From assembly GCA_964441335.1 (NCBI GenBank), contig CAYTUI010000003.1, positions 1 through 49,086 of the forward strand: a stretch of 49,086 bases of DNA, given 5' to 3'. Positions 1 through 49,086 of the stretch are shown here, piece by piece. Under the pieces are notes generated by a model. The model saw only the letters and a list, made by a program, of their open reading frames with translations. It ran no database searches and was not told the origin of the DNA. Origin of the DNA: an uncultured Gammaproteobacteria bacterium (GTDB taxonomy: Bacteria > Patescibacteriota > Patescibacteriia > UBA1558 > 2-01-FULL-52-15). Positions within the stretch are counted from its first letter, which is position 1. The number at the start of each line of letters is the position of its first letter. The position numbers were made by a program, and so were the translations under genes.

Positions 1-1
1 A

Positions 2-2866
2 ACTGACATCAATAATGTTTTGTATGTAAAAATAGACCGCAAAAGAAAGGTTGCCGTCACTGCACTACTACGGGCTTTTGGTCTGGGAACTAACGAACAA
101 ATTTTGGAGAAATTTCTGGATTTGGCCGATGACAAGGGCCCGAACTATTTGGAAGAGACTTTCAAAAAAGATATTTCTAAAAATGAGGCCGAGGGCTTAA
201 TTGAAGTTTACAAAAGAATCAGACCGGGTGATCTGGCAACGACTGACAATGCCCGCAATTTAATTCATTCCATGTTCTTCAATTTTGACCGCTATGACTT
301 TGACCGCGTCGGTCGCTATAAAATGAATCTGCGGTTTGCTTTGAAACTGCCGATCAATAAAGAGACTCGAGTTTTACGACTGGAGGATTTAATTTTGATC
401 ATTAAAGAAATTGTCCGTCTCAACAGAACTCAAGAGGAAGCTGATGATATTGACCACTTGGGCAACCGCCGCATCCGCGCTGTCGGTGAATTAGTGCAAA
501 ATAAATTCCGCATCGGTCTGGCCAGAATGGAACGAATTATTAAAGACCGAATGAGCACCTTGGACATTAACACTCTGACTCCGAATCAGCTGATCAATGC
601 CCGACCGGTAATTGGTTCTATTAAGGAATTTTTCATGAGCTCGCAGTTATCGCAGTTCATGGATCAGACCAACCCCTTGTCAGAATTGGAACATAAAAGA
701 CGTTTATCAGCCATGGGACCGGGCGGTTTGTCCCGCGAAAGAGCCGGCTTTGAAGTCCGAGACGTGCATAGAACTCACTACGGCCGTATCTGCCCGATTG
801 CTACTCCTGAAGGACCGAATATCGGTTTAGTCGGACATCTGGCTTCTTTTGCCAGAATTAATGACTATGGTTTTATTGAAACGCCTTTCCGCGTAGTACT
901 CCATGACATAGCTAATGATCCTAAAAAGACTGCCGGCGAAATTGCCCGTCAGGATATTAGCGACGACAAGAATCATGTCATTGTTAAAGCCGGTGAAAAA
1001 ATTACCGAGGAAGCGGCTAAAAAAATTGCCACTGTCAGCGGACTACAATTAGTTCCAATTAAACCGCGGGTAACCATGGAAGTTGTTTACCTAGACGCCT
1101 TTACTGAAGAAAAAAGTGTTACCACTGCCGCTACCACTCCGTTAACTGCTGACGCCTATTTTGTTAGCGACCAAGCGGAAATGAGAATTCATGGTCATCC
1201 TAAATTTGATCGAGTAGAAAAAATTGATTACATGGACGTCGCTCCTAATCAGATCATCAGCGTCAGCACTTCTTTAATTCCTTTTCTGGAACATGACGAC
1301 GCTGTCCGCGCTTTGATGGGAACCAACATGCAACGTCAGGCAGTTTCTCTGGTTAGACCGGAGGCTCCGATTGTCGGAACCGGCATGGAAGCCCGCGCCG
1401 CCCAAGATTCAGGACAAGTAATTATTACCAAAGAAGATGGCGAAGTCACGGCTGTCCAGAGCAATAAAATTGAAGTTAAGGGCAAGAGCGGCATTACCAC
1501 CTATGAGCTGGGTAAATTCATGCGCTCCAACTCCTTTACCAGTATGAACCAAAAACCGGTCATCAATAAGGGTGACAAAGTTAAAACCGGTGATGTTTTG
1601 GCTGACGGTGCCGCTACCGATCATGGCGAACTGGCTTTAGGCCGCAACGTGTTGGTCGGCTATATGTCCTGGTGCGGCGGTAACTATGAGGACGCGGTGC
1701 TGATTTCCGAACGTCTGATTAAAGAAGATTTTTACACTTCTATTCACATTGAAGATTATTCCATTGACGTCCGTGACACCAAACTTGGTCCGGAAATTGT
1801 TACCAGAGACATTCCCAATATTTCAGAAGAAAAATTAAAAGATTTGGATGAAGAAGGAATTATCCGCATCGGCGCTAAGCTGACAGCCGGCGATATTATG
1901 GTCGGTAAGATTACTCCTAAAGGAGAGAGCGAACTGTCGGCTGAAGAAAAACTACTGCGCGCCATCTTCGGCGAAAAAGCCAAGGATGTCCGCGACTCCT
2001 CTCTGTACCTGGAACACGGCGAGCACGGTAAGGTAATTGATATTAAAATTTTCGCCCGTGAAAAAGGTGATAAGCTGCCGGCCGGTGTTATTAAGACTAT
2101 TCAAATCACAGTGGCGCAAACCAGAAAGATTCAGGTTGGCGATAAGATGGCCGGACGTCACGGTAATAAGGGCGTTATTTCCCGCGTGGTACCGGAAAGC
2201 GATATGCCTTATCTGGCCGACGGTACTGCCATTGATATTATTCTCAATCCTTTGGGTGTTATTTCCCGTATGAATTTAGGACAGTTATTGGAGGCCCACT
2301 TAGGTTTGGCTGCCAGAAAATTGGGTTATAAAGTAGCCAGTCCGGCTATTAACGGCGTGCCGGCCTCGGCTATTCGCGAGGAATTGAAAAAAGCCGGTTT
2401 TGCCGAAGACGGCAAAGTCCAGTTATATGATGGTCGCACCGGCTTACCTTTTGATAACCGCTCGGTAGTCGGTATGTCTTACATGCTTAAACTGAATCAT
2501 TTGGTTGAAGATAAAATTCACCAACGATCTATTGGTCCTTACTCCTTGGTCACCCAACAGCCTCTGGGCGGTAAAGCGCAGTTCGGCGGACAACGTTTCG
2601 GAGAAATGGAAGTTTGGGCTTTGGAAGCTTATGGCGCCGCCCATACTTTGCAGGAAATCCTGACTATTAAATCGGATGATGTGCCCGGCCGTTCCAAAGC
2701 CTACGAGTCAATCATCAAAGGCGAGCCGATTGAAAAAATTAGTATTCCCGAATCCTTCAATGTATTAGTGAAGGAACTTAAAGGTCTGGGACTGGAAGTA
2801 GAGCTGTTGGATCACCAAGGTAAAGCCATCAGCAATACCCCAGAACCGGAGGATAACAGACAGTAA
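2..2866 (+). CDS. rpoB: DNA-directed RNA polymerase subunit beta (5'-truncated by window edge)
   Basis: Motifs [33 protein letters not shown] and [19 protein letters not shown]; frame is open to the window start; followed by rpoC. Confidence 0.99.
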
Positions 2867-2873
2867 AAAATAT

Positions 2874-5800
2874 ATGCCAACTCCTTCAACAACCAAGACA
2901 ACTTTTTTGCCGCAGGAACCAACCACAGAACCGATTGAGTTTGAATCAATCCGTTTACGCTTGGCTTCGCCTGACGACATCCATAAATGGTCCTCCGGAG
3001 AAGTTCTGACCCCCGAGACCATTAATTATCGTACCCAAAAGCCCGAGCGGGACGGTCTATTCTGTGAAAAAATATTTGGGCCGACCAAGGACTGGGAATG
3101 CTATTGCGGAAAATACAAACGTATCCGCTACAAAGGTATTGTCTGCGATAAGTGCGGCGTGGAAGTTACCCGCAGTATCGTGCGTCGCGAACGCATGGGG
3201 CATATTGATTTGGCCGCGCCGGTTTCGCACATTTGGTTCTTACGCGGTGTACCCTCAAAGATCGGCCTACTATTAGACATCTCCGTTCAGGATTTAGAAA
3301 AGGTTATTTACTTTGCCAGCTTTATTATTACTTCAGTAGATGAAACTTTACGACAGGAAACCCTGGAACAGATTAAAAACGAACTGAACACCAAGCGAAA
3401 ACAAATTGATAATGAGTTCAATCAGAAACAGCAGGAAGTCAACAAGAAAAAGAACAAAATGTTGTCCGAAGGTAAAGAACTAAAGATTGTGGAACAGTTA
3501 ACTGACGAGGAATTGATGAAACTGAATTCCGGCAAGATTGATAAAATATCCAAACTGGAAGAAGCCGCCGATATCGCCCGTAAAGAACTTAAAGAACTGC
3601 GACCAAAGCTGATTATTTCCGAATCAAAATATCAGGATCTATCTTTAAAATATGGTCATGTTTTTGAAGCCCGCATCGGCGCCGAAGGTATTAAATACCT
3701 GTTACATCAGATTGACCTGGAAAAAATAACCAAAGAACTGGACACCGAAATTGAAACAGTTATTACTTCCAAAAAGAAAAAAATGATTCGCCGTTCACGA
3801 TTGATCAAGAGCTTGCTGGTCAATAAGATTAGCCCCTCTTGGATGATCATGGACGCTGTACCGGTCATTCCTCCGGACCTGCGACCAATGGTGCAGTTAG
3901 ACGGTGGCCGCTTTGCCACTTCCGATTTGAACGACCTATATCGCCGCGTTATTAACCGCAACAACCGTTTAAAAAGACTTAAGGAACTGAACGCTCCGGA
4001 AATTATTCAGCGCAACGAAAAAAGAATGTTGCAGGAAGCGGTTGACGCTCTGATTGACAACAACGCCAGACACGGCAAAACCACCACCTCTTCAACGGGT
4101 CAGAAAAGAATGCTCAAGAGTATTGCCGACATGCTTAAAGGTAAGCAGGGTCGTTTTCGTCAGAACCTTTTGGGTAAACGTGTTGACTACTCCGGCCGTT
4201 CCGTTATCGTGGTCGGTCCTCACTTAAAACTGCATCAGTGCGGTTTGCCGAAGAAAATGGCTTTGGAGATTTACCGACCGTTTGTTATTTCCAAACTGAT
4301 TGCGGCGGAAATCGTTCACAACGTCCGTAGCGCTAACCGTTATATTGAAGAGGGTCACGCTGAAGTCTGGGACATTCTGGAATCTGTCACTAAAGGCTCG
4401 CACGTTATGTTAAACCGCGCTCCAACTTTGCACCGTTTAGGTATTCAGGCTTTTCAACCAATCTTAATTGAAGGTAAAGCGATTCAGCTCCACCCTCTGG
4501 TTTGTAGCGCCTTTAACGCTGACTTTGACGGAGACCAGATGGCTGTCCATTTACCGTTAACAGAAGCTGCCAAAAAAGAAGCTGGCGACTTAATGTTGGC
4601 TTCCAACAACTTGTTAAAGCCGGCAACCGGCGAACCGATTACCAGTCCGAGTCAGGATATTGTCTGGGGAGTTTACTATTTGACTTATGTTAATCCCGAG
4701 GACAAGGTGGAAAAATTCTTCAGCAATCAGGATGAAGCTGAAGCCGCCTACAAAATGAATAAAATTGGTTTACAACAGCCGATTCGCGTCAGACACCAGG
4801 GCGAGACTTTGATTACCAGCGTTGGCCGTCTAATCTTTAACGCCATTCTGCCTCCAAAATTTGAGTTCATTAATGAAACGATGACCAAGAAACATGTTAA
4901 AAAAATTGTGGCTGATGCGATTCATAAAATACCGGGCGATAAAGTAGTGGAACTTTTGGATGCTATTAAAGATATCGCCTACACTTACATGACCGTCTCC
5001 GGTTTATCCTGGGGCATGGGCGACATTCCGGAACTTAAGGAAAAGAAAGACCTGATCGCCGAGGGCGAAAGTCAAATTGAAAGTATTCAGCAACAGTTCA
5101 ACGATGGTCTATTAACCGACCGCGAACGTTACATTAAAGTTATTGAAGCTTGGACCTCAATTAAAAACAGAATTACTGATATCAGCAAACAGGCTTTTGA
5201 TCCCAAAAATTCTGTCCACACGATTATTGAATCCGGCGCCCGCGGAACCTGGGCCCAGATGATTCAAATCATGGGTATGAAAGGTTTGGTGATTAACCCG
5301 GCCGGAGAAATTATTGAACTGCCGGTTAAAGCTAACTTTCAAGAAGGTTTGGACGTTTTGGAATACTTTATTTCCACCCATGGTACCAGAAAAGGTTTGT
5401 CTGACACAGCCTTAAGAACAGCCAACGCCGGTTATCTGACCAGACGTTTGGTTGATGTGGCCCAGGACTTGGTCGTCATTGAAAAAGACTGTAAAGATAC
5501 CGAGGGCAGAGTCTTGACCAAAGAAGACACCGAGGAAATGAATGATACTCTGGCCGAAAGAATCAGCGGACGCTTCTTAGCCGCTGACCTGAAAGACAGC
5601 AAAGGTAAAGTAGTATTTAAACGAGGCGACCTGATTACTCTTGACGATATTAAGAAAGTCCAGAAAGCCGATCCAGCTGTGGCGATTATTCGTTCGGCTT
5701 TGACCTGCAAGGCTGTGCGCGGCGTTTGCCAAACCTGTTATGGTTTTGAACTTGGTCATAATGAACTGGTTAAACTAGGAACAGCTGTTGGTATTATTGC

Positions 5801-6749
5801 CGCCCAAAGTATTGGCGAACCAGGAACCCAGTTGACCATGAGAACCTTCCATACCGGCGGTGTGGCTGGCGGTGATATTACTCAAGGTTTGCCCAGAGTT
5901 GAAGAACTGTTTGAAGCACGTATACCGAAGAAAAAAGCCATTATCTCCCCGATTAACGGCCAAATCATTATTGATGATGAAAACCTTGGTGCCAACAAGA
6001 TGCGCCTGATTAAAATCAAACAGCAAGAAGCCGGCCAGGAAGAACATGCTTTGCGTGATGAAGACATTATCAAGGTTAAAGACGGCCAGGAAATTTCCAA
6101 AGGACAAATTTTATATGTCCGAGATGACCAGCAGATTCCCAGCACTTTGTCAGGCCTGCTAAAACTGACCAAAAAAACTTTAAAGGTTGTCGGCCGCAAA
6201 GACGAGATGCTGGAAGTTGTTATACCAGCCGGCTATAATCTGTGGGTTAAAAATGGCGATTTAGTTGAACCGGGGCAATCACTGACTGAAGGTAGCGTTG
6301 ACCTACATGAACTATTCAGACTGCAGGGTCACCTAGCTGTTCAAAAATATATTATTAAAGAAATTCTATACATCTATTCTTCACAGGGACAGAAGCTCAA
6401 CGACAAACATATTGAATTGATTGCCAGACAGATGTTCTCCAGAATCTACGTTAAAGATGCTGGTGATACTGATTTACTGCCGGGAGAAGTCGTCACCTAT
6501 ACCCAATTCCAGGAGTCTAATAAAAACTCCAAAGGTAAAAAAGCTGACGCTGAAAGATTATTATTGGGCATTACTAAAGCATCTCTGGCTTCAGACTCTT
6601 TCTTATCAGCGGCTTCCTTCCAAGAAACAACCAGAGTACTAGTTGATGCCGCTATTACCGGTAAAGTTGACCACCTAACAGGCTTAAAAGAAAACGTTAT
6701 CATCGGACGGTTAATACCAGCCGGAACTGGTTTTAAACCAAAAAAATAA
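2874..6749 (+). CDS. rpoC: DNA-directed RNA polymerase subunit beta'
   Basis: Catalytic NADFDGD, N-terminal zinc-binding CYCGKY...CDKC, and [19 protein letters not shown]. Confidence 0.99.
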
Positions 6750-6771
6750 TATTTGCTTAATGTTAAGCCCA

Positions 6772-6820
6772 ACAAAAACCGTTGTCCGAAATTTTTAAAG
6801 TAGGCCAGCGGTTTTTGTTT
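6772..6820 (+). terminator. Probable terminator hairpin after rpoC
   Basis: acaaaaaccgttg...cagcggtttttgt inverted repeat followed by Ts. Confidence 0.55.
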
Positions 6821-6847
6821 TAGAACCTTAGTGTTATAATTCAGCTG

Positions 6848-7492
6848 ATGAGTAAAAAACATCATTTAAGTGAGGAGCAGATAACGACTTTAATTAAAGA
6901 ATTTCAGCCGATTATTTATCAACCAAAACATGATAAGTATGAACCGAAATTCATGTATTATCGTACCCGCATCCGCGGTAACATTCTGCAAGTCACCTAC
7001 TACACTGTTTGGGATAACGAACGCCATCCGCGTTATGTTTTTCACGTCTTGTACGCTTTTCTGTTTAGAAAATTTTATTACGGGTCAATTAAGGATATTG
7101 AATTCATTCAAATTGATATTGATCTACTGACTAAACAAATTACCGATATCCGTTACGATCAGCCAAACAAAAATAACTATAATGTAATGTTCCCGTTCCA
7201 CCGCCCTAATCACTTAAAACGTTTACCTTTGCCCAATTCTTTGCCCAATAAAGAAGATTATGTTTTTGTAAAATTTCATGGCAAGGAAAATCGTTATCAT
7301 GGTTTAATCAGACCGCGCTTTACTAATCAGCGTGTTCATATGGCGGTAGCCAGCTGGAATCATGTTTATGACCTCTATATCAAGGATCTGGACGACAAGG
7401 CCAAGCAATTCTCCGGCTTACTATTACAAAAGTTTGACTATAAAACCTATAAAAAGTATAAAACCAACCGCCGTAGCAAAGGTCAGTTTTAA
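6848..7492 (+). CDS. Hypothetical basic/aromatic-rich protein
   Basis: 214-aa ORF; TGtTATAAT extended -10 lies 7 nt before the ATG. Confidence 0.75.
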   Translation: MSKKHHLSEEQITTLIKEFQPIIYQPKHDKYEPKFMYYRTRIRGNILQVTYYTVWDNERHPRYVFHVLYAFLFRKFYYGSIKDIEFIQIDIDLLTKQITDIRYDQPNKNNYNVMFPFHRPNHLKRLPLPNSLPNKEDYVFVKFHGKENRYHGLIRPRFTNQRVHMAVASWNHVYDLYIKDLDDKAKQFSGLLLQKFDYKTYKKYKTNRRSKGQF

Positions 7493-7615
7493 TTTCCAAG
7501 AACAAAAAATCAAATAACAAGGAGCAATAAATTCCAATTTCCAATTATCAAGAAATAAGTCCGGGGATTGGAATTTGGAATTTATAAACTATTGGTCCTT
7601 GATTTTTGGAGCTTA
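7492..7615. repeat. AT-rich 7-nt-periodic palindromic intergenic element
   Basis: Left-arm heptads (aatttcc, aaataac, aattatc) mirrored by right-arm heptads (atttgga, attggtc, tttggag). Confidence 0.6.
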
Positions 7616-7670
7616 ATTTAATAGGTATTTTATCTTTATCTAAGCCCCATTTTATGCTAAAATAGTGTCC

Positions 7671-10022
7671 ATGATTGGTCGCAAAAAAAGGCGTTATAAA
7701 CGCCACCGAAACATCCCTGCTTTGGAGCCCGAAAGTTGGCAGTTAAGCTCCGAGACTAAAAAGACTATCATAATTATAGTCATTTTTACCTTTGCTTTAC
7801 TGGGGATTATCTCATTATTTAACGGAGCTGGTGCTTTGGGCGAATGGATTCACTGGGGCCTAGGCCAGCTGTTTGGCTGGGCTAACTGGATAGTCCTGTT
7901 ACTTCTCTTGGTATTGGATTATTTTTTGCTATTTGACGAAAAATATTCCTTCAAAAAAATAAACTATTTTGGCTTGGCTTTGCTCTGGCTATCGCTGACC
8001 GGTCTATTTGATTATTTGGTTAATGATGAAACATTGAAAGAAATTACTGCCGGCGGCCGCGGTGGCGGTTACCTGGGATATTTTATCGGTCATAATTTAT
8101 CATACGTAGCCGGTTTTTGGGGAGGGCTAATAATTCTTCTGGGTGCATTATTTATCAGCATCTTTATTTTCTTTAACACCTCCTTTAGACAAATCTTAGA
8201 GCGAGTTAAGGATTTCCAAGAGGGACTTGGCCATGGCGATCATGAAACGATTTACAATCAGGTTGGTGAGGAGCCTGTGGCTGAAGAAAACTACAGTGAA
8301 GTAGAAGAGGAGATTGAAGAGCCTGCGCAAGAGATCGGTGACAATAAACAAATAGCGGGGGCTATTTCGGAAGAAACAAAAAGAGAAACCGGCAGAACTT
8401 ATAAGCGCGTCAAGAGAATTGAGATCCCTCTGGATTTATTAAATTCAGCCACCTCTAAACCAACCAGCGGGGATATCAAAATCAATTCTTTAAAAATTGA
8501 AAAGACCCTAGAAAACTTTGGCATTGATGTTACTATGGCCGAGATAACAGTCGGACCGACAGTCACTCAATATACTTTCAAACCAGCTGAAGGTGTTAAG
8601 CTGTCAAAAATTACGGCCTTGCAAAATGATATTTCTTTGGCCTTAGCCGCCCACCCCATCAGAATTGAAGCGCCTATACCAGGCAAGTCATTGGTTGGTA
8701 TTGAAGTGCCGAACGTAACCCCTTCTCTGGTCAGGCTTAGAGAAGTTATCAGTAGTGATGTTTTTAAAGAAAATAAGAATGACTTAGTGATTACTCTGGG
8801 TAAAGATGTGACTGGAAAAAGTGTTGTTGCCGACCTTGGAAAAATGCCCCACTTGTTGATTGCCGGGGCTACCGGCAGTGGTAAATCCGTAGCCATTAAC
8901 AGTATTATCATCAGTCTACTCTGGAAAAACTCTTCCTCTGATCTGAAGATAATTCTTGTTGATCCTAAACGAGTTGAACTTACCAGTTACAATGATATCC
9001 CCCATCTTTATACTCCGGTTATTACTGATGTTAAAACTACCATCAACACTTTACGTGGCGTGGTTAATGAAATGGATGATCGTTATAAACTGCTGGCCAG
9101 CGCTGGTAAAAAAAATATCACCAGTTACAACAGCGCTTTACTGCTTAATAAGATGCCTTACATTGTCGTGGTTATTGATGAGCTGGCAGATTTGATGGCT
9201 GTCGCCGCCCGGGATGTGGAAGCGGCTATCGTTAGACTGGCGCAAATGGCCCGCGCCGTCGGCATTCATCTGATACTAGCTACCCAAAGACCGTCAGTTA
9301 ATGTTATTACCGGTCAAATTAAGGCAAATATCACTTCGCGCGTCGCTTTTGCCGTGGCCTCTCAAATTGATTCCCGAACCATCTTAGATACTTCCGGAGC
9401 TGAAAAATTGTTAGGCAATGGTGATATGTTATATATCAGTGCCGAACTATCCAAACCTAAACGTATCCAGGGTGCTTTTGTCTCTGAAACAGAGGTCAGC
9501 GCCGTAACAGATTATCTTAAAGCCAAAGGTGGTAAACCCGATTACAATATGGAAATATCCGAACCAAAAGGACATAGCGGTCTTGCCGGACAATTTGAAG
9601 ACGATCAAGATGACGAGGAACTGGGCATAGCGACCGATATTATTGTCAAAAGCGGCCGCGCTTCAGCCACATTATTACAAAGCCGCATGCGTATCGGTTT
9701 TGCCAAAGCCGCCAGACTATTGGAATTACTGGAAGACAGAGGCATCGTCGGGCCTTCCCAAGGCGCTAAACCACGCGAGGTATTAGTTACAGCCGAAGAT
9801 TTAGCAAATAATTTTGATCCTCGGTCAGAGGCCGAAGATCAGATGGACAATAATCAATCCCTAGCTGAAGATGATCAATACACTGATCAGCCTTTGGCTG
9901 ACGACGAACAGGATGATACTGAAAAAGACCAATACACAGACCGGTCAGAGGCCGAAGATCAGCCGGATGATGATCAATCAATGGCGGATGATCGGCCTTT
10001 GGACGAGGAAGATAAGTTCTAA
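7671..10022 (+). CDS. ftsK: FtsK/SpoIIIE DNA translocase
   Basis: N-terminal 4TM region, Walker A GATGSGKS, VVVIDELADLM, ATQRPS, gamma domain; acidic C-terminal tail. Confidence 0.97.
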   Translation: MIGRKKRRYKRHRNIPALEPESWQLSSETKKTIIIIVIFTFALLGIISLFNGAGALGEWIHWGLGQLFGWANWIVLLLLLVLDYFLLFDEKYSFKKINYFGLALLWLSLTGLFDYLVNDETLKEITAGGRGGGYLGYFIGHNLSYVAGFWGGLIILLGALFISIFIFFNTSFRQILERVKDFQEGLGHGDHETIYNQVGEEPVAEENYSEVEEEIEEPAQEIGDNKQIAGAISEETKRETGRTYKRVKRIEIPLDLLNSATSKPTSGDIKINSLKIEKTLENFGIDVTMAEITVGPTVTQYTFKPAEGVKLSKITALQNDISLALAAHPIRIEAPIPGKSLVGIEVPNVTPSLVRLREVISSDVFKENKNDLVITLGKDVTGKSVVADLGKMPHLLIAGATGSGKSVAINSIIISLLWKNSSSDLKIILVDPKRVELTSYNDIPHLYTPVITDVKTTINTLRGVVNEMDDRYKLLASAGKKNITSYNSALLLNKMPYIVVVIDELADLMAVAARDVEAAIVRLAQMARAVGIHLILATQRPSVNVITGQIKANITSRVAFAVASQIDSRTILDTSGAEKLLGNGDMLYISAELSKPKRIQGAFVSETEVSAVTDYLKAKGGKPDYNMEISEPKGHSGLAGQFEDDQDDEELGIATDIIVKSGRASATLLQSRMRIGFAKAARLLELLEDRGIVGPSQGAKPREVLVTAEDLANNFDPRSEAEDQMDNNQSLAEDDQYTDQPLADDEQDDTEKDQYTDRSEAEDQPDDDQSMADDRPLDEEDKF
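9822..9962 (+). repeat. Intragenic 21-bp direct repeat (120-bp spacing) in the ftsK acidic tail
   Basis: cggtcagaggccgaagatcag at 9822-9842 and 9942-9962. Confidence 0.85.
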
Positions 10023-10025
10023 ACC

Positions 10026-10730
10026 ATGAACTCCTTCAGAAAAAAAAGTATTGGCTCCGGGACAACTCTAGCCGAACAATTTAATCAAGCCAGACTTACT
10101 AAACAATTAAGTTTAAAAACCTGTGCTGTTGAGTTGGATATCCAACAAAAGTATTTAGAATATTTGGAAACTTCAAATTTTGAAAGTTTACCGGGCGAGG
10201 CTTATGCCAAGCACTGGGTTAAACAATATGCCGAGTATTTAGGTCTGTCGGCTAGGCAGTGTCTGGAAAAATACTTGCGGGAAAAAAATATTAAACACAA
10301 ATTGGTTGAACCAGAACCGGAAATAGTCAGCTCCAATCCCGGTCGTAAAATTTTTCGTTCGTTATTTAGCCGCCTTAATCTGCGATCGTTTATCATCGGG
10401 GTTATCATATTAGCTTTAATCGGCTACCTTGGCATTTTCATGTTCCAAACTTTTGAACCACCAAAAATATCTTTCAACCCTCCTTTAACTGATCAAAAAA
10501 CCCAAAATGATAGCTTAACTATCGCCGGCCAAACTGAATCGGGTGTCCAATTATGGTTTAATGAGCAAACTATACTGGTCAATAATGACGGCAGTTTTAA
10601 TCAACAGATCCCCTTGGCCGAAGGCTTGAATATATTAACAATCCGTGCTAAAAAAAAGCATAGCCGGACCTTTGAAGAAACCATTCAGATAGTTAAGAAC
10701 TCTTTACCGGAACTAATAAATAATCAATAA
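10026..10730 (+). CDS. RodZ-like HTH protein with one TM helix and C-terminal Ig-like domain
   Basis: HTH_25-type N-terminus (YLEYLETSNFESLPGEAYAKHWVKQYAEYLGL), TM segment, beta-rich C-terminus; lies between ftsK and recA. Confidence 0.8.
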   Translation: MNSFRKKSIGSGTTLAEQFNQARLTKQLSLKTCAVELDIQQKYLEYLETSNFESLPGEAYAKHWVKQYAEYLGLSARQCLEKYLREKNIKHKLVEPEPEIVSSNPGRKIFRSLFSRLNLRSFIIGVIILALIGYLGIFMFQTFEPPKISFNPPLTDQKTQNDSLTIAGQTESGVQLWFNEQTILVNNDGSFNQQIPLAEGLNILTIRAKKKHSRTFEETIQIVKNSLPELINNQ

Positions 10731-10910
10731 ATCCGAGCACCTTCATTATAGAGCATTAGTTTATACAGGGAATGTTGGAGTTAATTATCCCAACAATTGA
10801 GACTATGTGATATTCTAGAAGGTGCTGGATAAATACAGGGCTTAAAAAGCAATCCTTTGACAGGGCAGAGGATACCGTCAACCAAAGGCTGGCGGCTAAT
10901 AGAAACACAT

Positions 10911-11906
10911 ATGGAACAAGTAGACAAAAACAAAGCTGCCCAAGAGGCCATGAGTCAAATCCAAGACCGTTTTGGAGAAGGCTCAATTATGAAGCTGGGC
11001 GACACCAAAACCTTGGATGTCGCGTCATTTACCACCGGCTGTTTGTCATTAGACATTGCTTTAGGCATTGGCGGAGTACCCCGCGGCCGAGTCATTGAAA
11101 TTTATGGCCCGGAAGCTTCCGGCAAAACGACTCTAGCTCAACACATTGTAGCCGAGGCGCAAAAACAAGGCGGAGTAGCCGCTTTTATTGACGCCGAGCA
11201 CGCTCTGGATCCTGAATATGCCAAAAAGATAGGCGTTGACGTTAAGAACCTCTTAATCTCCCAACCAGATACCGGGGAACAGGCCTTAGAAATAGCCGAG
11301 ACCTTAGTCCGATCCAACGGCGTTGATGTGGTAGTTATAGACTCGGTGGCCGCTCTGGTGCCTAAAGCTGAACTGGAAGGCGATATGGGTGATTCACATA
11401 TGGGACTGCAAGCCAGACTTATGAGCCAAGCTTTAAGAAAAATAGCCGGCGTGGTTCACAAAAGCCAAACCACCGTTATTTTCATTAATCAAATCAGAAT
11501 GAAGATCGGCGTCTTTTTCGGCAATCCCGAAACTACTACCGGCGGCAATGCCCTGAAATTCTACTCCTCTGTCAGAATCGAAGTCCGACGCGCGGCGCAA
11601 ATTAAACAGGGCGAACAAATAATCGGCAACCGTGTTAAAGCCAAAGTGGTAAAAAATAAAATTGCTCCACCTTTCAAGACCTGCGAATTTGACATCATGT
11701 ATAATGAAGGGATTTCCGTCTCCGGCGACATCTTGGATCAGGGAGTAATCTATGGTGTTATTACCAAAGCCGGCAACTCCTACAGTTATGGCGAAATTAA
11801 GCTAGGCGTGGGCCGTGAGAATGCTAAAACATTCCTTAGAGGCGATAAAAAACTTATCGGTCAAATACGAAAAGAAATCCTGAAAAAAGCCGGTATCAAT
11901 AATTAG
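10911..11906 (+). CDS. recA: Recombinase RecA
   Basis: [30 protein letters not shown]; ATG at 10911 preferred over TTG. Confidence 0.99.
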
Positions 11907-11912
11907 TCTTAA

Positions 11913-11946
11913 ATCACAAAACCCCGGTAAAGCGGGGTTTTGTGAT
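11913..11946 (+). terminator. Intrinsic terminator after recA
   Basis: atcacaaaaccccg-gtaaag-cggggttttgtgat perfect stem. Confidence 0.85.
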
Positions 11947-12014
11947 AGAATAAATAAGTAATGATATTAGGAGTTTGTAGGTACATAGTTATGTGCTATT
12001 AATTTTTGCATAAT

Positions 12015-12599
12015 ATGCTCGAAGCAATTAAAAACCTAACATGGGAGACCTCAGATATATTGAGTATAGTCGCCATTGTTTTATCAGTAATTTTTTCCGT
12101 TCTTACAATCATCCTAACCAAAAAAGAGAAACCAAACGTAATGCCGTATGGTCAAAATGTCTTCGACGGTAACCACCTTGTCCTAGATTTTAACAATCCT
12201 AGCGACACCAATCTTCATGATCTTATACTCCTAATAAACGGCTTTGACTCAGAGTTTAACGAAATTTCATCTCTACATTTTCAAGATAAGTATTTATTCA
12301 CTATTAGTTCAAAATCTATGTTCAACTATGGATTTAACGTCGGTGACACCTGGGCGACCAAAAACTTCTTCTTCAGAGTACGTCTAAAGGGTAAATATTT
12401 CTCACGTTTTCCAATATTCGCAACAAGAAAATTTGAACAAAAAATTTGGTACTCAGCAATAGTACGAAAATTAGTTGAAGAAAAAATTAGTATCAAAATA
12501 TCGACTACTCACCGAGATGAAATTAATAGGCTCGAAGCAAAACATAAGGTGGCGCTAAAAGAATACGAAAAAAATATTGACGAAAAGTTTAAAAATTAA
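12015..12599 (+). CDS. Hypothetical protein with N-terminal membrane anchor
   Basis: ORF with hydrophobic segment ILSIVAIVLSVIFSVLTIIL. Confidence 0.7.
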   Translation: MLEAIKNLTWETSDILSIVAIVLSVIFSVLTIILTKKEKPNVMPYGQNVFDGNHLVLDFNNPSDTNLHDLILLINGFDSEFNEISSLHFQDKYLFTISSKSMFNYGFNVGDTWATKNFFFRVRLKGKYFSRFPIFATRKFEQKIWYSAIVRKLVEEKISIKISTTHRDEINRLEAKHKVALKEYEKNIDEKFKN

Positions 12600-12668
12600 T
12601 AGCAGATAACATCGCATATCTGGCTCATCAACCTTGCTTTATTTTTCCCTTTAGATTATGCTCTGCCT

Positions 12669-12811
12669 ATGAATAAAAAGTCTTTAAAATTCTCAAAAAA
12701 AGGAGACTAGATCCAGAGAAACCAGCAGAGCGGAAACAAATTATTGAAGAAGCAGTTAACCGGACAGTCAAAGAATATGGAAAGGCTCTAGAAAAACTAG
12801 GAGCTGAATAG
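12669..12811 (+). pseudogene. Frameshifted small antitoxin-like ORF upstream of the Doc fragment
   Basis: ATG frame stops after 13 aa; the -1 frame reads ...KQIIEEAVNRTVKEYGKALEKLGAE*, resembling C-termini of small Doc-linked partners; A-runs at the junction. Confidence 0.5.
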
Positions 12812-12813
12812 TT

Positions 12814-12975
12814 ATGTCCTATTTTCTTTCAGAAAACGACATCCTACACCTTTGTCATTCATATGCCCAGACGCATCTCTCATTTAATGAGCCGATTCCG
12901 TCTTTTGAGACGAGATTTAAAGATAGGTTAGAATCCGCGCTGGCTTCTCCTCAACAATCTCAATACACCGATTGA
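12814..12975 (+). pseudogene. N-terminal fragment of a Fic/Doc (death-on-curing) family protein
   Basis: MSYFLSENDILHLCHSYAQTHLSFNEPIPSFETRFKDRLESALASPQQ resembles a Doc N-terminus (LESAL..P) but ends before any HPFxxGNxR motif. Confidence 0.6.
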
Positions 12976-13000
12976 CAAATAATGTATATAGGCTTATACT
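12972..13000 (+). promoter_or_regulatory. Sigma70-type promoter
   Basis: TTGACA-17 nt-TATACT. Confidence 0.75.
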
Positions 13001-13006
13001 AATAAC

Positions 13007-13080
13007 ATCCTTGAGTTATCCATAACTTAAGGGGATAAAATACCATAGAAAACGGCCCGCGCGTTGCGTGGGTCGTTTTT
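13007..13080 (+). ncRNA. Putative ~74-nt small RNA convergent with the NYN gene
   Basis: Promoter, hairpin ccttgagtta-tcca-taacttaagg, then terminator with T-tract; G-U pairs favour the + strand; no ORF. Confidence 0.55.
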
Positions 13081-13118
13081 AATATCTAGAAAAGCTCTAT
13101 ATGCCCTAATTTCGTTTG

Positions 13119-13745
13119 TTACCTATCTTCCGAATTCTTTAGTTCGTCTCCGTGGATTTCAGAAAAGTCAGCGATATCAAAATATCCATCTGTACCGGTT
13201 CTAAGCTCGCTGGATATGCTTCCATCTGTCGAAAAAACATATACTCGTTTTGGTTGTTTTAAATTTCTCAAATAGCTAGCCAGCGAAAGAAAATCCGAAT
13301 CACCTGTAATAAGCACGGCAATATCATAAGCGCTTGAATATTTTATCGCATCAATTGTCAATTCTACATCAAGATTGCCCTTTTCAATCGTTTGTGGCTC
13401 CCCGGATTCCTGATCATAAATTAGCCTACCCTCTTTGTCGCGTAAATTAATAGTCTTTAAGGCCTTCTTGATAACACAAAAGTTCAATCCTTTCTCTAGG
13501 TAGACAAGAAAATTATGAAACCTCTTTATCTTATCGCCAGGTCGTGTTCCTTCGGGAGGATAAGCAACGTAATAAAATATCTTAAAAATATCTCCCTCAA
13601 ACTTCTTGGAGAAAAAGCTACTTAATTTTTTAAGCTCGAGCATTCGGCCTATAGCCTTGTATACACCCCAAAGATTCCCCGCATCTATAAAAACGGCTAT
13701 TTTAGAATTACGGGTGGCAGACTCTTTTGCCTTATTCTTAAACAT
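13119..13745 (-). CDS. NYN domain (LabA/DUF88, PIN-like fold) predicted ribonuclease
   Basis: VFIDAGN, KGNLDVELTID and LITGDSDF acidic motifs; start MFKNK chosen. Confidence 0.92.
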   Translation of the reverse strand: MFKNKAKESATRNSKIAVFIDAGNLWGVYKAIGRMLELKKLSSFFSKKFEGDIFKIFYYVAYPPEGTRPGDKIKRFHNFLVYLEKGLNFCVIKKALKTINLRDKEGRLIYDQESGEPQTIEKGNLDVELTIDAIKYSSAYDIAVLITGDSDFLSLASYLRNLKQPKRVYVFSTDGSISSELRTGTDGYFDIADFSEIHGDELKNSEDR

Positions 13746-13960
13746 AGAACTAATTAGAAAGATAAAAACTACACAGAAAATAGCATAAATATCATATTCT
13801 CGCAACCTTCGACTGTGTCAAACCAGATCAAAGCCCCCTTGTTATAATAGTCAACTACAAATATATATAAATCCTACCACCTAATTAAATAGGGATTTTA
13901 TGCTACAATAACACTGCTAAAATAACACCCATAAATATACCAAAATAATTTGTCAAAACT

Positions 13961-14553
13961 ATGATCAAGGCTATCATATTTGATGTCGGAGGAGTATACA
14001 TGAAAGGCAAGACCTCCGATTTTGTTAATCGCTCTTATAAAATACTTAATATCAACAAAAAATTTAAACCAGGCAATAGTTTGGTATTTGATAAAAAATT
14101 GAATAAGGGTTTAATTACCCATGAACAATGTTTTAAAAAATTTTTCAATGTACCTATAACTGAGCAACAGATGAAAAAGATAAAACAAGTATGGATATCA
14201 ACTTGGGCACCGACAAAAGAAATGATTAATTTGATAAAAAAACTTTCCAAAAAATATACTCTGGCAATATTATCTAACTCCGACTCATTAAATTCACGAA
14301 ACTATGCTACCAAAGGTTGGTATTCATATTTTGATCATTTAATTTTATCCCATGAGTTGGGTATCTTAAAACCCAATAAAAAAATTTACCAAATTGCCTT
14401 GAAAAAAATTAACCGCCCAACCAAAGAGTGTATATTTTAGATGATCGCGAAAAAGCGTTATTACCCGCGGCTAAATTAGGTATGAAGACAATCCTCTTCA
14501 AATCTTTAACGCAACTTAAAAAAGAATTTAAATCAAGAAATATCTCATATTGA
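13961..14553 (+). pseudogene. HAD-family phosphatase with 1-nt frameshift near 14438
   Basis: IIFDVGGV, LSNS, KP motifs; after ECIF the motif IV DD plus the C-terminus (DDREKALLPAAKLGMKTILF...SY*) continue in another frame. Confidence 0.8.
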
Positions 14554-14578
14554 CTCAAAACTCAAGGCGTGCTAAATT
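14550..14578 (+). promoter_or_regulatory. Sigma70 promoter for the small-ORF cassettes
   Basis: TTGACT-17 nt-TAAATT with TG extension. Confidence 0.6.
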
Positions 14579-14586
14579 CCTTTATT

Positions 14587-14616
14587 AGTTCTTTAGCAAA
14601 ATATTCTTTGGGGGCG
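14587..14616 (+). repeat. Cassette left repeat, copy 1 (boxA-like motif plus inverted-repeat arm)
   Basis: agttctttagcaaaatattctttgggggcg; 29/30 identical to 15430-15459. Confidence 0.9.
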
Positions 14617-14636
14617 CACACAACAAGGAGGTTTTA

Positions 14637-14858
14637 ATGTCATATCGGAAGTCAATTCTTGGCTACAGTCTCGCTATAGCGTTGGGCTTCGGGATTATGC
14701 TGATTGGCGATCTCAAGTTCAAGAATGACATACCTATGATTGGTCTGGGGATTGGCCTCGCTGTGATCAGTACATTTATGCTCTACATCACCTTGATGAG
14801 GCGAGTCGGCCAGCAGATCCGTGAGCGTCGGGCACGTGAATCTCGTCAGAGATCATGA
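14637..14858 (+). CDS. Small 2-TM membrane protein with Arg-rich tail
   Basis: AAGGAGG SD, two hydrophobic helices. Confidence 0.75.
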   Translation: MSYRKSILGYSLAIALGFGIMLIGDLKFKNDIPMIGLGIGLAVISTFMLYITLMRRVGQQIRERRARESRQRS

Positions 14859-15091
14859 ACCAAGGTCAATCTACGATAGGGGGTATGATGACAAGAGACA
14901 ACTGTGAACACACGGGCGAATTGGGCATTGAACTAACGGAGCTAGTGGAGGGACTGGTGATCATACTGATCGGGGCACTCCTGGCTTTTGCCTTTTTCTA
15001 CCTATCCACTATTCCGCCATATGCTGATGTAGGCCCACATATCAGTACAGGACACCCCGTCTTCTCGCCCTATGGGTGGGCTCTTGGTTAA
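14855..15091 (+). CDS. Small 1-TM membrane protein
   Basis: ATGA overlap with previous stop; one hydrophobic helix; start uncertain. Confidence 0.55.
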   Translation: MNQGQSTIGGMMTRDNCEHTGELGIELTELVEGLVIILIGALLAFAFFYLSTIPPYADVGPHISTGHPVFSPYGWALG

Positions 15092-15137
15092 TCAAGGGCT
15101 CTAATTCCGAGAAACAGCCAAGAACAGGAGGCTCACG

Positions 15138-15332
15138 ATGGACATCGTTCGGTTCAAGAAGACCGTTCTTGTGATCGTGGCAGTGATCAGCATCGGAACG
15201 ATTGTGGTCGGCATGTTCTGCGGGATACCCAGCGTGGCAGGCCTCGGTGGCTTCATTCTACTTCTGGACATGCTGGCAGTAGGCTGTATCGTGCTTGACC
15301 CACCGCAGCGCCGCATCAAGCGACAACTGTAG
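15138..15332 (+). CDS. Small 2-TM membrane protein with basic tail
   Basis: CAGGAGG SD, two hydrophobic helices. Confidence 0.75.
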   Translation: MDIVRFKKTVLVIVAVISIGTIVVGMFCGIPSVAGLGGFILLLDMLAVGCIVLDPPQRRIKRQL

Positions 15333-15356
15333 CGGAGAAGCAACACGCCCAAATTA

Positions 15357-15398
15357 GAGACAAGGGAACGCCCTTGTCTCGCCCCCTAAGAATATTTT
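15357..15398 (+). repeat. Hairpin plus cassette right repeat, copy 1
   Basis: gagacaaggg-aacg-cccttgtctc, then cgccccctaagaatatttt (18/19 reverse complement of 14598-14616). Confidence 0.9.
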
Positions 15399-15429
15399 CA
15401 GTTAAATGTCTATGGATTAAATATTCTTA

Positions 15430-15459
15430 AGTTCTTTAGCAAAGTATTCTTTGGGGGCG
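15430..15459 (+). repeat. Cassette left repeat, copy 2
   Basis: agttctttagcaaagtattctttgggggcg. Confidence 0.9.
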
Positions 15460-15476
15460 TTCAACAGGAGGAGAAG

Positions 15477-15671
15477 ATGAGTAAGAAAACCGTTGTAGGT
15501 ATCTTGATCGGCGGCGTCGGTATGGTGGTTAGTATCGTAGGCTCGATACAGTCAGTCACATGGCTCAGGCTGGCCGGTGCTTCCATCATGTTGTTTGGCC
15601 TCATCCTGGTCGCACCAGCATGGATGCGTGAAGTGCGACGGGCTAAAGAGGAGATTCGCCAAAGACATTAA
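15477..15671 (+). CDS. Small 2-TM membrane protein with basic tail
   Basis: CAGGAGGAG SD, two hydrophobic helices, REVRRAKEEIRQRH tail. Confidence 0.78.
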   Translation: MSKKTVVGILIGGVGMVVSIVGSIQSVTWLRLAGASIMLFGLILVAPAWMREVRRAKEEIRQRH

Positions 15672-15708
15672 ACACCCCAAACTAGTCACAGAATGTGACT
15701 CATTTACC

Positions 15709-15760
15709 GAGAGAAGGCCGCTACAATAAGGCTCCTTCTCTCGCCCCCTAAGAATATTTT
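15709..15760 (+). repeat. Hairpin plus cassette right repeat, copy 2
   Basis: gagagaagg...ccttctctc, then cgccccctaagaatatttt; 22 nt identical to 15377-15398. Confidence 0.9.
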
Positions 15761-15789
15761 TATCCCTTTCATCATACCTCAACGCCTAT

Positions 15790-15897
15790 CTAACCTCTCC
15801 TTCTCTGAAGGAGAGGAAAGGAGAGGATGTGAGATTTACATTAAATCCTCTCCTTTAATTCCTCCCCCTTTTCAAGGGGAGGTTAGGATAAGGATTA
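15790..15897. repeat. Two REP-like purine/pyrimidine-skewed palindromes
   Basis: cctctccttctctgaaggagagg and cctcccccttttcaaggggagg, each with a G-rich tail. Confidence 0.6.
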
Positions 15898-15964
15898 ATT
15901 TTCGCGCCCCTGCTTAATCTGCGGGGTTTTATGATACAATGATAGGGTCAAAACTTAAGCTAAT

Positions 15965-17407
15965 ATGACCAATATCGCTTCCAAAATCTTCTACAATACC
16001 TTCTGGCAGATAGTTTTTCGGGCTGTGGAGATTGTTTTGGGGGTGGTAACTTTAGGCTTGATTACCAGATATTTAGGTCAGGCGCAATATGGTTATTACA
16101 CCACTATTATGGCCTGGCTACAGTTTTTCATCATTCTAATTGATTTGGGATTATATTTAACATTACTGCGGGAAATCTCGGCTAAGACAGCCGACCAAAC
16201 AGCCAAAATCGTCAATAATATCTTCACCCTACGGTTCTTCAGTTCTTTAGTTTTTCTGTTTCTGGGTATCGTCATAGTCCAATTTCTAAATTATCCAGCG
16301 GCCATTAAAATTGGCGTCATCGCCTTATCATTAAGCTATTTCTTTGTTTCTTTAGTCACTGTCCTGACTGCTATTTTTCAAAAACAGCTGGTCATGCCTA
16401 AAATTGCCGCCGCCAGTTTAGTCAATAAATTAGCTTTCTTTATTTTTGTTATTTATTTAATTTCCAGCGGCCACGATTTGCAGACAATTCTTTATGCCGC
16501 TTCTCTAGCTTCGTTTATTTATTTTTTAATGACCTGGATATTTACCAGCAAATATCTTAATTTAAAACTGCAATTTGATTGGACATATTGGAAGCTAATT
16601 CTGATTAAAACTTGGCCCTTAGCTGTTACTACTGCCTTAAATCTGATTTACTTCAAACTGGACACATTATTTTTATCTTGGTATCAGCCGGCCGCCACAG
16701 TCGGTCTATACGGCGCGACTTACAGAGTGCTGGAAATAGCTACTACTTTCCCGCATATGTTCATGGGTTTAGTTTTGCCTTTACTGACGGCCGCCTGGGT
16801 CAGCCATGATCTGGCCAAAGTAAAAACCATCTGGCAACATAGTTTTGACTTCTTTGCCTTTTTAACACTGCCGATGATTTTTGGAACTTTGGTTTTGGCC
16901 ACGCCCTTGATGGTCTTGGTAGCCGGGCCTGATTTCAGTCTGTCGGGTCCGATTCTAAAAATTTTAATACTGGCCACAGGCGCGATATTTTTCGGCACGC
17001 TTTTTACCTATATGGTTTTAGTTCTGGATCAACAGCAAAAAATGATTAAATATTTTGCTTTGGCCGCGGTGTTATCAATCATCGGCTATTGGACATTAAT
17101 TCCTCTGTATTCTTACTGGGCGGCGGCTTGGGTGACGGTAATTATTGAAACGCTAATTATAATTTTTGCCTGGCTGGTAGTCAGACGAAAATTTCAACAC
17201 ACTCCCAACTTAAAAACTTTTGTTAAATTATTAGCGGCCAGTGTTATTATGTCTGTTATACTTTACTATTTGCCTGATTTCCAGGTGCTGTTAAAAATAT
17301 TAGTCGGCCTTATTGTTTATCTGGCTCTGGTTCTGATGCTTAAAGCCTACAAATTAACCGACTTAAAACAATTGATCTTAAACGAAAAAAAATCCCGAGC
17401 TGAATAG
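15965..17407 (+). CDS. Wzx-type polysaccharide flippase
   Basis: Multi-TM; ITRYLGQAQYGYY, DLGL, IYFKLDTLFLS...VGLYGATYR. Confidence 0.9.
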   Translation: MTNIASKIFYNTFWQIVFRAVEIVLGVVTLGLITRYLGQAQYGYYTTIMAWLQFFIILIDLGLYLTLLREISAKTADQTAKIVNNIFTLRFFSSLVFLFLGIVIVQFLNYPAAIKIGVIALSLSYFFVSLVTVLTAIFQKQLVMPKIAAASLVNKLAFFIFVIYLISSGHDLQTILYAASLASFIYFLMTWIFTSKYLNLKLQFDWTYWKLILIKTWPLAVTTALNLIYFKLDTLFLSWYQPAATVGLYGATYRVLEIATTFPHMFMGLVLPLLTAAWVSHDLAKVKTIWQHSFDFFAFLTLPMIFGTLVLATPLMVLVAGPDFSLSGPILKILILATGAIFFGTLFTYMVLVLDQQQKMIKYFALAAVLSIIGYWTLIPLYSYWAAAWVTVIIETLIIIFAWLVVRRKFQHTPNLKTFVKLLAASVIMSVILYYLPDFQVLLKILVGLIVYLALVLMLKAYKLTDLKQLILNEKKSRAE

Positions 17408-17451
17408 ACAGAATTCGGAATCCGGAATTACCAATTACTAACTACTAACTT

Positions 17452-18780
17452 ATGGAATTAATTAATTTAGCCAATCCAATCTCCTGGCTGATAATCGTCG
17501 CAATAATTATCTACTGGCGAATTTGTTGGACCAAAATGCTCAATGGTCTTTATTTGATTGTTCTGCTACTGCCCAGTTACCTATTACGTTTCACTATCTT
17601 CGGTGTCCCAGTAACCTTTTTGGAAATCTTGATACTAATTGCTTTTGTCAGTTGGCTGTTTAAAGATAAACGACTGACTAAAATTAATTGGCGCTGGCAA
17701 AAAAATCCTAACAATCCTATTCCCGGGAAATATCGCTGGCCCTTAAGTCTATTACTGATAGCAGCTACCATTAGCGCTGTCATTGCCCCTGATCAGATTG
17801 CCGCTTGGGGCATTTGGAAAGCTTATTTTCTAGAACCGGCAATGTTCTTTTTAATGGTTATGTACACTGTTAAAGAGCGACGGGAAATTTATCGTTTTCT
17901 GGATATTTTAGGGCTACTGGCGATAGTCTTTTTTGGCATGGCCATGTTTCAAAAAATTACCGGTTGGGGCATTCCTAATGATTTTTGGGCGGCGGCTGAA
18001 ACCAGAAGAATTACCACTATCTTGGGCTACCCCAATGCTAACGCCTTATTAATTGCCCCGATTGTCGCTTTATTCCTAGGCTACTGGCGGGAGACAGGCA
18101 AATATTGGCAACAAGCTTTTAAGGCTTTGGTAATTATTGGCGGTTTTCTGACTATCTGGTGGGCGCAATCAGCAGGCGCCTTACTGGGACTGGCCGTGGC
18201 CATAATAATTCTGATGATAAGTCATAAAAAAACCCGCTCTCTGGCTATAGCTATGGTAATTGTGGCTATCATGATTCCTCTTAATACGGCTTCTATTAAA
18301 TTTTCGCTTGTGCGGCAGTGGCACAATATTCAGGCGCAAACTTTATCATTGGACGCCAGCTCTTTGGAGATTAGAGCCAATCAATGGCAAGAAACCTGGC
18401 AACTGTTAATTAGTAAACCTCAAACTTTTATCTTGGGGCCGGGTCTGGCGACTTACCAGAGCGCTCTAGTACCCTTTCATCGCCATAATTTTATTGAAAT
18501 ATTTCTTTACCCCCACAACATCCTACTTAACTTTTGGACAGAAACCGGTCTTTCGGGAGCTATCGGTTTTTGCTGGCTATTGATATTACTATTTATTGCT
18601 TTAGCTAAACAAATCTGGAGAAAAAAAATACAGCCCTTGGGTTGGGCCTTACTCTTAGCTTTCATAACCATCGTGGTGCACGGATTGGTTGATGTGCCTT
18701 ATTTTAAAAATGATTTAAGCGTATTATTTTGGTTATTAACTGCCTTAGCAATTATTTCAGCGAGAAGGGTTAAAGTTTAG
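17452..18780 (+). CDS. O-antigen ligase / Wzy_C family protein
   Basis: Multi-TM; GYPNANA, SLEIRANQW, GPGLATY, YPHNILLNFWTETG. Confidence 0.9.
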   Translation: MELINLANPISWLIIVAIIIYWRICWTKMLNGLYLIVLLLPSYLLRFTIFGVPVTFLEILILIAFVSWLFKDKRLTKINWRWQKNPNNPIPGKYRWPLSLLLIAATISAVIAPDQIAAWGIWKAYFLEPAMFFLMVMYTVKERREIYRFLDILGLLAIVFFGMAMFQKITGWGIPNDFWAAAETRRITTILGYPNANALLIAPIVALFLGYWRETGKYWQQAFKALVIIGGFLTIWWAQSAGALLGLAVAIIILMISHKKTRSLAIAMVIVAIMIPLNTASIKFSLVRQWHNIQAQTLSLDASSLEIRANQWQETWQLLISKPQTFILGPGLATYQSALVPFHRHNFIEIFLYPHNILLNFWTETGLSGAIGFCWLLILLFIALAKQIWRKKIQPLGWALLLAFITIVVHGLVDVPYFKNDLSVLFWLLTALAIISARRVKV

Positions 18781-18800
18781 AGTCTACAATTATTTCATAC

Positions 18801-18906
18801 GACCCCTCTTCCCCGCCGCTCGCGAGTGGCGGGGTCCGTCCTCCCCTTAGCAGTGGAGGCTCTATTAAATTGAGCCCTTCCTGACAAGGAGGGGAAAGGG
18901 GAGGTC
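18801..18906. repeat. REP-like palindromic element between convergent genes, with a nested GC hairpin
   Basis: gacccctc...ctccccttagcagtggag...cccttcctgacaaggagggg...ggggaggtc; nested ccccgccgctcgcgagtggcgggg. Confidence 0.6.
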
Positions 18907-18960
18907 AGATGGTGTGAAAACTTAAAAGTAAGGAGTGTCTTGATCTGATTAGGCAAAATG

Positions 18961-19344
18961 CTAAGGAGCTATTTCAGACCAGGTACAATCTGACAATTCT
19001 TGGGTACAACTATACTTAACCTTCTTAGTCGCTAGGCTAGAAGTCGCCACCGCTTCTATGTCAGAGCTACCCAGACTGTCTACAAACTGGCGGGAAACGT
19101 CTATGCTCATAACATTAAAGAGACTGAATGTTAAATCATTCGGTCTTTTTTTAATCTGCAATAATGCTTCTTCTGCTCCTGACTGACTGGCAAAAAAATC
19201 CTGCACGGATTGCTTATATGAGCGGTTGGAGCCGGCATTATTCAGGCCGACGTACATCATAGACAAGATCATGGAGAGCACCGCTGTAGAAATAATAATT
19301 GATGATATCAGGACAGCGGCGCCTTTTTGGTTAACTGTTTTCAT
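18961..19344 (-). CDS. PilX-like minor pilin
   Basis: NQKGAAVLISSIII hydrophobic N-terminus without E5; ASQSGAEEAL motif. Confidence 0.7.
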   Translation of the reverse strand: MKTVNQKGAAVLISSIIISTAVLSMILSMMYVGLNNAGSNRSYKQSVQDFFASQSGAEEALLQIKKRPNDLTFSLFNVMSIDVSRQFVDSLGSSDIEAVATSSLATKKVKYSCTQELSDCTWSEIAP

Positions 19345-19345
19345 A

Positions 19346-19846
19346 TTACCGCAGACTAAAAAATGCTTTATAAGTTTGCTGGGCATGGCGATAAGAATTA
19401 GCGACTTCACCTGTTTCCAGTTCCATATTTATCTGCACACCCCTAATTGTTCCAGTTATCTCTTCTGCTATCGGCGTTAAAATAAAAGAGTTGACGTGAA
19501 CATTCGAATCGTGAATTACCTCGGTAACAGCCGCGTCTTCAGTTTGGAACTCTAAGCGAGTGGAATTAGGCGTAATCGTAAACCAGTCACCGGAACCGGT
19601 CAGATAAAATTTCAATTGAGCCGGATCAGGACTGACGTCTTCAATAGAAGAGGCTTGATGAATATTGTCGCTTAAGAAATTAAAAATAAATCTAGCGTTT
19701 TGCTGAACTAAATCCTCGGCTCTGATATGAGACCGGACATGCAGAATATTAAGAGCTAGACCGCTAATGGTTGATAATAAAATTACCGTTATTACTATAT
19801 AAACAGTCAGCTCAATCAATGTAAAACCTTTTCTAAAATTAGTCAT
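19346..19846 (-). CDS. Type IV minor pilin (PilW-like)
   Basis: KGFTLIEL prepilin cleavage/methylation motif. Confidence 0.85.
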   Translation of the reverse strand: MTNFRKGFTLIELTVYIVITVILLSTISGLALNILHVRSHIRAEDLVQQNARFIFNFLSDNIHQASSIEDVSPDPAQLKFYLTGSGDWFTITPNSTRLEFQTEDAAVTEVIHDSNVHVNSFILTPIAEEITGTIRGVQINMELETGEVANSYRHAQQTYKAFFSLR

Positions 19847-21752
19847 TTTGATTTGGTGAGTAGCTGATGACAACTTCTTCAAAGACAGGGACATCATAGG
19901 CCGCCATAGTACTCAAATAAACTTTATATCTTAAATATCGCTGGTGCAGATGAGCCGCGTTATTTATTGGTTCTCCGCTACTGTCAGTATAATAACTCCC
20001 ACTGGTGCCATCAGGCCCCAAAAAATTCCAAGGGCCAGTTTCCAATTGACTGGTAGCAATTTGCATTCTAATTAATGTATTAGGGGTACCGACTTCCGAC
20101 CAGCTAACCCAATTATATTCAGTATTAGCAGAACCAGTATCAAAGGTTGATGATTCTAGTGTCCCTTGGGTTGAAATATCACAATCAGGAACACCGGTAG
20201 AAACAATAAAGAACTCTCCCTGATTGCCGGAGGTGGCCGCAAAAATAGTACTACAATTTGTGGACATGCCTAAAATGTGGCCCAATAAATCATAAGCGCC
20301 AACATTGGAAATATTAGCAGGATTAGAGACGTCTAAAACAACTAATTCTTCATCCAAAAAATTAGTTCCAACCAAAGCAAAGTCTCCAATAACCACTAAC
20401 GAGAAAACTGTTTCTGATATTTCATGAGCCCCTAATAACTGCGGGCTGGCCGGATTACTGACATCCACTATATAGAACTCCGGCGATGACCCGCTGTTAT
20501 CTGTGGAGACATAAGCCCTAGAGCCAACCACAAAAACATCATTAGCTTTAACTGAACCGGCTAAATTAAAACTTCCAACTAATTGCATACTAGCTGGATT
20601 GGTAACATCAACAATTTTTAACTCCGCTGCTGCGTCTTGAGTCGCTACATATAAATAGTTTCCGGATAAATACAGCTTCTCTCCGATACTGACAACATTT
20701 ACTGAATCTAGCGGCACAGGGATATTGGGATTAGAGACATCAAAGGAATGTAAAATATTGCCCTGAATAATAAAAGCTTCCGTACCGTTGGATTCCACAT
20801 CATTACCATCTTCATTACCACTAAGATCTGCGGATGATAACAAAACCGGCGAAGCAGGGTTGGCAACGTCAACTATTTTGAATTCTCCTGAATTGTCATT
20901 CGAGGATAAATATAAATAATTATTTTTTAAACTAACCCCGGTTAAGGAACTTCCAACTTCCAAACTGGTGATTAGTGCGGGGTGATGTATGTCACTGATA
21001 TCCAAGACATAAAGCTCTTTATCGGAAGGGTTATTTTCAGTCACTAAATAGGCCCTGTCGTCTTGCGCGACTACATCATTATCATCAAAGTTTCCGGGTG
21101 TATTGTATGATCCCGTGGTTGAGGCATTGGTCCAATCAATAGAGCCGATCTGCAGACTTAGAATACCCGGTATACTGTAATCAATCCCGGCATCGCTTGT
21201 GGAGAACCTATTGTCGTTTTGCCATAAATTCTGACCGGGTCCGCCCTCCCAGTCCGTCTGCGTCCATCTATCGGCCCGCCAGCGATGAATATAAGTGCTC
21301 ATCTGTTCCTGGTAACTGCCACCTTTTTGACTGGTCCAATCAACTGTCACCTGAACTTTATAAGTGTTGGGATCCAGGTTACCGGGGCTCTCAACAATAT
21401 CTCCGAAAACCTGTCCGTTGACGCTGTCCGTTCGATAGACATTACCGATAGTTATCGTCCTAAGATATTTATCATCTAGAGTTTCATTGCCACTTACCAA
21501 TGTCCAATGTTCATCTGTCAACTCCAACCGATAATTTCCGGGCTGAAAAGAGCTCCAGGGAATAATTTGCGCCGCCTCCAGTACCTCTTGAGAATAAAGA
21601 ATGGCCTGCAGGCGCTCCTGATTAACAGCTTGCTGTTTGGATGAAAATTTAATAACATTGAGGATCGCTATGGTAATAACGCTGATAAAAATAATAGCTA
21701 CTAATAACTCTACTAGAGAAAAACCTTTTTGATTATTATTACTTTTCCTCAC
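19839..21752 (-). CDS. Large minor pilin with LVIVD-repeat domain
   Basis: KGFSLVEL motif; repeated xIVDVSNPASP units; GTG start overlapping the upstream TGA. Confidence 0.85.
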   Translation of the reverse strand: MRKSNNNQKGFSLVELLVAIIFISVITIAILNVIKFSSKQQAVNQERLQAILYSQEVLEAAQIIPWSSFQPGNYRLELTDEHWTLVSGNETLDDKYLRTITIGNVYRTDSVNGQVFGDIVESPGNLDPNTYKVQVTVDWTSQKGGSYQEQMSTYIHRWRADRWTQTDWEGGPGQNLWQNDNRFSTSDAGIDYSIPGILSLQIGSIDWTNASTTGSYNTPGNFDDNDVVAQDDRAYLVTENNPSDKELYVLDISDIHHPALITSLEVGSSLTGVSLKNNYLYLSSNDNSGEFKIVDVANPASPVLLSSADLSGNEDGNDVESNGTEAFIIQGNILHSFDVSNPNIPVPLDSVNVVSIGEKLYLSGNYLYVATQDAAAELKIVDVTNPASMQLVGSFNLAGSVKANDVFVVGSRAYVSTDNSGSSPEFYIVDVSNPASPQLLGAHEISETVFSLVVIGDFALVGTNFLDEELVVLDVSNPANISNVGAYDLLGHILGMSTNCSTIFAATSGNQGEFFIVSTGVPDCDISTQGTLESSTFDTGSANTEYNWVSWSEVGTPNTLIRMQIATSQLETGPWNFLGPDGTSGSYYTDSSGEPINNAAHLHQRYLRYKVYLSTMAAYDVPVFEEVVISYSPNQND

Positions 21753-22225
21753 TGTATTATGCCTAATGAGTTGATAATTACAGTTCTGCTTAAACTTGGC
21801 CAATAAGCCACGCTTAGTTCAATAGTGCCGGTATTAACTGTCCGCCCTGTTACTTTATCAAAAATGATATTAGGACTATAGCCTCCACTACCATCAGACA
21901 AACTGGTAGCGGGATTAATTATTTCCAAACCTGACAACAACTCAACTCTATTAGTCGGGTTAGCAACATCATAAGCAAGGCCGGAAAACAAAACATACCT
22001 ATCCGATTCTAAATGCAGTCCCCAACCGTTGCCTTCGGCAGAAGCTACTGATAATTGTTGCGCTTTAGTCAGAGCACTTTTAAGCTGCTCAATGCCGTTA
22101 CCTAATCTTACTTGTTGTTGCCAGTTGATATAGGCGGAAAAAGTTATGGCGACCAGAATCCCAATAATGACTATTACCATAATAGCCTCTAGCAAAGTGA
22201 AGCCTCTTGTATATCTATTAATCAT
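21749..22225 (-). CDS. FimT/GspH-like minor pilin
   Basis: RGFTLLEAIMV motif; amphipathic LKSALTKAQQLS helix. Confidence 0.85.
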   Translation of the reverse strand: MINRYTRGFTLLEAIMVIVIIGILVAITFSAYINWQQQVRLGNGIEQLKSALTKAQQLSVASAEGNGWGLHLESDRYVLFSGLAYDVANPTNRVELLSGLEIINPATSLSDGSGGYSPNIIFDKVTGRTVNTGTIELSVAYWPSLSRTVIINSLGIIQ

Positions 22226-23460
22226 TCCGCGAAACTATTAGTCAATTCATAAATCGGTCCGATAACCGACACCGCAATAAATCCCACGACTACACCTACC
22301 AGTATCAACAAGACCGGCTCAATAATGACAGACAAATTATTCAAAACATTGTTAACTTTGTCTTCATAGAAAGCTGCTACTTTAGTTAAAATACTTTCCA
22401 ATTCGCCGGTTTCTTCTCCCACCTGAACCAACTGGATCATTAGGGACGGAAACAATTTCGGTCGTTCAGCCATGGCCGCATGCATAGAAACGCCCTTCTC
22501 CAGCTCCCCCGCCATCATCACTATTGTCTCCTTATATCGCAGATTACCTAAAGTTTTAGCAATGACATTTAAAGCCTTGATAATTGGCAAACCGGAATTC
22601 AACAGCACATGCAAATTTCCGCACAATCTTGTCAAAGCGATTTGCTTTATTAAATTTCCAACAAATGGCAATGATAAAACAAATGTATGTAGCCATAATT
22701 TTGCACCATAATGGCGAAAAATTAAGGAACAACCGACAATTAAAACTACCAGTCCGCCCAACATATACCAGCCGTAATTTATCACGGCATTAGTCGCCCC
22801 TTGGACTATCAAGAGAATGACCGGCAACTTCACACCAGCTTCCTCAAAAATTGAAACTAACTGCGGAAAAACATAAAACGTTAAAACAAAACTGACGGCA
22901 ATCAAGGCGATTAAAACCACGCTGGGATACATTAAGGCGCTGAATATTTTACTTTTCAACTGTTTTTCGGCCTTTAAAATATCGGCTAAATGACCCAGTG
23001 TTTCTGATAACAAACCGCTGGCCTCGCCTACCTCTATTGTGGCCGTCATCATTTCCGGAAAAGCTTTGGGGTATTGCTTCATGCCATCAGAAAATAGCTC
23101 GCCATTTTCCACCTTCTTTTTAATATAAGTAAGCACACTCTTCATGTACTTACTCCGAGTTTCCTCACGCAAAGTGCTAAGAGCCGGCGCCAGAGCCAAA
23201 CCGGCTTTTAACATGGTTGCTAAATTATCCATGAACAGCATTTTATCAGTCGTGCTAACATGCCCCAAAATCATCTCCTTCTTATACCAAGGTACTTTCA
23301 GCTCTTTTTTCTCCCGCTCTTCCTTAATGGCCTTTTTAGCGGCCAATTGTTGCTGACCTAAAGTATTGGGTTGTTCTTCCAGCTCTTTTTCATGAGCCTC
23401 CAAAAGCTTATCAGCGGTCTGCTCATCTATGATATTATGTTTATTATCTAAGTAGTCCAT
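22222..23460 (-). CDS. pilC: Type IV pilus inner-membrane platform protein (GspF family)
   Basis: Two T2SSF repeats; VGEASGLL, VGEETGELE, ALMYP, IIEPVLLI. Confidence 0.93.
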   Translation of the reverse strand: MDYLDNKHNIIDEQTADKLLEAHEKELEEQPNTLGQQQLAAKKAIKEEREKKELKVPWYKKEMILGHVSTTDKMLFMDNLATMLKAGLALAPALSTLREETRSKYMKSVLTYIKKKVENGELFSDGMKQYPKAFPEMMTATIEVGEASGLLSETLGHLADILKAEKQLKSKIFSALMYPSVVLIALIAVSFVLTFYVFPQLVSIFEEAGVKLPVILLIVQGATNAVINYGWYMLGGLVVLIVGCSLIFRHYGAKLWLHTFVLSLPFVGNLIKQIALTRLCGNLHVLLNSGLPIIKALNVIAKTLGNLRYKETIVMMAGELEKGVSMHAAMAERPKLFPSLMIQLVQVGEETGELESILTKVAAFYEDKVNNVLNNLSVIIEPVLLILVGVVVGFIAVSVIGPIYELTNSFAE

Positions 23461-23461
23461 A

Positions 23462-25192
23462 TTATTCCCTCTTGATACGCAAAACTTCAGTAATGGTTGT
23501 GACACCTAACAGAGCCTTTAGCAAACCATCCTCAAAAATAGTCACCATGCCTTGCTCCACGGCCGCTTTATTTAATTCATTAGAAGAAGCGCTACGAATA
23601 ATCGCCTCTTGCACCACATCAGTATTTTCCATAATTTCCATTACTCCAATACGTCCTTCATAACCGGAATTATGACAGCGGAGACAGCCCTTGCCTTTAT
23701 AAAAAGTCAGATCTTTAAAAGATTTTACCTCGGCTTCCACTACTTTCAATTCTTTAAAACGTTCTAACATCTTTTCCAACGCGAATTCCTTACTTAAACT
23801 CTCCAACTCGTCTTTTGACAATTTAAAACTTTCAATGCAATCAAGGCATATTCTCCTGACTAGACGTTGCGCGACTACGACGTTTAGAGTAGAGGAAACC
23901 AGAAAAGGTTCTACTTCCATATCTAATAATCGTGGCGGAGCGCCAGCGGCGTTGTTAGTGTGCAAAGTAGATAAAACCAAATGTCCTGTTAAAGCCGCCC
24001 GCACGGCAATCTGGGCGGTTTCTTTATCTCTGATTTCTCCAATCATAATGATGTCCGGGTCTTGCCTTAGCAGGGCTCTTAAACCGGTGGCAAAATCATA
24101 ACCGGCCTGCAGGTTGACTTGAGTCTGGTTAACTCTTCTGACGCCGTATTCAATCGGGTCTTCAATAGTACTAATATTGACTCCCTCGGTATTCAAAATA
24201 TTCAAAATAGAATACAGGGTGGTGGTCTTACCGGAACCGGTCGGTCCGACTACCAGAATCATACCAAAAGGCTTATCAACTTGCCGCCGCATAATTTTAA
24301 TATTGACATCTGACAACCCCAACTCCTCTAAATTCAAATTTTGTGATTCGTCAGTCATCAATCTCATAACAATCTTCTCACCATAAAAAGCCGGGATAAT
24401 CGATACTCTAACAGACTCCTCCTCGTCCTCAATTTTAAAAGAAAAGCGACCATCCTGCGGTACCCGGTGTTCATCAATACGTAAATTAGCCAAAATTTTA
24501 ATACGCGCCACCAAAGCATCATGAACTGAAGAAGGCAATTCGGCTCGATCTTTCAACTCCCCATCAATTCTGAACCTAATAACCACAGAATCAGGTAGAG
24601 CCTCAATATGAATATCTGACGACTGTTCAAACATGGCGTATTCCAGAACAGTGTCAACAATTTGAATGATGGGTATCTCTATCTGAATCGGCTGGCCATC
24701 AATTTTTCTGACCTTAGAATTGATAATGCTGACCAACTCGTCTTTGATATTCTTTTCATACAATCTGGAGGCAAATCTGAAATTCTTACTGGTCATCAAA
24801 AACGGTACCACCTTCATCTTGGTAGCGGCCTTAATCAGATCAAGGCTTTTTTTACTCTTGGGCTTTACAAAGGCCACTTTTAAAGTATCACCTTCTATTT
24901 CAAAAGGTATGGCCTTGGCGGTATGGACAACTTTTTCATCTATCTCGGCTAAAACTTTGGGGTCTAGCTTACGTTTGCGAAGATTTACATAAGGCACATC
25001 TATCTTGTCCCCTATTAATTCATAAAGAAAAGGCTCCTTTAGCAAACCTCGCTCAACCAAAATATCTTCAATACCGCGGCGGCGGCGCAGAGCATTTTCT
25101 TCGGCTTGAGCCCAGTCATTATCCTTAATAACACCAGAGGTTTTCAGTATCTCCTTTAGTTCATCTTGGGAAATTGGTAATTGTGATGGCAT
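23462..25192 (-). CDS. pilB: Type IV pilus assembly ATPase (GspE/PulE family)
   Basis: GPTGSGKTT, TIEDPIE, LRQDPDIIMIGEIRD, TGHLVLSTLHTN, tetra-Cys motif. Confidence 0.95.
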   Translation of the reverse strand: MPSQLPISQDELKEILKTSGVIKDNDWAQAEENALRRRRGIEDILVERGLLKEPFLYELIGDKIDVPYVNLRKRKLDPKVLAEIDEKVVHTAKAIPFEIEGDTLKVAFVKPKSKKSLDLIKAATKMKVVPFLMTSKNFRFASRLYEKNIKDELVSIINSKVRKIDGQPIQIEIPIIQIVDTVLEYAMFEQSSDIHIEALPDSVVIRFRIDGELKDRAELPSSVHDALVARIKILANLRIDEHRVPQDGRFSFKIEDEEESVRVSIIPAFYGEKIVMRLMTDESQNLNLEELGLSDVNIKIMRRQVDKPFGMILVVGPTGSGKTTTLYSILNILNTEGVNISTIEDPIEYGVRRVNQTQVNLQAGYDFATGLRALLRQDPDIIMIGEIRDKETAQIAVRAALTGHLVLSTLHTNNAAGAPPRLLDMEVEPFLVSSTLNVVVAQRLVRRICLDCIESFKLSKDELESLSKEFALEKMLERFKELKVVEAEVKSFKDLTFYKGKGCLRCHNSGYEGRIGVMEIMENTDVVQEAIIRSASSNELNKAAVEQGMVTIFEDGLLKALLGVTTITEVLRIKRE

Positions 25193-25254
25193 GAGATTAA
25201 AAATTATTAATCGCTACGCTAAATTATAACATATTTCCAGATTTTTTGTCGGAC

Positions 25255-25282
25255 TTGCTTTTATCAAACTTTTCCGTATACT
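25255..25282 (+). promoter_or_regulatory. Promoter of the tRNA locus
   Basis: TTGCTT...TATACT about 40 nt upstream of the tRNA-Ser fragment. Confidence 0.5.
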
Positions 25283-25321
25283 GTAAGTGGTTCACCATCA
25301 ATATAACTATGTTTATCGCCT

Positions 25322-25357
25322 GGAAGCGTGGCTGAGTGGTTGAAGGCGCCGCACTCG
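25322..25357 (+). pseudogene. 5' half of a tRNA-Ser gene broken in the anticodon (CG|A)
   Basis: GGAAGCG TG GCTG AGTGGTTGA AGGC G CCGCA CT CG; no matching 3' half seen downstream. Confidence 0.8.
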
Positions 25358-25422
25358 CCCGCTCGTCAAGCGAGCGGGTCAGCTCAATCGCCAGCGCTGT
25401 GCGCTGTAGCGATATGAGCTGA
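25358..25422. repeat. Twin GC-rich hairpin insert in the tRNA-Ser fragment
   Basis: cccgctcg-tcaag-cgagcggg directly followed by tcagctca...cagcgc-tgt-gcgctg...tgagctga. Confidence 0.85.
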
Positions 25423-25449
25423 AAAAATCAATAATAGAAATGAAAAGCG

Positions 25450-25701
25450 ATGATATTTTATTATGTATATGTATTAAAAAGTACTGTCATAAACAGACGA
25501 TATACAGGATCGACTGAAAACTTACCCAGCAGGGTGAAAAACCACAACGACGGAAAAGTTAAATCCACCAAACCATATCGTCCTTGGCAGCTAATATACT
25601 ATGAAGCGCATAGTAGTAAGACTCTTGCCAGAAAAGCTGAAATATTCTATAAAACCGGTCAAGGACGTAGACAGCTAAAAAAGAAGTTGGGAGATGATTA
25701 A
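25450..25701 (+). CDS. Stand-alone GIY-YIG nuclease family protein
   Basis: YYVYVL...YTGST...R...HN...STK.YRPW.LIYYE...ARKAE...K pattern; 83 aa. Confidence 0.92.
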   Translation: MIFYYVYVLKSTVINRRYTGSTENLPSRVKNHNDGKVKSTKPYRPWQLIYYEAHSSKTLARKAEIFYKTGQGRRQLKKKLGDD

Positions 25702-25705
25702 CCAT

Positions 25706-25793
25706 GGTGGATTGGCCGAGTGGTTTAAGGCGCCTCTCTCGAAAAGAGGTCGGGTATTAGCCCGCGTAGGTTCGAATCCTACATCCACCGCCA
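25706..25793 (+). tRNA. tRNA-Ser(CGA)
   Basis: Full cloverleaf: GGTGGAT/ATCCACC acceptor, CCTCT-CTCGAAA-AGAGG, long variable arm, TTCGAAT, G73, CCA. Confidence 0.96.
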
Positions 25794-25829
25794 ACTAAAT
25801 TTCTACTCTTAAACTAAGGCTTAGTCTTA

Positions 25830-25905
25830 ACCAAAATAGTTCAGAATTTAAAATTTTAAGGATTATAATTTGTTTGGGATTTGAAATTTGAGATTTGTGA
25901 TTTAT
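25830..25905. repeat. AT-rich heptamer-periodic element (mainly right arm)
   Basis: tttggga tttgaaa tttgaga tttgtga ttt. Confidence 0.55.
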
Positions 25906-25910
25906 TTAAT

Positions 25911-25982
25911 CGGGGTGTAGCGCAGCTCCGACGCTAGGTCGGAGTCCCGACTTCTGCGAAGCGGAGCGTCGGGATTGGTAGC
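25911..25982 (+). pseudogene. 5' tRNA-Pro-like fragment with twin-hairpin insert in the D-loop
   Basis: cggggtgtagcgcag[ctccgac-gctag-gtcggag tcccgac...gtcggga]ttggtagc, then truncated. Confidence 0.8.
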
Positions 25983-26014
25983 AAAACAAAAGGATAGGTA
26001 TTTTATAAAGTTAT

Positions 26015-26090
26015 CGGGGTATGGCGCAGTTGGTAGCGCGCATGATTCGGGTTCATGAGGCCGCCGGTTCGAGTCCGGCTACCCCGACCA
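26015..26090 (+). tRNA. tRNA-Pro(CGG)
   Basis: CGGGGTA/TACCCCG acceptor, CATGA-TTCGGGT-TCATG, TTCGAGT, CCA. Confidence 0.96.
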
Positions 26091-26144
26091 TCACAAAAAT
26101 AGTGTGCTCGGCATTTTGCTTGATATTTTAATGAAATAGTATAT

Positions 26145-28979
26145 ATGACAAAAGAGGAAGCTAAACAGCAAATTCAAAAGCTCGTTGATAAATATCAAAG
26201 AGTACTAGCAGAAGGAAAAATGAAATCCTACAATGAAGCCCAAACTCGCAACGAGTTTATTGAGCCACTTTTTGAATACTTGGGCTGGGACATGAGAAAT
26301 CTCACCAATGATAATGAAGTTACAACTGAAGAAAACGTCTCAGGAGGTAGGGTTGATTTAGCTTTCCGCTTCAATAATATCCCCGCCATGTTCTTAGAAG
26401 CTAAAGCAATGAAAGTTGATTTGGATGAGTGGAAATGGGCGGAGCAGGCTATCAATTATAGCTGGAACAAAAGTGTTACTTGGGCCGTTTTAACGGACTT
26501 TGAAAGCGTTAAAATATTTAATGCTGAAATCCCTCCCAAAAGCATTTCACAAAATCTTTTCATTGAAATTAAGTGTCAGGATTATATTAATCGTTTTGAC
26601 CAACTTTGGCTTCTCTCAAAGGAGAGTTTTGAACAGAAACTATTGGACAAGGAGGCTCAAAAATGGGGCAAACTGACAACCCGAAAACAAGTTGGTGAAA
26701 AACTTTTTGAGGACTTAATGTATTGGCGTATTTTGCTAACTAATGATTTCAAAAAACAAAATACCTTAACTGACGAGGAATTAGATGAAGGAGTCCAAAG
26801 ACTTCTTGATCGCCTTATTTTCATCCGCACCGCCGAGGATCGAAAAATAGAGCAAAATATTTTACTCTCTCTCCTGAGAGAGTGGGAAAGCAAGGGTAAA
26901 ACACACAATATTTACAAAAGATTGGTAGATGGGTTTCGTTGGTTTGATGAAAATTACAATTCTAAGCTTTTCGCACTTCATTATTGTGAAGAGTGGAAAG
27001 CGAGCGATAAAGTGCTAGTTGAAGTTATAAATGGTCTTTACGAAACAAAAGGCGGCTACCGCTATGACTTTTCCGTTATTTCTGCCGATGTATTGGGCGG
27101 GATTTATGAACAATATTTAAGCTTTGTTCAGGTTCGCAAGGGCGAAGACAAAACAAAATCAAAAAGAAAATCGCAGGGTATTTATTACACGCCAAAATAT
27201 ATTGTGGAGTTCATCGTCAAAGAAACGTTGGGTGAGGTGTTAAAAAAAACGAAGCCTAAAGAGTGGGCGAAAATTAAAGTTCTTGACCCCGCCTGTGGTT
27301 CAGGTTCTTTCCTAACTGCTGCCTACGATATAATTTTGGACGCTCTGGCAAAACAAAATCCGCAAACCTCGCTTTTCGCTAAATTTGATATCCTTAAAAA
27401 AAATATTTTTGGCATAGACCTTGACGCGCAAGCGGTGGAAATTGCTCAACTAAATCTTTTATTAAAAGTTTTATCTCAAAAAACAAAGCTACCAACGCTT
27501 CAGCACAATCTGCGAGTTGGAAATTCACTAATTAAGGTTGGGGATGAGAAATACAAGCCCTTTGATTTCCAGAGCGAATTCAAAGATGCTTTTGAGTCAG
27601 GTGGTTTTGATGTGATTATCGGAAACCCGCCGTATATCAAGGAGTATACTAACCGCGCTGCTTTTGACGGTTTGCATGAAAGCCCTTATTACCAAGGAAA
27701 AATGGATCTTTGGACTCTTTTTGCTTGTCGTGCAATTGATCTGCTTAAAGACGGCGGATATTTAGGTTTTATCGCTCCGAATAATTGGCTGACCAATGCA
27801 GGATCAAGTATTTTTAGAGATAAGATTTTGTCAGAAGGACAAATAATAAAATTTGTGGATTTTGGCGATTTTAAGGTGTTTAAAGACGCTGGTATTCAAA
27901 CCATGATCTTCATATTCAAGAAGATCAAACCAAAGAAAAGCTATGAAACAACTTATGTTAAGGTCGATGATGAAAGTATTAGTGAAGACGCGATAAATGT
28001 ACTTTTACAAACAAATTTTAAATCCAGTAACGACAGTATAGTCAAATTCGAGGCTACAATAAAGCCGCAACAATCAGTTGGAAAGAACATTGCATTTTCT
28101 AATCAGACAAACGCTGAAATTTTAAATAAGATAGAAACAAAGAAAAATTTTGACCTGACCAGTAGGGAAGTCGCGCAAGGTATCGTTTTTCCGCAAGATT
28201 TTTTGAATAAAGCAAACCAGATAAAACTGTCTAATAATTTCAAAGTGGGCCAAGGAATTTTTGGATTATCGGAAAGAGAGAAAGAAAATCTGCATTTGAC
28301 CAAAGAAGAACTAAAATTGGTCAAACCATATTTTACTACTGAACAATTAGGAAGATATTATGGAAATCCAAATAATAAACTTTGGCTCATTTACACAGAT
28401 TCAAAATTTAAAAATCCAAAAGCAATATTACCCTATCCCAACATAAAGGCTCATTTAGATAAATTTAGTGAGGTTATCTCCTCCGACAACAAGCCATATG
28501 GCTTACATCGAGCGCGGGATGAACGATTTTTCGTTGGCGAAAAAATTATTGCTCTGCGCAAATGCCCAAATAGACCAATATTTACTTATACCGACTTTGA
28601 CTGCTATGTATCGGCGACCTTCTATGTTGTCAAAACCGCCCGACTTAATCAGAAATATTTGACTGGATTGTTGAACTCCGCACTCATAAAATACTGGCTC
28701 AAACACAAAGGCAAAATGCAGGGTAGCAACTTCCAGATAGATAAGGAGCCTTTGCTCGACATTCCGATTGTTAAACCGGACGAAACTGAACAGGGAAAGG
28801 TCGCGGTCTTAGTTGATAAGGCAACGAAACTCTACGGCGATTATCGGAGTACATCTGCTAATACCGACAAATGGCATGCACTCAAAGCCGAAATCGAAAA
28901 ACTTAATGGCGAAATTGACGAGACAATTTATAAACTCTATGGACTCACCGCAGAAGAAATCAGAACAATTGAAAAGTAA
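26145..28979 (+). CDS. Type IIG (Eco57I-like) fused restriction endonuclease / N6-adenine methyltransferase
   Basis: N-terminal HsdR_N-like D...EAK...QA nuclease, GIYYTP, DPACGSGSF, GNPPY, TaqI-like C-terminal specificity region. Confidence 0.92.
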   Translation: MTKEEAKQQIQKLVDKYQRVLAEGKMKSYNEAQTRNEFIEPLFEYLGWDMRNLTNDNEVTTEENVSGGRVDLAFRFNNIPAMFLEAKAMKVDLDEWKWAEQAINYSWNKSVTWAVLTDFESVKIFNAEIPPKSISQNLFIEIKCQDYINRFDQLWLLSKESFEQKLLDKEAQKWGKLTTRKQVGEKLFEDLMYWRILLTNDFKKQNTLTDEELDEGVQRLLDRLIFIRTAEDRKIEQNILLSLLREWESKGKTHNIYKRLVDGFRWFDENYNSKLFALHYCEEWKASDKVLVEVINGLYETKGGYRYDFSVISADVLGGIYEQYLSFVQVRKGEDKTKSKRKSQGIYYTPKYIVEFIVKETLGEVLKKTKPKEWAKIKVLDPACGSGSFLTAAYDIILDALAKQNPQTSLFAKFDILKKNIFGIDLDAQAVEIAQLNLLLKVLSQKTKLPTLQHNLRVGNSLIKVGDEKYKPFDFQSEFKDAFESGGFDVIIGNPPYIKEYTNRAAFDGLHESPYYQGKMDLWTLFACRAIDLLKDGGYLGFIAPNNWLTNAGSSIFRDKILSEGQIIKFVDFGDFKVFKDAGIQTMIFIFKKIKPKKSYETTYVKVDDESISEDAINVLLQTNFKSSNDSIVKFEATIKPQQSVGKNIAFSNQTNAEILNKIETKKNFDLTSREVAQGIVFPQDFLNKANQIKLSNNFKVGQGIFGLSEREKENLHLTKEELKLVKPYFTTEQLGRYYGNPNNKLWLIYTDSKFKNPKAILPYPNIKAHLDKFSEVISSDNKPYGLHRARDERFFVGEKIIALRKCPNRPIFTYTDFDCYVSATFYVVKTARLNQKYLTGLLNSALIKYWLKHKGKMQGSNFQIDKEPLLDIPIVKPDETEQGKVAVLVDKATKLYGDYRSTSANTDKWHALKAEIEKLNGEIDETIYKLYGLTAEEIRTIEK

Positions 28980-30330
28980 GAGAGTCGTTTTAGTGTTGGA
29001 TAGCCACAACACAAAAATAAAATCCGAAACTTTAGGCGATGTTGAATTAAAGTTTGTTTCTTATGGCTATACGATAAAATTTGCCAAAATATTGCAAGAA
29101 ACTCTAAAAGATAAAGATTTTGTTGCCAAGATATTATTTTGTCAACTTGTTAAACCAAAAATAAACTTCGGCAATTTTCAGAAAATATCAGATGTAGAGC
29201 TTGAAGCGTTAGCAAAAGCGTTTATTAAAAACGAAAATTATACCTTCAAATATTTTCAGGGTACCGGCAATTATTTCAAGGATTTTAAGCAAGCGTTGGT
29301 TGTCGGACACGAAAAGCATGTTGAGAAATTGAGAAAAAATTTTGAGCCGACTATTAAGTCGGCACAAGAAACCTTAACCGCTTTTAGTAAAAATTATTCA
29401 TCAGTAATTCAACAAGCCATTGACGGCACTTCTTATATTCAAGAGTCCATGCGAGGTTTAGCGGAAGTAGCCAAGCAAGTTAGCGATACTCAACAACGAC
29501 TTTTTGAATCTATAAAGCCAGCAATTGAGCAATACCAAGCAACCGCAAAAATTATCGCAGAGTCATTGCGCCCACAGATTGATTTTTGGCAAAAATGGAC
29601 AGAGCAAAACAAAAAAGTATTTGATAATTTTTCAAACTATTGGGCAAATTTTCAAAAGACATATAATATTGCCGGACAAAAAGCCGTTGGAGTTTTACAA
29701 AAATATAAATGGTTCATTACACCAAGCTTTCCATTGCCTTTTATTTTTGAGGTGGTAAAACTTGATAAAAAGAAAGGCAGGCAAGATAAAGCCGTCAATG
29801 GCTTGTTTGTCAAATATTTTGAAGCAAAAGATTGGCAGAATTTAGAGGGAATGGTGGACGATTGGAAAAATAAACCTTTGCTGAAAAAACGATATAAAAT
29901 TTTGTCTGACTGTGTTGAGATTGTAAAAATTACTAGTAAGAAAGGCGTAAACGGAGCGAATGTTGTTTTGCCGACATTAATAACTCAAATTGACGGAGCT
30001 TTGAGTGATTATCTAAATTCAAAAAATATTCAGTGGGACTGCGATTATGACGATTGGATTGACGGCAAAACAGGAAAAGTAAAAAAGATTGGCAGAAAAA
30101 CGCGATTCAAAAATTTAAACCAAAAAAGTTTAACAACCCAACTTGATGACTTGGCGAATGATATTTTTTTGAACATTTTGTTTCAAAGATCGCAAAAAGG
30201 CAAGCCCCTTGCAACGCCATTTAATTTCAACCGGCACAAAATTATTCATGGCGAAAATATAAACTACGGCAAAAAGGATTATTTAATTCGCGCCTTCATG
30301 ATTCTAGATTTTCTCGCACATTGTTATTAG
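28969..30330 (+). CDS. Hypothetical helical protein with C-terminal RxxxxH (HEPN-like) motif
   Basis: NRHKIIHG near the C-terminus; start uncertain (TTG overlapping the RM stop chosen). Confidence 0.65.
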   Translation: MKSKRVVLVLDSHNTKIKSETLGDVELKFVSYGYTIKFAKILQETLKDKDFVAKILFCQLVKPKINFGNFQKISDVELEALAKAFIKNENYTFKYFQGTGNYFKDFKQALVVGHEKHVEKLRKNFEPTIKSAQETLTAFSKNYSSVIQQAIDGTSYIQESMRGLAEVAKQVSDTQQRLFESIKPAIEQYQATAKIIAESLRPQIDFWQKWTEQNKKVFDNFSNYWANFQKTYNIAGQKAVGVLQKYKWFITPSFPLPFIFEVVKLDKKKGRQDKAVNGLFVKYFEAKDWQNLEGMVDDWKNKPLLKKRYKILSDCVEIVKITSKKGVNGANVVLPTLITQIDGALSDYLNSKNIQWDCDYDDWIDGKTGKVKKIGRKTRFKNLNQKSLTTQLDDLANDIFLNILFQRSQKGKPLATPFNFNRHKIIHGENINYGKKDYLIRAFMILDFLAHCY

Positions 30331-30368
30331 AATACAAAGGTAAAGGCGGCGTGCCACACCTAATCTTC

Positions 30369-30419
30369 TTGACAAACAAATATGGCATTTGATAATATTG
30401 TAATACATTGTATTACAAT
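30369..30419 (+). promoter_or_regulatory. Promoter with perfect 11-bp inverted-repeat operator
   Basis: TTGACA-16 nt-GATAAT, then attgtaataca-t-tgtattacaat. Confidence 0.7.
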
Positions 30420-30433
30420 TAATCCTATACAAT

Positions 30434-30649
30434 ATGCGTGAAATAATAAACATCTCTCTACCATCTCAAATGGCCAGAACCGTAAAAAAAGCTGTTAAAG
30501 ACGGGGGATATATTAGTACCAGTGAATTCTTTAGAAGTTTAGTGAGAAATTGGGAGGTAGAGCGACTAAACGGTGAGCTACAATCAAGCCGAGTTGAACT
30601 AACAAGCAATAAGGGTAAAGCACTTCGGTCCCTTAAGCGCCTAAGATAG
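30434..30649 (+). CDS. Ribbon-helix-helix (CopG/ParD-like) regulator or orphan antitoxin
   Basis: IINISLP...V..GGY.STSEFFR pattern. Confidence 0.8.
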   Translation: MREIINISLPSQMARTVKKAVKDGGYISTSEFFRSLVRNWEVERLNGELQSSRVELTSNKGKALRSLKRLR

Positions 30650-30655
30650 ATTATT

Positions 30656-32506
30656 ATGAAACTCACCTCTCATTCTCCAAAACTTATCTTATCTTTAACC
30701 GCCGCATTATTATTAATTGCGGCTTTGTTTTACATTTTAACCAAACCAACTTTTTTTAAGTTGCTTGTTAATGATGAACATGTCCAAATGTGTGATGATA
30801 CAAACGACCAATGTCGTGAAACAAACTTGCCTTATCAAAATCCCGCCTTATCTACCGAAGTGAGAGTAGCTGATTTGCTAAATAGAATGACCGCAGCTGA
30901 AAAAATTGGACAACTGGCGTTGGTTGAAAAAAATAGTGTCAGCGATTTAAACGATATTGCGCAATATGGTCTGGGCGCCTTAATGAGCCCCGGCAACGGG
31001 AAGCCCGATGATAATACACCTGCCGGCTGGCTGGCCATGGTAAATAATTTCCAAAGCTACAGTCAAAAAACTCGCTTAGCTATACCCTTATTATACGGCA
31101 CCGATGCTAATCATGGTCTGGGCGCTGCCATCGGGGCAACCATTTTCCCACACTTTATCGGTTTAGGCGCCAGTCATAATGCAAATTTAGTTAAGGAGGT
31201 AGCTAAGGCAACCGCTGAAGAAGTGGCGGCCACCGGCATATCTTGGGTTTTTTCACCGGATCTGGATGTAACCGAAGATATCAGGTGGGGCAGAACCTAT
31301 GAAACGTTTGGTTCTGATCCAAAATTAGTCGGTCTTCTCGGACAAACCTATATTGAGGGCTTACAATCTGTTAATCAAAATGGTCTAACACTAGCCGCCA
31401 CAGCTAAACATTATGTCGGTTCCGGCTCGGCTAATTGGGGCAGTTCTATCAACAAAGATTATTCCATTGATCAAGGTAATGTCACTATCAGCGAGGCTGA
31501 ATTACGTCAAATAGCTCTGGCTCCCTTCAAACAAGCCATCAAGGCCGATGTCAAAACAATTATGGTTGGCTTAAACAAATGGAACGGCAACAAAATTACT
31601 TTTGATAAATATCTGCTGACCGATGTTCTAAGAAAAGAGCTGGGCTTTCAAGGCTTAGTCTTATCTGATTGGTACGGAGTCTACGGCAATCAGATAAATA
31701 AATATTCTGCTACTGTCAAAGCAGTTAACGCTGGGATTGATATGATTATGCTGCCCTTTGATTACAAACCTTTTTACGAGGATTTACAGCGTGCTATTAC
31801 CACCGGGGAAATTAAGCAATCAAGGCTGGATGAAGCGGTCGGAAGAATATTGACAGTAAAATTTGAACTAGGGCTATTTGATAAACCCCCAACAGATTTG
31901 TCTAATATAAAAATTATCGGCTCCGAGGAACATAGAAAGTTGGCCCGACAAGCAGTTAGAGAATCTCTGGTGTTATTGAAAAATAACCAGACCGTTCCTC
32001 TAACTAAGAATCCGTCAAAAATCCTAGTTGCCGGTTCAGCCGCCAATAATTTAGGCAAGCAAATGGGCGGCTGGACAGTGGAGTGGCAGGGCATTGATGG
32101 TAATTGGGTGCCCGGCACAACTATTCTACACGGTATACAGACCGCGGTCTCACCTTCTGCTAAGGTGGAGTATAATCTAACTGGTAGTTTCCCCAATCAA
32201 GCAACTTTAGCTGACATTGGTATCGCGATTGTCGGAGAAAATCCGTACTCTGAAGGTGTCGGAGATAATGCGCACCCCAAACTATCTGCCGAAGACTTAG
32301 CCGTTATTACTAATCTCAAAAAAGTTAGTCAGAAAATAGTTGTGATTATAGTTTCCGGCCGACCATTAGATATTAAACAATATGCCACTGATTGGGACGC
32401 AATTATTGCCGCCTGGTTGCCGGGCAGTGAGGGTCAAGGTGTAGCAGATGTTTTGTTTGGGGATTATAGTTTTACTGGGACCTTACCGATTGAGTGGAAA
32501 TTATAG
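30656..32506 (+). CDS. Glycoside hydrolase family 3 (beta-glucosidase-like), N-terminally anchored
   Basis: MTAAEKIGQL, RWGRTYETF, AKHYVG, VLSDW nucleophile, AWLPGSEG. Confidence 0.95.
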   Translation: MKLTSHSPKLILSLTAALLLIAALFYILTKPTFFKLLVNDEHVQMCDDTNDQCRETNLPYQNPALSTEVRVADLLNRMTAAEKIGQLALVEKNSVSDLNDIAQYGLGALMSPGNGKPDDNTPAGWLAMVNNFQSYSQKTRLAIPLLYGTDANHGLGAAIGATIFPHFIGLGASHNANLVKEVAKATAEEVAATGISWVFSPDLDVTEDIRWGRTYETFGSDPKLVGLLGQTYIEGLQSVNQNGLTLAATAKHYVGSGSANWGSSINKDYSIDQGNVTISEAELRQIALAPFKQAIKADVKTIMVGLNKWNGNKITFDKYLLTDVLRKELGFQGLVLSDWYGVYGNQINKYSATVKAVNAGIDMIMLPFDYKPFYEDLQRAITTGEIKQSRLDEAVGRILTVKFELGLFDKPPTDLSNIKIIGSEEHRKLARQAVRESLVLLKNNQTVPLTKNPSKILVAGSAANNLGKQMGGWTVEWQGIDGNWVPGTTILHGIQTAVSPSAKVEYNLTGSFPNQATLADIGIAIVGENPYSEGVGDNAHPKLSAEDLAVITNLKKVSQKIVVIIVSGRPLDIKQYATDWDAIIAAWLPGSEGQGVADVLFGDYSFTGTLPIEWKL

Positions 32507-32523
32507 GCCACTAACATATTATC

Positions 32524-33324
32524 ATGATCATAGACAGTCATTGCCATATCTCATATTTAGGAGAAAAGAAACAAAATCTTTTTGAAATCAAAAAGGAACT
32601 TCTAGAATCAATGAAAGAGTCTGGTATCAGCTACTCTATTGTCATCCCGGACAACATGCCTGGCACTCAATGCGCGGATATGAATACTCTCACCAAGATT
32701 ATTGACGATGATAAACATTTTTTTTCAATGGGCACAATAAATATTTTTCAAAACATTGACGAACAAATTAGAAAGCTTGAAAATTTAATAACCGTTAATA
32801 AAATATGTGCTATAAAACTCTTTCCGGGACATGACCAATTTTATCCAAATGATGAGAGATGTCAGTCTATATATAAGCTGTGTCTAAAACATAATATACC
32901 GATAGTTTTTCATACCGGCATTAATACAGGTGATATTGATTGCGCAAAATATAATGATCCAAAATATTTAGTTAAAATTGCTAAAAAATATCAAGAATTA
33001 AAAATCGTAATTGCTCACTTTTTCTGGCCGCAAATGGAGTATTGCTATGAACTAACAAAAGGCCTGGGAAATATCTACTATGATACTTCAGCCATGGCCG
33101 ATCCGGAGGTTGTTGAAGCTACTGGCGGGTGGGTCAAAGTACTGCAGATTCTGAAAAAGACCGCCCTTAAAAAGCCAAACAATGTCCTATTTGGCACCGA
33201 TTGGCCGATGTGCCCAGTTGATAAGCATATTCAACTGATAAGAGAGTTGGGGATTGATCCAAAAACAGAGGAAAAGATCTTTTTTCAAAATGCGATTAAT
33301 CTGTATAGACTGCAAATTTCTTAG
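32524..33324 (+). CDS. Amidohydrolase_2 family metal-dependent hydrolase
   Basis: IIDSHCH, FHTG, IAH, LFGTDWP. Confidence 0.9.
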   Translation: MIIDSHCHISYLGEKKQNLFEIKKELLESMKESGISYSIVIPDNMPGTQCADMNTLTKIIDDDKHFFSMGTINIFQNIDEQIRKLENLITVNKICAIKLFPGHDQFYPNDERCQSIYKLCLKHNIPIVFHTGINTGDIDCAKYNDPKYLVKIAKKYQELKIVIAHFFWPQMEYCYELTKGLGNIYYDTSAMADPEVVEATGGWVKVLQILKKTALKKPNNVLFGTDWPMCPVDKHIQLIRELGIDPKTEEKIFFQNAINLYRLQIS

Positions 33325-33391
33325 CCAAAATACCTGCTTTTTATGTAAATTAATTGTATAATGAAATGGCTCATTATTAACCGATATCAAT

Positions 33392-33823
33392 ATGAAAAAA
33401 GTAACTGGTTTTATAGCAATTTTAACCGTCTCGTTAGCTCTTAGCGGCTGCGGTTTATTTTCAGCTAATCAAAAGACCCCGGCTGTTGTGCCTGTAACGC
33501 CAAATGTTCCGGCAGCGCCTTCACCAACTAATGAACCGACTCCATCACTACCGACTAATGTGCCACCGGTGAAAACCAACGAAAAAGTTTCCATCAGTAT
33601 TGAAAATTTTACCTTTAATCCGACCCCACTGACTATCAAAAAAGGCTCTACCGTCACTTGGACCAACGATGATCCAGCTCCACACCAAATTAAATCCACC
33701 ACCTTCAATTCTAACCAATTATTTACCGGCCAAACATTTTCTTTTACTTTTGACACTGTTGGAACTTATGATTATTCCTGCGCTATCCATCCGTCAATGT
33801 TAGGGAAAATCGTGGTTGAGTAA
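33392..33823 (+). CDS. Cupredoxin (plastocyanin/amicyanin-like) lipoprotein
   Basis: Lipobox LSGC, Pro/Thr linker, type-1 Cu ligands H...CAIHPSM. Confidence 0.9.
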   Translation: MKKVTGFIAILTVSLALSGCGLFSANQKTPAVVPVTPNVPAAPSPTNEPTPSLPTNVPPVKTNEKVSISIENFTFNPTPLTIKKGSTVTWTNDDPAPHQIKSTTFNSNQLFTGQTFSFTFDTVGTYDYSCAIHPSMLGKIVVE

Positions 33824-33825
33824 AA
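33744..33825 (+). repeat. 82-bp direct repeat, copy 1 (3' end of cupredoxin gene)
   Basis: Matches 34883-34964 with 2 mismatches. Confidence 0.95.
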
Positions 33826-33856
33826 ATTGAATTTATAACTAACACAACATAATTAT

Positions 33857-34387
33857 ATGGATAAATCATTTAATGAGTGGCCGCCCCGAGCTGATGGAGA
33901 GACAAATAATGAAACTATAGAACAAAAAAGAGATAGGCTGGGCAAAATTATTGAGTTACTTACAAATCCTAAAGCAGTTATTAACGCCAGAGATATACTC
34001 ACAGGTAAAAATATTCCTTCGCTGGCAGAAAGCGAGTCACAGAAAATAATTTTCTTATCAGAAACTGTTATTCAGCAAAAGCAAAGGGGAGACATAAATA
34101 TGGATAAATTATTTAAGGGAACTGGACATATTGCTCAGAGTTCTAAGGGCACCTCTTTTGATAATGTACCAATTAGCGATACATTAAGGGCTGTGCAAGT
34201 GAGTGATGAGGCACTACTTAAAGAATTACTATCCTTGCAAGATGAGGAGTTAGTTGAGCTAGGCATCCAAGCGAGGCATACCAAAATTGACGAGAAAACT
34301 ACAGAACATAGATTTCGAAACATTTTAAATACTTCGGGTGAATTAATGCATTACCTTGGAGAGGTTGCTTATCGAGGCACAAAATAA
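33857..34387 (+). CDS. Hypothetical protein
   Basis: 176-aa ORF, coupled to the next gene by a TAATG overlap. Confidence 0.7.
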   Translation: MDKSFNEWPPRADGETNNETIEQKRDRLGKIIELLTNPKAVINARDILTGKNIPSLAESESQKIIFLSETVIQQKQRGDINMDKLFKGTGHIAQSSKGTSFDNVPISDTLRAVQVSDEALLKELLSLQDEELVELGIQARHTKIDEKTTEHRFRNILNTSGELMHYLGEVAYRGTK

Positions 34388-34881
34388 TGTTTACGTCCAT
34401 GGAATTTAATAGGTCACGTGAAATTGAACAATTTGACGAGGGTAGAAAAAAACTTTTAGAGTTGGAAAAAGAAGGCAAATATGTTTTTCATGGTTCGTCT
34501 GATATCCTCCAAGTTTTAGAACCTCGTCAAGCATATAACATCGATCAAAAAACTGGCATGAATGAAAAAGATGGAAATCCAGCAGTTTTCGCCACGCCTT
34601 TTGCTGACATAGCAATTTTTAGAGCATTAATAAGCGGACGGAATGTATCTGGAGACTCCGAAAGTAGGTTTGGGATGGATGATCAGGGTCTGCACTTTTC
34701 CGCTACTCAAAATTTACTGGATACTGCCAAAAGTAAAATTGCCAAAGTTTATGTATTAGATAAATCCAAGTTCATTAATTTTGAAGGCTCACAGTGCAGG
34801 AGTGAGGAACCCAATGTGCCAATTCAGGTCGTTGAAGTAACAATAAAGGATTTACCAGACAATATTAAAATAATTGAATGA
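34387..34881 (+). CDS. Hypothetical protein, possible ADP-ribosyltransferase-like fold
   Basis: YVFHGS...LEP, AVFAT...A...A and VYVL motifs resemble Arr/ART-like strands. Confidence 0.55.
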   Translation: MFTSMEFNRSREIEQFDEGRKKLLELEKEGKYVFHGSSDILQVLEPRQAYNIDQKTGMNEKDGNPAVFATPFADIAIFRALISGRNVSGDSESRFGMDDQGLHFSATQNLLDTAKSKIAKVYVLDKSKFINFEGSQCRSEEPNVPIQVVEVTIKDLPDNIKIIE

Positions 34882-34882
34882 A

Positions 34883-34964
34883 TTACCTTTGACACTGTTG
34901 GAACTAATGATTATTCCTGCGCTATCCATCCGTCAATGTTAGGGAAAATCGTGGTTGAGTAAAA
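34883..34964 (+). repeat. 82-bp direct repeat, copy 2
   Basis: Duplicate of the cupredoxin 3' end including its stop codon. Confidence 0.95.
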
Positions 34965-35019
34965 TTTGCTAAAAATTCAAATCCCGACATTATTGAAATT
35001 TCGGTTTTTAACTCCGGAA

Positions 35020-35680
35020 ACTGCGAGCTTACAGGCGAAGCAGTCCCGTTGATAATTTTACGACAGAAGCAAATAAATCTGGACTGCTTCTCTCGCCTCT
35101 CGCGAGAGGCGAGATCGTAGTATCCCTGATGGTGTAGAGACGCGGACTGTAATTAAGTTATAATCCGCGAGGAGCTGGTGGTATTTAGTGTCCGCACAGT
35201 AGAACTGACAATCAACCATGATTAGTCAGGAGTTAAGCGACGAAGCGATCTCTCCCTAGTTTAAATATTTAAACCCTAAATCCTAAAACCTAAACAAATT
35301 ATAATATTTAAAGTTTAAAATATTATAATTTGAAATTTAGGTATTGTTTGTTATTTGTGATTTTGGGTTTGTATTAGAGACCGCTTCGCCAGCTCGCGGA
35401 TGATAAACGTCTAATAATTCGCGAGGAGCCAATCATCGCTAGTATTCTCATAATTGTTAGTAGAAGTGGTGTTAAGTAATAGAGGATTGGGCGACGACGC
35501 GATCTCTTATTAGTTAAAAGTTCAAATCCAAAGCTCCAAATTTCAAACAAATCACAATGTTGGATATTTAAATATCAAAAGTTTAAATTATTGAAGTTTT
35601 ATAATTTTGATATTGTTTGTTATTTGTGATTTAGAATTTAGGATTTATTATATAGACTGCTTCGCTCTGCTCGCAGATGA
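35020..35680. repeat. Three tandem palindromic elements (gcgag...cgaagc.../...gcttcg...ctcgc), two with nested AT heptamer hairpins
   Basis: Units at ~35020-35121, 35161-35403 and 35415-35680. Confidence 0.75.
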
Positions 35681-35725
35681 ATGTAAATTTACGATTGTCC
35701 CAGCTACAAACATACGAGGATTGCT

Positions 35726-35760
35726 AAAAAAAGACTGCCGTATCTGATGACACGACAGTC
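35726..35760 (-). terminator. Intrinsic terminator of the minus-strand three-gene unit
   Basis: gactgtcgtg...tacggcagtc followed by T7 on the minus strand. Confidence 0.8.
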
Positions 35761-35777
35761 AAGGTTATCCCCTCTCA

Positions 35778-36011
35778 TTACAGCTCTTGGAGAACTTTCA
35801 GAGCCGCTTGAGCCCGCTGGCCAAGAGGCAGATCCAATGCTAGGACCATACCCAACTTGGGATCGGTCAGCCCCTGTTCCTCCATGACAGCCTCTTTGGC
35901 TTCGGTCACTGCCTCATCAAGGTGCGCTAGCCACTCACTCGTAGCTCCAAACAGCTCCTTTCTCAACAAGCAACTGCCCAAAGCCGCTGTCAAATCCTTC
36001 AGTGTTGGCAT
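35778..36011 (-). CDS. Small hypothetical protein
   Basis: AAGGAGGAG SD before MPTLKDL; shorter than the ORF-track call. Confidence 0.6.
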   Translation of the reverse strand: MPTLKDLTAALGSCLLRKELFGATSEWLAHLDEAVTEAKEAVMEEQGLTDPKLGMVLALDLPLGQRAQAALKVLQEL

Positions 36012-36028
36012 CTCTCCTCCTTCCGAGA

Positions 36029-36316
36029 TCATTTGACCAACCAGATTCTCCATCTGGCGATACCAGCCTTGGCGCACTCCTTCATCAGTAGCGCTAACTC
36101 CTCCTTATCTTTCTTGTCACGAGCAACTTGCCACCGAAGAACCTCCGTACCCTCCCAGTCGCTCCTCATTGTGGCCTGCGCAAGATTCTCATCGTCCCAA
36201 CTATCATCCAGTGAGGATTGAAACCAGGAACGATGTCTTTGAGCCAACGGTTCCAGTAGAGCTACCTGTTGGGATGTTAATCCCAACTTCGCCAGCCATA
36301 CTACCAGCTTTCTCAA
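36029..36316 (-). CDS. Small hypothetical protein
   Basis: AAGGAGG upstream of a TTG start. Confidence 0.6.
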   Translation of the reverse strand: MRKLVVWLAKLGLTSQQVALLEPLAQRHRSWFQSSLDDSWDDENLAQATMRSDWEGTEVLRWQVARDKKDKEELALLMKECAKAGIARWRIWLVK

Positions 36317-36340
36317 CTCCAGCCTCCTTGCTGCCGAACG

Positions 36341-36529
36341 TCAGACCTTCGGGCGGTAAAAAATGGCAACGGTGGTAAATACTCCATCACGACTGGTAAC
36401 GCAAGTGGACAACTGGCGATCGGTAATCTCAATATTCGGATACTGCGCCAGCCAATCATTGATTTGCATCTCAATAGGACTTCCTGGGGAAATCTGGCCT
36501 CTGACGGAAAAAAACTTCACCTGTTCCAT
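36341..36529 (-). CDS. Small protein, Cse60/DUF2758-like
   Basis: QVKFF...E.QINDWL...P.IEI.D......VAIFY pattern; GAGGGGGT SD. Confidence 0.6.
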   Translation of the reverse strand: MEQVKFFSVRGQISPGSPIEMQINDWLAQYPNIEITDRQLSTCVTSRDGVFTTVAIFYRPKV

Positions 36530-36586
36530 TGTCTGACCCCCTCTTGCTCTTTGTTTGTCAGTAGCGTGATTACCACTGAACAGCCA

Positions 36587-36615
36587 AAATTAGCAATAAA
36601 ATTCCTACCTGTCAA
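36587..36615 (-). promoter_or_regulatory. Sigma70 promoter
   Basis: TTGACA-17 nt-TAATTT with TG extension on the minus strand. Confidence 0.65.
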
Positions 36616-36679
36616 GGTCCGTCAACTGCTTGTTTTAAATATAACAAAGAGCTAAAATATAGCTAATTAAAAATAATTT

Positions 36680-36865
36680 ATGAGCAAAAAAAGTATTTGT
36701 GGAGGCGGTAGCGCCGGCGCAGTATATGGACTGGGTTTTATCGGAGCGGCGATTTATTACATCTCACAAGCCACTGGCTTGTGGCCGGGAATCATAGGAT
36801 TTTTAAAAGCTCTGGTCTGGCCATCTTTTGTGGTATATGAATTGCTGAAATTTTTGGCCGGGTAA
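36680..36865 (+). CDS. Small Gly-rich membrane protein
   Basis: GAVYGLGFIGAAIYYI...GFLKALVWP. Confidence 0.8.
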   Translation: MSKKSICGGGSAGAVYGLGFIGAAIYYISQATGLWPGIIGFLKALVWPSFVVYELLKFLAG

Positions 36866-36907
36866 TTAATATTTAAAATTTATTTAATAAGTAATTCACA
36901 TAATAAT

Positions 36908-37519
36908 ATGACAAAACCTTTTGAGGACATACCTTCAGCCGATACACCGACACCAGAATCTAACGAACCGACAGCCGAAATTTCCAATCGTATACAAAGA
37001 TTTAAAGAAACGAGTAGGAAGCACCTGCAAAAAGCTTTGAGTGACACTTTGGATCTTCTTGATCCCTTAAGAGAGCACCGCCGAGAAAAACTAGAGTGGG
37101 AACAAATGAGTAGAGCGGGAGAAAAACAGTCAGCGCTCTTTGTCGCGAATTTAATGAAGCAAGCTGAACAAGCGAAGGAGTCAATGCCTAATGACCTTAA
37201 AGAAAAATTAGAAAAGATCACTCTGAAGGGATCTGAATATGATGATCACGGCAAAACTGATTATGAAGCCAAGGGTCTAGAAATGGCCATTTCTTTAGCT
37301 ACATCTTGTGGAGCAGGCTCCAACTATGATATATCTTGGGCAAATACTTGGCTAACATATAACGATGGCGATACAGAAGTTGAGGTCTCCGCAGTAAATA
37401 ATGGTTGGAGCGTCAGCGAACCTGAAATTATGATTAAACACAAGGGCAAGGAGTATTCCTGGATCAAAGTAAGCTATTATCGCGAATCTAGCAGTAAGGA
37501 AATTCTCGGTCAATCATAA
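36908..37519 (+). CDS. Hypothetical protein
   Basis: 203-aa ORF followed by a terminator. Confidence 0.7.
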   Translation: MTKPFEDIPSADTPTPESNEPTAEISNRIQRFKETSRKHLQKALSDTLDLLDPLREHRREKLEWEQMSRAGEKQSALFVANLMKQAEQAKESMPNDLKEKLEKITLKGSEYDDHGKTDYEAKGLEMAISLATSCGAGSNYDISWANTWLTYNDGDTEVEVSAVNNGWSVSEPEIMIKHKGKEYSWIKVSYYRESSSKEILGQS

Positions 37520-37541
37520 ACAACCCATATAAGTTAACATG

Positions 37542-37572
37542 TCCCCGGCCTAAACGCTGGGGATTTTGTTTT
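37542..37572 (+). terminator. Intrinsic terminator
   Basis: tccccggc-ctaaac-gctgggga plus T-rich tail. Confidence 0.7.
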
Positions 37573-37594
37573 CACCACCGCTTGACCAGTAATT

Positions 37595-37734
37595 AATTTC
37601 AAATTCTAAACCCTAAATCCTAATTACTAAACAATGTTAAAATCCCAAATAATAATGTTTTAAACGTTTCTGAATTTTAAAAATTGAATATTATGATTTG
37701 TTTAGGATTTAGAAATTAGGACTTAGGATTTAGG
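37595..37734. repeat. AT-rich 7-nt-periodic palindromic element
   Basis: aaattct aaaccct aaatcct aattact ... tttagga tttagaa attagga cttagga tttagg. Confidence 0.75.
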
Positions 37735-37774
37735 TATAAGAAGAGGCTCCTGGTTGTCCAAGAGCCTCTAGTCG

Positions 37775-38065
37775 TCAAACAGGCTTGAGCAAACAGCTGG
37801 CCAAGGTAACCTCCTGGTTAAAGCCAACTGCGATAGTCACCATGTGCGTTGAGTGTCCTTTGGTGCCATTGTAGCCATTGAAATCAGCCTTTCCCGGGGC
37901 TCGGGAGATCAACTCCGCCCGAAGCTTACGATAGGGCGGTTTACCCCATTCCCAGAGCTGACTGACCTCGGTCACTGCCTCGGCTTCAGGACTCAACTCG
38001 ACGAACCCACAAGTCTCAAAAGGACTTCTTTGCTCGTCAGTGTGACTCACCTGTCCCTCCTTCAT
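37775..38065 (-). CDS. Small hypothetical protein with its own promoter, SD and hairpin
   Basis: TTGACC-16 nt-TAATCT, AAGGGGA SD, downstream hairpin at 37742-37769. Confidence 0.6.
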   Translation of the reverse strand: MKEGQVSHTDEQRSPFETCGFVELSPEAEAVTEVSQLWEWGKPPYRKLRAELISRAPGKADFNGYNGTKGHSTHMVTIAVGFNQEVTLASCLLKPV

Positions 38066-38122
38066 GTTTTTATCCCCTTACTCTTTAGATTACTATTTTC
38101 AAAAACCTGGTCAAGGAATAAC

Positions 38123-39178
38123 TTATTTGTCTCGAATTATGGTTTCCAAAATCTCGTTCAGTTTTGTAAACAAAATATTATTATCAAATTTCAGCTGGCT
38201 AATCTGTCCTCTGTAGCTATCTAAATCAGACAGCCAGTTGTCTAATAAATTTCTGGTCAAGCGAAAGGTCATCCGTCCCAAACCAAGCTTATCTATCATC
38301 CGCCCATTAAGTATTTGTTCATATTGCATTTTAATTGGAATAGATAAAACCGGTTTACCCAAATAAAGACTTTCACTAATTAAAGTAAAACCACCATTGG
38401 CAATTACAGCCTTAGCGCTAGCCATATCTTCAATAATCTGTCGAGCATCAAAATCCCTAAAAATCAGGTTGTCAGATTTAATCTCCCGATTACCATTATA
38501 AATAATATATTGCTGATTGGAATTTTTGAGGACGTTTAATAATTCCTTATACGTATCTGATGTTTGATAAACCAAAATATGGTTACTTATGGTTGGCGTA
38601 ACAGCTTTAACTTCCTCTCTGATCAAAGGCGGCATCAGCCAACTGGATTTTCCATGATTTTTTTTAAGTGGTGGATAAAAAAAGGTGGTGATCAAGGAAT
38701 AATCACGGCTGGGCAAAAGAGAATCAATGAACAATCTGGTGACTAAGTAATAGGTATAATCTGATCGTTCAACTTTCAGACGAACGTCACTAATTATATG
38801 ATTATTATCAATACTAATGAGCGGAATATTGTAGAAGGCTGAAATTAGTGAGGCGACCGGTTCAAAATCGCTGATAACTACTTGTGGTTCAAAATTTTTC
38901 AACATTTTCCTAATAGTCAGAATATTTCTGGGCAATGACTTAACTTGAGTCATATATTTTATGATCGTCTTGCCTCGTTTTACTCGATTATCCTGATAGA
39001 TTAGTTTGAGACCAGAAATCCTGCCGATGGGCTGGTATTTTTTTGATAAAACATCAAAAGCCTTGCCACTAGCCAAAATAGTAACTTGATGATTACTTTT
39101 TAATAAATGGTCAATGACGATAGAGCTGCGAAAGGCATGCCCCAAACCGTCACCGCAAACTGTATATACAATTCTCAT
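38123..39178 (-). CDS. MJ1255/VC2487-family glycosyltransferase (GT-B)
   Basis: GDGLGHAFRS, ISDFEP, NGGFTLISESLYLGKP, QYEQILNG. Confidence 0.9.
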   Translation of the reverse strand: MRIVYTVCGDGLGHAFRSSIVIDHLLKSNHQVTILASGKAFDVLSKKYQPIGRISGLKLIYQDNRVKRGKTIIKYMTQVKSLPRNILTIRKMLKNFEPQVVISDFEPVASLISAFYNIPLISIDNNHIISDVRLKVERSDYTYYLVTRLFIDSLLPSRDYSLITTFFYPPLKKNHGKSSWLMPPLIREEVKAVTPTISNHILVYQTSDTYKELLNVLKNSNQQYIIYNGNREIKSDNLIFRDFDARQIIEDMASAKAVIANGGFTLISESLYLGKPVLSIPIKMQYEQILNGRMIDKLGLGRMTFRLTRNLLDNWLSDLDSYRGQISQLKFDNNILFTKLNEILETIIRDK

Positions 39179-39289
39179 TTGAGCGAGCTAATTATAGCAA
39201 TCAAAGTCTTAATAATAAAGGCCTCTGTCTAGCAGACATTTAATTTACAGCCATGGTCATTTCTGTTATAATTATAGAAGTTTTTCAAT

Positions 39290-40156
39290 ATGTCCAGCAT
39301 CAAAAAAGCAGTTATGCCGGTCGCCGGTTTTGGCACAAGATTTCTGCCGGCTACCAAAGCTCAACCAAAGGAAATGCTCCCCTTGGTTGATAAGCCAATT
39401 ATCCAATATTTAGTGGAAGAGGCTGTGGCTTCGGGTATTGAGGATATTATTTTTGTTACTAGCCAAACTAAAAGAGCTATTGAAGATCATTTTGACAGAA
39501 ATTTTGAATTGGAATACCGACTGCAACAAGGTAATAAGAAAAAACAGCTGGCTGAATTAAATAAAATTTTTAAAATGGCCCAGTTCATCTATGTCAGACA
39601 ACCAACTCCTAAAGGTTGGGGGGATGCTGTTTTGCAGGCTGAACACATAATCGGTCAGCAACCCTTTGCGGTTTTATTAGGAGACGGCATTATAGACAGC
39701 CAGGAACCCGCATTAAAACAAATGATGCCCGTTTATAACAAATATAAAGGTTCTGTTATAGGTGTCATTAAAGTCGCTCCGGAACAAGTAATTAATTATG
39801 GGGTTATCAAAGCCAAAAAAGTTAGCCCTAATACCTACCAAGTATTTGATATTGTTGAGAAACCCCACCCTGAAGTAGCCCCATCTCATTTGGCAGCCAC
39901 CGGCCGTTATTTTTTTACGCCAGAAATATTTACAGCCCTAAAAAAACTCAAGCCCCTAGACGGTCAGGAGATTACAGCCTATGATGCTCTAAAACCGGTT
40001 ATGCAAAAAGGGCAGGTTTATGCCTACGCCTGTAATGGTAAATTCTTTGACTGCGGTAACAAATTAGAGTACCTAAAGGCTACGGTCCATTTTGGTTTAA
40101 AACATAAGGATCTACAAAAAGATTTTAAAAAATATCTAAAAGACAGAAAATTTTAA
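39290..40156 (+). CDS. galU: UTP--glucose-1-phosphate uridylyltransferase
   Basis: AGFGTRFLPATKAQPKEMLP, IVEKP, FDCG. Confidence 0.96.
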   Translation: MSSIKKAVMPVAGFGTRFLPATKAQPKEMLPLVDKPIIQYLVEEAVASGIEDIIFVTSQTKRAIEDHFDRNFELEYRLQQGNKKKQLAELNKIFKMAQFIYVRQPTPKGWGDAVLQAEHIIGQQPFAVLLGDGIIDSQEPALKQMMPVYNKYKGSVIGVIKVAPEQVINYGVIKAKKVSPNTYQVFDIVEKPHPEVAPSHLAATGRYFFTPEIFTALKKLKPLDGQEITAYDALKPVMQKGQVYAYACNGKFFDCGNKLEYLKATVHFGLKHKDLQKDFKKYLKDRKF

Positions 40157-40159
40157 AAC

Positions 40160-41521
40160 ATGTTTAAAAACAAATATTTCATCATCGGTCTAATTCTGTT
40201 TATTCTAATAGCGATCGTCGGCACTGGCTATGTGGCTTTTCGTCAAAAAGCAATAATCGCCAGTATTCAACCAATAACCTTGGAATACTGGGGCGTTTGG
40301 GAAAGACCCGAAGATATTAATTTACTGACCACCTCTTATACTCAAAGACATCCTTTAATAACGGTTAATTACCGAATTTTCCGCGCGGAAGAATACAAAC
40401 AGAAACTCTTGGAGGCTTGGGCGGTTGACCAGGGGCCGGATGTTTTTATGATACCTAATACCTGGATCAGGGAATATCAAAAACATCTTTCACCAATGCC
40501 TGCTAACATGGCTGTCCCTGCTCAAGTTATTCAAGGAACACTGAAAAAAGAGCTGGTTGATGTTATCCAAAATTATTCCGGCTACAATCCAAAATTTATT
40601 AAAGACAATTTTTTGGATGTAGTTTACCAGGATGTTATTGCTGATAATCAAATCTATGGCCTGCCTCTAAGTGTTGACACCATGGTGCTGTTTTACAACC
40701 GCGCTCTACTGCATAACAGCGGCATTGCCCAACCGGCCAAGACCTGGAGCGATGTAGTTGATCAAACACCCAAGATTACCAGAGTCAATGGCCAGGGTGA
40801 AATCGTTCAGTCGGCCATTGCTTTAGGAACTACTGACAACATTCCCAACTCCTTTGATATAGTTTCCTTGCTAATGATGCAATTAGGCGTAGATATGGAA
40901 ACGGACGGACGAGTTACTTTTACGGGCAACCCCCGGACTAATGAAGTAATCCAATTTTTCTTAAGCTTTAGCCAGCCCAATACTACTGTTTATTCCTGGA
41001 ACAAGGATATGGCTAATGCACTAGATATGTTTACCTCTGGTCGTTTAGCATATTTTCTTGGTTACAACTACCACGCACCTATTATTAAACAAACCAACCC
41101 GAAATTAGACTGGGATGTTACTCCGGTTTTACAACCAGCCGGTGCCGGACAATCTCTAACGTATGCCAATTACTGGGTTAATGTCGTGCCTAAGAAAAGT
41201 CGTCATCCTGAAGTAGCCTGGCAATTTATTCAGGAAATCACCAAGACCGACAACGTCAAACCATATCTGGCTCAAGCCGGCAAGACTACCGCTCTATTGG
41301 GTTTAATTGATGAACAAAAAAATGATTTGACTATCGGACCGTTTGCCCAATTGCTACTGCAAGCCAGAAGTTGGTATCATGGTTACAACTTTTCCTCTGC
41401 TCAAAAATTTTTCTTGGGCATGGTTACTGATTTAGCTGTTGCCGATGCTGTACCGGTTGCCATTATTTCCACTGCCGGTGAGCAAATAACCCAGACTTAC
41501 ATTAAACCACTTGAACAATGA
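40160..41521 (+). CDS. Extracellular solute-binding protein (family 1), membrane anchored
   Basis: LEYWGVW, GPDVF, IYGLPLSVDTMVLFYNR, AWQFI. Confidence 0.85.
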   Translation: MFKNKYFIIGLILFILIAIVGTGYVAFRQKAIIASIQPITLEYWGVWERPEDINLLTTSYTQRHPLITVNYRIFRAEEYKQKLLEAWAVDQGPDVFMIPNTWIREYQKHLSPMPANMAVPAQVIQGTLKKELVDVIQNYSGYNPKFIKDNFLDVVYQDVIADNQIYGLPLSVDTMVLFYNRALLHNSGIAQPAKTWSDVVDQTPKITRVNGQGEIVQSAIALGTTDNIPNSFDIVSLLMMQLGVDMETDGRVTFTGNPRTNEVIQFFLSFSQPNTTVYSWNKDMANALDMFTSGRLAYFLGYNYHAPIIKQTNPKLDWDVTPVLQPAGAGQSLTYANYWVNVVPKKSRHPEVAWQFIQEITKTDNVKPYLAQAGKTTALLGLIDEQKNDLTIGPFAQLLLQARSWYHGYNFSSAQKFFLGMVTDLAVADAVPVAIISTAGEQITQTYIKPLEQ

Positions 41522-42294
41522 AAAAATTAATCATCATTGCTTTTTTAATTTTCCTGCCAGTCGTTGGTTATGCGCAAGGCTTTAATTTCATCGGTAAAGT
41601 ACCTTGCACCGGCGTTACCTACCGTTGCGTGGGTGAGGATGGTAATCTTGATATAAACAAAAGTTGCCAGACTAGTGCTGATTGCGAAGGACGTCAGTGC
41701 AGAATTTATCAAGCCGGTAACTGCACATTACAGCAAATGTTTGACGCTATTAACATAATTATCCAATGGGGCACTGGTGTGAGCGGAGCGATTGCCTTAT
41801 TAATGTATGTTATCGGCGGTGTATTTATGCTGACCAGTGGTGGCAGTCAGGAAAAAGTCACCCGGGGTAAAAATATTCTGGTCGGTACAACTATTGCTTT
41901 ATTTTTTATCTTAGGCAGTTGGATTATTGTCAAATTCATTTTAACTAGTTTTGGAGCGACTGAACCATATCAACTACAATCAGAGTGTACTGGCGCTAAG
42001 CCAAGCACGCCCTGCGGTAACGGTATAGGCGTTTGTTATCAGGGCCAGTGTCTAGACAGTTGTAGTATGAGAGACATCCAAGACCCTGATAACAATTGGA
42101 GCTGTAGCACTCTAGAAAGCTGTGGCCTAGAAAAATATGGTTGTCTTGGTGATTTCTGTGATGAGGGAATTTCCAATGGTGAGAGCAAGTCAGGCTGTGG
42201 TCCCGGTCTATATTGTTGCTTCCCTGTACTTTTGACCGAACCAGATCCGACAATTCGGGAATTGCCTGACCGTTTGATAGACCCAGCAATATAA
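41518..42294 (+). CDS. VirB2/TrbC-like pilin with Cys-rich extensions
   Basis: Core GG..MLTSGGS.EKV..GK..L between two TMs; 18 Cys in the flanking regions. Confidence 0.8.
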   Translation: MKKLIIIAFLIFLPVVGYAQGFNFIGKVPCTGVTYRCVGEDGNLDINKSCQTSADCEGRQCRIYQAGNCTLQQMFDAINIIIQWGTGVSGAIALLMYVIGGVFMLTSGGSQEKVTRGKNILVGTTIALFFILGSWIIVKFILTSFGATEPYQLQSECTGAKPSTPCGNGIGVCYQGQCLDSCSMRDIQDPDNNWSCSTLESCGLEKYGCLGDFCDEGISNGESKSGCGPGLYCCFPVLLTEPDPTIRELPDRLIDPAI

Positions 42295-42311
42295 CATATT
42301 AACTAAACATT

Positions 42312-42656
42312 ATGAAAAAAATTCGACAGTTATCTCTCTGCCTGGGCACAACCCTAACATTAATATTAGGCCGACAAGCTCAAGCGGCCGTTAAGGTCAC
42401 CAATCCTTTGGGTAATATTTCCGATGTGCCTTCTTTGGCTGCCAATATTATCTCTGCCATCTTAGGCATTGTTGGGGCTTTGGCGTTATTAATGTTTGTC
42501 TGGGGCGGTGTTACTTGGATGATTTCCGGCGGTAACAGCGAAAAAGTTAAAAAAGGTAAGGATACTTTAATTTGGGCAACAATCGGTTTATTAGTTATCT
42601 TTGCAAGCTACTCCATTCTTAAAACAATTTTTGGCGCCTTTACGCAAAGTTCATAG
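42312..42656 (+). CDS. VirB2/TrbC-like pilin
   Basis: Signal peptide AQAA, GGVTWMISGGNSEKVKKGK. Confidence 0.85.
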   Translation: MKKIRQLSLCLGTTLTLILGRQAQAAVKVTNPLGNISDVPSLAANIISAILGIVGALALLMFVWGGVTWMISGGNSEKVKKGKDTLIWATIGLLVIFASYSILKTIFGAFTQSS

Positions 42657-42743
42657 CCAAAAACCACTTTTCTTGCTATAATATATATCAAGTTCTTTTA
42701 AGGGTTAATAACTTTAAAAACTAAAAAGAAAGGGGGTGACTAA

Positions 42744-43103
42744 ATGAAGAAATTCGCAAACCTAATTTACACCTTACCTATTTATATTATTGCCGCTATG
42801 GCAGCTCCAAAAGCTCAAGCCGTTGCTTCTATTGATTTCCCCAGCACTTTTGCCGGCTTAAGCTCACAGGATCTGAAAGTTACCATCGGTAATATAGTTC
42901 AAATCGTTTTAGGTTTCTTAGGCATCTTAACAGTTTTGATCATTCTGCTCGGCGGTTTTCAATGGATGACTTCCGGCGGTAATGAAGACAAGATTGGTCA
43001 GGCTAAGAAAATGATTTCGTCTGGCGTTGTCGGTTTAGTAATCGTTTTAGCCGCTTACGCTATTGCCGGATTCGTTGTTAACAACTTAGCTAAGGCTGTC
43101 TAA
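42744..43103 (+). CDS. VirB2/TrbC-like pilin (own promoter and strong SD; candidate major subunit)
   Basis: GGFQWMTSGGNEDKIGQAKK; TGcTATAAT and AGGGGGTG upstream. Confidence 0.87.
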   Translation: MKKFANLIYTLPIYIIAAMAAPKAQAVASIDFPSTFAGLSSQDLKVTIGNIVQIVLGFLGILTVLIILLGGFQWMTSGGNEDKIGQAKKMISSGVVGLVIVLAAYAIAGFVVNNLAKAV

Positions 43104-43198
43104 CCTTGTCTGGTGTATAGTCTAGACTATAGCCCAGCGCGAGTTCAGGAAATATTATCAAGCCTGAAACGAGCCGGGCTTAGGTGTAGATTCTACTA

Positions 43199-43624
43199 AT
43201 GATTATGCAAGGACTAACAAAACTAACCAAACGAGCATTCTTTATAATGCTTGTTTTGATAATAGTACCGTTACAAACTTTGGCCGAAGATCGTTTTGGT
43301 TTAGATAAAGCCGCGCAAGGTACCAGCCTTAACAGACAACCGATTGAGGTAGTCGCCGCCAACATTGTTCAAGTTGTTTTGGGTTTCGTTGGTATTCTCT
43401 TTATGGTCTTAATAATCTATGGCGGTTTTCAGTGGATGACAGCTTCCAGTAGTGGAGAAAAAGACGCTATCAATAATGCCAAAAAAACTTTAACAACAGC
43501 TGTTGTCGGTTTAATTATAATTATCGCCGCTTATAGTATCACTTACTATATTACTTCTTATATTCTTAATGCCAGTTCGGAGTCAGCGCCCGTGACAGGT
43601 CCTGGCCCAACCAGCACACGATAA
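43199..43624 (+). CDS. VirB2/TrbC-like pilin
   Basis: GGFQWMTA...AKKTL..AVVGL. Confidence 0.85.
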   Translation: MIMQGLTKLTKRAFFIMLVLIIVPLQTLAEDRFGLDKAAQGTSLNRQPIEVVAANIVQVVLGFVGILFMVLIIYGGFQWMTASSSGEKDAINNAKKTLTTAVVGLIIIIAAYSITYYITSYILNASSESAPVTGPGPTSTR

Positions 43625-44022
43625 TGAAAAATAAATTTATCTATCTTTATTTGCTGTTACTGGGTTTACCTTTAGCGGCTCAAGCTCAAAATTCTACCCT
43701 TAATAAACTGAAGGTATTTGGCGGCGTTTATGGTTTCGGTCAGAATGAAAAACCAACAGACCCCAAAGCTTTGATTGCCAACATAGTAGCTATTATTTTA
43801 GGATTTATAGGATATGTTTTTGTCATCTTAATAATTGTCGCCGGTGTGCAATGGATGCTGTCCGGAGGTAATGAAGAAAAAATAACCAAAGCCAAAGCTT
43901 TGTTAAAAAATTCAGTCGTCGGTCTGGTTCTTATCCTTATTTCCTATGCCATCGCCAGTTCAGTCACTTGGTGGCTAATCGGTGCGGTCGGCACCACCGG
44001 TGGTCCAACCAGCTCACCTTAA
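43624..44022 (+). CDS. VirB2/TrbC-like pilin
   Basis: GVQWMLSGGNEEKITKAK. Confidence 0.85.
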   Translation: MKNKFIYLYLLLLGLPLAAQAQNSTLNKLKVFGGVYGFGQNEKPTDPKALIANIVAIILGFIGYVFVILIIVAGVQWMLSGGNEEKITKAKALLKNSVVGLVLILISYAIASSVTWWLIGAVGTTGGPTSSP

Positions 44023-44047
44023 AAAGATCATTTACTTTCATAATTTC

Positions 44048-44085
44048 AAAGTCCCTCGCCTGCTGACGCAAACGAGGGACTTTTT
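44048..44085. terminator. Bidirectional terminator
   Basis: aaagtccctcg...cgagggacttttt between convergent genes. Confidence 0.8.
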
Positions 44086-44105
44086 AATTGCCGGTCGGCA
44101 GTCAT

Positions 44106-44564
44106 CTAGTGGCGAACCGGTCGACACTCAAACTCTACATGGACGTCCCAGTCGTACTTCTGACTCAAGTACGAGTCATGCTTTCGACCATTGACGACCA
44201 AAGGGTAGGAGTAGCAGGTCCAGGGGGAGTTGATGATCAGCCAATAGACCTCTCTGCCCTGATAGCGCGGGTCGTTGGGCTTCAAACGGATCGGCCTCTC
44301 GGTTTGGGAGTAGGCTGGCAACTCAATGTAGCTAACCTCGGTATCCCAAGTACCATCAGGCCTCTGAATCTCAAATTTGAAACCTCGAGGCTCAACCCAA
44401 AAGTCATAGCCGCAGGTGTTCCAGAAGACCCCATACTGATAGCCGGGATCTTCGTCAATGTAGGCAATCGGCTCTTCCGGAGTTCCGGCGACATAGTACA
44501 CGTGACCGCAACCACAGAGTAGCGGCAATGCGGCCCCCAGCAGACAGAACAGTAGCCTTTTCAT
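44106..44564 (-). CDS. Hypothetical lipoprotein
   Basis: MKRLL...LLCGC lipobox; CAGGAGGT SD; TTGACA upstream. Confidence 0.75.
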   Translation of the reverse strand: MKRLLFCLLGAALPLLCGCGHVYYVAGTPEEPIAYIDEDPGYQYGVFWNTCGYDFWVEPRGFKFEIQRPDGTWDTEVSYIELPAYSQTERPIRLKPNDPRYQGREVYWLIINSPWTCYSYPLVVNGRKHDSYLSQKYDWDVHVEFECRPVRH

Positions 44565-44685
44565 TACCGCAACCTCCTGTTGAGAGATGTAGAGAGAAAG
44601 GAACTAATAGAACTTTAGATTATTACAGAATATACTAACTTTGTCAAGGTAGCAACTTTTTGGTTAGTAGTTTACAATTTAGTCA

Positions 44686-46521
44686 ATGCTAAAAAAAATC
44701 TCCTGGAAAAAAATTAGTTCCAACCACTGGCTGATGCTAGCTATTTTTTTATATGTCATACTTTTTTCATTTTTAAGTCTCTGGAAGCTACATAATTATC
44801 TTTATGACAACTTGGACCTAGCAATATTTAACACTACACTTTTTAATTTAGTCTCTGGCAACGGATTTTTTAATGCCATTCATCCACCCTCTTATCTTGG
44901 TGATCACTTCTCGCCCATTCTTTATGCCTTAACACCAATATACTATTTTTTTCGCCTACCACAAACCTTGCTGATAATTCAGACGATTTTTTTGGGAGCT
45001 GCGGCCTGGCCCTTGTATAAACTGGCCACGAAAATACTTAGTCCGAATCAGTCTCTAATCATAGCTATACTTTGGTTATTAAATCCCGTACTTCATAATC
45101 TGAATCTTTTTGAATTTCACGATCTAACCATGGCCATTTTTTTCTTACTCTGGGCCTTTTATTTTTATTACGAAAAAAAATTCCCTTTGTTTATAATTTT
45201 TTGTGTTCTAAGTTTACTAGTCAGAGAAGATGTGTCGCTGATTATAATCTGCTTCTCCATTATTGCCTGGCTGGATAAAAAAGATTGGCGCTGGAAAATA
45301 ATACCAATTATCTTGGGTGGTGGCTGGTTTATTGTGGCGCAAAAAATTATCGCTCTTAATGCTTTGAGCGGTTGTTATAAATTCTCTAACTATTATAGTT
45401 GGCTAGGCCAAGCGTCTTTCCCGCAAGTTTTATCACACTTACTATCCTTTGGAAACCTATCTCTATTTTTAACGTTATTTTTTCCGTTGTTATTCATACC
45501 ACTAGGGCGGCCAAAATATTTATTGCTGATGTTGGCGCCTCTAGCTTCTTATCTCTTAACAACTCAAGGTGGTAGCTTATTATTAATTCAGACACATTAC
45601 GGGGGGTTTTTAATTTGGCCGATTTATATTGCCTTAATTTTCAGCCTGCGAAAGAATGGTCAAAACAATCGCTCATTTATACTTAAATACCAAAATCATT
45701 TGCTGTTTATATTATTACTGGCCAGTGTTTATGGCGCTTTAACTTACGGCTCAATCCTACCAATTCTATCTAGTAAATCACCAGATCTAACCAGTTTAAA
45801 TAAACTGACCAACAAAATCCCTGCCACTGCTGGTTTGGCAACAACCTATAGCCCTTTGAGCAACCTTTCCAGCCGGCCACTGATACAACTACTGCCATAT
45901 GCTTATGCCAGTAAAGGACAATTTATGCTGACAGATTATGCGCTATCTGATGGAATTCAATACTTATTAATTGACTGGCAGGAGATGTTTGTAGCTAAAG
46001 TGCATCTACTAAATCGTTATGGTAACACTCTTCAAAGCAAAAATATGTCCAGCAATTTGCTCAATATTCTAAATAAATTCACCGTAACAGACGAAGCGCC
46101 GGGCTTTAGTCTTTATCAGCGCAGTCAGAACAGTGATTTGCCAGCAACTATTAAGGCCAGTTCTGTTAATTTTGATGAGGTAAAAATTATTGATTTGAGC
46201 AGTCAATCTGCTGGTGATCAGGAGAAGCTGACGGTCACCTTTGGCCTGTCGCCGGATATTCAATCTCAATATTTTCTGGAAATTAAAAAGGGCACTTTTG
46301 AAAAAAAGTACTCTCTGGGCTACGATTTATTTAATTTACAATCTACTGATTCACAAATTTTAACAATGGATATAGTGCTACCGCTTAATGACCTGCCGAC
46401 AGTTCTAAACTTATACTCCTGGCAACAGGGCTATGTTTATTTAGATAGTCAAAAATCATTGGATCTAAAATTACCTGATGCCAAATTAATTGACTCGCAG
46501 ACTAAAGCACCTGGTAAATAA
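44686..46521 (+). CDS. DUF2079-family GT-C-like membrane protein
   Basis: DLAIF, GDHFSP, FEFH, REDVSL motifs; multi-TM. Confidence 0.85.
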   Translation: MLKKISWKKISSNHWLMLAIFLYVILFSFLSLWKLHNYLYDNLDLAIFNTTLFNLVSGNGFFNAIHPPSYLGDHFSPILYALTPIYYFFRLPQTLLIIQTIFLGAAAWPLYKLATKILSPNQSLIIAILWLLNPVLHNLNLFEFHDLTMAIFFLLWAFYFYYEKKFPLFIIFCVLSLLVREDVSLIIICFSIIAWLDKKDWRWKIIPIILGGGWFIVAQKIIALNALSGCYKFSNYYSWLGQASFPQVLSHLLSFGNLSLFLTLFFPLLFIPLGRPKYLLLMLAPLASYLLTTQGGSLLLIQTHYGGFLIWPIYIALIFSLRKNGQNNRSFILKYQNHLLFILLLASVYGALTYGSILPILSSKSPDLTSLNKLTNKIPATAGLATTYSPLSNLSSRPLIQLLPYAYASKGQFMLTDYALSDGIQYLLIDWQEMFVAKVHLLNRYGNTLQSKNMSSNLLNILNKFTVTDEAPGFSLYQRSQNSDLPATIKASSVNFDEVKIIDLSSQSAGDQEKLTVTFGLSPDIQSQYFLEIKKGTFEKKYSLGYDLFNLQSTDSQILTMDIVLPLNDLPTVLNLYSWQQGYVYLDSQKSLDLKLPDAKLIDSQTKAPGK

Positions 46522-48127
46522 GTAGGCCATCAACCGAAAACTTTTGGTCAAGCCAAACTTGGGAATTTAACCAACCATAGTCCTGGTTATTATTTGTTCT
46601 GATAAGCAACCAGTCAATGCTTTGGCTTTTTAACCAATCATATTTATTATCACCGGCGGACGAAACCCAAAATTGATCAACTTTCTGCTGTTTCAATAAA
46701 TAATCTACAGTTTGATGCCGGTGTCCGATAAAAACACGACGACCGGTATAGGCCGGAACCATAAGGGACAGAATTTCATTGCCACTACCACTAATATCAT
46801 TAGTCAAAACAATATCTTGGGGACTGGAGTTTTGTTTCAGATTCCCAAAGGCCGTCTTCCAGTCATTTTTGATATAAAACTTATCATCGTTTTTGATGTC
46901 CTTAAGCGTCTCCAGCTGACTACTTAAACTAATAAAGTTATTTAAAAACAACAGTAAGAAAATCACCGCCAAAACCGTTATTCTCCAGCCAAAATTGCTG
47001 ATTTGTTTTAATAAATATTTCGGACCCAAAACGGCAATCAATGCCAAAGCTATAAACCAGGCGTTGGCAAAACGTCTGTTATAGCTCACCGGCAGATAAG
47101 TAAGCAACCAAATCATCCATGACCAAATTAGTATCAGAAGCCACCAAACATTATTTTTATAATTCTTTAAAACTTGCCACGATCCTAATAACCAAAGCGG
47201 TAAAATGAAACCAAACCCCCAAAGATAATTTTTCAGAGTCGGCGAATAAACCAAATTTTGCGCTAACCAACCGGAGGCGGCTGGTTCAAATCGTAGAGTC
47301 AACCATAAATACACTGCGGCCGCCAGCAGAAATATGCCCAAACATAAAAATTTTAATATTGGTAGCCATTGTCTATTTGACCAAAACCGCCAGGCCGTCC
47401 AACCGCCCAAGACAAAAGCTATAATCCAAATATCGTAAGGGTGAATTAAAATTAATAAAAAAGACAACAGACCAACAATTAGCTCTCTGGGCCAGCTAAA
47501 ACTATGACGCCAACGGACAAATAAATAAAAAATTAAAATTAGCAGTAAATGACTTAGTAGAAAAAGTGGTGCTTGGGCAAAATTGCTGAACGGAAAAGCC
47601 TCTGTCACATATAAATCAACGGGCATCTGGTAATAGGCCAAATTACCATTAACGAGTATGCCGGGATTAAACAGAGCCAAAATCCAGCCCCAACCGCCGG
47701 CAAATAAAACAACCGCCACTCCCAATATTCTCTCCAACGGATCTTTAAAAAGCTGTTTCAATAGCTGATAGAGAACCAACAAAAAAGCGATCGTTAACAA
47801 TACCCGATATAGGTGGTAAGAGGCGATATTGCCAATACCTAATAGCTTCCCGGTCTGTCCAATTAGCCACCAGTGGGGCGAAAAAAATAGACCCAGTTGC
47901 GGTTCTGAAGTATGTAGATTCTTCATCATGTAAATGCCCTCTGCTCCTTGTTCAACCATGGAATAATAGATCAACTTATCAGCTGCGGCAAAAAGATTAA
48001 CGCCGGTAAAAGTCCAGCCGTCTGGTGTTTGAAAATAAGCCGCCAAATAATATAAATTGACGGCTATGACAAAAAAGATGCCCAAAAAAACATACAGAAT
48101 TATACCTTGTTTATTCTTACTGACCAT
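46502..48127 (-). CDS. Multi-pass membrane protein, probable GT-C glycosyltransferase
   Basis: D..IYYS loop after TM1, HPYD, many TMs, C-terminal soluble domain (PAYTGRRVFIGH). Confidence 0.7.
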   Translation of the reverse strand: MVSKNKQGIILYVFLGIFFVIAVNLYYLAAYFQTPDGWTFTGVNLFAAADKLIYYSMVEQGAEGIYMMKNLHTSEPQLGLFFSPHWWLIGQTGKLLGIGNIASYHLYRVLLTIAFLLVLYQLLKQLFKDPLERILGVAVVLFAGGWGWILALFNPGILVNGNLAYYQMPVDLYVTEAFPFSNFAQAPLFLLSHLLLILIFYLFVRWRHSFSWPRELIVGLLSFLLILIHPYDIWIIAFVLGGWTAWRFWSNRQWLPILKFLCLGIFLLAAAVYLWLTLRFEPAASGWLAQNLVYSPTLKNYLWGFGFILPLWLLGSWQVLKNYKNNVWWLLILIWSWMIWLLTYLPVSYNRRFANAWFIALALIAVLGPKYLLKQISNFGWRITVLAVIFLLLFLNNFISLSSQLETLKDIKNDDKFYIKNDWKTAFGNLKQNSSPQDIVLTNDISGSGNEILSLMVPAYTGRRVFIGHRHQTVDYLLKQQKVDQFWVSSAGDNKYDWLKSQSIDWLLIRTNNNQDYGWLNSQVWLDQKFSVDGLLIYQVL

Positions 48128-49085
48128 TATTTTCTACAATCATATAAATATTTGCCATTGGTCCGCGATGTATTAAGCGAAAATCAGTATCATTGCTTAA
48201 CAAGCTGGTAAATAGCAGATGATCCTTGCTGACTAGAATATAGCGGGTTTTAAAATCAGCTTCAATACGTTCAGCTAGATTGGTCGTTAGACGTCCCTGT
48301 GTTATATCAGCGTATAAATTATACAGCTCTGGGCTATAAAGATACATAAAAGTCGGGTCCAAACCCACAATATAGTAATTGTCTGCGTTATAATTAAAAA
48401 GCATCGGCCACTCATCCCAATCGCTATGTAGAACTATTTCACCATGAGGTATATTGGACGACAGCCAACTGGCTTCCTCTTGATACGCATCAATAGCCGG
48501 CCCTAAAATTAATTTATAGCGGACTGTCTGCAAATCCCTAACAAATAAATAGCTAATTACCGGGGTTAGAGCAACTATCATAATAATGACGCAATATTTT
48601 AAAAATTTGTCAGCCCTACCCCGTTGCCTGACCAAATTATCACCAATGCCTTTCCAGCTCCATTTGGGAAATGACTGCCAGGCAATGGTCGCAGCCGCAA
48701 GAACAATTAACGGCGCTGACAATTCTACATACCTCTGCGACTTAAGAACTAAAATACTAGAAATTACTGCGAAAGATAAATATAGCCAGCTGTCAGTTTG
48801 CCACCGCTTAAAATATTTGACAGACGAAAGTAACACAATGGCCAAAATGGCCGGACCATAACCATGCGCCGGCATAAAGTCCTGCCAGGGCAGGCCTGAC
48901 CATTCTCCACCGACATTAACCAAGCCGGCATAATTTTTCAAACCGATCTCCACTACCTGCTGCCAATAAAAAAGTATATTATGCGGCCAATAAGGATTAA
49001 TAATCAATCCCAACACCGCCCCCAGTAATGAGGCGCCAAATAAAACCGAACCCCGCTCTTTATTATGTGCTCGGAAAAAAATATA
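48117..49085 (-). CDS. Multi-pass membrane protein, probable GT-C (5'-truncated by window edge)
   Basis: INPY, GGEW, SQRY, WDEWP and GLDPTF motifs; frame is open to the window end. Confidence 0.7.
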   Translation of the reverse strand, partial: YIFFRAHNKERGSVLFGASLLGAVLGLIINPYWPHNILFYWQQVVEIGLKNYAGLVNVGGEWSGLPWQDFMPAHGYGPAILAIVLLSSVKYFKRWQTDSWLYLSFAVISSILVLKSQRYVELSAPLIVLAAATIAWQSFPKWSWKGIGDNLVRQRGRADKFLKYCVIIMIVALTPVISYLFVRDLQTVRYKLILGPAIDAYQEEASWLSSNIPHGEIVLHSDWDEWPMLFNYNADNYYIVGLDPTFMYLYSPELYNLYADITQGRLTTNLAERIEADFKTRYILVSKDHLLFTSLLSNDTDFRLIHRGPMANIYMIVENNGQ

Positions 49086-49086
49086 C

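What the first reader, a model, noticed from the sequence alone, without database searches (positions are those of the whole stretch)
12972..13745. NYN ribonuclease gene faced by a self-contained small RNA
Seen: a near-consensus promoter (TTGACA-17-TATACT), a 10-bp hairpin starting near the predicted +1, and a terminator whose G-U pairs form only on the + strand define a ~74-nt ORF-less transcript that ends ~40 nt before the stop codon of the convergent NYN gene. Established: NYN/LabA proteins have a PIN-like nuclease fold, and most bacterial members lack known targets. Inference: an RNase-RNA module (RNA antitoxin, guide or substrate) that moves as one unit.
Basis: partly seen in the sequence, partly recalled or inferred. 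Interest (0 to 1): 0.7.

Follow-up and report, generated by a model that had tools for sequence, protein, structure and literature searches.

The report
NYN nuclease with dedicated small RNA
In tiny-genome candidate-phyla bacteria, a mobile gene for a predicted RNA-cutting NYN enzyme is faced by a conserved, folded, roughly 74-letter non-coding sequence with its own promoter and stop signal, which likely makes an RNA antidote that binds and blocks the enzyme, a pairing we did not find described.

Summary
Confirmed and much extended. The promoter (12972-13000), hairpin and terminator are real; the predicted RNA is 13007-13080, facing an NYN gene with intact catalytic aspartates in a Patescibacteria-type genome. 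All 162 of 162 homologous loci with enough flank carry the same element (134 distinct). It shows compensatory stem changes, 266 G-U versus 11 A-C pairs, and a promoter fixed 6 nt before the first base. Its sequence is conserved where synonymous sites are saturated. In genome-wide scans, every strong RNA match lay beside an NYN gene or remnant; intact RNA beside broken NYN was seen, the reverse was not. Neighbours differ almost everywhere, so the pair travels as a two-part cassette. More distant accessory NYN subfamilies have their own, different convergent short units (31 of 43); the housekeeping NYN clade mostly does not (2 of 19). No Rfam family or paper was found; this scan had not reported this family. 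Best reading (0.5): a protein-binding RNA antitoxin, type III-like in action but not in layout. Rivals: RNA cofactor or guide, cis-antisense control. Transcription, toxicity and binding are untested.

The parts
12972..13000 (+). sigma-70-type promoter of the small RNA (-35 TTGACA 12972-12977, -10 TATACT 12995-13000); the -35 box is also the outer edge of the conserved cassette
   Evidence: conserved in 122 of 134 homologous loci at >=9/12; conservation falls to background beyond -36
13007..13080 (+). predicted 74-nt non-coding RNA; +1 is the purine of the conserved 5' RUC
   Evidence: -10 to RUC spacing 6 nt in 115 of 122 loci; length median 74, range 66-89; covariance model match 50 bits
13009..13032 (+). 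hairpin 1 (10 bp, variable apical loop, here containing CAU)
   Evidence: 6 of 11 pairs with changes on both sides, 94.7% of cells paired
13033..13048 (+). conserved linker GG-N8-CC-AUAG; likely protein-contact region
   Evidence: columns G,G and first C in 134 of 134 loci, second C in 128; role inferred
13048..13080 (+). intrinsic terminator hairpin with U tract
   Evidence: >=5 U in 8 nt in 133 of 134 loci, median -21.4 kcal/mol
13119..13745 (-). NYN/LabA (PF01936) predicted ribonuclease, 208 aa, D21/D126/D149/D151 intact
   Evidence: model pLDDT 93, best PDB match 2qip then MARF1 NYN; four aspartates in 133 of 133 homologues
13791..13821 (-). candidate weak NYN promoter (TTGACA-19-TATGAT), U-rich leader without SD
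   Evidence: read from sequence; not tested
12814..12975 (+). Fic/Doc-family gene remnant, cut after about codon 51 at the RNA promoter; lacks the Fic motif (flank, not part of the module)
   Evidence: homologues in 29 of 200 other genomes; L260 copy is 133 aa, Pfam Fic; DNA alignment breaks near the -35 box
12669..12811 (+). frameshifted remnant of the small gene that precedes the Fic/Doc gene in relatives (flank)

Best explanation
This is a mobile two-part cassette of Patescibacteria, a predicted NYN ribonuclease gene plus a conserved convergent promoter-hairpin-terminator unit, whose roughly 74-nt RNA likely binds the NYN protein directly and holds it inactive as an RNA antitoxin. Shown from sequence: co-occurrence, conserved fold, strand, fixed start position, intact catalytic residues, changing neighbours. 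Inferred: the near-consensus promoter makes the RNA in excess over a weakly expressed NYN mRNA; the protein would recognise the base of hairpin 1 at the 5' end (RUC paired with GG) and the CC linker; when host transcription stops (phage infection, stress) or the cassette is lost, the RNA would decay and free NYN would cut cellular or phage RNA, giving addiction and probably abortive defence. Because the genes are convergent, some antisense or collision-type damping of the NYN mRNA may add to this. Each distant accessory NYN subfamily appears to have its own cognate RNA.
For: 162 of 162 close homologous loci with flank carry the element. Core RNA identity 0.62-0.63 at 45-55% protein identity where fourfold sites, promoter spacer and outer flank are 0.28-0.29: primary sequence is selected, which perfect cis-antisense pairing does not need. 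Covariation above shuffled and slid controls. Genome-wide scan of 150 class genomes: 10 strong RNA matches, all beside NYN or a remnant, 7 with an open full-length NYN frame, 1 frameshifted, 2 truncated; all 8 close NYN genes had the RNA; the one broken RNA (G206) lies beside a 14-codon NYN stub. Promoter >=10/12 before the RNA in 102 of 134 loci against 16 of 121 before NYN; SD-like motif before NYN in 5 of 121. Patchy spread (0 of 13 same-family genomes, 4 of 85 order genomes) and 101 neighbour families among 113 upstream genes. NYN D13-type aspartates are needed for non-specific RNase activity in B. fragilis NYN (10.1101/2024.04.08.588522, passages). Precedent for nuclease-fold toxins blocked by a bound ncRNA: AbiF/RCd22 (10.1101/2025.04.15.648962, abstract).
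Against: No toxicity, binding or phage data exist for this family. B. fragilis NYN was purified as a recombinant active RNase and proposed to trim crRNA, with no toxicity mentioned in the passages found, so NYN proteins need not be toxins. Layout differs from type III TA. The asymmetry of decay rests on 4 loci, one frameshift may be an assembly error, and an ORF is a larger mutational target than a 74-nt RNA. The hairpin has a U tract on the NYN strand (run of 4 or more) in only 7 of 134 loci, so the mRNA probably runs through the RNA gene, which gives the antisense rival a substrate. Only 6 of 29 Pfam-annotated upstream neighbours (70 of 101 families scanned) are defence-type, with no baseline computed. 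PADLOC matches are partial and weak. Not found in viral contigs or phage records.
Confidence: 0.5

Rival explanations
1. The RNA is a positive subunit: NYN and the RNA form a ribonucleoprotein nuclease in which the RNA activates the enzyme or directs it to a fixed target (for example through the CAU loop or the linker).
For: Same conservation data. NYN domains usually gain specificity from extra domains (PMC5499597, passages) and this protein has none; close NYN proteins are basic (median pI 9.1 against 6.3-9.0 for the housekeeping clade).
Against: No long variable guide segment; single copy, no array. Intact NYN without RNA would be harmless under this reading, yet 0 of 162 loci and 0 of 8 scanned genes lack it. 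No conserved pairing with the NYN coding region beyond codon expectation. Other trans targets were not searched.
Confidence: 0.2
2. Cis-acting control: the convergent transcript silences NYN by antisense pairing with the mRNA 3' end (type I-like, as in convergent Bacillus systems, recalled) or by polymerase collision; no RNA-protein contact.
For: Strictly convergent layout; terminator touches or overlaps the stop codon in 126 of 134 loci; NYN mRNA probably reads through. SymE/SymR is an endonuclease toxin with an antisense RNA (PMC8167048, passages).
Against: Does not explain invariant unpaired bases and 5' RUC across saturated divergence; the cassette ends at the -35 box with no conserved downstream terminator for the NYN mRNA; overlap with the coding sequence is nil or a few codons and far from the start codon.
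Confidence: 0.2
3. Decoy variant: hairpin 1 mimics the tRNA-Met anticodon loop and soaks up an anticodon nuclease, as VapC-type PIN toxins cut initiator tRNA (recalled).
For: CAU in the apical region of 95 of 134 RNAs, CAUA in 79; a tRNA with CAU anticodon in this genome has the loop CCCAUAA.
Against: 39 of 134 lack CAU; apical length varies 5-20 nt; CAU sits at the 3' side of the loop, not centred; shared ancestry can explain the bias; distant subfamily RNAs lack it.
Confidence: 0.07
4. A DNA-level site (recombination site, miniature mobile element) or a plain terminator, not a functional RNA.
For: The unit marks one edge of a mobile cassette; G-T asymmetry would also fit folded single-stranded DNA.
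Against: Promoter at fixed spacing, U tract and constant length; one copy per genome; only 1 of 1148 ORFs has the layout; strong matches only beside NYN; the GTT...AAC order is the reverse of the attC core (recalled consensus).
Confidence: 0.03

Closest known systems
Type III toxin-antitoxin systems (ToxIN, CptIN, TenpIN, AbiQ)
   Same: Endoribonuclease gene paired with a structured small RNA; proposed inhibition by direct binding (PMC8167048, passages).
   Different: There the RNA is a repeat array upstream in one operon, cut by the toxin; here one copy, downstream, opposite strand, own promoter and terminator, and a PIN-like NYN fold.
AbiF/RCd22 (HEPN-type toxin with ncRNA)
   Same: Toxin neutralised by direct RNA-protein contact, active in cis and trans (10.1101/2025.04.15.648962, abstract).
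   Different: Different protein family; RCd22 has two repeated motifs and the system lies in a prophage; our family was not found in phage or viral records.
DUF3800-I to -XI, drum and skipping-rope RNA motifs (Weinberg et al. 2017)
   Same: Several unrelated structured RNAs, often ending in terminators, each tied to one protein family in either orientation, function unknown (PMC5737381, passages). A DUF3800-V RNA with a DUF3800 gene sits next to one of our loci.
   Different: Different protein; our RNA matches no Rfam family; orientation here is always convergent; NYN and LabA do not occur in that paper's main text (supplement unreadable).
Type I TA with convergent antitoxin; SymE/SymR
   Same: Antisense-strand small RNA at a toxin-like gene.
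   Different: Toxin is a 200-aa nuclease, not a small hydrophobic peptide; RNA does not cover the start region; RNA sequence is conserved as if bound by a protein.
CRISPR-associated NYN of Bacteroides fragilis; VPA0982 (2qip); MARF1 NYN
   Same: Fold and catalytic aspartates.
   Different: No CRISPR or other conserved neighbour here; dedicated small RNA.

Membership tests
NYN/LabA (PF01936) | Pfam match above gathering score | tested here: met
   69.3 bits vs 24.2
NYN/LabA (PF01936) | NYN fold and conserved acidic active site | tested here: met
   2qip E 5e-11, MARF1 NYN next; D21, D126, D149, D151 in 133 of 133
NYN/LabA (PF01936) | metal-dependent RNase activity | not testable with these tools
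   inferred from homologue
Type III TA | antitoxin RNA upstream, co-transcribed with toxin from one promoter | tested here: not met
   RNA is downstream and convergent in all 134 distinct loci
Type III TA | tandem repeats of the antitoxin unit | tested here: not met
   single unit between promoter and terminator; one match per genome G000
Type III TA | ToxN/CptN/TenpN-family toxin | tested here: not met
   only Pfam family is NYN
Type III TA | RNA binds and inhibits the toxin | not testable with these tools
   indirect support only
Type I TA | antisense RNA overlapping the toxin mRNA | tested here: inconclusive
   overlap likely in the 3' region but mRNA ends are unknown
Type I TA | small (usually hydrophobic) toxin | tested here: not met
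   208-aa soluble NYN protein; no conserved small ORF in the RNA (2 of 134) or opposite it
DUF3800-associated RNAs | match to a DUF3800 Rfam model and DUF3800 partner | tested here: not met
RNA-guided nuclease (CRISPR/TIGR-like) | variable guide segment or array | tested here: not met
   only the 5-20-nt apical region varies; no array
Integron cassette (attC) | attC core order and integrase nearby | tested here: inconclusive
   triplet order reversed against recalled consensus; no conserved neighbour; no dedicated integrase search

The most novel reading that the evidence does not exclude
Patescibacteria carry a whole radiation of NYN (PIN-like) ribonucleases, each subfamily controlled by its own self-promoted, convergently encoded small RNA: a new class of RNA-antitoxin or RNA-cofactor nuclease systems outside types I and III, possibly a main addiction and antiviral layer of these genome-reduced bacteria and a PIN-fold parallel to the RNA-bound toxins linked to Cas13.
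Probability: 0.4. Interest if true: 0.88.

Novelty: new variant of a known kind. Interest (0 to 1): 0.76.

Why it matters
Most bacterial NYN/LabA proteins are listed as function unknown (PMC5499597). This gives them a specific RNA partner, with hundreds of natural variants (302 and 375 relatives confirmed in the two scans), and a two-plasmid test. It would add a PIN-like fold and a new gene layout to the short list of toxins held by RNA, suggest a testable hypothesis for the similar orphan DUF3800 RNAs, and bear on how candidate-phyla bacteria defend themselves. A 200-aa nuclease switched by a 74-nt RNA could also be a compact tool.

Tried and rejected
RNA evidence: no RNA holder listed; three metatranscriptome contig sets laid nothing on the stretch; no evidence either way. 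Rfam: no match at gathering score for the element in 20 loci; window e-value hits are leader-type chance matches far below cut-off. Viral contigs: none for the protein, one distant hit for the profile without the element, none for an 18-nt motif; phage records none; plasmids only distant NYN, and 0 of 7 alphaproteobacterial loci looked at had a TTGACA-type convergent promoter (that scan may miss their promoter type). Small ORFs: complete AUG ORF of 5 or more codons in 2 of 134 RNAs; AUG-stop on the NYN strand in 83 of 134 but not in the window's clade: not conserved. Pairing of the linker with the NYN M-D-V codons: seen in many loci but duplex energy is near shuffled (80 of 133 better) and GAT use is 95 of 112 against 76% elsewhere: rejected. 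GG:CC two-pair helix: second C changes in 6 of 134 without compensation: unsupported. Weak model hits (under 33 bits) checked at L225, L268, L288-L290 are ordinary terminators without NYN. Literature: ten searches (listings only unless named) and a term search in bioRxiv 10.64898/2026.09.22.753630 (no NYN or LabA in main text) found no description; the library lacks most subscription papers, and the supplements of PMC5737381 and of the preprints could not be seen. Protein atlas gave only NYN clusters. No complex prediction was run (RNA cannot be a partner).

Full report
Setting. The window is contig C3 of a 1.27-Mb genome whose NYN homologues are labelled Patescibacteria and related candidate phyla. 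After recA and an unknown 197-aa gene come a frameshifted small gene and a Fic/Doc remnant (12814-12975), the element, and the NYN gene on the minus strand (13119-13745).

Observation. Promoter, 10-bp hairpin and terminator are as described. The region folds at z -6.5 on + and -2.0 on -. In this genome 14 of 1148 crudely called ORFs have a convergent promoter of at least 10/12 and only the NYN gene also has a terminator, so this is not a generic gene end. Rfam has no matching family.

Conservation. I gathered 191 loci (the two large scans kept the best 80 of 302 and 80 of 375 confirmed relatives). 165 are close homologues (tblastn E<1e-30, the window included); 3 had under 130 nt of flank; all 162 others matched the motif, 27 as duplicates, leaving 134 distinct, all printed and inspected. 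The motif was a loose pattern that fixes RUC, GG and one C, so these columns are invariant by construction, but no locus was lost to it. Architecture: RUC, hairpin 1, GG-N8-CC, (A)UAG or AAG, terminator, U tract; length 66-89, median 74. A promoter of at least 9/12 lies 4-10 nt before RUC in 122 of 134, at exactly 6 nt in 115 of these, against 1 of 134 in a same-size window on the other strand; this puts +1 on the purine, 13007 in the window. All 134 fold better on the promoter strand; hairpin 1 has 266 G-U and 11 A-C among 1340 positions. On an alignment of 106 of the 134 (28 left out as near-redundant, long-looped or mis-anchored), 90.7% of cells pair, with 268 double changes against 83.6 in shuffles and at most 126 in slid controls (relatedness inflates this, and the terminator is misaligned for the window's clade); RNAalifold finds both helices by itself. 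The model scored 28 of 29 held-out loci at 80-91 bits and one at 29, and none of 20 loci of distant or housekeeping NYN. Between loci whose proteins are 45-55% identical the RNA core is 62-63% identical while fourfold-degenerate sites, promoter spacer and outer flank are at 28-29%. RNA subtypes follow protein clades, which shows co-inheritance, not co-evolution.

Specificity. The model was run over whole genomes. In 150 class genomes it gave 10 strong matches (73-89 bits) besides the window; all lie at the 3' end of an NYN gene or remnant: 7 open full-length frames, 1 frameshifted (G182), 1 C-terminal part (G207), 1 remnant of about 49 codons (G080). All 8 close NYN genes in the same genomes have the RNA. 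In G206 the RNA has a short inverted-repeat element in its loop and only the last 14 or so NYN codons remain (two contig ends that overlap, read by eye). Phylum sample: 1 RNA, 1 gene, adjacent, in 150 genomes. Order: 4 and 4 in 85 genomes, all in the training set, and none in the 13 genomes of the window's family. Some class genomes may also be in the training set. Weak matches checked were plain terminators.

Mobility. Upstream neighbours fall in 101 families among 113 loci, downstream in 101 among 116 (crude ORF calls). Of 70 upstream representatives scanned, 29 had a Pfam family, 6 of defence type (restriction-modification, GmrSD, AbiEii, Schlafen-type helicase, PD-(D/E)XK), many housekeeping. 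Conservation stops at the -35 box, and in the window the Fic/Doc gene, 133 aa in a relative, breaks off there. How the cassette moves is unknown.

Wider family. Among more distant NYN genes of these genomes, those outside the housekeeping clade (defined by protein motif; its loci show pnp downstream) have a convergent promoter of at least 10/12 within 155 nt of the stop in 31 of 43 cases, against 2 of 19 for the housekeeping clade. Their short units differ by subfamily and recur within it, for example AGAAAAAUCAUCCAA plus terminator (L006, L007, L297, L298, sharing AUCCAA with the main family), hairpin-GGCGGAACC-terminator (L238, L239, L241, L243) and hairpin-GAUUUU-terminator (L018, L019, L024, L258, L280, L281, L283, L302). 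I did not model these.

Protein. PF01936 only; confident model, best matches 2qip and MARF1 NYN; four aspartates in 133 of 133. A CRISPR-linked NYN is a Mn-dependent non-specific endoribonuclease that needs its first aspartate (10.1101/2024.04.08.588522, passages). Expression signals are lopsided: promoter of at least 10/12 before the RNA in 102 of 134, before NYN in 16 of 121, SD-like motif in 5 of 121 against 124 of 866 crude starts in this genome; 49 of 87 co-oriented loci lie within 60 nt of an upstream gene and may be read through.

Mechanism. Shown: a conserved structured unit with promoter and terminator, tied to an NYN gene with an intact predicted active site, mobile as a pair. Inferred: an abundant RNA that binds NYN. 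Conserved unpaired bases and a fixed 5' end point to protein recognition; never finding an intact gene without the RNA, while RNAs outlast broken genes, plus strong RNA and weak nuclease signals, point to inhibition (0.5). Against: no functional data; NYN proteins are not known toxins; only four decayed loci; the mRNA probably runs through the RNA gene (U run of 4 or more in only 7 of 134), which keeps antisense or collision control alive (0.2); a cofactor role explains the conservation equally well (0.2); tRNA mimicry is weak (CAU in 95 of 134; 0.07).

Comparison and novelty. It would work like a type III antitoxin or AbiF RNA but fails the type III membership features of layout, repeats and toxin family. 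The nearest descriptive analogue is the set of DUF3800-linked RNAs, for which the authors had no hypothesis (PMC5737381, passages). The PIN classification lists this NYN cluster as function unknown (PMC5499597, passages). Ten literature searches and three look-ups of earlier scan notes found no description of this family; unread supplements could hold one. Verdict: real, new RNA family and likely a new variant of RNA-controlled nuclease module; interest 0.76.

Noticed in passing
window 12669-12975: Decayed two-gene Fic/Doc module (frameshifted small gene plus truncated Fic/Doc gene); intact relatives occur in 29 of 200 class genomes searched.
   Followed up: yes
L200:178-1722 (-), G081: NYN is fused in frame behind an alpha/beta hydrolase in one 514-residue open frame, RNA intact; perhaps a cassette insertion into a gene end.
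   Followed up: partly
L193:1463-2440, G207: Truncated NYN with intact RNA sits directly beside a DUF3800 gene with its own convergent DUF3800-V RNA: two nuclease-like gene plus convergent RNA units in tandem.
   Followed up: partly
L226:1-300 and L203:1-260, G206: A short element with terminal inverted repeats is inserted in the RNA loop, and a REP-like repeat follows the NYN stub.
   Followed up: partly
L025:630-1900; L243:506-2100; L253:716-2100: Tandem pairs of different accessory NYN genes, each with its own convergent promoter unit; in L025 both units end in the same roughly 25-nt sequence around the -35 box, like stacked cassettes.
   Followed up: partly
L008-L010, L013, L014, L016, L028 downstream of NYN: Housekeeping NYN clade lies before pnp with a conserved long hairpin leader; an earlier scan note reports the same.
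   Followed up: no
G000:C1:6515-6591: tRNA with CAU anticodon whose loop reads CCCAUAA (C where U is usual, recalled).
   Followed up: no
G000:C19 (minus strand, TTGACA match near offset 12997 of the reverse complement): Another promoter followed by a small hairpin and a terminator-like hairpin within about 100 nt; not examined.
   Followed up: no
window 14637-15671: Run of four small hydrophobic ORFs (64-78 aa) without convincing Pfam match in a GC-richer patch.
   Followed up: no
window 11894-11966: Imperfect inverted repeat just after recA (blastn self-match).
   Followed up: no

Follow-up and report, generated by a model that had tools for sequence, protein, structure and literature searches.

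Two tandem units in the window (the whole stretch of DNA analyzed here, 49,086 nucleotides) raised the question of how small genes of foreign composition come to be enclosed by matched inverted repeats, and of whether such repeats work in the DNA or in the RNA. The organism is a tiny groundwater bacterium of the Patescibacteria, whose genomes are tiny and in which the gain and expression of new genes are little understood. Unit 1 was found at 14550-15398 and unit 2 at 15395-15760, each with a 19-nt inverted repeat, a common leader, strong ribosome sites, GC-rich orphan ORFs, and a 3' hairpin, arranged as follows:

14550-14578, + strand: unit 1 promoter from the consensus scan, with -35 TTGACT (14550-14555), a 17-nt spacer, and TG-extended -10 TAAATT (14573-14578)
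14587-14597, + strand: conserved leader box AGTTCTTTAGC, seen as a direct repeat, at about the predicted transcript start
14598-14616, + strand: left arm IR-L1, 19 nt, from inverted repeats, pattern match, and covariation table
14637-14858, + strand: ORF1, 73 aa, GGAGG at 14627-14631, two predicted membrane helices and a basic tail
14855-15091, + strand: ORF2, 78 aa (48 aa from an internal start), one predicted membrane helix
15138-15332, + strand: ORF3, 64 aa, GGAGG at 15127-15131, two predicted membrane helices
15357-15380, + strand: cargo-specific GC hairpin 1, abutting IR-R1, 10-bp stem and 4-nt loop, read from the sequence
15380-15398, + strand: right arm IR-R1, 19 nt, T run at its end, from inverted repeat, pattern match, and covariation table
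15395-15423, + strand: unit 2 promoter-like site, TTTTCA (15395-15400), 17-nt spacer, TAAATA (15418-15423), by register with unit 1
15430-15459, + strand: unit 2 leader box (15430-15440) and left arm IR-L2 (15441-15459, fourth base A-to-G), from repeats and pattern match
15477-15671, + strand: ORF4, 64 aa, GGAGG at 15467-15471, two predicted membrane helices and a charged tail
15709-15742, + strand: cargo-specific GC hairpin 2, abutting IR-R2, from sequence and family alignment
15742-15760, + strand: right arm IR-R2, 19 nt, followed by a T run, from inverted repeat, pattern match, and covariation table

The inverted repeats lay where the preliminary description had placed them, the left arm at 14598-14616 matching right arms at both 15380-15398 and 15742-15760 over 19 nt with 95% complementarity. 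The nearly identical frames that it had described were also recovered, with 84% identity over 44 nt on the left (14587-14630 vs 15430-15473) and 96% identity over 27 nt on the right (15372-15398 vs 15734-15760), and the A-to-G change in IR-L2 was seen in the covariation table still to pair, as G-U. The 17-nt repeat core matched four times in the window against 0.31 expected, and none of 100 shuffles reached four. The unit starts, which had been set at the leader boxes, proved to be too far downstream, as the promoter scan and the family alignment located the actual start at the promoter, ca. 45-60 nt upstream of IR-L. For unit 2, the TTTTCA/TAAATA site is the putative promoter by inference, falling below the threshold of the promoter scan and placed by its register with unit 1; its -35 region is formed partly by the last bases of IR-R1. 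The upstream HAD gene has its stop codon within the -35 box of unit 1, and C15380 belongs to both hairpin 1 and IR-R1. An Rfam 15 scan of 14300-16000 returned no match at the gathering score; sub-threshold matches, to microRNA and similar models, fell in a hairpin run at 15786-15891.

Counting the repeats across the genome, a step that had been proposed at the outset, yielded four cassettes in the genome of the window itself (its own genome), formed by eight of the 11 loose pattern matches there, and more in other families and orders. Beyond the window, copies occurred on two other contigs of the own genome and in eight other genomes. A total of 17 complete cassettes were collected from nine genomes and three public contigs, covering two orders within one Patescibacteria class; the 17 are related to each other, and counts among them do not represent independent events. 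Of 86 genomes belonging to the order, nine had at least one cassette end, as did 16 of 401 in a sample of the class; the reversed-pattern control gave 0-1 matches per genome. A TTGAC(A) box lay inside the unit at a fixed distance from IR-L in 15 of the 17 cassettes, most 5' frames in the alignment of the 17 had a TTRGTTCT-like leader box, and a hairpin equivalent in position but differing in sequence (GAG...CTC) was found in every member. The motif aacac..ccaaa.tag, previously listed as part of the frame, was kept in the 17-member alignment only loosely. Wider scans were sparse in paired ends: all 23 loci on viral contigs were single-ended (0/23 paired), the chance level for an 18-mer with four degenerate positions, and the 120 stretches found among genome contigs with the loose pattern were mostly single chance matches, with two paired among the 80 listed. 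A metagenome scan gave 10 loci. A soil run yielded a 306-nt contig with a relative, ca. 94% identical, of the left frame and ORF1. GC-rich islands of the own genome were not generally flanked by inverted repeats (mean score 8.19 vs 8.24 in the control, 178 islands), which shows no more than that this design is not a general one, the filter having excluded the known cassettes.

The cargo was GC-richer than host genes, as had been remarked from the sequence, with a GC fraction of 0.45-0.56 inside the units vs 0.27-0.36 in the upstream host genes. The four window ORFs bore no similarity to one another, also as first described: a comparison of the 28 sense ORFs from the 17 cassettes that reach 40 aa or more gave two homologous pairs, neither from the window. 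GGAGG stood 5-6 nt 5' of three of the four window ORFs; the start of ORF2 overlaps the stop of ORF1, and its possible internal start has a weaker ribosome site. Searches of the four against Pfam, PHROG, PADLOC, and NCBIfam identified no significant family, the closest results being a weak holin PHROG match for ORF4 (E 0.0021) and SCO2097_fam at 21 bits vs a cut-off of 110. A word-limited search of 5.8 billion proteins for ORF4 homologues returned itself alone, and ORF1 gave nothing in the protein atlas beyond sub-0.9 leads. Across the family, units carried one to three small ORFs. A membrane helix was predicted in 14 of the 20 cargo ORFs preceded by a ribosome site, mostly as two-helix proteins with basic tails, and the remaining six were non-membrane proteins (arginine-rich, zinc-ribbon, or acidic) using the same frame. 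In the two comparable cargo pairs, dN/dS was ca. 0.39 and 0.44, in line with coding.

Empty sites, another point raised in the preliminary description, were represented by one exact filled/empty site among congeneric genomes, for a relative's unit. This unit was present in G020 and G071 and absent from G068, G069, and G070, in the interval that separates the stop codon of rlmH from the promoter that follows, and the insert extended from GACAAT... to ...CCCCCTAAGAGTATTT, that is, from the -35 box through the end of IR-R. The unit is therefore a discrete DNA insertion, with the -35 box as its left edge and the end of IR-R as its right edge, as defined by this one comparison. For the window units, no empty site could be obtained, as the relatives at the locus are too diverged (64-70% identity in a family-level DNA comparison). 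An empty pad, with IR-L and IR-R standing 2-60 nt apart, turned up in none of the 86 genomes of the order. In three pairs of cassettes (G294/L081, G020a/G028a, and L201/G028a), the 5' frames were ca. 90% identical and IR-R was identical, and the cargo could not be aligned; in the orthologous pair G020b/G071, the frames were again ca. 90% identical and the ORF proteins agreed at 18 of 52 aligned residues. In some pairs, similarity of the leader ran past IR-L (TTCGTTC motif). These alignments showed the promoter/leader and trailer to be conserved and the GC-rich cargo between the repeats to have been replaced by unrelated sequence; the covariation table showed arms that stay complementary through changes on both sides. 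Target-site duplications were seen at none of the 17 cassettes, and the contigs of three DNA runs contained, at contig level, no joint with a strand change. An apparent joint from 14614 to 15378 in these contigs was considered as an excision product and rejected, because its loose ends assign it to the paralogous cassette on contig C16. The suggestion of a gene-capture cassette with exchangeable cargo thus stood in part: recurrence, the filled/empty site, the conserved frames, and the integron-like arrays of relatives favor it at the DNA level, while no linked recombinase occurs in the own genome and the left edge is the promoter rather than IR-L. That the units are horizontally mobile cassettes is, in our judgment, very probable.

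In the relatives, the setting of the unit was informative. Outer attC-like repeats surrounded it in 10 of the 17 cassettes, and these repeats belonged to 20-kb cassette arrays adjoining a divergently oriented, XerA/integron-integrase-like tyrosine recombinase of 299 aa. Arrays were located at G040:C3:52.8-77.6 kb, at G028:C4 from 92.4 kb to the contig end, at G028:C3:1-19.3 kb, and on G066:C10. The array repeats form a conserved imperfect palindrome holding GTTAGGC (fitting GTTRRRY) and GCCCAAC (fitting RYYYAAC); many are only ca. 30-45 nt long, and some are inverted. The array-adjacent recombinases scored best on the "integron integrase/XerA" model, passing NF040815 with 230-235 bits vs 220, and fell below the integron-integrase cut-off (203-206 vs 265 bits), with profile positions 168-228 unmatched and only ca. 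22 residues in that region. These results show that relatives carry the unit as cassette payload within integron-like arrays adjoining such a recombinase. A linked recombinase had been named at the outset as something to look for; none lay beside any of the four own cassettes, and the array-type enzyme was absent from the 82 contigs of the genome. The own genome encodes two tyrosine and two large serine recombinases, the Xer-like tyrosine recombinase among them reaching 65.6 bits on TIGR02249. No GTTRRRY/RYYYAAC pair flanked the window units, whose 3' end held only IR-R and the T run. Two intact IS200-type copies (contigs C53 and C20) have end hairpins unrelated to the cassette ends, no TnpB was found in the own genome, and the genome pattern scan revealed no other element with the cassette ends.

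The other reading first offered, of mRNAs with paired 5' and 3' regions, agreed with the layout of the units: both arms fell within the predicted transcript, and the 5'-3' stem was present in the minimum-energy fold of all 17 predicted transcripts, with a mean pair probability of 0.82-0.98. This prediction weighs little, because a perfect 19-nt complement is always predicted to pair. Comparative evidence was provided by changes on both sides at four stem positions (TA 9/CG 7; GC 15/AT 2; CG 4/TA 10; AT 7/TA 5/CG 1), and in the covariation table arm pairing ended exactly at the cargo hairpin. Concerted change of the arms is equally expected for DNA repeats bound by one protein or homogenized by recombination, and the mismatch cells (ca. 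six of G-U type vs four of A-C/A-G type) did not clearly favor the sense strand. Next to the T run, the helix ends in AU-rich sequence, which is atypical of intrinsic terminators, and the scan called none there. The predicted folds did not regularly mask the ribosome site in the manner of type I toxins; ca. 5 of 17 paired it with the 3' region. Two other GC-rich cassettes of the G028 array have an inverted repeat of their own upstream of or across the promoter, so that it cannot serve there as an mRNA end clamp. Taken by itself, the RNA role suggested by the modeled folds is put forward tentatively, with a chance that falls a little short of even.

Our preferred explanation is that the two units are tandem members of a rare Patescibacteria family of mobile, self-contained mini-gene cassettes whose repeats clamp the ends of the mRNA, a statement that, taken as a whole, we consider evenly balanced between right and wrong. 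Each unit consists, in order, of a sigma-70-type promoter, a short leader with IR-L, a strong ribosome site, one to three small ORFs, a cargo-specific GC hairpin, IR-R, and a T run. The four own-genome copies would be solo insertions that left arrays of the kind seen in relatives, with unit 2 inserted behind unit 1, whose tail ends in TATT. Given that the predicted transcript contains both arms, the repeats would function chiefly at the RNA level: the 5' leader and the 3' end would be held together by a 19-bp helix, stacked on the cargo hairpin and followed by U residues. Such a helix would serve as a terminator and insulator of transcription from either side and shield the mRNA at its two ends, and it might keep closed an mRNA whose small membrane protein could be harmful, like the tac/fbi stem of hok.

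A second, possible though rather unlikely reading is a hitherto undescribed two-layer gene-capture system, in which integron-like chromosomal arrays would be combined with an inner expression module (promoter, leader repeat, trailer repeat) and foreign GC-rich mini-genes would be swapped into it by recombination at both inverted repeats. The outer layer may have short sites with integron-type core sequences and an Xer-type recombinase lacking the integron-specific domain, and the module may be able to move out of the arrays and become established downstream of housekeeping genes, like the units of the window.

Unlikely, to a slightly greater degree, is a role of the 19-nt repeats as DNA recombination sites, at which a site-specific recombinase would exchange cargo between cassettes or flip it relative to the fixed promoter, giving an on/off switch. 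IR-L and IR-R delimit the variable segment, with ca. 90% identical frames outside, one repeat sequence is common to four dispersed loci, like the sites of a global invertase, and both arms change together; the genome's four recombinases and the repeats lying outside the mRNA in other cassettes of the G028 array would also fit. However, cargo was inverted relative to the promoter in none of the 17 cassettes (contigs, not reads), the contigs held no strand-changing joint, and none of the four own cassettes has an adjoining recombinase gene. In some pairs the leader similarity continues beyond IR-L, so that the exchange points are not sharp. At one position, a T/T mismatch was kept in three of the four own cassettes and in G004, which counts against such sites because frequent recombination between the arms should erase it.

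A type I toxin-antitoxin system of the hok kind, in which a 5'-3' stem would lock the mRNA of a membrane toxin until 3' trimming unlocks it and an antisense RNA would serve as antidote, is doubtful and decidedly improbable. Promoter-bearing cassettes of chromosomal integrons are often toxin-antitoxin modules, which counts in its favor, as do the predicted stem, the 14 of 20 cargo ORFs encoding small predicted membrane proteins, and the weak holin match of ORF4. In the own cassettes, IR-L might instead pair with a C-rich motif that precedes the hairpin, and the tac/fbi mechanism itself is described in PMC9841398. In contrast, 6 of the 20 cargo ORFs are non-membrane in the same frame, units carry one to three ORFs, masking of the ribosome site is inconsistent, neither an antisense promoter nor an antidote RNA was identified, and the Rfam scan gave no match at the gathering score.

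Non-autonomous transposons of the MITE or mobile-insertion-cassette type, mobilized by a transposase acting in trans at the terminal repeats, would account for 19-nt inverted repeats, passengers unrelated to transposition, multiple copies per genome, and a patchy distribution. This account is very unlikely, as the left edge lies at the -35 box, ca. 60 nt outside IR-L, none of the 17 has a target-site duplication, and no transposase with the cassette ends was found, the IS200-type copies having different hairpins and TnpB being absent. Chance resemblance or a single local tandem duplication, to which the adjacency and common frames of the window units might point and which the preliminary description had kept in view, is refuted by the shuffles, by the repeats on other contigs and in other genomes, and by the unrelated cargo ORFs. 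The combination that would have told against the preliminary description (repeats confined to this place, paralogous ORFs, and a stem without covariation) did not occur.

The cassette family represents a modular solution, in which one promoter/leader/trailer frame is reused for unrelated, compositionally foreign small proteins, mostly membrane proteins without known relatives. If confirmed, it would extend cassette-based gene capture to the Patescibacteria radiation, with a recombinase/site pair differing from the classical IntI/attC, and it would offer a natural compact expression cassette for organisms without genetic tools. Paired mRNA ends, if real, would add, beyond the field of type I toxins, a general design for clamping the ends. 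A literature search on cassettes, inverted repeats, integrons, and attC in Patescibacteria and the candidate phyla radiation (CPR) returned nothing describing this family or integron-like arrays in these organisms; word searches in the texts of PMC9024848, PMC10661359, and an archaeal-integron preprint gave no mention of Patescibacteria or CPR, and their supplements may list such genomes.

Among known systems, the hok mRNA encodes a small hydrophobic protein and has complementary extreme 5' and 3' regions (tac/fbi stem), according to PMC9841398. The predicted 19-bp 5'-3' stem of all 17 cassettes resembles it; for the cassettes, neither an antisense RNA nor consistent masking was found, the cargo can be non-membrane proteins or several ORFs, and there is no sequence relation to hok/Sok. 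Mobile insertion cassettes (MICs), a concept in print in PMC3913671, and MITEs likewise bracket passenger genes with inverted repeats in several copies per genome, and differ in that the present units have no target duplication and no parent insertion sequence that could be found, and reach beyond the left repeat. An IS200/IS605-derived palindrome element would be compatible with the insertion 3' of TATT without duplication seen at one site, whereas here the hairpin is at the 3' end only and the resident TnpA hairpins are unrelated. An inverton would differ in the inverted state, which was seen in 0/17 cassettes (contigs). Phage "morons" are independent promoter-gene-terminator units with a base composition unlike that of their neighbors. 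That layout and the deviating composition are shared by the cassettes, which in contrast do not reside in phage (none of the 23 viral-contig matches paired) and use one frame for unrelated cargo. In the dif modules of Acinetobacter plasmids, as set out in PMC6449649 and PMC13141974, accessory genes lie between short Xer-type sites, often inverted, and are shuffled between replicons. The relatives' arrays similarly use an Xer-like recombinase, with some cassettes flanked by inverted copies of the site; unlike dif modules, the arrays are chromosomal, adjoin the recombinase gene, and have mostly direct repeats, and the window units lack such sites. Integron cassettes differ in being usually promoterless and expressed from the platform, whereas 15 of the 17 units have their own TTGAC and -10 box. 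The window units are without outer repeats in a genome without the array recombinase, and an integron integrase, with its specific extra domain near patch III, was recognized neither in the own genome nor beside the arrays, whose recombinases score below the cut-off and leave profile positions 168-228 unmatched. The likeness to integrons lies in small, mostly orphan genes held as discrete exchangeable units and, in the relatives, in long co-oriented arrays with imperfect-palindrome repeats and a divergently oriented tyrosine recombinase adjoining them.

The two tandem units at about 14550-15760 on the forward strand were found to belong to a recurrent, insertable mini-gene cassette. Our comparisons firmly established that it joins a conserved promoter, leader and trailer frame to unrelated cargo and that, in relatives, it is tied to integron-like arrays. 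Four 19-nt inverted-repeat arms, left (IR-L) and right (IR-R), were located in the window.

14598-14616, + strand: IR-L of unit 1 (repeat finder and sequence reading of 14200-16200)
15380-15398, + strand: IR-R of unit 1 (repeat finder)
15441-15459, + strand: IR-L of unit 2, with one A-to-G change
15742-15760, + strand: IR-R of unit 2 (repeat finder)

The 17-nt core pattern was matched four times in the window against 0.31 matches expected, a count reached in 0 of 100 shuffles, and the two adjacent repeat-bounded units claimed in the preliminary description were present. Its claims of near-identical frames and GC-richer cargo also held, as the left frames were 84% identical over 44 nt and the right frames 96% over 27 nt, and GC within the units was 0.45-0.56 vs 0.27-0.36 in upstream host genes. 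Three ORFs (73, 78 and 64 aa) were present in unit 1 and a single 64-aa ORF (ORF4) in unit 2; none of the four had a significant match in Pfam, PHROG, PADLOC or NCBIfam, and for ORF4 a word-limited search across 5.8 billion proteins retrieved no other protein. Each IR-R was abutted by a GC hairpin and followed by a T run. A promoter-like site (TTGACT, 17 nt, TG-extended TAAATT) lay 20 nt upstream of the first IR-L; in the same register, by our own sequence reading, unit 2 had TTTTCA-17-TAAATA, the first bases of which come from the tail of the preceding IR-R.

Upstream, a HAD-family hydrolase gene (13961-14553) was interrupted near 14437 by a change of frame (13961-14440, then 14428-14553), and its stop codon fell inside the unit 1 -35 box, so its last codons may derive from the inserted unit. 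By eye, the starts of nearby host genes (HAD, flippase) had no GGAGG-type ribosome site. Downstream, an approximately 44-nt repeat (15843-15888; ATCCTCTCCTTTAATT plus hairpin CCTCCCC..GGGGAGG) was dispersed over the genome, with 15 further copies on other contigs, and belonged to a hairpin run (15786-15891) in which all microRNA-model matches were sub-threshold. A soil metagenome of a separate study (run X5) yielded a contig of 306 nt that matched the left frame and ORF1 (window 14581-14871) at about 94% identity, and a fragment with the ORF3 start behind a different leader.

The source genome (1.27 Mb, 82 contigs, 42% GC) carried four cassettes, two in the window and two elsewhere.

Contig C11: 246 nt core to core, zinc-ribbon ORF
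Contig C16: 581 nt core to core, two membrane ORFs

Of 86 genomes of the order, 9 had at least one cassette end, as did 16 of 401 sampled from the class, and reversed-pattern controls gave 0 or 1 match per genome; the repeats thus recur beyond the window, as the check on genome and relatives was to establish. Complete cassettes, with both ends, were found in seven genomes of the order and two of another order (G294 and G225), and public contigs contributed at least three further complete and at least three cut ones. The G294 locus (L026) comes from a genome called Candidatus Kerfeldbacteria, and one public cassette-bearing contig had the submitter's label Saccharibacteria. Viral contigs contained no paired ends, only single ends at chance level. 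Seventeen complete cassettes formed the comparison set; they are mutually related, so counts across them are not independent events. At C11:300-2400 and C16:4700-6000 (L004, L006), extra GC-rich stretches with small ORFs and GGAGG sites, without the 19-nt repeats, adjoined cassettes.

A TTGAC(A) box lay about 60 nt ahead of IR-L in 15 of the 17, followed by a -10-like box and, near the expected transcript start, a TTRGTTCT-like box. Next came IR-L, 10-35 nt, a GGAGG-type ribosome site and one to three ORFs. The 3' hairpin opened with GAG and closed with CTC around an inner sequence that varied from copy to copy, and IR-R began at or right after this CTC, with at least three T behind. At least one membrane helix was predicted in 14 of 20 ORFs with an upstream ribosome site, mostly proteins of 55-85 aa that have two helices and a basic tail; the remaining cargo was arginine-rich, zinc-ribbon or acidic. 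The lack of obvious similarity among cargo ORFs was borne out when 28 sense ORFs (at least 40 aa) were compared all against all: only G066/L203 and, weakly, G020b/G071 were homologous pairs. Their dN/dS values of roughly 0.39 and 0.44 fit real but fast-evolving coding sequence.

In pairwise alignments of G294/L081, G020a/G028a and L201/G028a, the 5' frames shared about 90% identity across some 95 nt and IR-R was identical, while the cargo was unalignable. At an orthologous site (G020b/G071), frames were about 90% identical and hairpin plus IR-R identical over 60 nt, with 18 of 52 aligned ORF residues shared. The variable stretch, with cargo GC of 0.47-0.52 vs AT-rich frames, ran from just past IR-L to the hairpin. 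Since a TTCGTTC leader motif extended beyond IR-L in some pairs, its break points are not entirely sharp. An "empty" IR-L/IR-R pair was absent from the 86 genomes of the order. Genome-wide, GC-rich islands of the source genome were not generally flanked by inverted repeats; the sole clear outlier was a 23-nt inverted repeat around a 425-nt GC-rich island (C56:1903-2294).

Outside the 19-nt arms, ten of the 17 units were enclosed by a further pair of inverted, imperfect repeats, sites A and B. Site A (...CAGATACGC ttgtct GTTAGGCGAAAT and a cassette-specific extension) lay directly ahead of the -35 box and site B (extension, then ACATCGCCCAACACCGCGTATCTG...) behind IR-R; both were the repeat sites of long cassette arrays.

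G040:C3, 52800-77579 (L236+L237): at least 20 B sites on one strand over about 52.8-76.1 kb; co-oriented AT-rich ORFs, then a divergent recombinase
G028:C4, 92389-100810 (L235): recombinase, then array to the contig end
G028:C3, 1-19300 (L174+L226): contig opening with 19 kb of array
G066:C10, 1-5288 (L238): family cassette first beside the recombinase
G020:C6, 1-1098 (L239): start with a B site and recombinase

The array-separating repeat had a AACACCGCGTATGCG core with GCCCAAC / GTTAGGC boxes, and compact sites, B followed by A over about 85 nt, began with an RYYYAAC-like box and ended with GTTAGGC. On G028:C3, L012 166-560 and 989-1319 were minus-strand GC-rich cassettes with private 17-23-nt inverted repeats bracketing promoter, ORF and terminator. 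The array-side enzyme was a divergent 299-aa tyrosine recombinase. Four of these scored 230-235 bits on NF040815 ("site-specific tyrosine recombinase/integron integrase"), passing its cut-off of 220, and 203-206 bits on the integron-integrase model, under its cut-off of 265; they also fell under the XerC and XerD cut-offs. Only about 22 residues spanned positions 168-228 of the integron-integrase profile, which we take to be the place of the IntI-defining extra domain (as also in a passage of an archaeal-integron preprint). Because the first cut-off was passed, the integron-integrase cut-off missed and few residues present at 168-228, the arrays are called integron-like rather than integrons, and they may be an integron-like platform with an Xer-type enzyme.

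The source genome encoded two tyrosine recombinases, a 286-aa Xer (152 bits on NF040815, 66 on the integron-integrase model) and a 347-aa integrase, two large serine recombinases, and two intact IS200-type (Y1) transposase genes (C53:3466-3831 and C20:18030-18377) whose end hairpins were unrelated to the cassettes; no TnpB was found. IS200-type fragments lay on C68 and C1. Six B-like sites were present: window 12606-12622, three on C11, C16:4653 (1.4 kb from the C16 cassette) and C61:78. The window site was an array-type repeat (ATAACATCGCATATCTG) directly after an AT-rich ORF (12006-12599). To the left of both unit 1 and the C11 cassette, the flanking sequence still resembled the end of site A (GAAATAT...TCATATTGAC); by inference, this suggests descent from array cassettes.

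With the 17 cassettes in register, positions -3 to +14 of the two arms paired in nearly all copies, and four stem positions had changed on both sides (TA 9/CG 7/TG 1; GC 15/AT 2; CG 4/TA 10/TG 1/CA 2; AT 7/TA 5/CG 1/GT 2/TT 2). A T/T mismatch persisted in three source-genome cassettes and G004. Instead of repeats confined to the window, paralogous ORFs and a stem free of covariation, there were copies in relatives, unrelated ORFs and these two-sided changes. The minimum-energy fold of the predicted transcript contained the stem in 17 of 17 (mean pair probability 0.82-0.98), which is not independent proof because perfect complements are expected to pair; the ribosome site was not consistently masked. 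Pairing ended exactly at +14, the hairpin start, so the two helices could stack. Since both arms lie in the predicted transcript, complementarity is maintained, and the helix would stack on a hairpin followed by U residues, the 19-nt repeats most likely pair both mRNA ends. A less likely alternative is that they act in DNA, as sites at which cargo is exchanged or inverted. In the G028 array, two GC-rich cassettes outside this family had their own inverted repeats upstream of or across promoters, so cassette-specific inverted repeats can be a DNA-level feature there; against inversion, flipped cargo occurred in 0 of 17 copies. Pairing of the mRNA ends would provide termination and insulation, plus end protection.

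The edges of the unit were defined by one filled/empty comparison, in which the empty sites sought were found exactly. Within one genus, G020 and G071 carried a cassette between the rlmH stop codon and an ArsR-like gene's promoter, where G068, G069 and G070 had 10 nt and no cassette. The inserted DNA began with GACAAT and ended with ...CCCCCTAAGAGTATTT, the IR-R end; the left repeat is therefore internal, and the mobile unit is promoter, leader, cargo and trailer. The junction with the target CATTATT supplied the first two T of the TTGACA box and created a new TGA stop; there was no target duplication at this site. Target and insert both ended in TATT, and in the window unit 2 likewise stood behind a unit 1 tail of ...AATATT; the build-up of tandems can be explained in this way. 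At the window locus, relatives were too diverged for such a comparison. The left edge does not fit a classical transposon with terminal repeats, and there is neither a duplication nor a parent element, so this reading is unlikely. Chance or simple duplication is excluded by the shuffles and by the copies elsewhere in the genome and in relatives. The proposed gene-capture cassette with exchangeable cargo was upheld as to a discrete insert and unrelated cargo, but not as to a linked recombinase, as none of the tyrosine, serine or IS200-type genes of the source genome adjoined any of its four cassettes.

Literature searches, and word searches within integron papers, turned up no account of this cassette family, nor any of Patescibacteria with integron-like arrays. 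We rated the family as allied to known kinds, namely gene cassettes and end-paired mRNAs, and the two-layer system of arrays and cassettes has a fair chance of being a new type of gene-capture platform. End pairing would perhaps produce a closed, poorly translated mRNA, as described for hok, a type I toxin mRNA with a 5'-3' tac/fbi stem (PMC9841398). The relatives' arrays are comparable to Xer-dependent dif modules (PMC6449649, PMC13141974).

What the first reader, a model, noticed from the sequence alone, without database searches (positions are those of the whole stretch)
25322..25793. tRNA-Ser broken at its anticodon, then a GIY-YIG nuclease, then a divergent replacement tRNA-Ser(CGA)
Seen: a 5' tRNA-Ser half ends at CT-CG in the anticodon loop, then come two abutting GC hairpins, then AAA (what the loop would read next), an 83-aa GIY-YIG gene, and 4 nt after its stop a complete tRNA-Ser(CGA). 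The two tRNA copies differ in acceptor (GGAAGCG vs GGTGGAT) and anticodon stems (CCGCA vs CCTCT), so this is not the identical att duplication left by an integrase, and no integrase is present. Established: GIY-YIG domains serve as homing endonucleases. Inference: a minimal selfish element that disrupts an essential tRNA gene and carries its own sequence-divergent, possibly cleavage-resistant, isoacceptor, using the resident promoter.
Basis: partly seen in the sequence, partly recalled or inferred. Interest (0 to 1): 0.85.

Follow-up and report, generated by a model that had tools for sequence, protein, structure and literature searches.

The report
Nuclease cassette lodged in tRNA genes
A tiny nuclease gene with two DNA hairpins sits inside what used to be this bacterium's serine tRNA gene, next to a complete replacement tRNA, and the same kind of cassette recurs beside tRNA genes across a whole group of ultra-small bacteria.

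Summary
A 36-nt 5' remnant of a tRNA-Ser(CGA) gene is followed by two abutting GC hairpins, an 83-aa GIY-YIG gene and, 4 nt after its stop, a complete tRNA-Ser(CGA).

- **The remnant is the old resident gene.** It matches 34 of 37 positions of an intact tRNA-Ser(CGA) at the same place, beside pilB, in a same-family genome that lacks the nuclease. The complete tRNA matches relatives at only 25-27 of 36-37 positions.
- **The pattern is general.**
  - 6 of the 9 small GIY-YIG genes in this genome adjoin tRNA genes.
  - 38 of 62 homologous loci, mostly Patescibacteria, have a tRNA within 300 nt, usually with a 5' piece of the same tRNA upstream.
  - A supported clade of 26 nucleases holds 23 that sit before tRNA-Ser.
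  - A conserved hairpin pair tracks the nuclease clade.
- **Sites are occupied or empty.** Two syntenic loci hold 0, 1 or 2 cassettes in related genera.
- **Protein family.** It resembles the single-domain UPF0213 and Ssn-type nucleases, not classical homing endonucleases.

My best reading is a mobile nuclease-plus-hairpin cassette that invades tRNA genes and leaves or brings a working copy. Cleavage, mode of movement and promoter use are not shown. I found no description in the literature searched.

The parts
25322..25357 (+). Dead 5' remnant (positions 1-36, up to CG of the anticodon) of the former resident tRNA-Ser(CGA) gene
   Evidence: Sequence read. It is 91.9% identical over 37 nt to the intact tRNA-Ser(CGA) at the syntenic site of relative G004. 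No matching 3' half exists anywhere in the genome.
25358..25378 (+). Hairpin 1 of the double hairpin (8-bp GC-rich stem, 5-nt loop)
   Evidence: Fold. The arms carry the CCGCTC / GAGCGG core shared by 16 aligned loci of the tRNA-Ser nuclease clade, with T-A to C-G exchanges at the outer pair.
25379..25422 (+). Hairpin 2 of the double hairpin (long, bulged stem)
   Evidence: Fold. The outer arms follow the clade consensus, but position 3 carries a two-sided change, C-G to A-T, that keeps the pair.
25423..25449 (+). A-rich leader before the ORF; 25439-25451 is a 13-nt motif shared by paralogous copies
   Evidence: The same motif (AATGAAAAGCGAT, or a one-letter variant) stands directly before the start codon in the C8, C19, C7 and C63 copies and in relative G008. 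Its function is unknown.
25450..25701 (+). 83-aa single-domain GIY-YIG nuclease gene (stop codon included)
   Evidence: Pfam PF01541, E 3.9e-14. Y7, Y18, G20, R28, H32 and E64 are invariant among 7 paralogues. The nearest solved structures are UPF0213 proteins, E 1.5e-16. pN 0.215 against pS 0.694 versus the G005 copy at the same locus.
25706..25793 (+). Complete tRNA-Ser(CGA), the only CGA isoacceptor ARAGORN finds in the genome; its sequence is an outlier
   Evidence: ARAGORN and Rfam at 60.9 bits. Its 5' half matches four relatives at 25-27 of 36-37 positions, and its full length is 65-70% identical to theirs. The best match in 400 genomes of the class is 81%.
25911..25982 (+). Second element without an ORF: tRNA-Pro 5' remnant (25911-25925), double hairpin (25926-25944 and 25945-25974), then 8 more tRNA nucleotides (25975-25982)
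   Evidence: Sequence, fold, hairpin pair detected. A like hairpin pair follows a tRNA-Lys remnant on contig C59, 86% identical over 35 nt.
26015..26090 (+). Complete tRNA-Pro(CGG), 32 nt downstream of that remnant
   Evidence: ARAGORN and Rfam at 68.1 bits. Hits of 85-91% identity in relatives.

Best explanation
The locus is one copy of a family of small mobile cassettes that live in tRNA genes of Patescibacteria.

A cassette consists of a conserved pair of abutting GC-rich hairpins, a short leader and a single-domain GIY-YIG nuclease gene of about 83 aa. It lies between a dead piece of a tRNA gene and a complete tRNA gene of the same identity, on the same strand.

**At this locus.** The resident tRNA-Ser(CGA) was broken in its anticodon. 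Its first 36 nt survive upstream. A complete tRNA-Ser(CGA) of a different sequence type follows the nuclease gene and now supplies the function.

**Inferred mechanism (not shown).** The nuclease makes or provokes a break in or beside a tRNA gene. The break is repaired by recombination with a cassette-bearing copy, using the tRNA sequence itself as the homology. The cassette is thereby copied in, together with part or all of a tRNA, and a displaced fragment is left behind. By analogy with Ssn nucleases and their hairpin repeats, the hairpin pair is probably the nuclease's own binding site. The nuclease gene is probably read through from the tRNA transcription unit.
For: **Anatomy shown.**

**The remnant is the old resident gene.**
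- It matches the intact tRNA at the syntenic site beside pilB in G004 at 34 of 37 positions, where no nuclease gene is present.
- G006 and G011 also have an intact tRNA-Ser(CGA) there without a nuclease.
- G005 has a remnant, hairpins, a 70%-identical nuclease and a tRNA.

**Second syntenic series, between tRNA-Gly(GCC) and tRNA-Leu(TAA)**.
- Spacers of 86, 85 and 70 nt without an ORF in G006, G011 and G012.
- 176 nt with hairpins only in G020.
- One cassette in G004 (402 nt) and in this genome (670 nt).
- Two cassettes plus tRNA-Leu fragments in G008 (949 nt).

**Own genome.**
- 6 of 9 small GIY-YIG genes adjoin tRNA genes.
- The C8 copy has an identical 35-nt 5' half of its tRNA-Ser(GGA) upstream.

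**Across genomes.**
- 38 of 62 homologous loci have a tRNA within 300 nt. In 35 of them it lies on the same strand downstream, mostly 5-40 nt after the stop.
- 27 of 34 tested loci carry an upstream match to that tRNA above all 30 shuffles.
- L031 shows two units in tandem.

**Specificity.**
- A clade with SH-aLRT 96 has 26 rows, 23 of them before tRNA-Ser. Another clade (98) has 5 before tRNA-Asp.
- Hairpin sequence follows the nuclease clade rather than the tRNA. L036 and L039 sit before tRNA-Ser, fall with the Asp clade and carry its short hairpin type.
- The hairpin arms keep pairing through two-sided changes.

**Same architecture with a protein gene as target.** In L061 (Verrucomicrobia) a complete integrase gene is followed by hairpins, the GIY-YIG gene, a hairpin and then a duplicated integrase 3' end.

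**The nuclease is under purifying selection.** pN 0.215 against pS 0.694.

**Precedent.** Ssn nucleases are single-domain GIY-YIG proteins of about 94 aa, flanked by hairpin repeats, that cut single-stranded DNA a few nucleotides from the hairpin (PMC11893778, sections 7, 8, 10 and 12 read).
Against: - No cleavage, movement or transcript has been observed.
- No reads or contigs join across an empty site in the same population.
- I found no donor for the divergent tRNA, so in-place rapid change is not excluded.
- The nuclease gene at the pilB locus differs between two genera about as much as pilB DNA does (70% amino-acid identity against about 70% DNA identity). It is also under purifying selection. 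Both fit long vertical residence and a host-useful role as well as they fit ongoing mobility.
- The restored tRNA should remain a target, which is unusual for a homing element.
- The protein has no DNA-binding domain that could read a long site.
- The hairpins do not match the published Ssn motif.
- GC-rich hairpins are common all over this genome: 715 against 136 in a shuffle, and only 63 of the 715 lie within 600 nt of a tRNA.
Confidence: 0.62

Rival explanations
1. The nuclease and hairpins are a domesticated pair with a host function. As proposed for SsnA and its repeats in Neisseria, they would cut incoming or exposed single-stranded DNA next to the hairpins and so control recombination at tRNA loci. 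On this view the tRNA fragments are scars of repeated cutting and repair, and the tRNA neighbourhood mainly provides expression.
For: - Purifying selection on the ORF.
- Divergence of the pilB-locus copy between two genera is similar to that of pilB.
- The published Ssn function is modulation of natural transformation (PMC11893778, section 12).
- Type IV pilus genes lie next door.
- Arrays of displaced tRNA 3' halves of different sequence types stand behind one tRNA-Arg on contig C10, as repeated allele replacement would give.
Against: - Related genera hold 0, 1 or 2 copies at the same site.
- One 1.27-Mb genome carries nine small paralogues.
- Tandem units and the same architecture in an integrase gene of another phylum look like the spread of a selfish unit.
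- A host function does not explain why the gene sits inside a duplicated target.
Confidence: 0.2
2. The hairpin pairs are independent miniature insertion elements, and the local tRNA duplications arise by replication or recombination errors. The GIY-YIG genes merely accumulate near tRNA genes because these spacers tolerate insertions.
For: - Hairpin pairs sit cleanly inside tRNA remnants without any ORF: window 25926-25974, contig C59 and locus L046.
- Hairpins are abundant genome-wide.
Against: - Nuclease clades are specific for tRNA identity, and hairpin type follows the nuclease clade.
- The order remnant, hairpins, leader, ORF, tRNA and the spacing are fixed across candidate phyla.
- Mere tolerance would not place 35 of 62 ORFs just upstream of a same-strand tRNA.
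Confidence: 0.1
3. The remnant is an attachment-site duplication left by an integrase-borne island, since decayed or lying across an assembly break.
For: tRNA genes are common integration sites, and partial tRNA copies usually come from such events (general knowledge; PMC9897764 seen only as a search listing).
Against: - The insert is only 348 nt.
- The duplicated part is the 5' half, and it is not identical to the tRNA.
- No integrase is on the contig, and only two are in the genome, elsewhere.
- No 3' half of the old tRNA exists in the genome.
- The contig is continuous in independent contigs.
- The same small structure recurs in dozens of genomes.
Confidence: 0.03
4. The upstream half is part of a working split or intron-containing tRNA, so the insert would be an intron or the two halves would be joined as RNA.
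For: The break lies in the anticodon loop, where tRNA introns sit. The GC-rich hairpins recall the pairing leaders of split tRNAs in Nanoarchaeum (recalled, not checked).
Against: - No group I or other intron family matched at E up to 10.
- No 3' half able to pair with the GGAAGCG acceptor strand exists in the window or the genome.
- A complete tRNA of the same anticodon follows.
- In other loci the break lies in the D loop or T arm.
Confidence: 0.02

Closest known systems
Ssn family of single-domain GIY-YIG single-stranded-DNA nucleases with flanking hairpin repeats (SsnA/NTS of Neisseria; PMC11893778, sections 7, 8, 10, 12 and 17 read)
   Same: - A GIY-YIG protein of 83-94 aa with no second domain.
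- Conserved tyrosines and glutamate at nearly the same positions: Y6, Y17, E64 in SsnA; Y7, Y18, E64 here.
- The gene is accompanied by conserved hairpin-forming repeats that vary together with the protein.
- The authors note that the gene with its repeats looks like an insertion sequence.
- A copy on contig C30 of this genome is flanked on both sides by a hairpin-bearing repeat of about 45 nt.
   Different: - The published degenerate repeat motif is absent from the locus and not enriched in the genome: 3 matches against 0-7 in shuffles.
- The hairpins here come as an abutting pair on one side of the gene only.
- The gene sits inside a duplicated tRNA gene; the word tRNA does not occur in that paper's main text.
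- Assignment to CDD family cd10448 could not be tested.
UPF0213 proteins (BH0048, PDB 1zg2; EF2693, PDB 1ywl), relatives of the SLX1 structure-specific endonuclease
   Same: They are the best sequence matches among solved structures, at E 1.5e-16 and 5.1e-14 over nearly the whole length. SLX1 chains follow at about 1e-5.
   Different: These proteins have no described function, mobile context or tRNA link. SLX1 acts with a partner on branched DNA in eukaryotes (abstract listings).
Free-standing GIY-YIG homing endonucleases of phage T4, especially SegB in the T4 tRNA gene cluster (PMC2330249 and PMC13096335, abstracts only)
   Same: A GIY-YIG gene lies among tRNA genes. It spreads by cutting genomes that lack it and being copied in with flanking sequence during repair. 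A link to duplication of neighbouring segments is reported (abstracts).
   Different: - Seg proteins are larger and carry a DNA-binding part (recalled).
- The NCBIfam model for intron-type GIY-YIG endonucleases stays far below its cut-off or gives no hit.
- The T4 case involves no tRNA remnant or hairpin pair as far as the abstracts say.
Free-standing endonuclease genes of fungal mitochondria that enter a gene together with a replacement copy of its end, and mitochondrial double-hairpin elements (recalled from Paquin, Lang and co-workers; only search listings seen)
   Same: A complete gene stands beside a displaced partial copy with the endonuclease gene between them. Pairs of abutting GC-rich hairpins lie at the borders of mobile units.
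   Different: Those are organelle genomes with protein-coding targets and mostly LAGLIDADG or long GIY-YIG enzymes. Homology of the hairpins is neither expected nor tested. This comparison rests on memory.
IS200/IS605 elements and REP-associated transposases
   Same: A small nuclease gene is tied to hairpin repeats recognised as single-stranded DNA, and insertion occurs without a target duplication (as summarised in PMC11893778, section 12). Here the hairpin pairs are inserted cleanly, and the tRNA sequence continues after them.
   Different: Those enzymes use HUH/tyrosine chemistry and a different protein fold. They have hairpins at both ends and no duplication of a target gene segment.

Membership tests
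GIY-YIG nuclease superfamily (Pfam PF01541) | Profile match above the curated cut-off | tested here: met
   53.1 bits against a cut-off of 22.6, E 3.9e-14, residues 4-71.
GIY-YIG nuclease superfamily (Pfam PF01541) | Conserved catalytic-core residues (two tyrosines, arginine, histidine, glutamate) | tested here: met
   Y7, Y18, G20, R28, H32 and E64 are invariant in 7 paralogues. The roles are taken from SsnA mutants Y6A, Y17A and E64A in PMC11893778 and otherwise recalled.
UPF0213 / SLX1-like single-domain branch | Full-length sequence similarity to UPF0213 proteins | tested here: met
   1zg2 at E 1.5e-16 (profile positions 3-80) and 1ywl at 5.1e-14.
Ssn family (CDD cd10448) | Single GIY-YIG domain of about 90-100 aa with no other domain | tested here: met
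   83 aa, with one Pfam domain covering residues 4-71.
Ssn family (CDD cd10448) | Assignment to cd10448 rather than to other small GIY-YIG families | not testable with these tools
   No CDD models and no SsnA sequence were on hand. NCBIfam gave no hit for the window protein.
Ssn family (CDD cd10448) | Gene flanked by the Ssn-related hairpin motif as published | tested here: not met
   The published degenerate pattern has 3 matches in the genome against 0-7 in five shuffles, and none between 25000 and 26300. A different conserved hairpin pair is present.
Ssn family (CDD cd10448) | Site-specific cutting of single-stranded DNA next to the hairpin | not testable with these tools
   This needs purified protein.
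Classical GIY-YIG homing endonucleases (I-TevI, Seg proteins) | N-terminal GIY-YIG domain joined to a C-terminal DNA-binding domain | tested here: not met
   The protein is 83 aa in all. TIGR01453 gives no hit for it and 17.6-29.4 bits against a cut-off of 56.05 for three paralogues. PHROGs gives none.
Classical GIY-YIG homing endonucleases (I-TevI, Seg proteins) | Occupied and empty alleles of the same site in related genomes | tested here: met
   pilB/tRNA-Ser site: occupied in G000 and G005, empty in G004, G006 and G011. Gly-Leu site: 0, 1 or 2 copies. These are different genera, not strains.
Classical GIY-YIG homing endonucleases (I-TevI, Seg proteins) | The enzyme cuts the empty allele | not testable with these tools
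   This needs an assay.
Integrase-borne island in a tRNA gene | Integrase gene beside the tRNA and an identical repeat of the tRNA 3' part at the far end | tested here: not met
   No integrase on the contig. The repeat is a non-identical 5' half 348 nt away.
Intron in the tRNA anticodon loop | Recognisable intron RNA and a 3' exon completing the tRNA | tested here: not met
   No intron family matched at E up to 10. No 3' half exists in the window or genome.

The most novel reading that the evidence does not exclude
Single-domain GIY-YIG nucleases with a cognate double hairpin form a distinct class of autonomous mobile elements. Each lineage would home to one kind of conserved gene: tRNA-Ser, tRNA-Asp or tRNA-Leu in Patescibacteria, and an integrase gene in Verrucomicrobia. 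It would do so by cutting single-stranded DNA a few nucleotides from the hairpins and being repaired from a cassette-bearing copy, possibly DNA taken up by natural transformation. On this reading the elements repeatedly replace whole or half tRNA genes with foreign alleles, and they account for the tRNA fragments that flank roughly a third of the tRNA genes in this genome.
Probability: 0.3. Interest if true: 0.85.

Novelty: new variant of a known kind. Interest (0 to 1): 0.72.

Why it matters
- **A natural setting for a newly described enzyme class.** Single-domain GIY-YIG nucleases tied to hairpins (Ssn, 2025) would gain a biological role as the engine of a small element that lives in tRNA genes.
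- **An explanation for tRNA scars.** It would account for why genomes of these ultra-small, uncultured bacteria carry so many tRNA fragments and hairpins, and why a tRNA gene can differ sharply from its counterparts in close relatives. That bears on tRNA annotation and on using tRNA genes as markers.
- **Possible tools.** Each nuclease lineage appears paired with its own hairpin and its own tRNA type. The family therefore offers a ready set of natural enzyme/site pairs to test for programmable cutting of single-stranded DNA.

Tried and rejected
I repeated the search with the window protein alone.

**Negative or uninformative results**
- No RNA holder was listed among public runs.
- Laying contigs of four runs gave no joints, so there is no evidence on empty alleles in the same population.
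- The published Ssn repeat pattern was not found.
- My first hairpin-pair finder, using exact 7-nt arms with at least 5 G or C, found only 7 pairs genome-wide and missed the pair at this locus. A laxer finder run on 27 targets found a pair in 19. In 3 of these (L011, L014, L021) the automatic pick was not the two canonical hairpins, and I dropped them before the pair counts, leaving 16. Positions 1-7 of those counts pair by construction.
- The search for a donor of the divergent tRNA in 400 genomes of the class gave nothing above 81%.
- The promoter scan found no + strand promoter before the remnant. A weak candidate seen by eye at 25255-25282 fails the scan's thresholds.
- The NCBIfam and PHROGs searches gave no usable name.
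- The DNA search around the C8 tRNA-Ser(GGA) copy lacked flanking anchors, so I did not use it as an occupied/empty test.

**Literature**
- I found no paper on GIY-YIG genes with tRNA fragments and hairpins in these bacteria in searches. This covers the held library only.
The supplementary homologue lists of PMC11893778 might show whether such proteins were already counted as Ssn.

**Not done.** I ran no structure prediction or complex prediction.
Full report
**1. What is at the locus**

Reading 24900-26300 shows the following order on the + strand.

| Coordinates | Feature |
|---|---|
| 25322-25357 | 36-nt stretch that reads as the first half of a class II tRNA-Ser, up to CG of a CGA anticodon |
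| 25358-25378 | hairpin 1 |
| 25379-25422 | hairpin 2, directly abutting |
| 25423-25449 | A-rich leader, 27 nt |
| 25450-25701 | ORF of 83 codons |
| 25706-25793 | complete tRNA-Ser(CGA), 4 nt after the stop |

- ARAGORN and Rfam call only the complete tRNA and the tRNA-Pro(CGG) at 26015-26090.
- The hairpins are far more stable than chance: z = -4.36, and 0 of 200 shuffles fold as well.
- The ORF is a GIY-YIG domain at 53.1 bits against a cut-off of 22.6.
- The half and the complete tRNA agree at 28 of 36 aligned positions and have different acceptor and anticodon stems.

It missed a second, smaller copy of the same theme just downstream. A tRNA-Pro remnant at 25911-25925 is followed by a hairpin pair at 25926-25974 and eight more tRNA nucleotides at 25975-25982. 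A 32-nt spacer and the complete tRNA-Pro come next.

**2. The remnant is the old resident gene**

The window is a whole contig of a 1.27-Mb genome in 82 contigs. Titles of homologous loci place it in Patescibacteria.

I compared same-family genomes at the syntenic place, where the tRNA lies divergent from the start of pilB.

- G004 has an intact tRNA-Ser(CGA) and no nuclease. The window's remnant matches its 5' half at 34 of 37 positions.
- G006 and G011 also have an intact tRNA-Ser(CGA) there without a nuclease, of a second sequence type.
- G005 has a remnant, hairpins, a 70%-identical GIY-YIG gene and a tRNA.

The complete tRNA of the window is the outlier.

- Its 5' half matches any of these relatives at only 25-27 of 36-37 positions. 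Its full length is 65-70% identical to theirs, while they are 69-91% alike among themselves.
- In 400 sampled genomes of the class the best match is 81%.
- The neighbouring tRNA-Pro, by contrast, has matches of 85-91% in relatives.

A dead fragment that has stayed closer to the relatives than the working gene argues that the working gene was replaced rather than slowly diverged. I found no donor, however.

The 3' half of the old gene is nowhere in the genome. The only two integrase genes lie on other contigs.

**3. The pattern in this genome**

- A Pfam search of the genome finds ten GIY-YIG matches. One lies in a 564-aa frame and nine are small.
- Six of the nine adjoin tRNA genes: Ser(CGA), Ser(GGA), Leu(TAA), Glu(TTC), Met and Thr(TGT).
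- The Ser(GGA) copy on C8 has an identical 35-nt 5' half upstream, followed by two hairpins. It also has a second remnant of 14 nt with hairpins between the ORF and the tRNA.
- In the Glu copy the order is mirrored: complete tRNA, ORF, hairpins, then an internal tRNA fragment.
- At E up to 0.05, 24 tRNA-like pieces lie outside annotated tRNAs, nearly all beside the tRNA they resemble. One example is an array of three 3' halves of different sequence behind a tRNA-Arg.
- A 13-nt motif directly before the start codon is shared by five copies.

**4. The pattern across genomes**

- Of 62 loci encoding relatives, 38 have a tRNA within 300 nt. In 35 it lies on the same strand downstream, mostly 5-40 nt after the stop. 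Several of the other 24 end at a contig edge.
- In 27 of 34 loci tested, the 600 nt upstream of the ORF match the downstream tRNA better than all 30 shuffles. Three of these hits are a complete neighbouring tRNA and one is doubtful. Short or diverged remnants are visible by eye in some of the rest.
- Remnants end in the anticodon (about position 35), in the D loop (about 13-18) or in the T arm.
- A quick maximum-likelihood tree of 64 proteins has a clade (SH-aLRT 96) of 26 rows, 23 of them before tRNA-Ser of four different anticodons. Another clade (98) has five before tRNA-Asp. Labels cluster far more than in shuffles. The tree rests on only 89 columns and many forks are open.
- L031 shows two units in tandem.

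**5. Occupied and empty sites**

Besides the pilB site, the conserved pair tRNA-Gly(GCC) - tRNA-Leu(TAA) gives a second series.

| Genome | Spacer (nt) | Content |
|---|---|---|
| G006, G011, G012 | 86, 85, 70 | no ORF |
| G020 | 176 | hairpins only |
| G004 | 402 | one GIY-YIG gene |
| this genome | 670 | one GIY-YIG gene |
| G008 | 949 | two GIY-YIG genes and several tRNA-Leu fragments with hairpins |

Here the tRNA-Leu of this genome is 90-93% like those of relatives. A divergent replacement is therefore not a rule.

**6. The hairpins**

- In 16 loci of the tRNA-Ser clade, both hairpins share the arm core CCGCTC / GAGCGG.
- Two-sided exchanges keep the pairs: T-A or C-G at the outer pair of hairpin 1; C-G, G-C or A-T at position 3 of hairpin 2; and T-A or C-G at position 6 of hairpin 2. 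The window carries the A-T variant at position 3.
- The Asp clade has a different pair of short, 15-nt hairpins. L036 and L039 sit before tRNA-Ser but belong to that clade and carry its hairpin type. The hairpins therefore go with the protein, not with the tRNA.
- The pair is a clean insertion. The tRNA copy continues for 3-8 locus-specific nucleotides after it, and then the leader and start codon follow.
- GC-rich hairpins are common throughout this genome and only about twofold enriched near tRNAs. Hairpins as such are not special to these sites.

**7. The protein**

- The nearest solved structures are the UPF0213 proteins 1zg2 and 1ywl (E 1.5e-16 and 5.1e-14). SLX1 follows, and I-TevI only at 8e-4.
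- Models of intron-type endonucleases are not reached.
- The Ssn family described in 2025 (PMC11893778; sections 7, 8, 10, 12 and 17 read) consists of single-domain GIY-YIG proteins of about 94 aa. Their genes are flanked by hairpin repeats. They bind the hairpin as single-stranded DNA and cut a few nucleotides upstream. The authors remark that gene plus repeats look like an insertion sequence.
- Size, single domain, catalytic positions and hairpin association match. The published repeat motif does not, and CDD membership could not be tested.
- That paper's main text does not mention tRNA.
- The ORF is under purifying selection against the G005 copy. pN is 0.215 and pS is 0.694; the ratio after correction is about 0.13, with synonymous sites near saturation.

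**8. Mechanism**

*Shown.*
- The anatomy of the locus.
- The orthology of the remnant to the relatives' intact tRNA.
- The recurrence of the pattern.
- Clade specificity for tRNA identity.
- Hairpin and protein varying together.
- Occupied and empty sites in related genera.

*Inferred.*
- A nuclease-triggered break in or beside a tRNA gene is repaired from a cassette-bearing copy, with the tRNA sequence as the homology.
- This copies in hairpins, ORF and part or all of a tRNA, and leaves a displaced fragment.
- In L061 (Verrucomicrobia) a complete integrase gene is followed by hairpins, the GIY-YIG gene, a hairpin and a duplicate of the integrase 3' end. This fits a general habit of entering a conserved gene while restoring it.
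- That the hairpins are the binding site, and that the constant 3-8 nt offset marks the cut, is analogy with Ssn only.

*Points against.*
- Long residence and purifying selection fit a host-useful role equally well.
- The restored tRNA should remain a target.
- No donor, no transcript and no same-strain polymorphism was found.

**9. Comparison and novelty**

- The parts are known kinds: an Ssn/UPF0213-like nuclease with hairpins, and a free-standing endonuclease gene beside a partly duplicated target. The latter is known for phage T4 SegB among tRNA genes (abstracts) and, from memory, for fungal mitochondria.
- I did not find the combination described in seven literature searches. That combination is lineage-specific residence in bacterial tRNA genes, with a tRNA remnant, a cognate double hairpin and a complete tRNA, across candidate phyla.
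- I rate it a new variant of a known kind, with interest about 0.7.

**10. Limits**

- All genomes are metagenome bins.
- Relatives are different genera, so gain cannot be told from loss.

Noticed in passing
window 25911-26090: An ORF-less version of the same structure stands before tRNA-Pro(CGG). It has a 15-nt tRNA-Pro remnant, a double hairpin, 8 more tRNA nucleotides and a 32-nt spacer before the complete tRNA. A similar hairpin pair (86% over 35 nt) follows a tRNA-Lys remnant on contig C59.
   Followed up: partly
G000 contig C10 31580-31970 (locus L008): Behind tRNA-Arg(TCT) stand three successive copies of its 3' half, starting at the last anticodon base. They have three different T-arm sequences, and two of them are preceded by the same hairpin pair. 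It looks like a record of repeated replacement of half a tRNA gene.
   Followed up: partly
G000 contig C30 1500-2100: A small GIY-YIG gene that is not near a tRNA is flanked on both sides by a direct repeat of about 45 nt containing a hairpin. This resembles the gene-between-repeats layout described for Ssn nucleases.
   Followed up: no
L061 1800-2520 (also L055, L058, L062, L065, L066): In Verrucomicrobia, relatives of the nuclease sit just after an integrase gene, between palindromic repeats, and are followed by a duplicate of the integrase 3' end. A second, partial GIY-YIG copy lies further downstream in L061 (2836-3264).
   Followed up: partly
L028, L038, L041, L052, L056 (around 1950-2300 of each): Relatives without a neighbouring tRNA are bracketed by inverted repeats of about 20 nt on either side of the ORF, so the ORF lies in the loop of a long stem.
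   Followed up: no
L098 (G004) and L099 (G008): In G008 one GIY-YIG gene follows tRNA-Gly directly and is itself followed by a duplicate of the tRNA-Gly 3' end. The second ORF carries the same leader motif before its start codon as the copies in the window's genome.
   Followed up: partly
L076 reverse strand 3500-3600 (G004, downstream of its intact tRNA-Ser): A 3' fragment of a second type of tRNA-Ser, with hairpins inserted in its T loop, lies just behind the intact gene at the 'empty' site. That site has therefore also seen such events.
   Followed up: no
window 26145-28979: A 944-aa ORF directly after tRNA-Pro has the look of a fused restriction-modification enzyme, including an NPPY-type methylase motif in the translation. 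I did not examine it.
   Followed up: no
G000 contig C2 28277-28370; whole genome: ARAGORN reports a 94-nt tRNA of undetermined type with a 2-base 'anticodon'. It finds only 43 tRNAs, with no tRNA-Ser(TGA) or tRNA-Ser(GCT). Some tRNA genes may be interrupted, unassembled or missed.
   Followed up: no
G000 contig C24 17269-17335: A 66-nt stretch 97% identical to part of the spacer upstream of the C19 nuclease gene (L002 507-572, which holds a tRNA-Leu fragment and hairpins) lies near tRNA-Cys on another contig.
   Followed up: no

Follow-up and report, generated by a model that had tools for sequence, protein, structure and literature searches.

The DNA analyzed here (the window; 49,086 nt of contig CAYTUI010000003.1) contains, on the forward strand, a split piece of a Pro-type tRNA next to a complete tRNA-Pro gene. 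The piece starts with a 15-nt 5′ stub (25911 to 25925) comprising the 5′ strand of the acceptor and the start of the D-arm. At GCAG^TTG, it is interrupted by a 49-nt twin hairpin of a family with CCGAC...GTCGG ends (25926 to 25974; hereafter CCGAC hairpin). Eight further tRNA bases (TTGGTAGC; 25975 to 25982), the remainder of the D-loop, lead to the break point and are followed by an AT-rich spacer of 32 nt without an ORF (25983 to 26014) and by an intact tRNA-Pro(CGG) with encoded CCA (26015 to 26090; ARAGORN; Rfam RF00005, 68.1 bits). This layout, already described in an earlier note made from the letters alone, was confirmed by the sequence, ARAGORN, and Rfam. The insert consists of two adjacent hairpins of 19 and 30 nt with a predicted folding energy of −31 kcal/mol (z = −4.9; equal stability in none of 200 shuffles), and its excision restores the D-loop of the stub, with target bases neither lost nor duplicated. 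Among the first 15 positions, two (7 and 9) are not the same in the stub and the intact gene. Its 15-mer was found in 5 of 25 surveyed Pro(CGG) genes, and that of the intact gene in 0 of the 25.

An assembly artifact or misjoin at the Pro locus was ruled out, because in both runs, X1 and X2, a single Logan contig covers positions 25150 to 26400 with 0 differences; both runs may be the source of this DNA and were not counted as an independent occurrence. Upstream of tRNA-Pro, at about 25850 to 25910, the window has AT-rich, strand-biased runs of 6- to 7-nt near-repeats, and similar runs lie upstream of tRNA-Pro(GGG) on contig C1 and tRNA-Gly(TCC) on contig C55. Directly 3′ of tRNA-Pro is a 944-aa fused restriction-modification-type gene with adenine methyltransferase matches (26145 to 28979).

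A second unit lies next door, on the same strand, at tRNA-Ser. It comprises the 5′ half of a displaced tRNA-Ser(CGA) gene (25322 to 25357), recognized by its match to a gene of the relative G004, a twin hairpin in the anticodon loop that belongs to another family than that of the Pro unit (25358 to 25422; z = −4.4 for the fold of 25323 to 25425), a single-domain GIY-YIG gene of 83 aa (25450 to 25701; PF01541, E = 7.5e-14), and an intact tRNA-Ser(CGA) (25706 to 25793; ARAGORN; Rfam, 60.9 bits). The best solved relatives of the nuclease are SLX1 and UPF0213, its named close homologs come from "Ca. Komeilibacteria," "Ca. Kuenenbacteria," and a Patescibacteria group bacterium, and no family for it was found in NCBIfam. 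On the strength of these homologs, the DNA very likely belongs to a member of the Patescibacteria. About 33 bases of the Ser stub match, by eye, the intact tRNA-Ser(CGA) of G004, which also has the pilB-adjacent position, while only 28 of 36 match the window's own intact Ser gene. Since the stub is closer to the G004 gene at the same position, the intact tRNA-Ser(CGA) of the window appears to be a newcomer that replaced the previous gene (window 25322 to 25793; comparison loci L126 [G004:C29], L002, L127, and L128). The 3′ half of the displaced gene was not found within the window. The motif GAAAAG(C/T)GAT is present at 25442 to 25451 and at 22 other places in this genome; it stands just 5′ of the start codon in most tRNA-linked GIY-YIG genes and in several unrelated genes, and possibly serves these bacteria in ribosome binding. 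As an element-specific motif, GAAAAGCGAT was rejected, because it precedes unrelated genes too.

Partial tRNA copies recur in the genome to which the window belongs (G000; 1.27 Mb in 82 contigs, with 42 tRNAs according to ARAGORN). An exact 12-mer echo of the tRNA gene occurs within 450 nt on the same strand for 18 of the 42 genes, a lower bound that leaves out the Pro locus with its differing stub, and on the opposite strand for 0 of the 42. This asymmetry makes the echo pattern more than chance. Outside tRNA genes, there are 261 clusters of tRNA 12-mers; 44 of them fall into the 4.6% of the genome that is at most 1 kb away from a tRNA, and 43 of these 44 share the strand of their tRNA. Together with the stubs in relatives described below, the 18 echoes support the proposal of the earlier note that the recurrence reflects a process rather than an accident. 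Moreover, for 6 of the 10 PF01541 matches in the genome, the distance to a tRNA is about 210 nt or less, and on contig C9, just after tRNA-Gln(TTG) (38618 to 38691), a GIY-YIG stump of about 19 codons is fused to unrelated sequence. The CCGAC twin hairpin has two copies in G000, each at GCAG^TTG: that of the Pro stub and one that splits a Lys(CTT) stub. In addition, intact Glu, Arg, and Phe tRNAs (C7, 23168 to 23242; C10, 184 to 260; C56, 2813 to 2887) are flanked by short inverted repeats, which, judged by eye, would lengthen the acceptor helix.

We surveyed 109 distinct Pro genes from genomes of the order and from GTDB pattern hits. A GIY-YIG gene was present upstream of 0 of 26 CGG, 0 of 35 GGG, and 2 of 48 TGG genes, and a regular expression flagged upstream stubs, some of them false, at 6 of the 26 Pro(CGG) genes. 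The Pro(TGG) loci L018 and L109 have a stub, a non-CCGAC twin hairpin at GTT^GG, a nuclease gene, and an intact tRNA gene. In L109, a unit with nuclease, one without, and the intact gene stand in tandem, and the spacer of the gene-less unit can be aligned to the L018 nuclease leader (equaled by 17 of 5,000 shuffles). A nuclease-free CCGAC insert at the same Pro site as in the window was found in G001 (L010) and at three assessable Saccharibacteria loci. The exact Pro-plus-CCGAC pattern was detected only in G000 among 86 genomes of the order, in a scan that missed L010 of the same family, whose stub is without the first bases, and a stricter GCAG pattern was likewise limited to G000 among 401 genomes of the phylum. 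Thus, this exact insertion site is uncommon. Three of the seven GTDB pattern hits (L052 to L054) were chance matches and were set aside, and L057 ends at a contig end.

In a metagenome scan for the Pro-CCGAC arrangement, 13 loci were recovered, of which 1 was incomplete and 12 could be assessed. Nine of the 12 are gene-less (about five lineages by eye), and three carry a GIY-YIG ORF. The latter (L296, L301, and L306) are near-identical and represent one lineage. They have a Pro stub, the GCGCAG^TTGG site, and a CCGAC twin hairpin as in the window, followed by an 89-aa GIY-YIG ORF; in L301 and L306, an intact tRNA-Pro(GGG) comes next, with the ORF at the position of the 32-nt spacer of the window. 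Judged by its sequence, this cassette is the full form of the window's Pro unit. A GIY-YIG gene between Pro fragment and tRNA, which the earlier note had proposed to look for, is thus present at these 3 of the 12 metagenome loci and also at L018 and L109.

Identity of the L301 protein to the Ser nuclease is 23%, and no GIY-YIG protein of this assembly exceeds 34%. The proteins closest to it (52% and 49% identity) are likewise encoded near CCGAC hairpins, and in a quick tree it groups with the CCGAC-near GIY-YIGs of L159 and L245 (SH-aLRT, 97), a clade without a member in this assembly. A second clade of their own is formed by three CCGAC-linked GIY-YIGs at Val genes (SH-aLRT, 93). Their loci (L161, L257, and L291) are mirror cassettes consisting of an intact tRNA-Val, the GIY-YIG gene, 4 to 6 tRNA bases, the hairpin, and the rest of a different Val gene; the dead tRNA-Val is hairpin-split and nearly complete. 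Altogether, the six CCGAC-linked nuclease rows require 2 changes on the tree versus a shuffled mean of 5.8. The Pro unit had been interpreted in the earlier note as a nonautonomous or decayed version of the Ser unit that lost its GIY-YIG gene. The nuclease-bearing Pro form agrees with one part of this interpretation, but descent from the adjacent Ser unit is not supported: hairpin family and insertion site are different, and the nuclease accompanying the Pro hairpin falls into a separate clade. Because this nuclease is just 23% identical to that of the Ser unit and the hairpins differ, the Pro unit is best described as a sister element of the Ser unit and not as its decayed form.

The anatomy of such cassettes was analyzed at the level of the class. 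Of about 195 protein-similarity matches, 90 loci with 89 GIY-YIG genes were fetched. Although these genes were picked by protein similarity alone, 62 of the 89 have a tRNA no more than 500 nt away, and in 41 cases a tRNA on the same strand follows within 200 nt downstream. Among the first 30, 18 of the 20 with a downstream tRNA also have a piece of that tRNA upstream. A survey of tRNA loci for hairpin-split partial copies, another proposal of the earlier note, yielded 64 upstream stubs among 448 parsed tRNA genes, 18 with and 46 without a nuclease gene, these rows containing 2 duplicates and about 8 misparses. The hairpin is located anywhere from position 8 to 55, and the stub tails end 4 to 11 nt past the last hairpin in 54 of the 64 stubs, the floor of 4 nt being built into the parser. 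When tRNAs with an upstream copy of their 12-nt 5′ end were considered (n = 70), the parser detected a hairpin in 50, and visual inspection reveals one in most of the remaining 20; hairpin-free stubs are rare in this set. Some dead tRNA copies contain two or three hairpins. The first segment of the stub is identical to the intact neighbor in 49 of 56 cases, while the Pro and Ser units of the window differ from theirs.

On a tree of 35 cassette nucleases, built from an 80-column alignment, with many poorly supported forks and with hairpin labels assigned by eye, hairpin family (8 states) requires 9 changes (shuffled mean, 22.3; minimum, 18), amino acid (9 states) 14 changes (shuffled mean, 19.8), and host family (5 states) 16 changes (shuffled mean, 20.0). 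Hairpin family agrees better with the nuclease phylogeny than the type of tRNA or the family of the host, a signal of which some is produced by the cis linkage of hairpin and gene alone. One nuclease clade spans Leu, Asn, Phe, and Lys genes with a common hairpin, and the Asn cassettes occupy three places in the tree, with three hairpins. Given this linkage in cis, the moving unit would be hairpin plus nuclease, with the tRNA as the target.

The CCGAC hairpin pattern was present in 48 of 301 genomes of the class, versus 5 genomes for the reversed control. The 70 loci fetched, which represent a subset of the matches, yielded 62 distinct inserts, at least 33 of them located after AG. A tRNA was detected within 400 nt of 28 inserts but not of the other 34; removal of the insert recreates a tRNA 12-mer in 16, and a GIY-YIG gene is located within 400 nt in 9 but starts directly downstream in 0 of the 62. 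On these counts, the CCGAC hairpin is a wider repeat, which is enriched in tRNA-derived DNA but not limited to it. At L132 (G288:C10, near 43853), a CCGAC twin hairpin lies within sequence resembling 23S rRNA.

Several known systems resemble these cassettes in part. Integrative elements leave att duplications at tRNA genes, so that a partial tRNA copy stands beside the intact gene, as is also the case in the Pro unit. In contrast to such elements, the cassettes are about 100 to 350 nt long and lack an integrase, either end of the tRNA is duplicated, and the dead copy is hairpin-split. According to PMC11893778, SsnA of Neisseria binds to a hairpin within single-stranded DNA and cleaves this DNA a few bases beyond the hairpin, and the authors suggest a mobile origin. 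Shared with the Ssn/NTS/SRM system are a single-domain GIY-YIG protein of less than 100 aa beside short hairpin repeats and, as described for Ssn, enzyme-hairpin pairs with their own specificity (PMC11893778). GIY-YIG proteins of the single-domain type below 150 aa are encoded in the Ser unit (83 aa) and in the full Pro form (89 aa), and none is encoded in the Pro unit of the window. However, the SRM consensus is matched by 0 of the 64 parsed units, and its three matches in G000 are all away from the Pro locus. Furthermore, the cassettes described here split tRNA copies and carry the gene between stub and intact tRNA, while in the Ssn system the gene lies between two repeats, and the word "tRNA" is absent from the main text of that paper (PMC11893778).

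SegB of phages T4 and T6 is a free-standing GIY-YIG homing endonuclease of tRNA clusters. Its recognition sequence is a motif conserved in tRNAs, neighboring tRNA genes spread along with it, and it drives segmental amplification (PMC2330249, PMC13096335). Like the cassettes, it ties a GIY-YIG gene to tRNA genes of many isotypes; a gene inside the unit is present in L301 and L306 but not in the window's Pro unit. Unlike them, SegB is a phage enzyme that cuts double-stranded DNA at a T-loop motif, and hairpin inserts, tRNA stubs, and gene-less derivatives do not appear in its description in the available parts of PMC2330249 and PMC13096335. In the cassettes, by contrast, the site of breakage shifts with the hairpin, and most units retain an intact target. 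REPINs are miniature nonautonomous hairpin doublets that are moved in trans by RAYT, each group with its own enzyme (PMC3116915). The Pro insert is likewise a short noncoding hairpin doublet repeated across genomes. The linked enzyme is a GIY-YIG protein, however, with no Y1 match in L001 to L191, and the units are concentrated in tRNA-derived sequence. By analogy, the Pro unit may work like an Ssn/SRM or RAYT/REPIN pair, although by the tests applied it is a member of neither.

We consider it probable, with moderate confidence, that the Pro unit is a nonautonomous member of a class of tRNA-targeting hairpin/GIY-YIG cassettes that would work in an Ssn/SRM-like manner despite the failed SRM consensus. 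It likely represents a small selfish cassette in its gene-less form; the full form has a predicted GIY-YIG nuclease at the position of the spacer. Such a selfish element is predicted to spread among the tRNA genes of ultra-small bacteria. By analogy to SsnA, the putative nuclease would bind its own hairpin in single-stranded DNA and nick a few bases outside it; the break points at 4 to 11 nt from the hairpins of the parsed stubs fit such cleavage. Host recombination could then paste the piece into a tRNA gene, with the tRNA end serving as homology, and the old tRNA end would be left as a dead stub with a complete gene alongside. Since the target would be regenerated, the site might be hit again, giving tandem units. 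Gene-less units might be moved in trans by a matching nuclease or be left behind after deletion of the gene. The window's Pro copy is probably an inert relic, because a matching nuclease was not found in this assembly. Its spacer shows no likeness to the leader or tail of the L301 nuclease gene (p of about 0.4), and relations to the Ile(GAT) spacer (best-of-41 p = 0.057) and the Pro(TGG) leader (p = 0.76) are unsupported. Since the spacer resembles the Ser leader weakly and those of L301 not at all, loss of a gene and never having had one fit the sequence alike.

Some observations sit less well with a nuclease-driven cassette. The 34 CCGAC inserts away from tRNAs and the small number near a GIY-YIG gene (9 of 62) count against it. 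To our knowledge, GIY-YIG hydrolases have no strand-transfer step; therefore, nicking alone does not explain the precise hairpin insertion at unrelated sites. Furthermore, since the stub equals its intact neighbor in most cases, the intact copy would usually not be the cleavage-resistant replacement that classical homing needs. The main rival enzyme for hairpin placement is a Y1 transposase. The hairpins could be REP/REPIN-like repeats spread by such an enzyme of the RAYT type, which gather in dead tRNA duplicates arising from unrelated recombination, with the GIY-YIG gene as a hitchhiker. Precise insertion without target duplication, often after AG, as in at least 33 of the 62 inserts, suits HUH/Y1 chemistry. 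The presence of more than half of the CCGAC copies away from detected tRNAs, the two or three hairpins in some dead copies, and four Y1_Tnp matches in this genome also speak for it. However, the four Y1 pieces match none of L001 to L191, the loci covered by this search (tblastn, E of ≤1e-4), hairpin-free stubs are few, nuclease clades follow hairpin family, and the break points are close to the hairpin. On balance, we regard this explanation as unlikely.

We assign a still lower probability, in the range of the improbable, to the Pro unit being a copy of the adjacent Ser unit minus its nuclease gene. The Pro spacer does align to the leader and first codons of the Ser nuclease gene (score, 30; reached by 2 of 5,000 shuffles), the best of 58 leaders, but this comparison was chosen post hoc (best-of-58 p = 0.042), and both sequences are AT-rich. 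Similarly, after eight misparsed rows had been dropped beforehand, a word at most 2 edits away from GAAAAGCGAT was found in 4 of 24 gene-less spacers, including that of Pro, versus 12 of 240 controls (p = 0.046), but a match with 1 edit in 0 of the 24. The differing hairpin family and site and the low identity of the CCGAC-linked Pro nuclease to that of the Ser unit also speak against a copy. That the partial duplication is the att scar of an integrase, left by a phage or island to which the downstream restriction-modification gene perhaps belongs, is highly improbable. tRNA genes are common integration sites, and this 944-aa gene directly after tRNA-Pro would fit. Nevertheless, the duplicated part is the 5′ end and is placed upstream, the window contains neither a Pro 3′ echo nor another 11-mer of the Pro gene elsewhere, and an att duplication leaves the hairpin unexplained. 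No integrase-sized unassigned ORF exists in the 25.2- to 26.1-kb region, and no integrase with a matching second att site was seen at the Pro locus. Just as little probability is given to a functional RNA part, be it a tRNA intron, one half of a split tRNA, or a leader with a regulatory role in the Pro transcript. The strong fold and an insertion point kept across distant lineages are in its favor. However, the stub has no 3′ half and ends at tRNA position 23, so that insert removal gives no complete tRNA; the insert matches no Rfam family at an E of ≤5; upstream stubs are limited to the few Pro(CGG) genes flagged above; and the same hairpin is present in other tRNA types and in non-tRNA DNA.

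Extending the cassette interpretation, we tentatively propose, as a possibility we hold slightly doubtful, that Patescibacteria harbor an undescribed class of minimal mobile elements. These would consist of many pairs of an 80- to 90-aa GIY-YIG protein and its cognate hairpin. They would enter tRNA genes at various loops, either restoring or replacing the gene, and mobilize gene-less, MITE-like copies such as the Pro unit in trans, with no need for a transposase or integrase. No description of a tRNA hairpin/GIY-YIG cassette was found in the literature searched, which excluded most subscription journals. If the proposal is true, each pair would be a natural sequence-specific single-stranded DNA nuclease with a readable target, and the class would supply candidate enzyme-hairpin pairs for single-stranded DNA tools. 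It would also explain the clutter of hairpin-split partial copies and tiny "putative endonuclease" genes at tRNA loci of these streamlined genomes, as well as tRNA gene swaps between lineages, such as the apparent Ser replacement in the window. The Pro locus alone is probably a relic; its value lies in being the gene-less twin of a full cassette.

The cassettes further make it possible to test directly the suggested but unsettled origin of hairpin/GIY-YIG pairs such as NTS-ssnA from mobile elements. In G000, two GIY-YIG genes (C7, 18406 to 18630; C18, 20329 to 20550) are located away from tRNAs and are flanked by other repeats. In the quick tree, their products form a clade separate from the tRNA-linked GIY-YIG proteins. 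By their motif, they look SsnA-like and may be true Ssn members.
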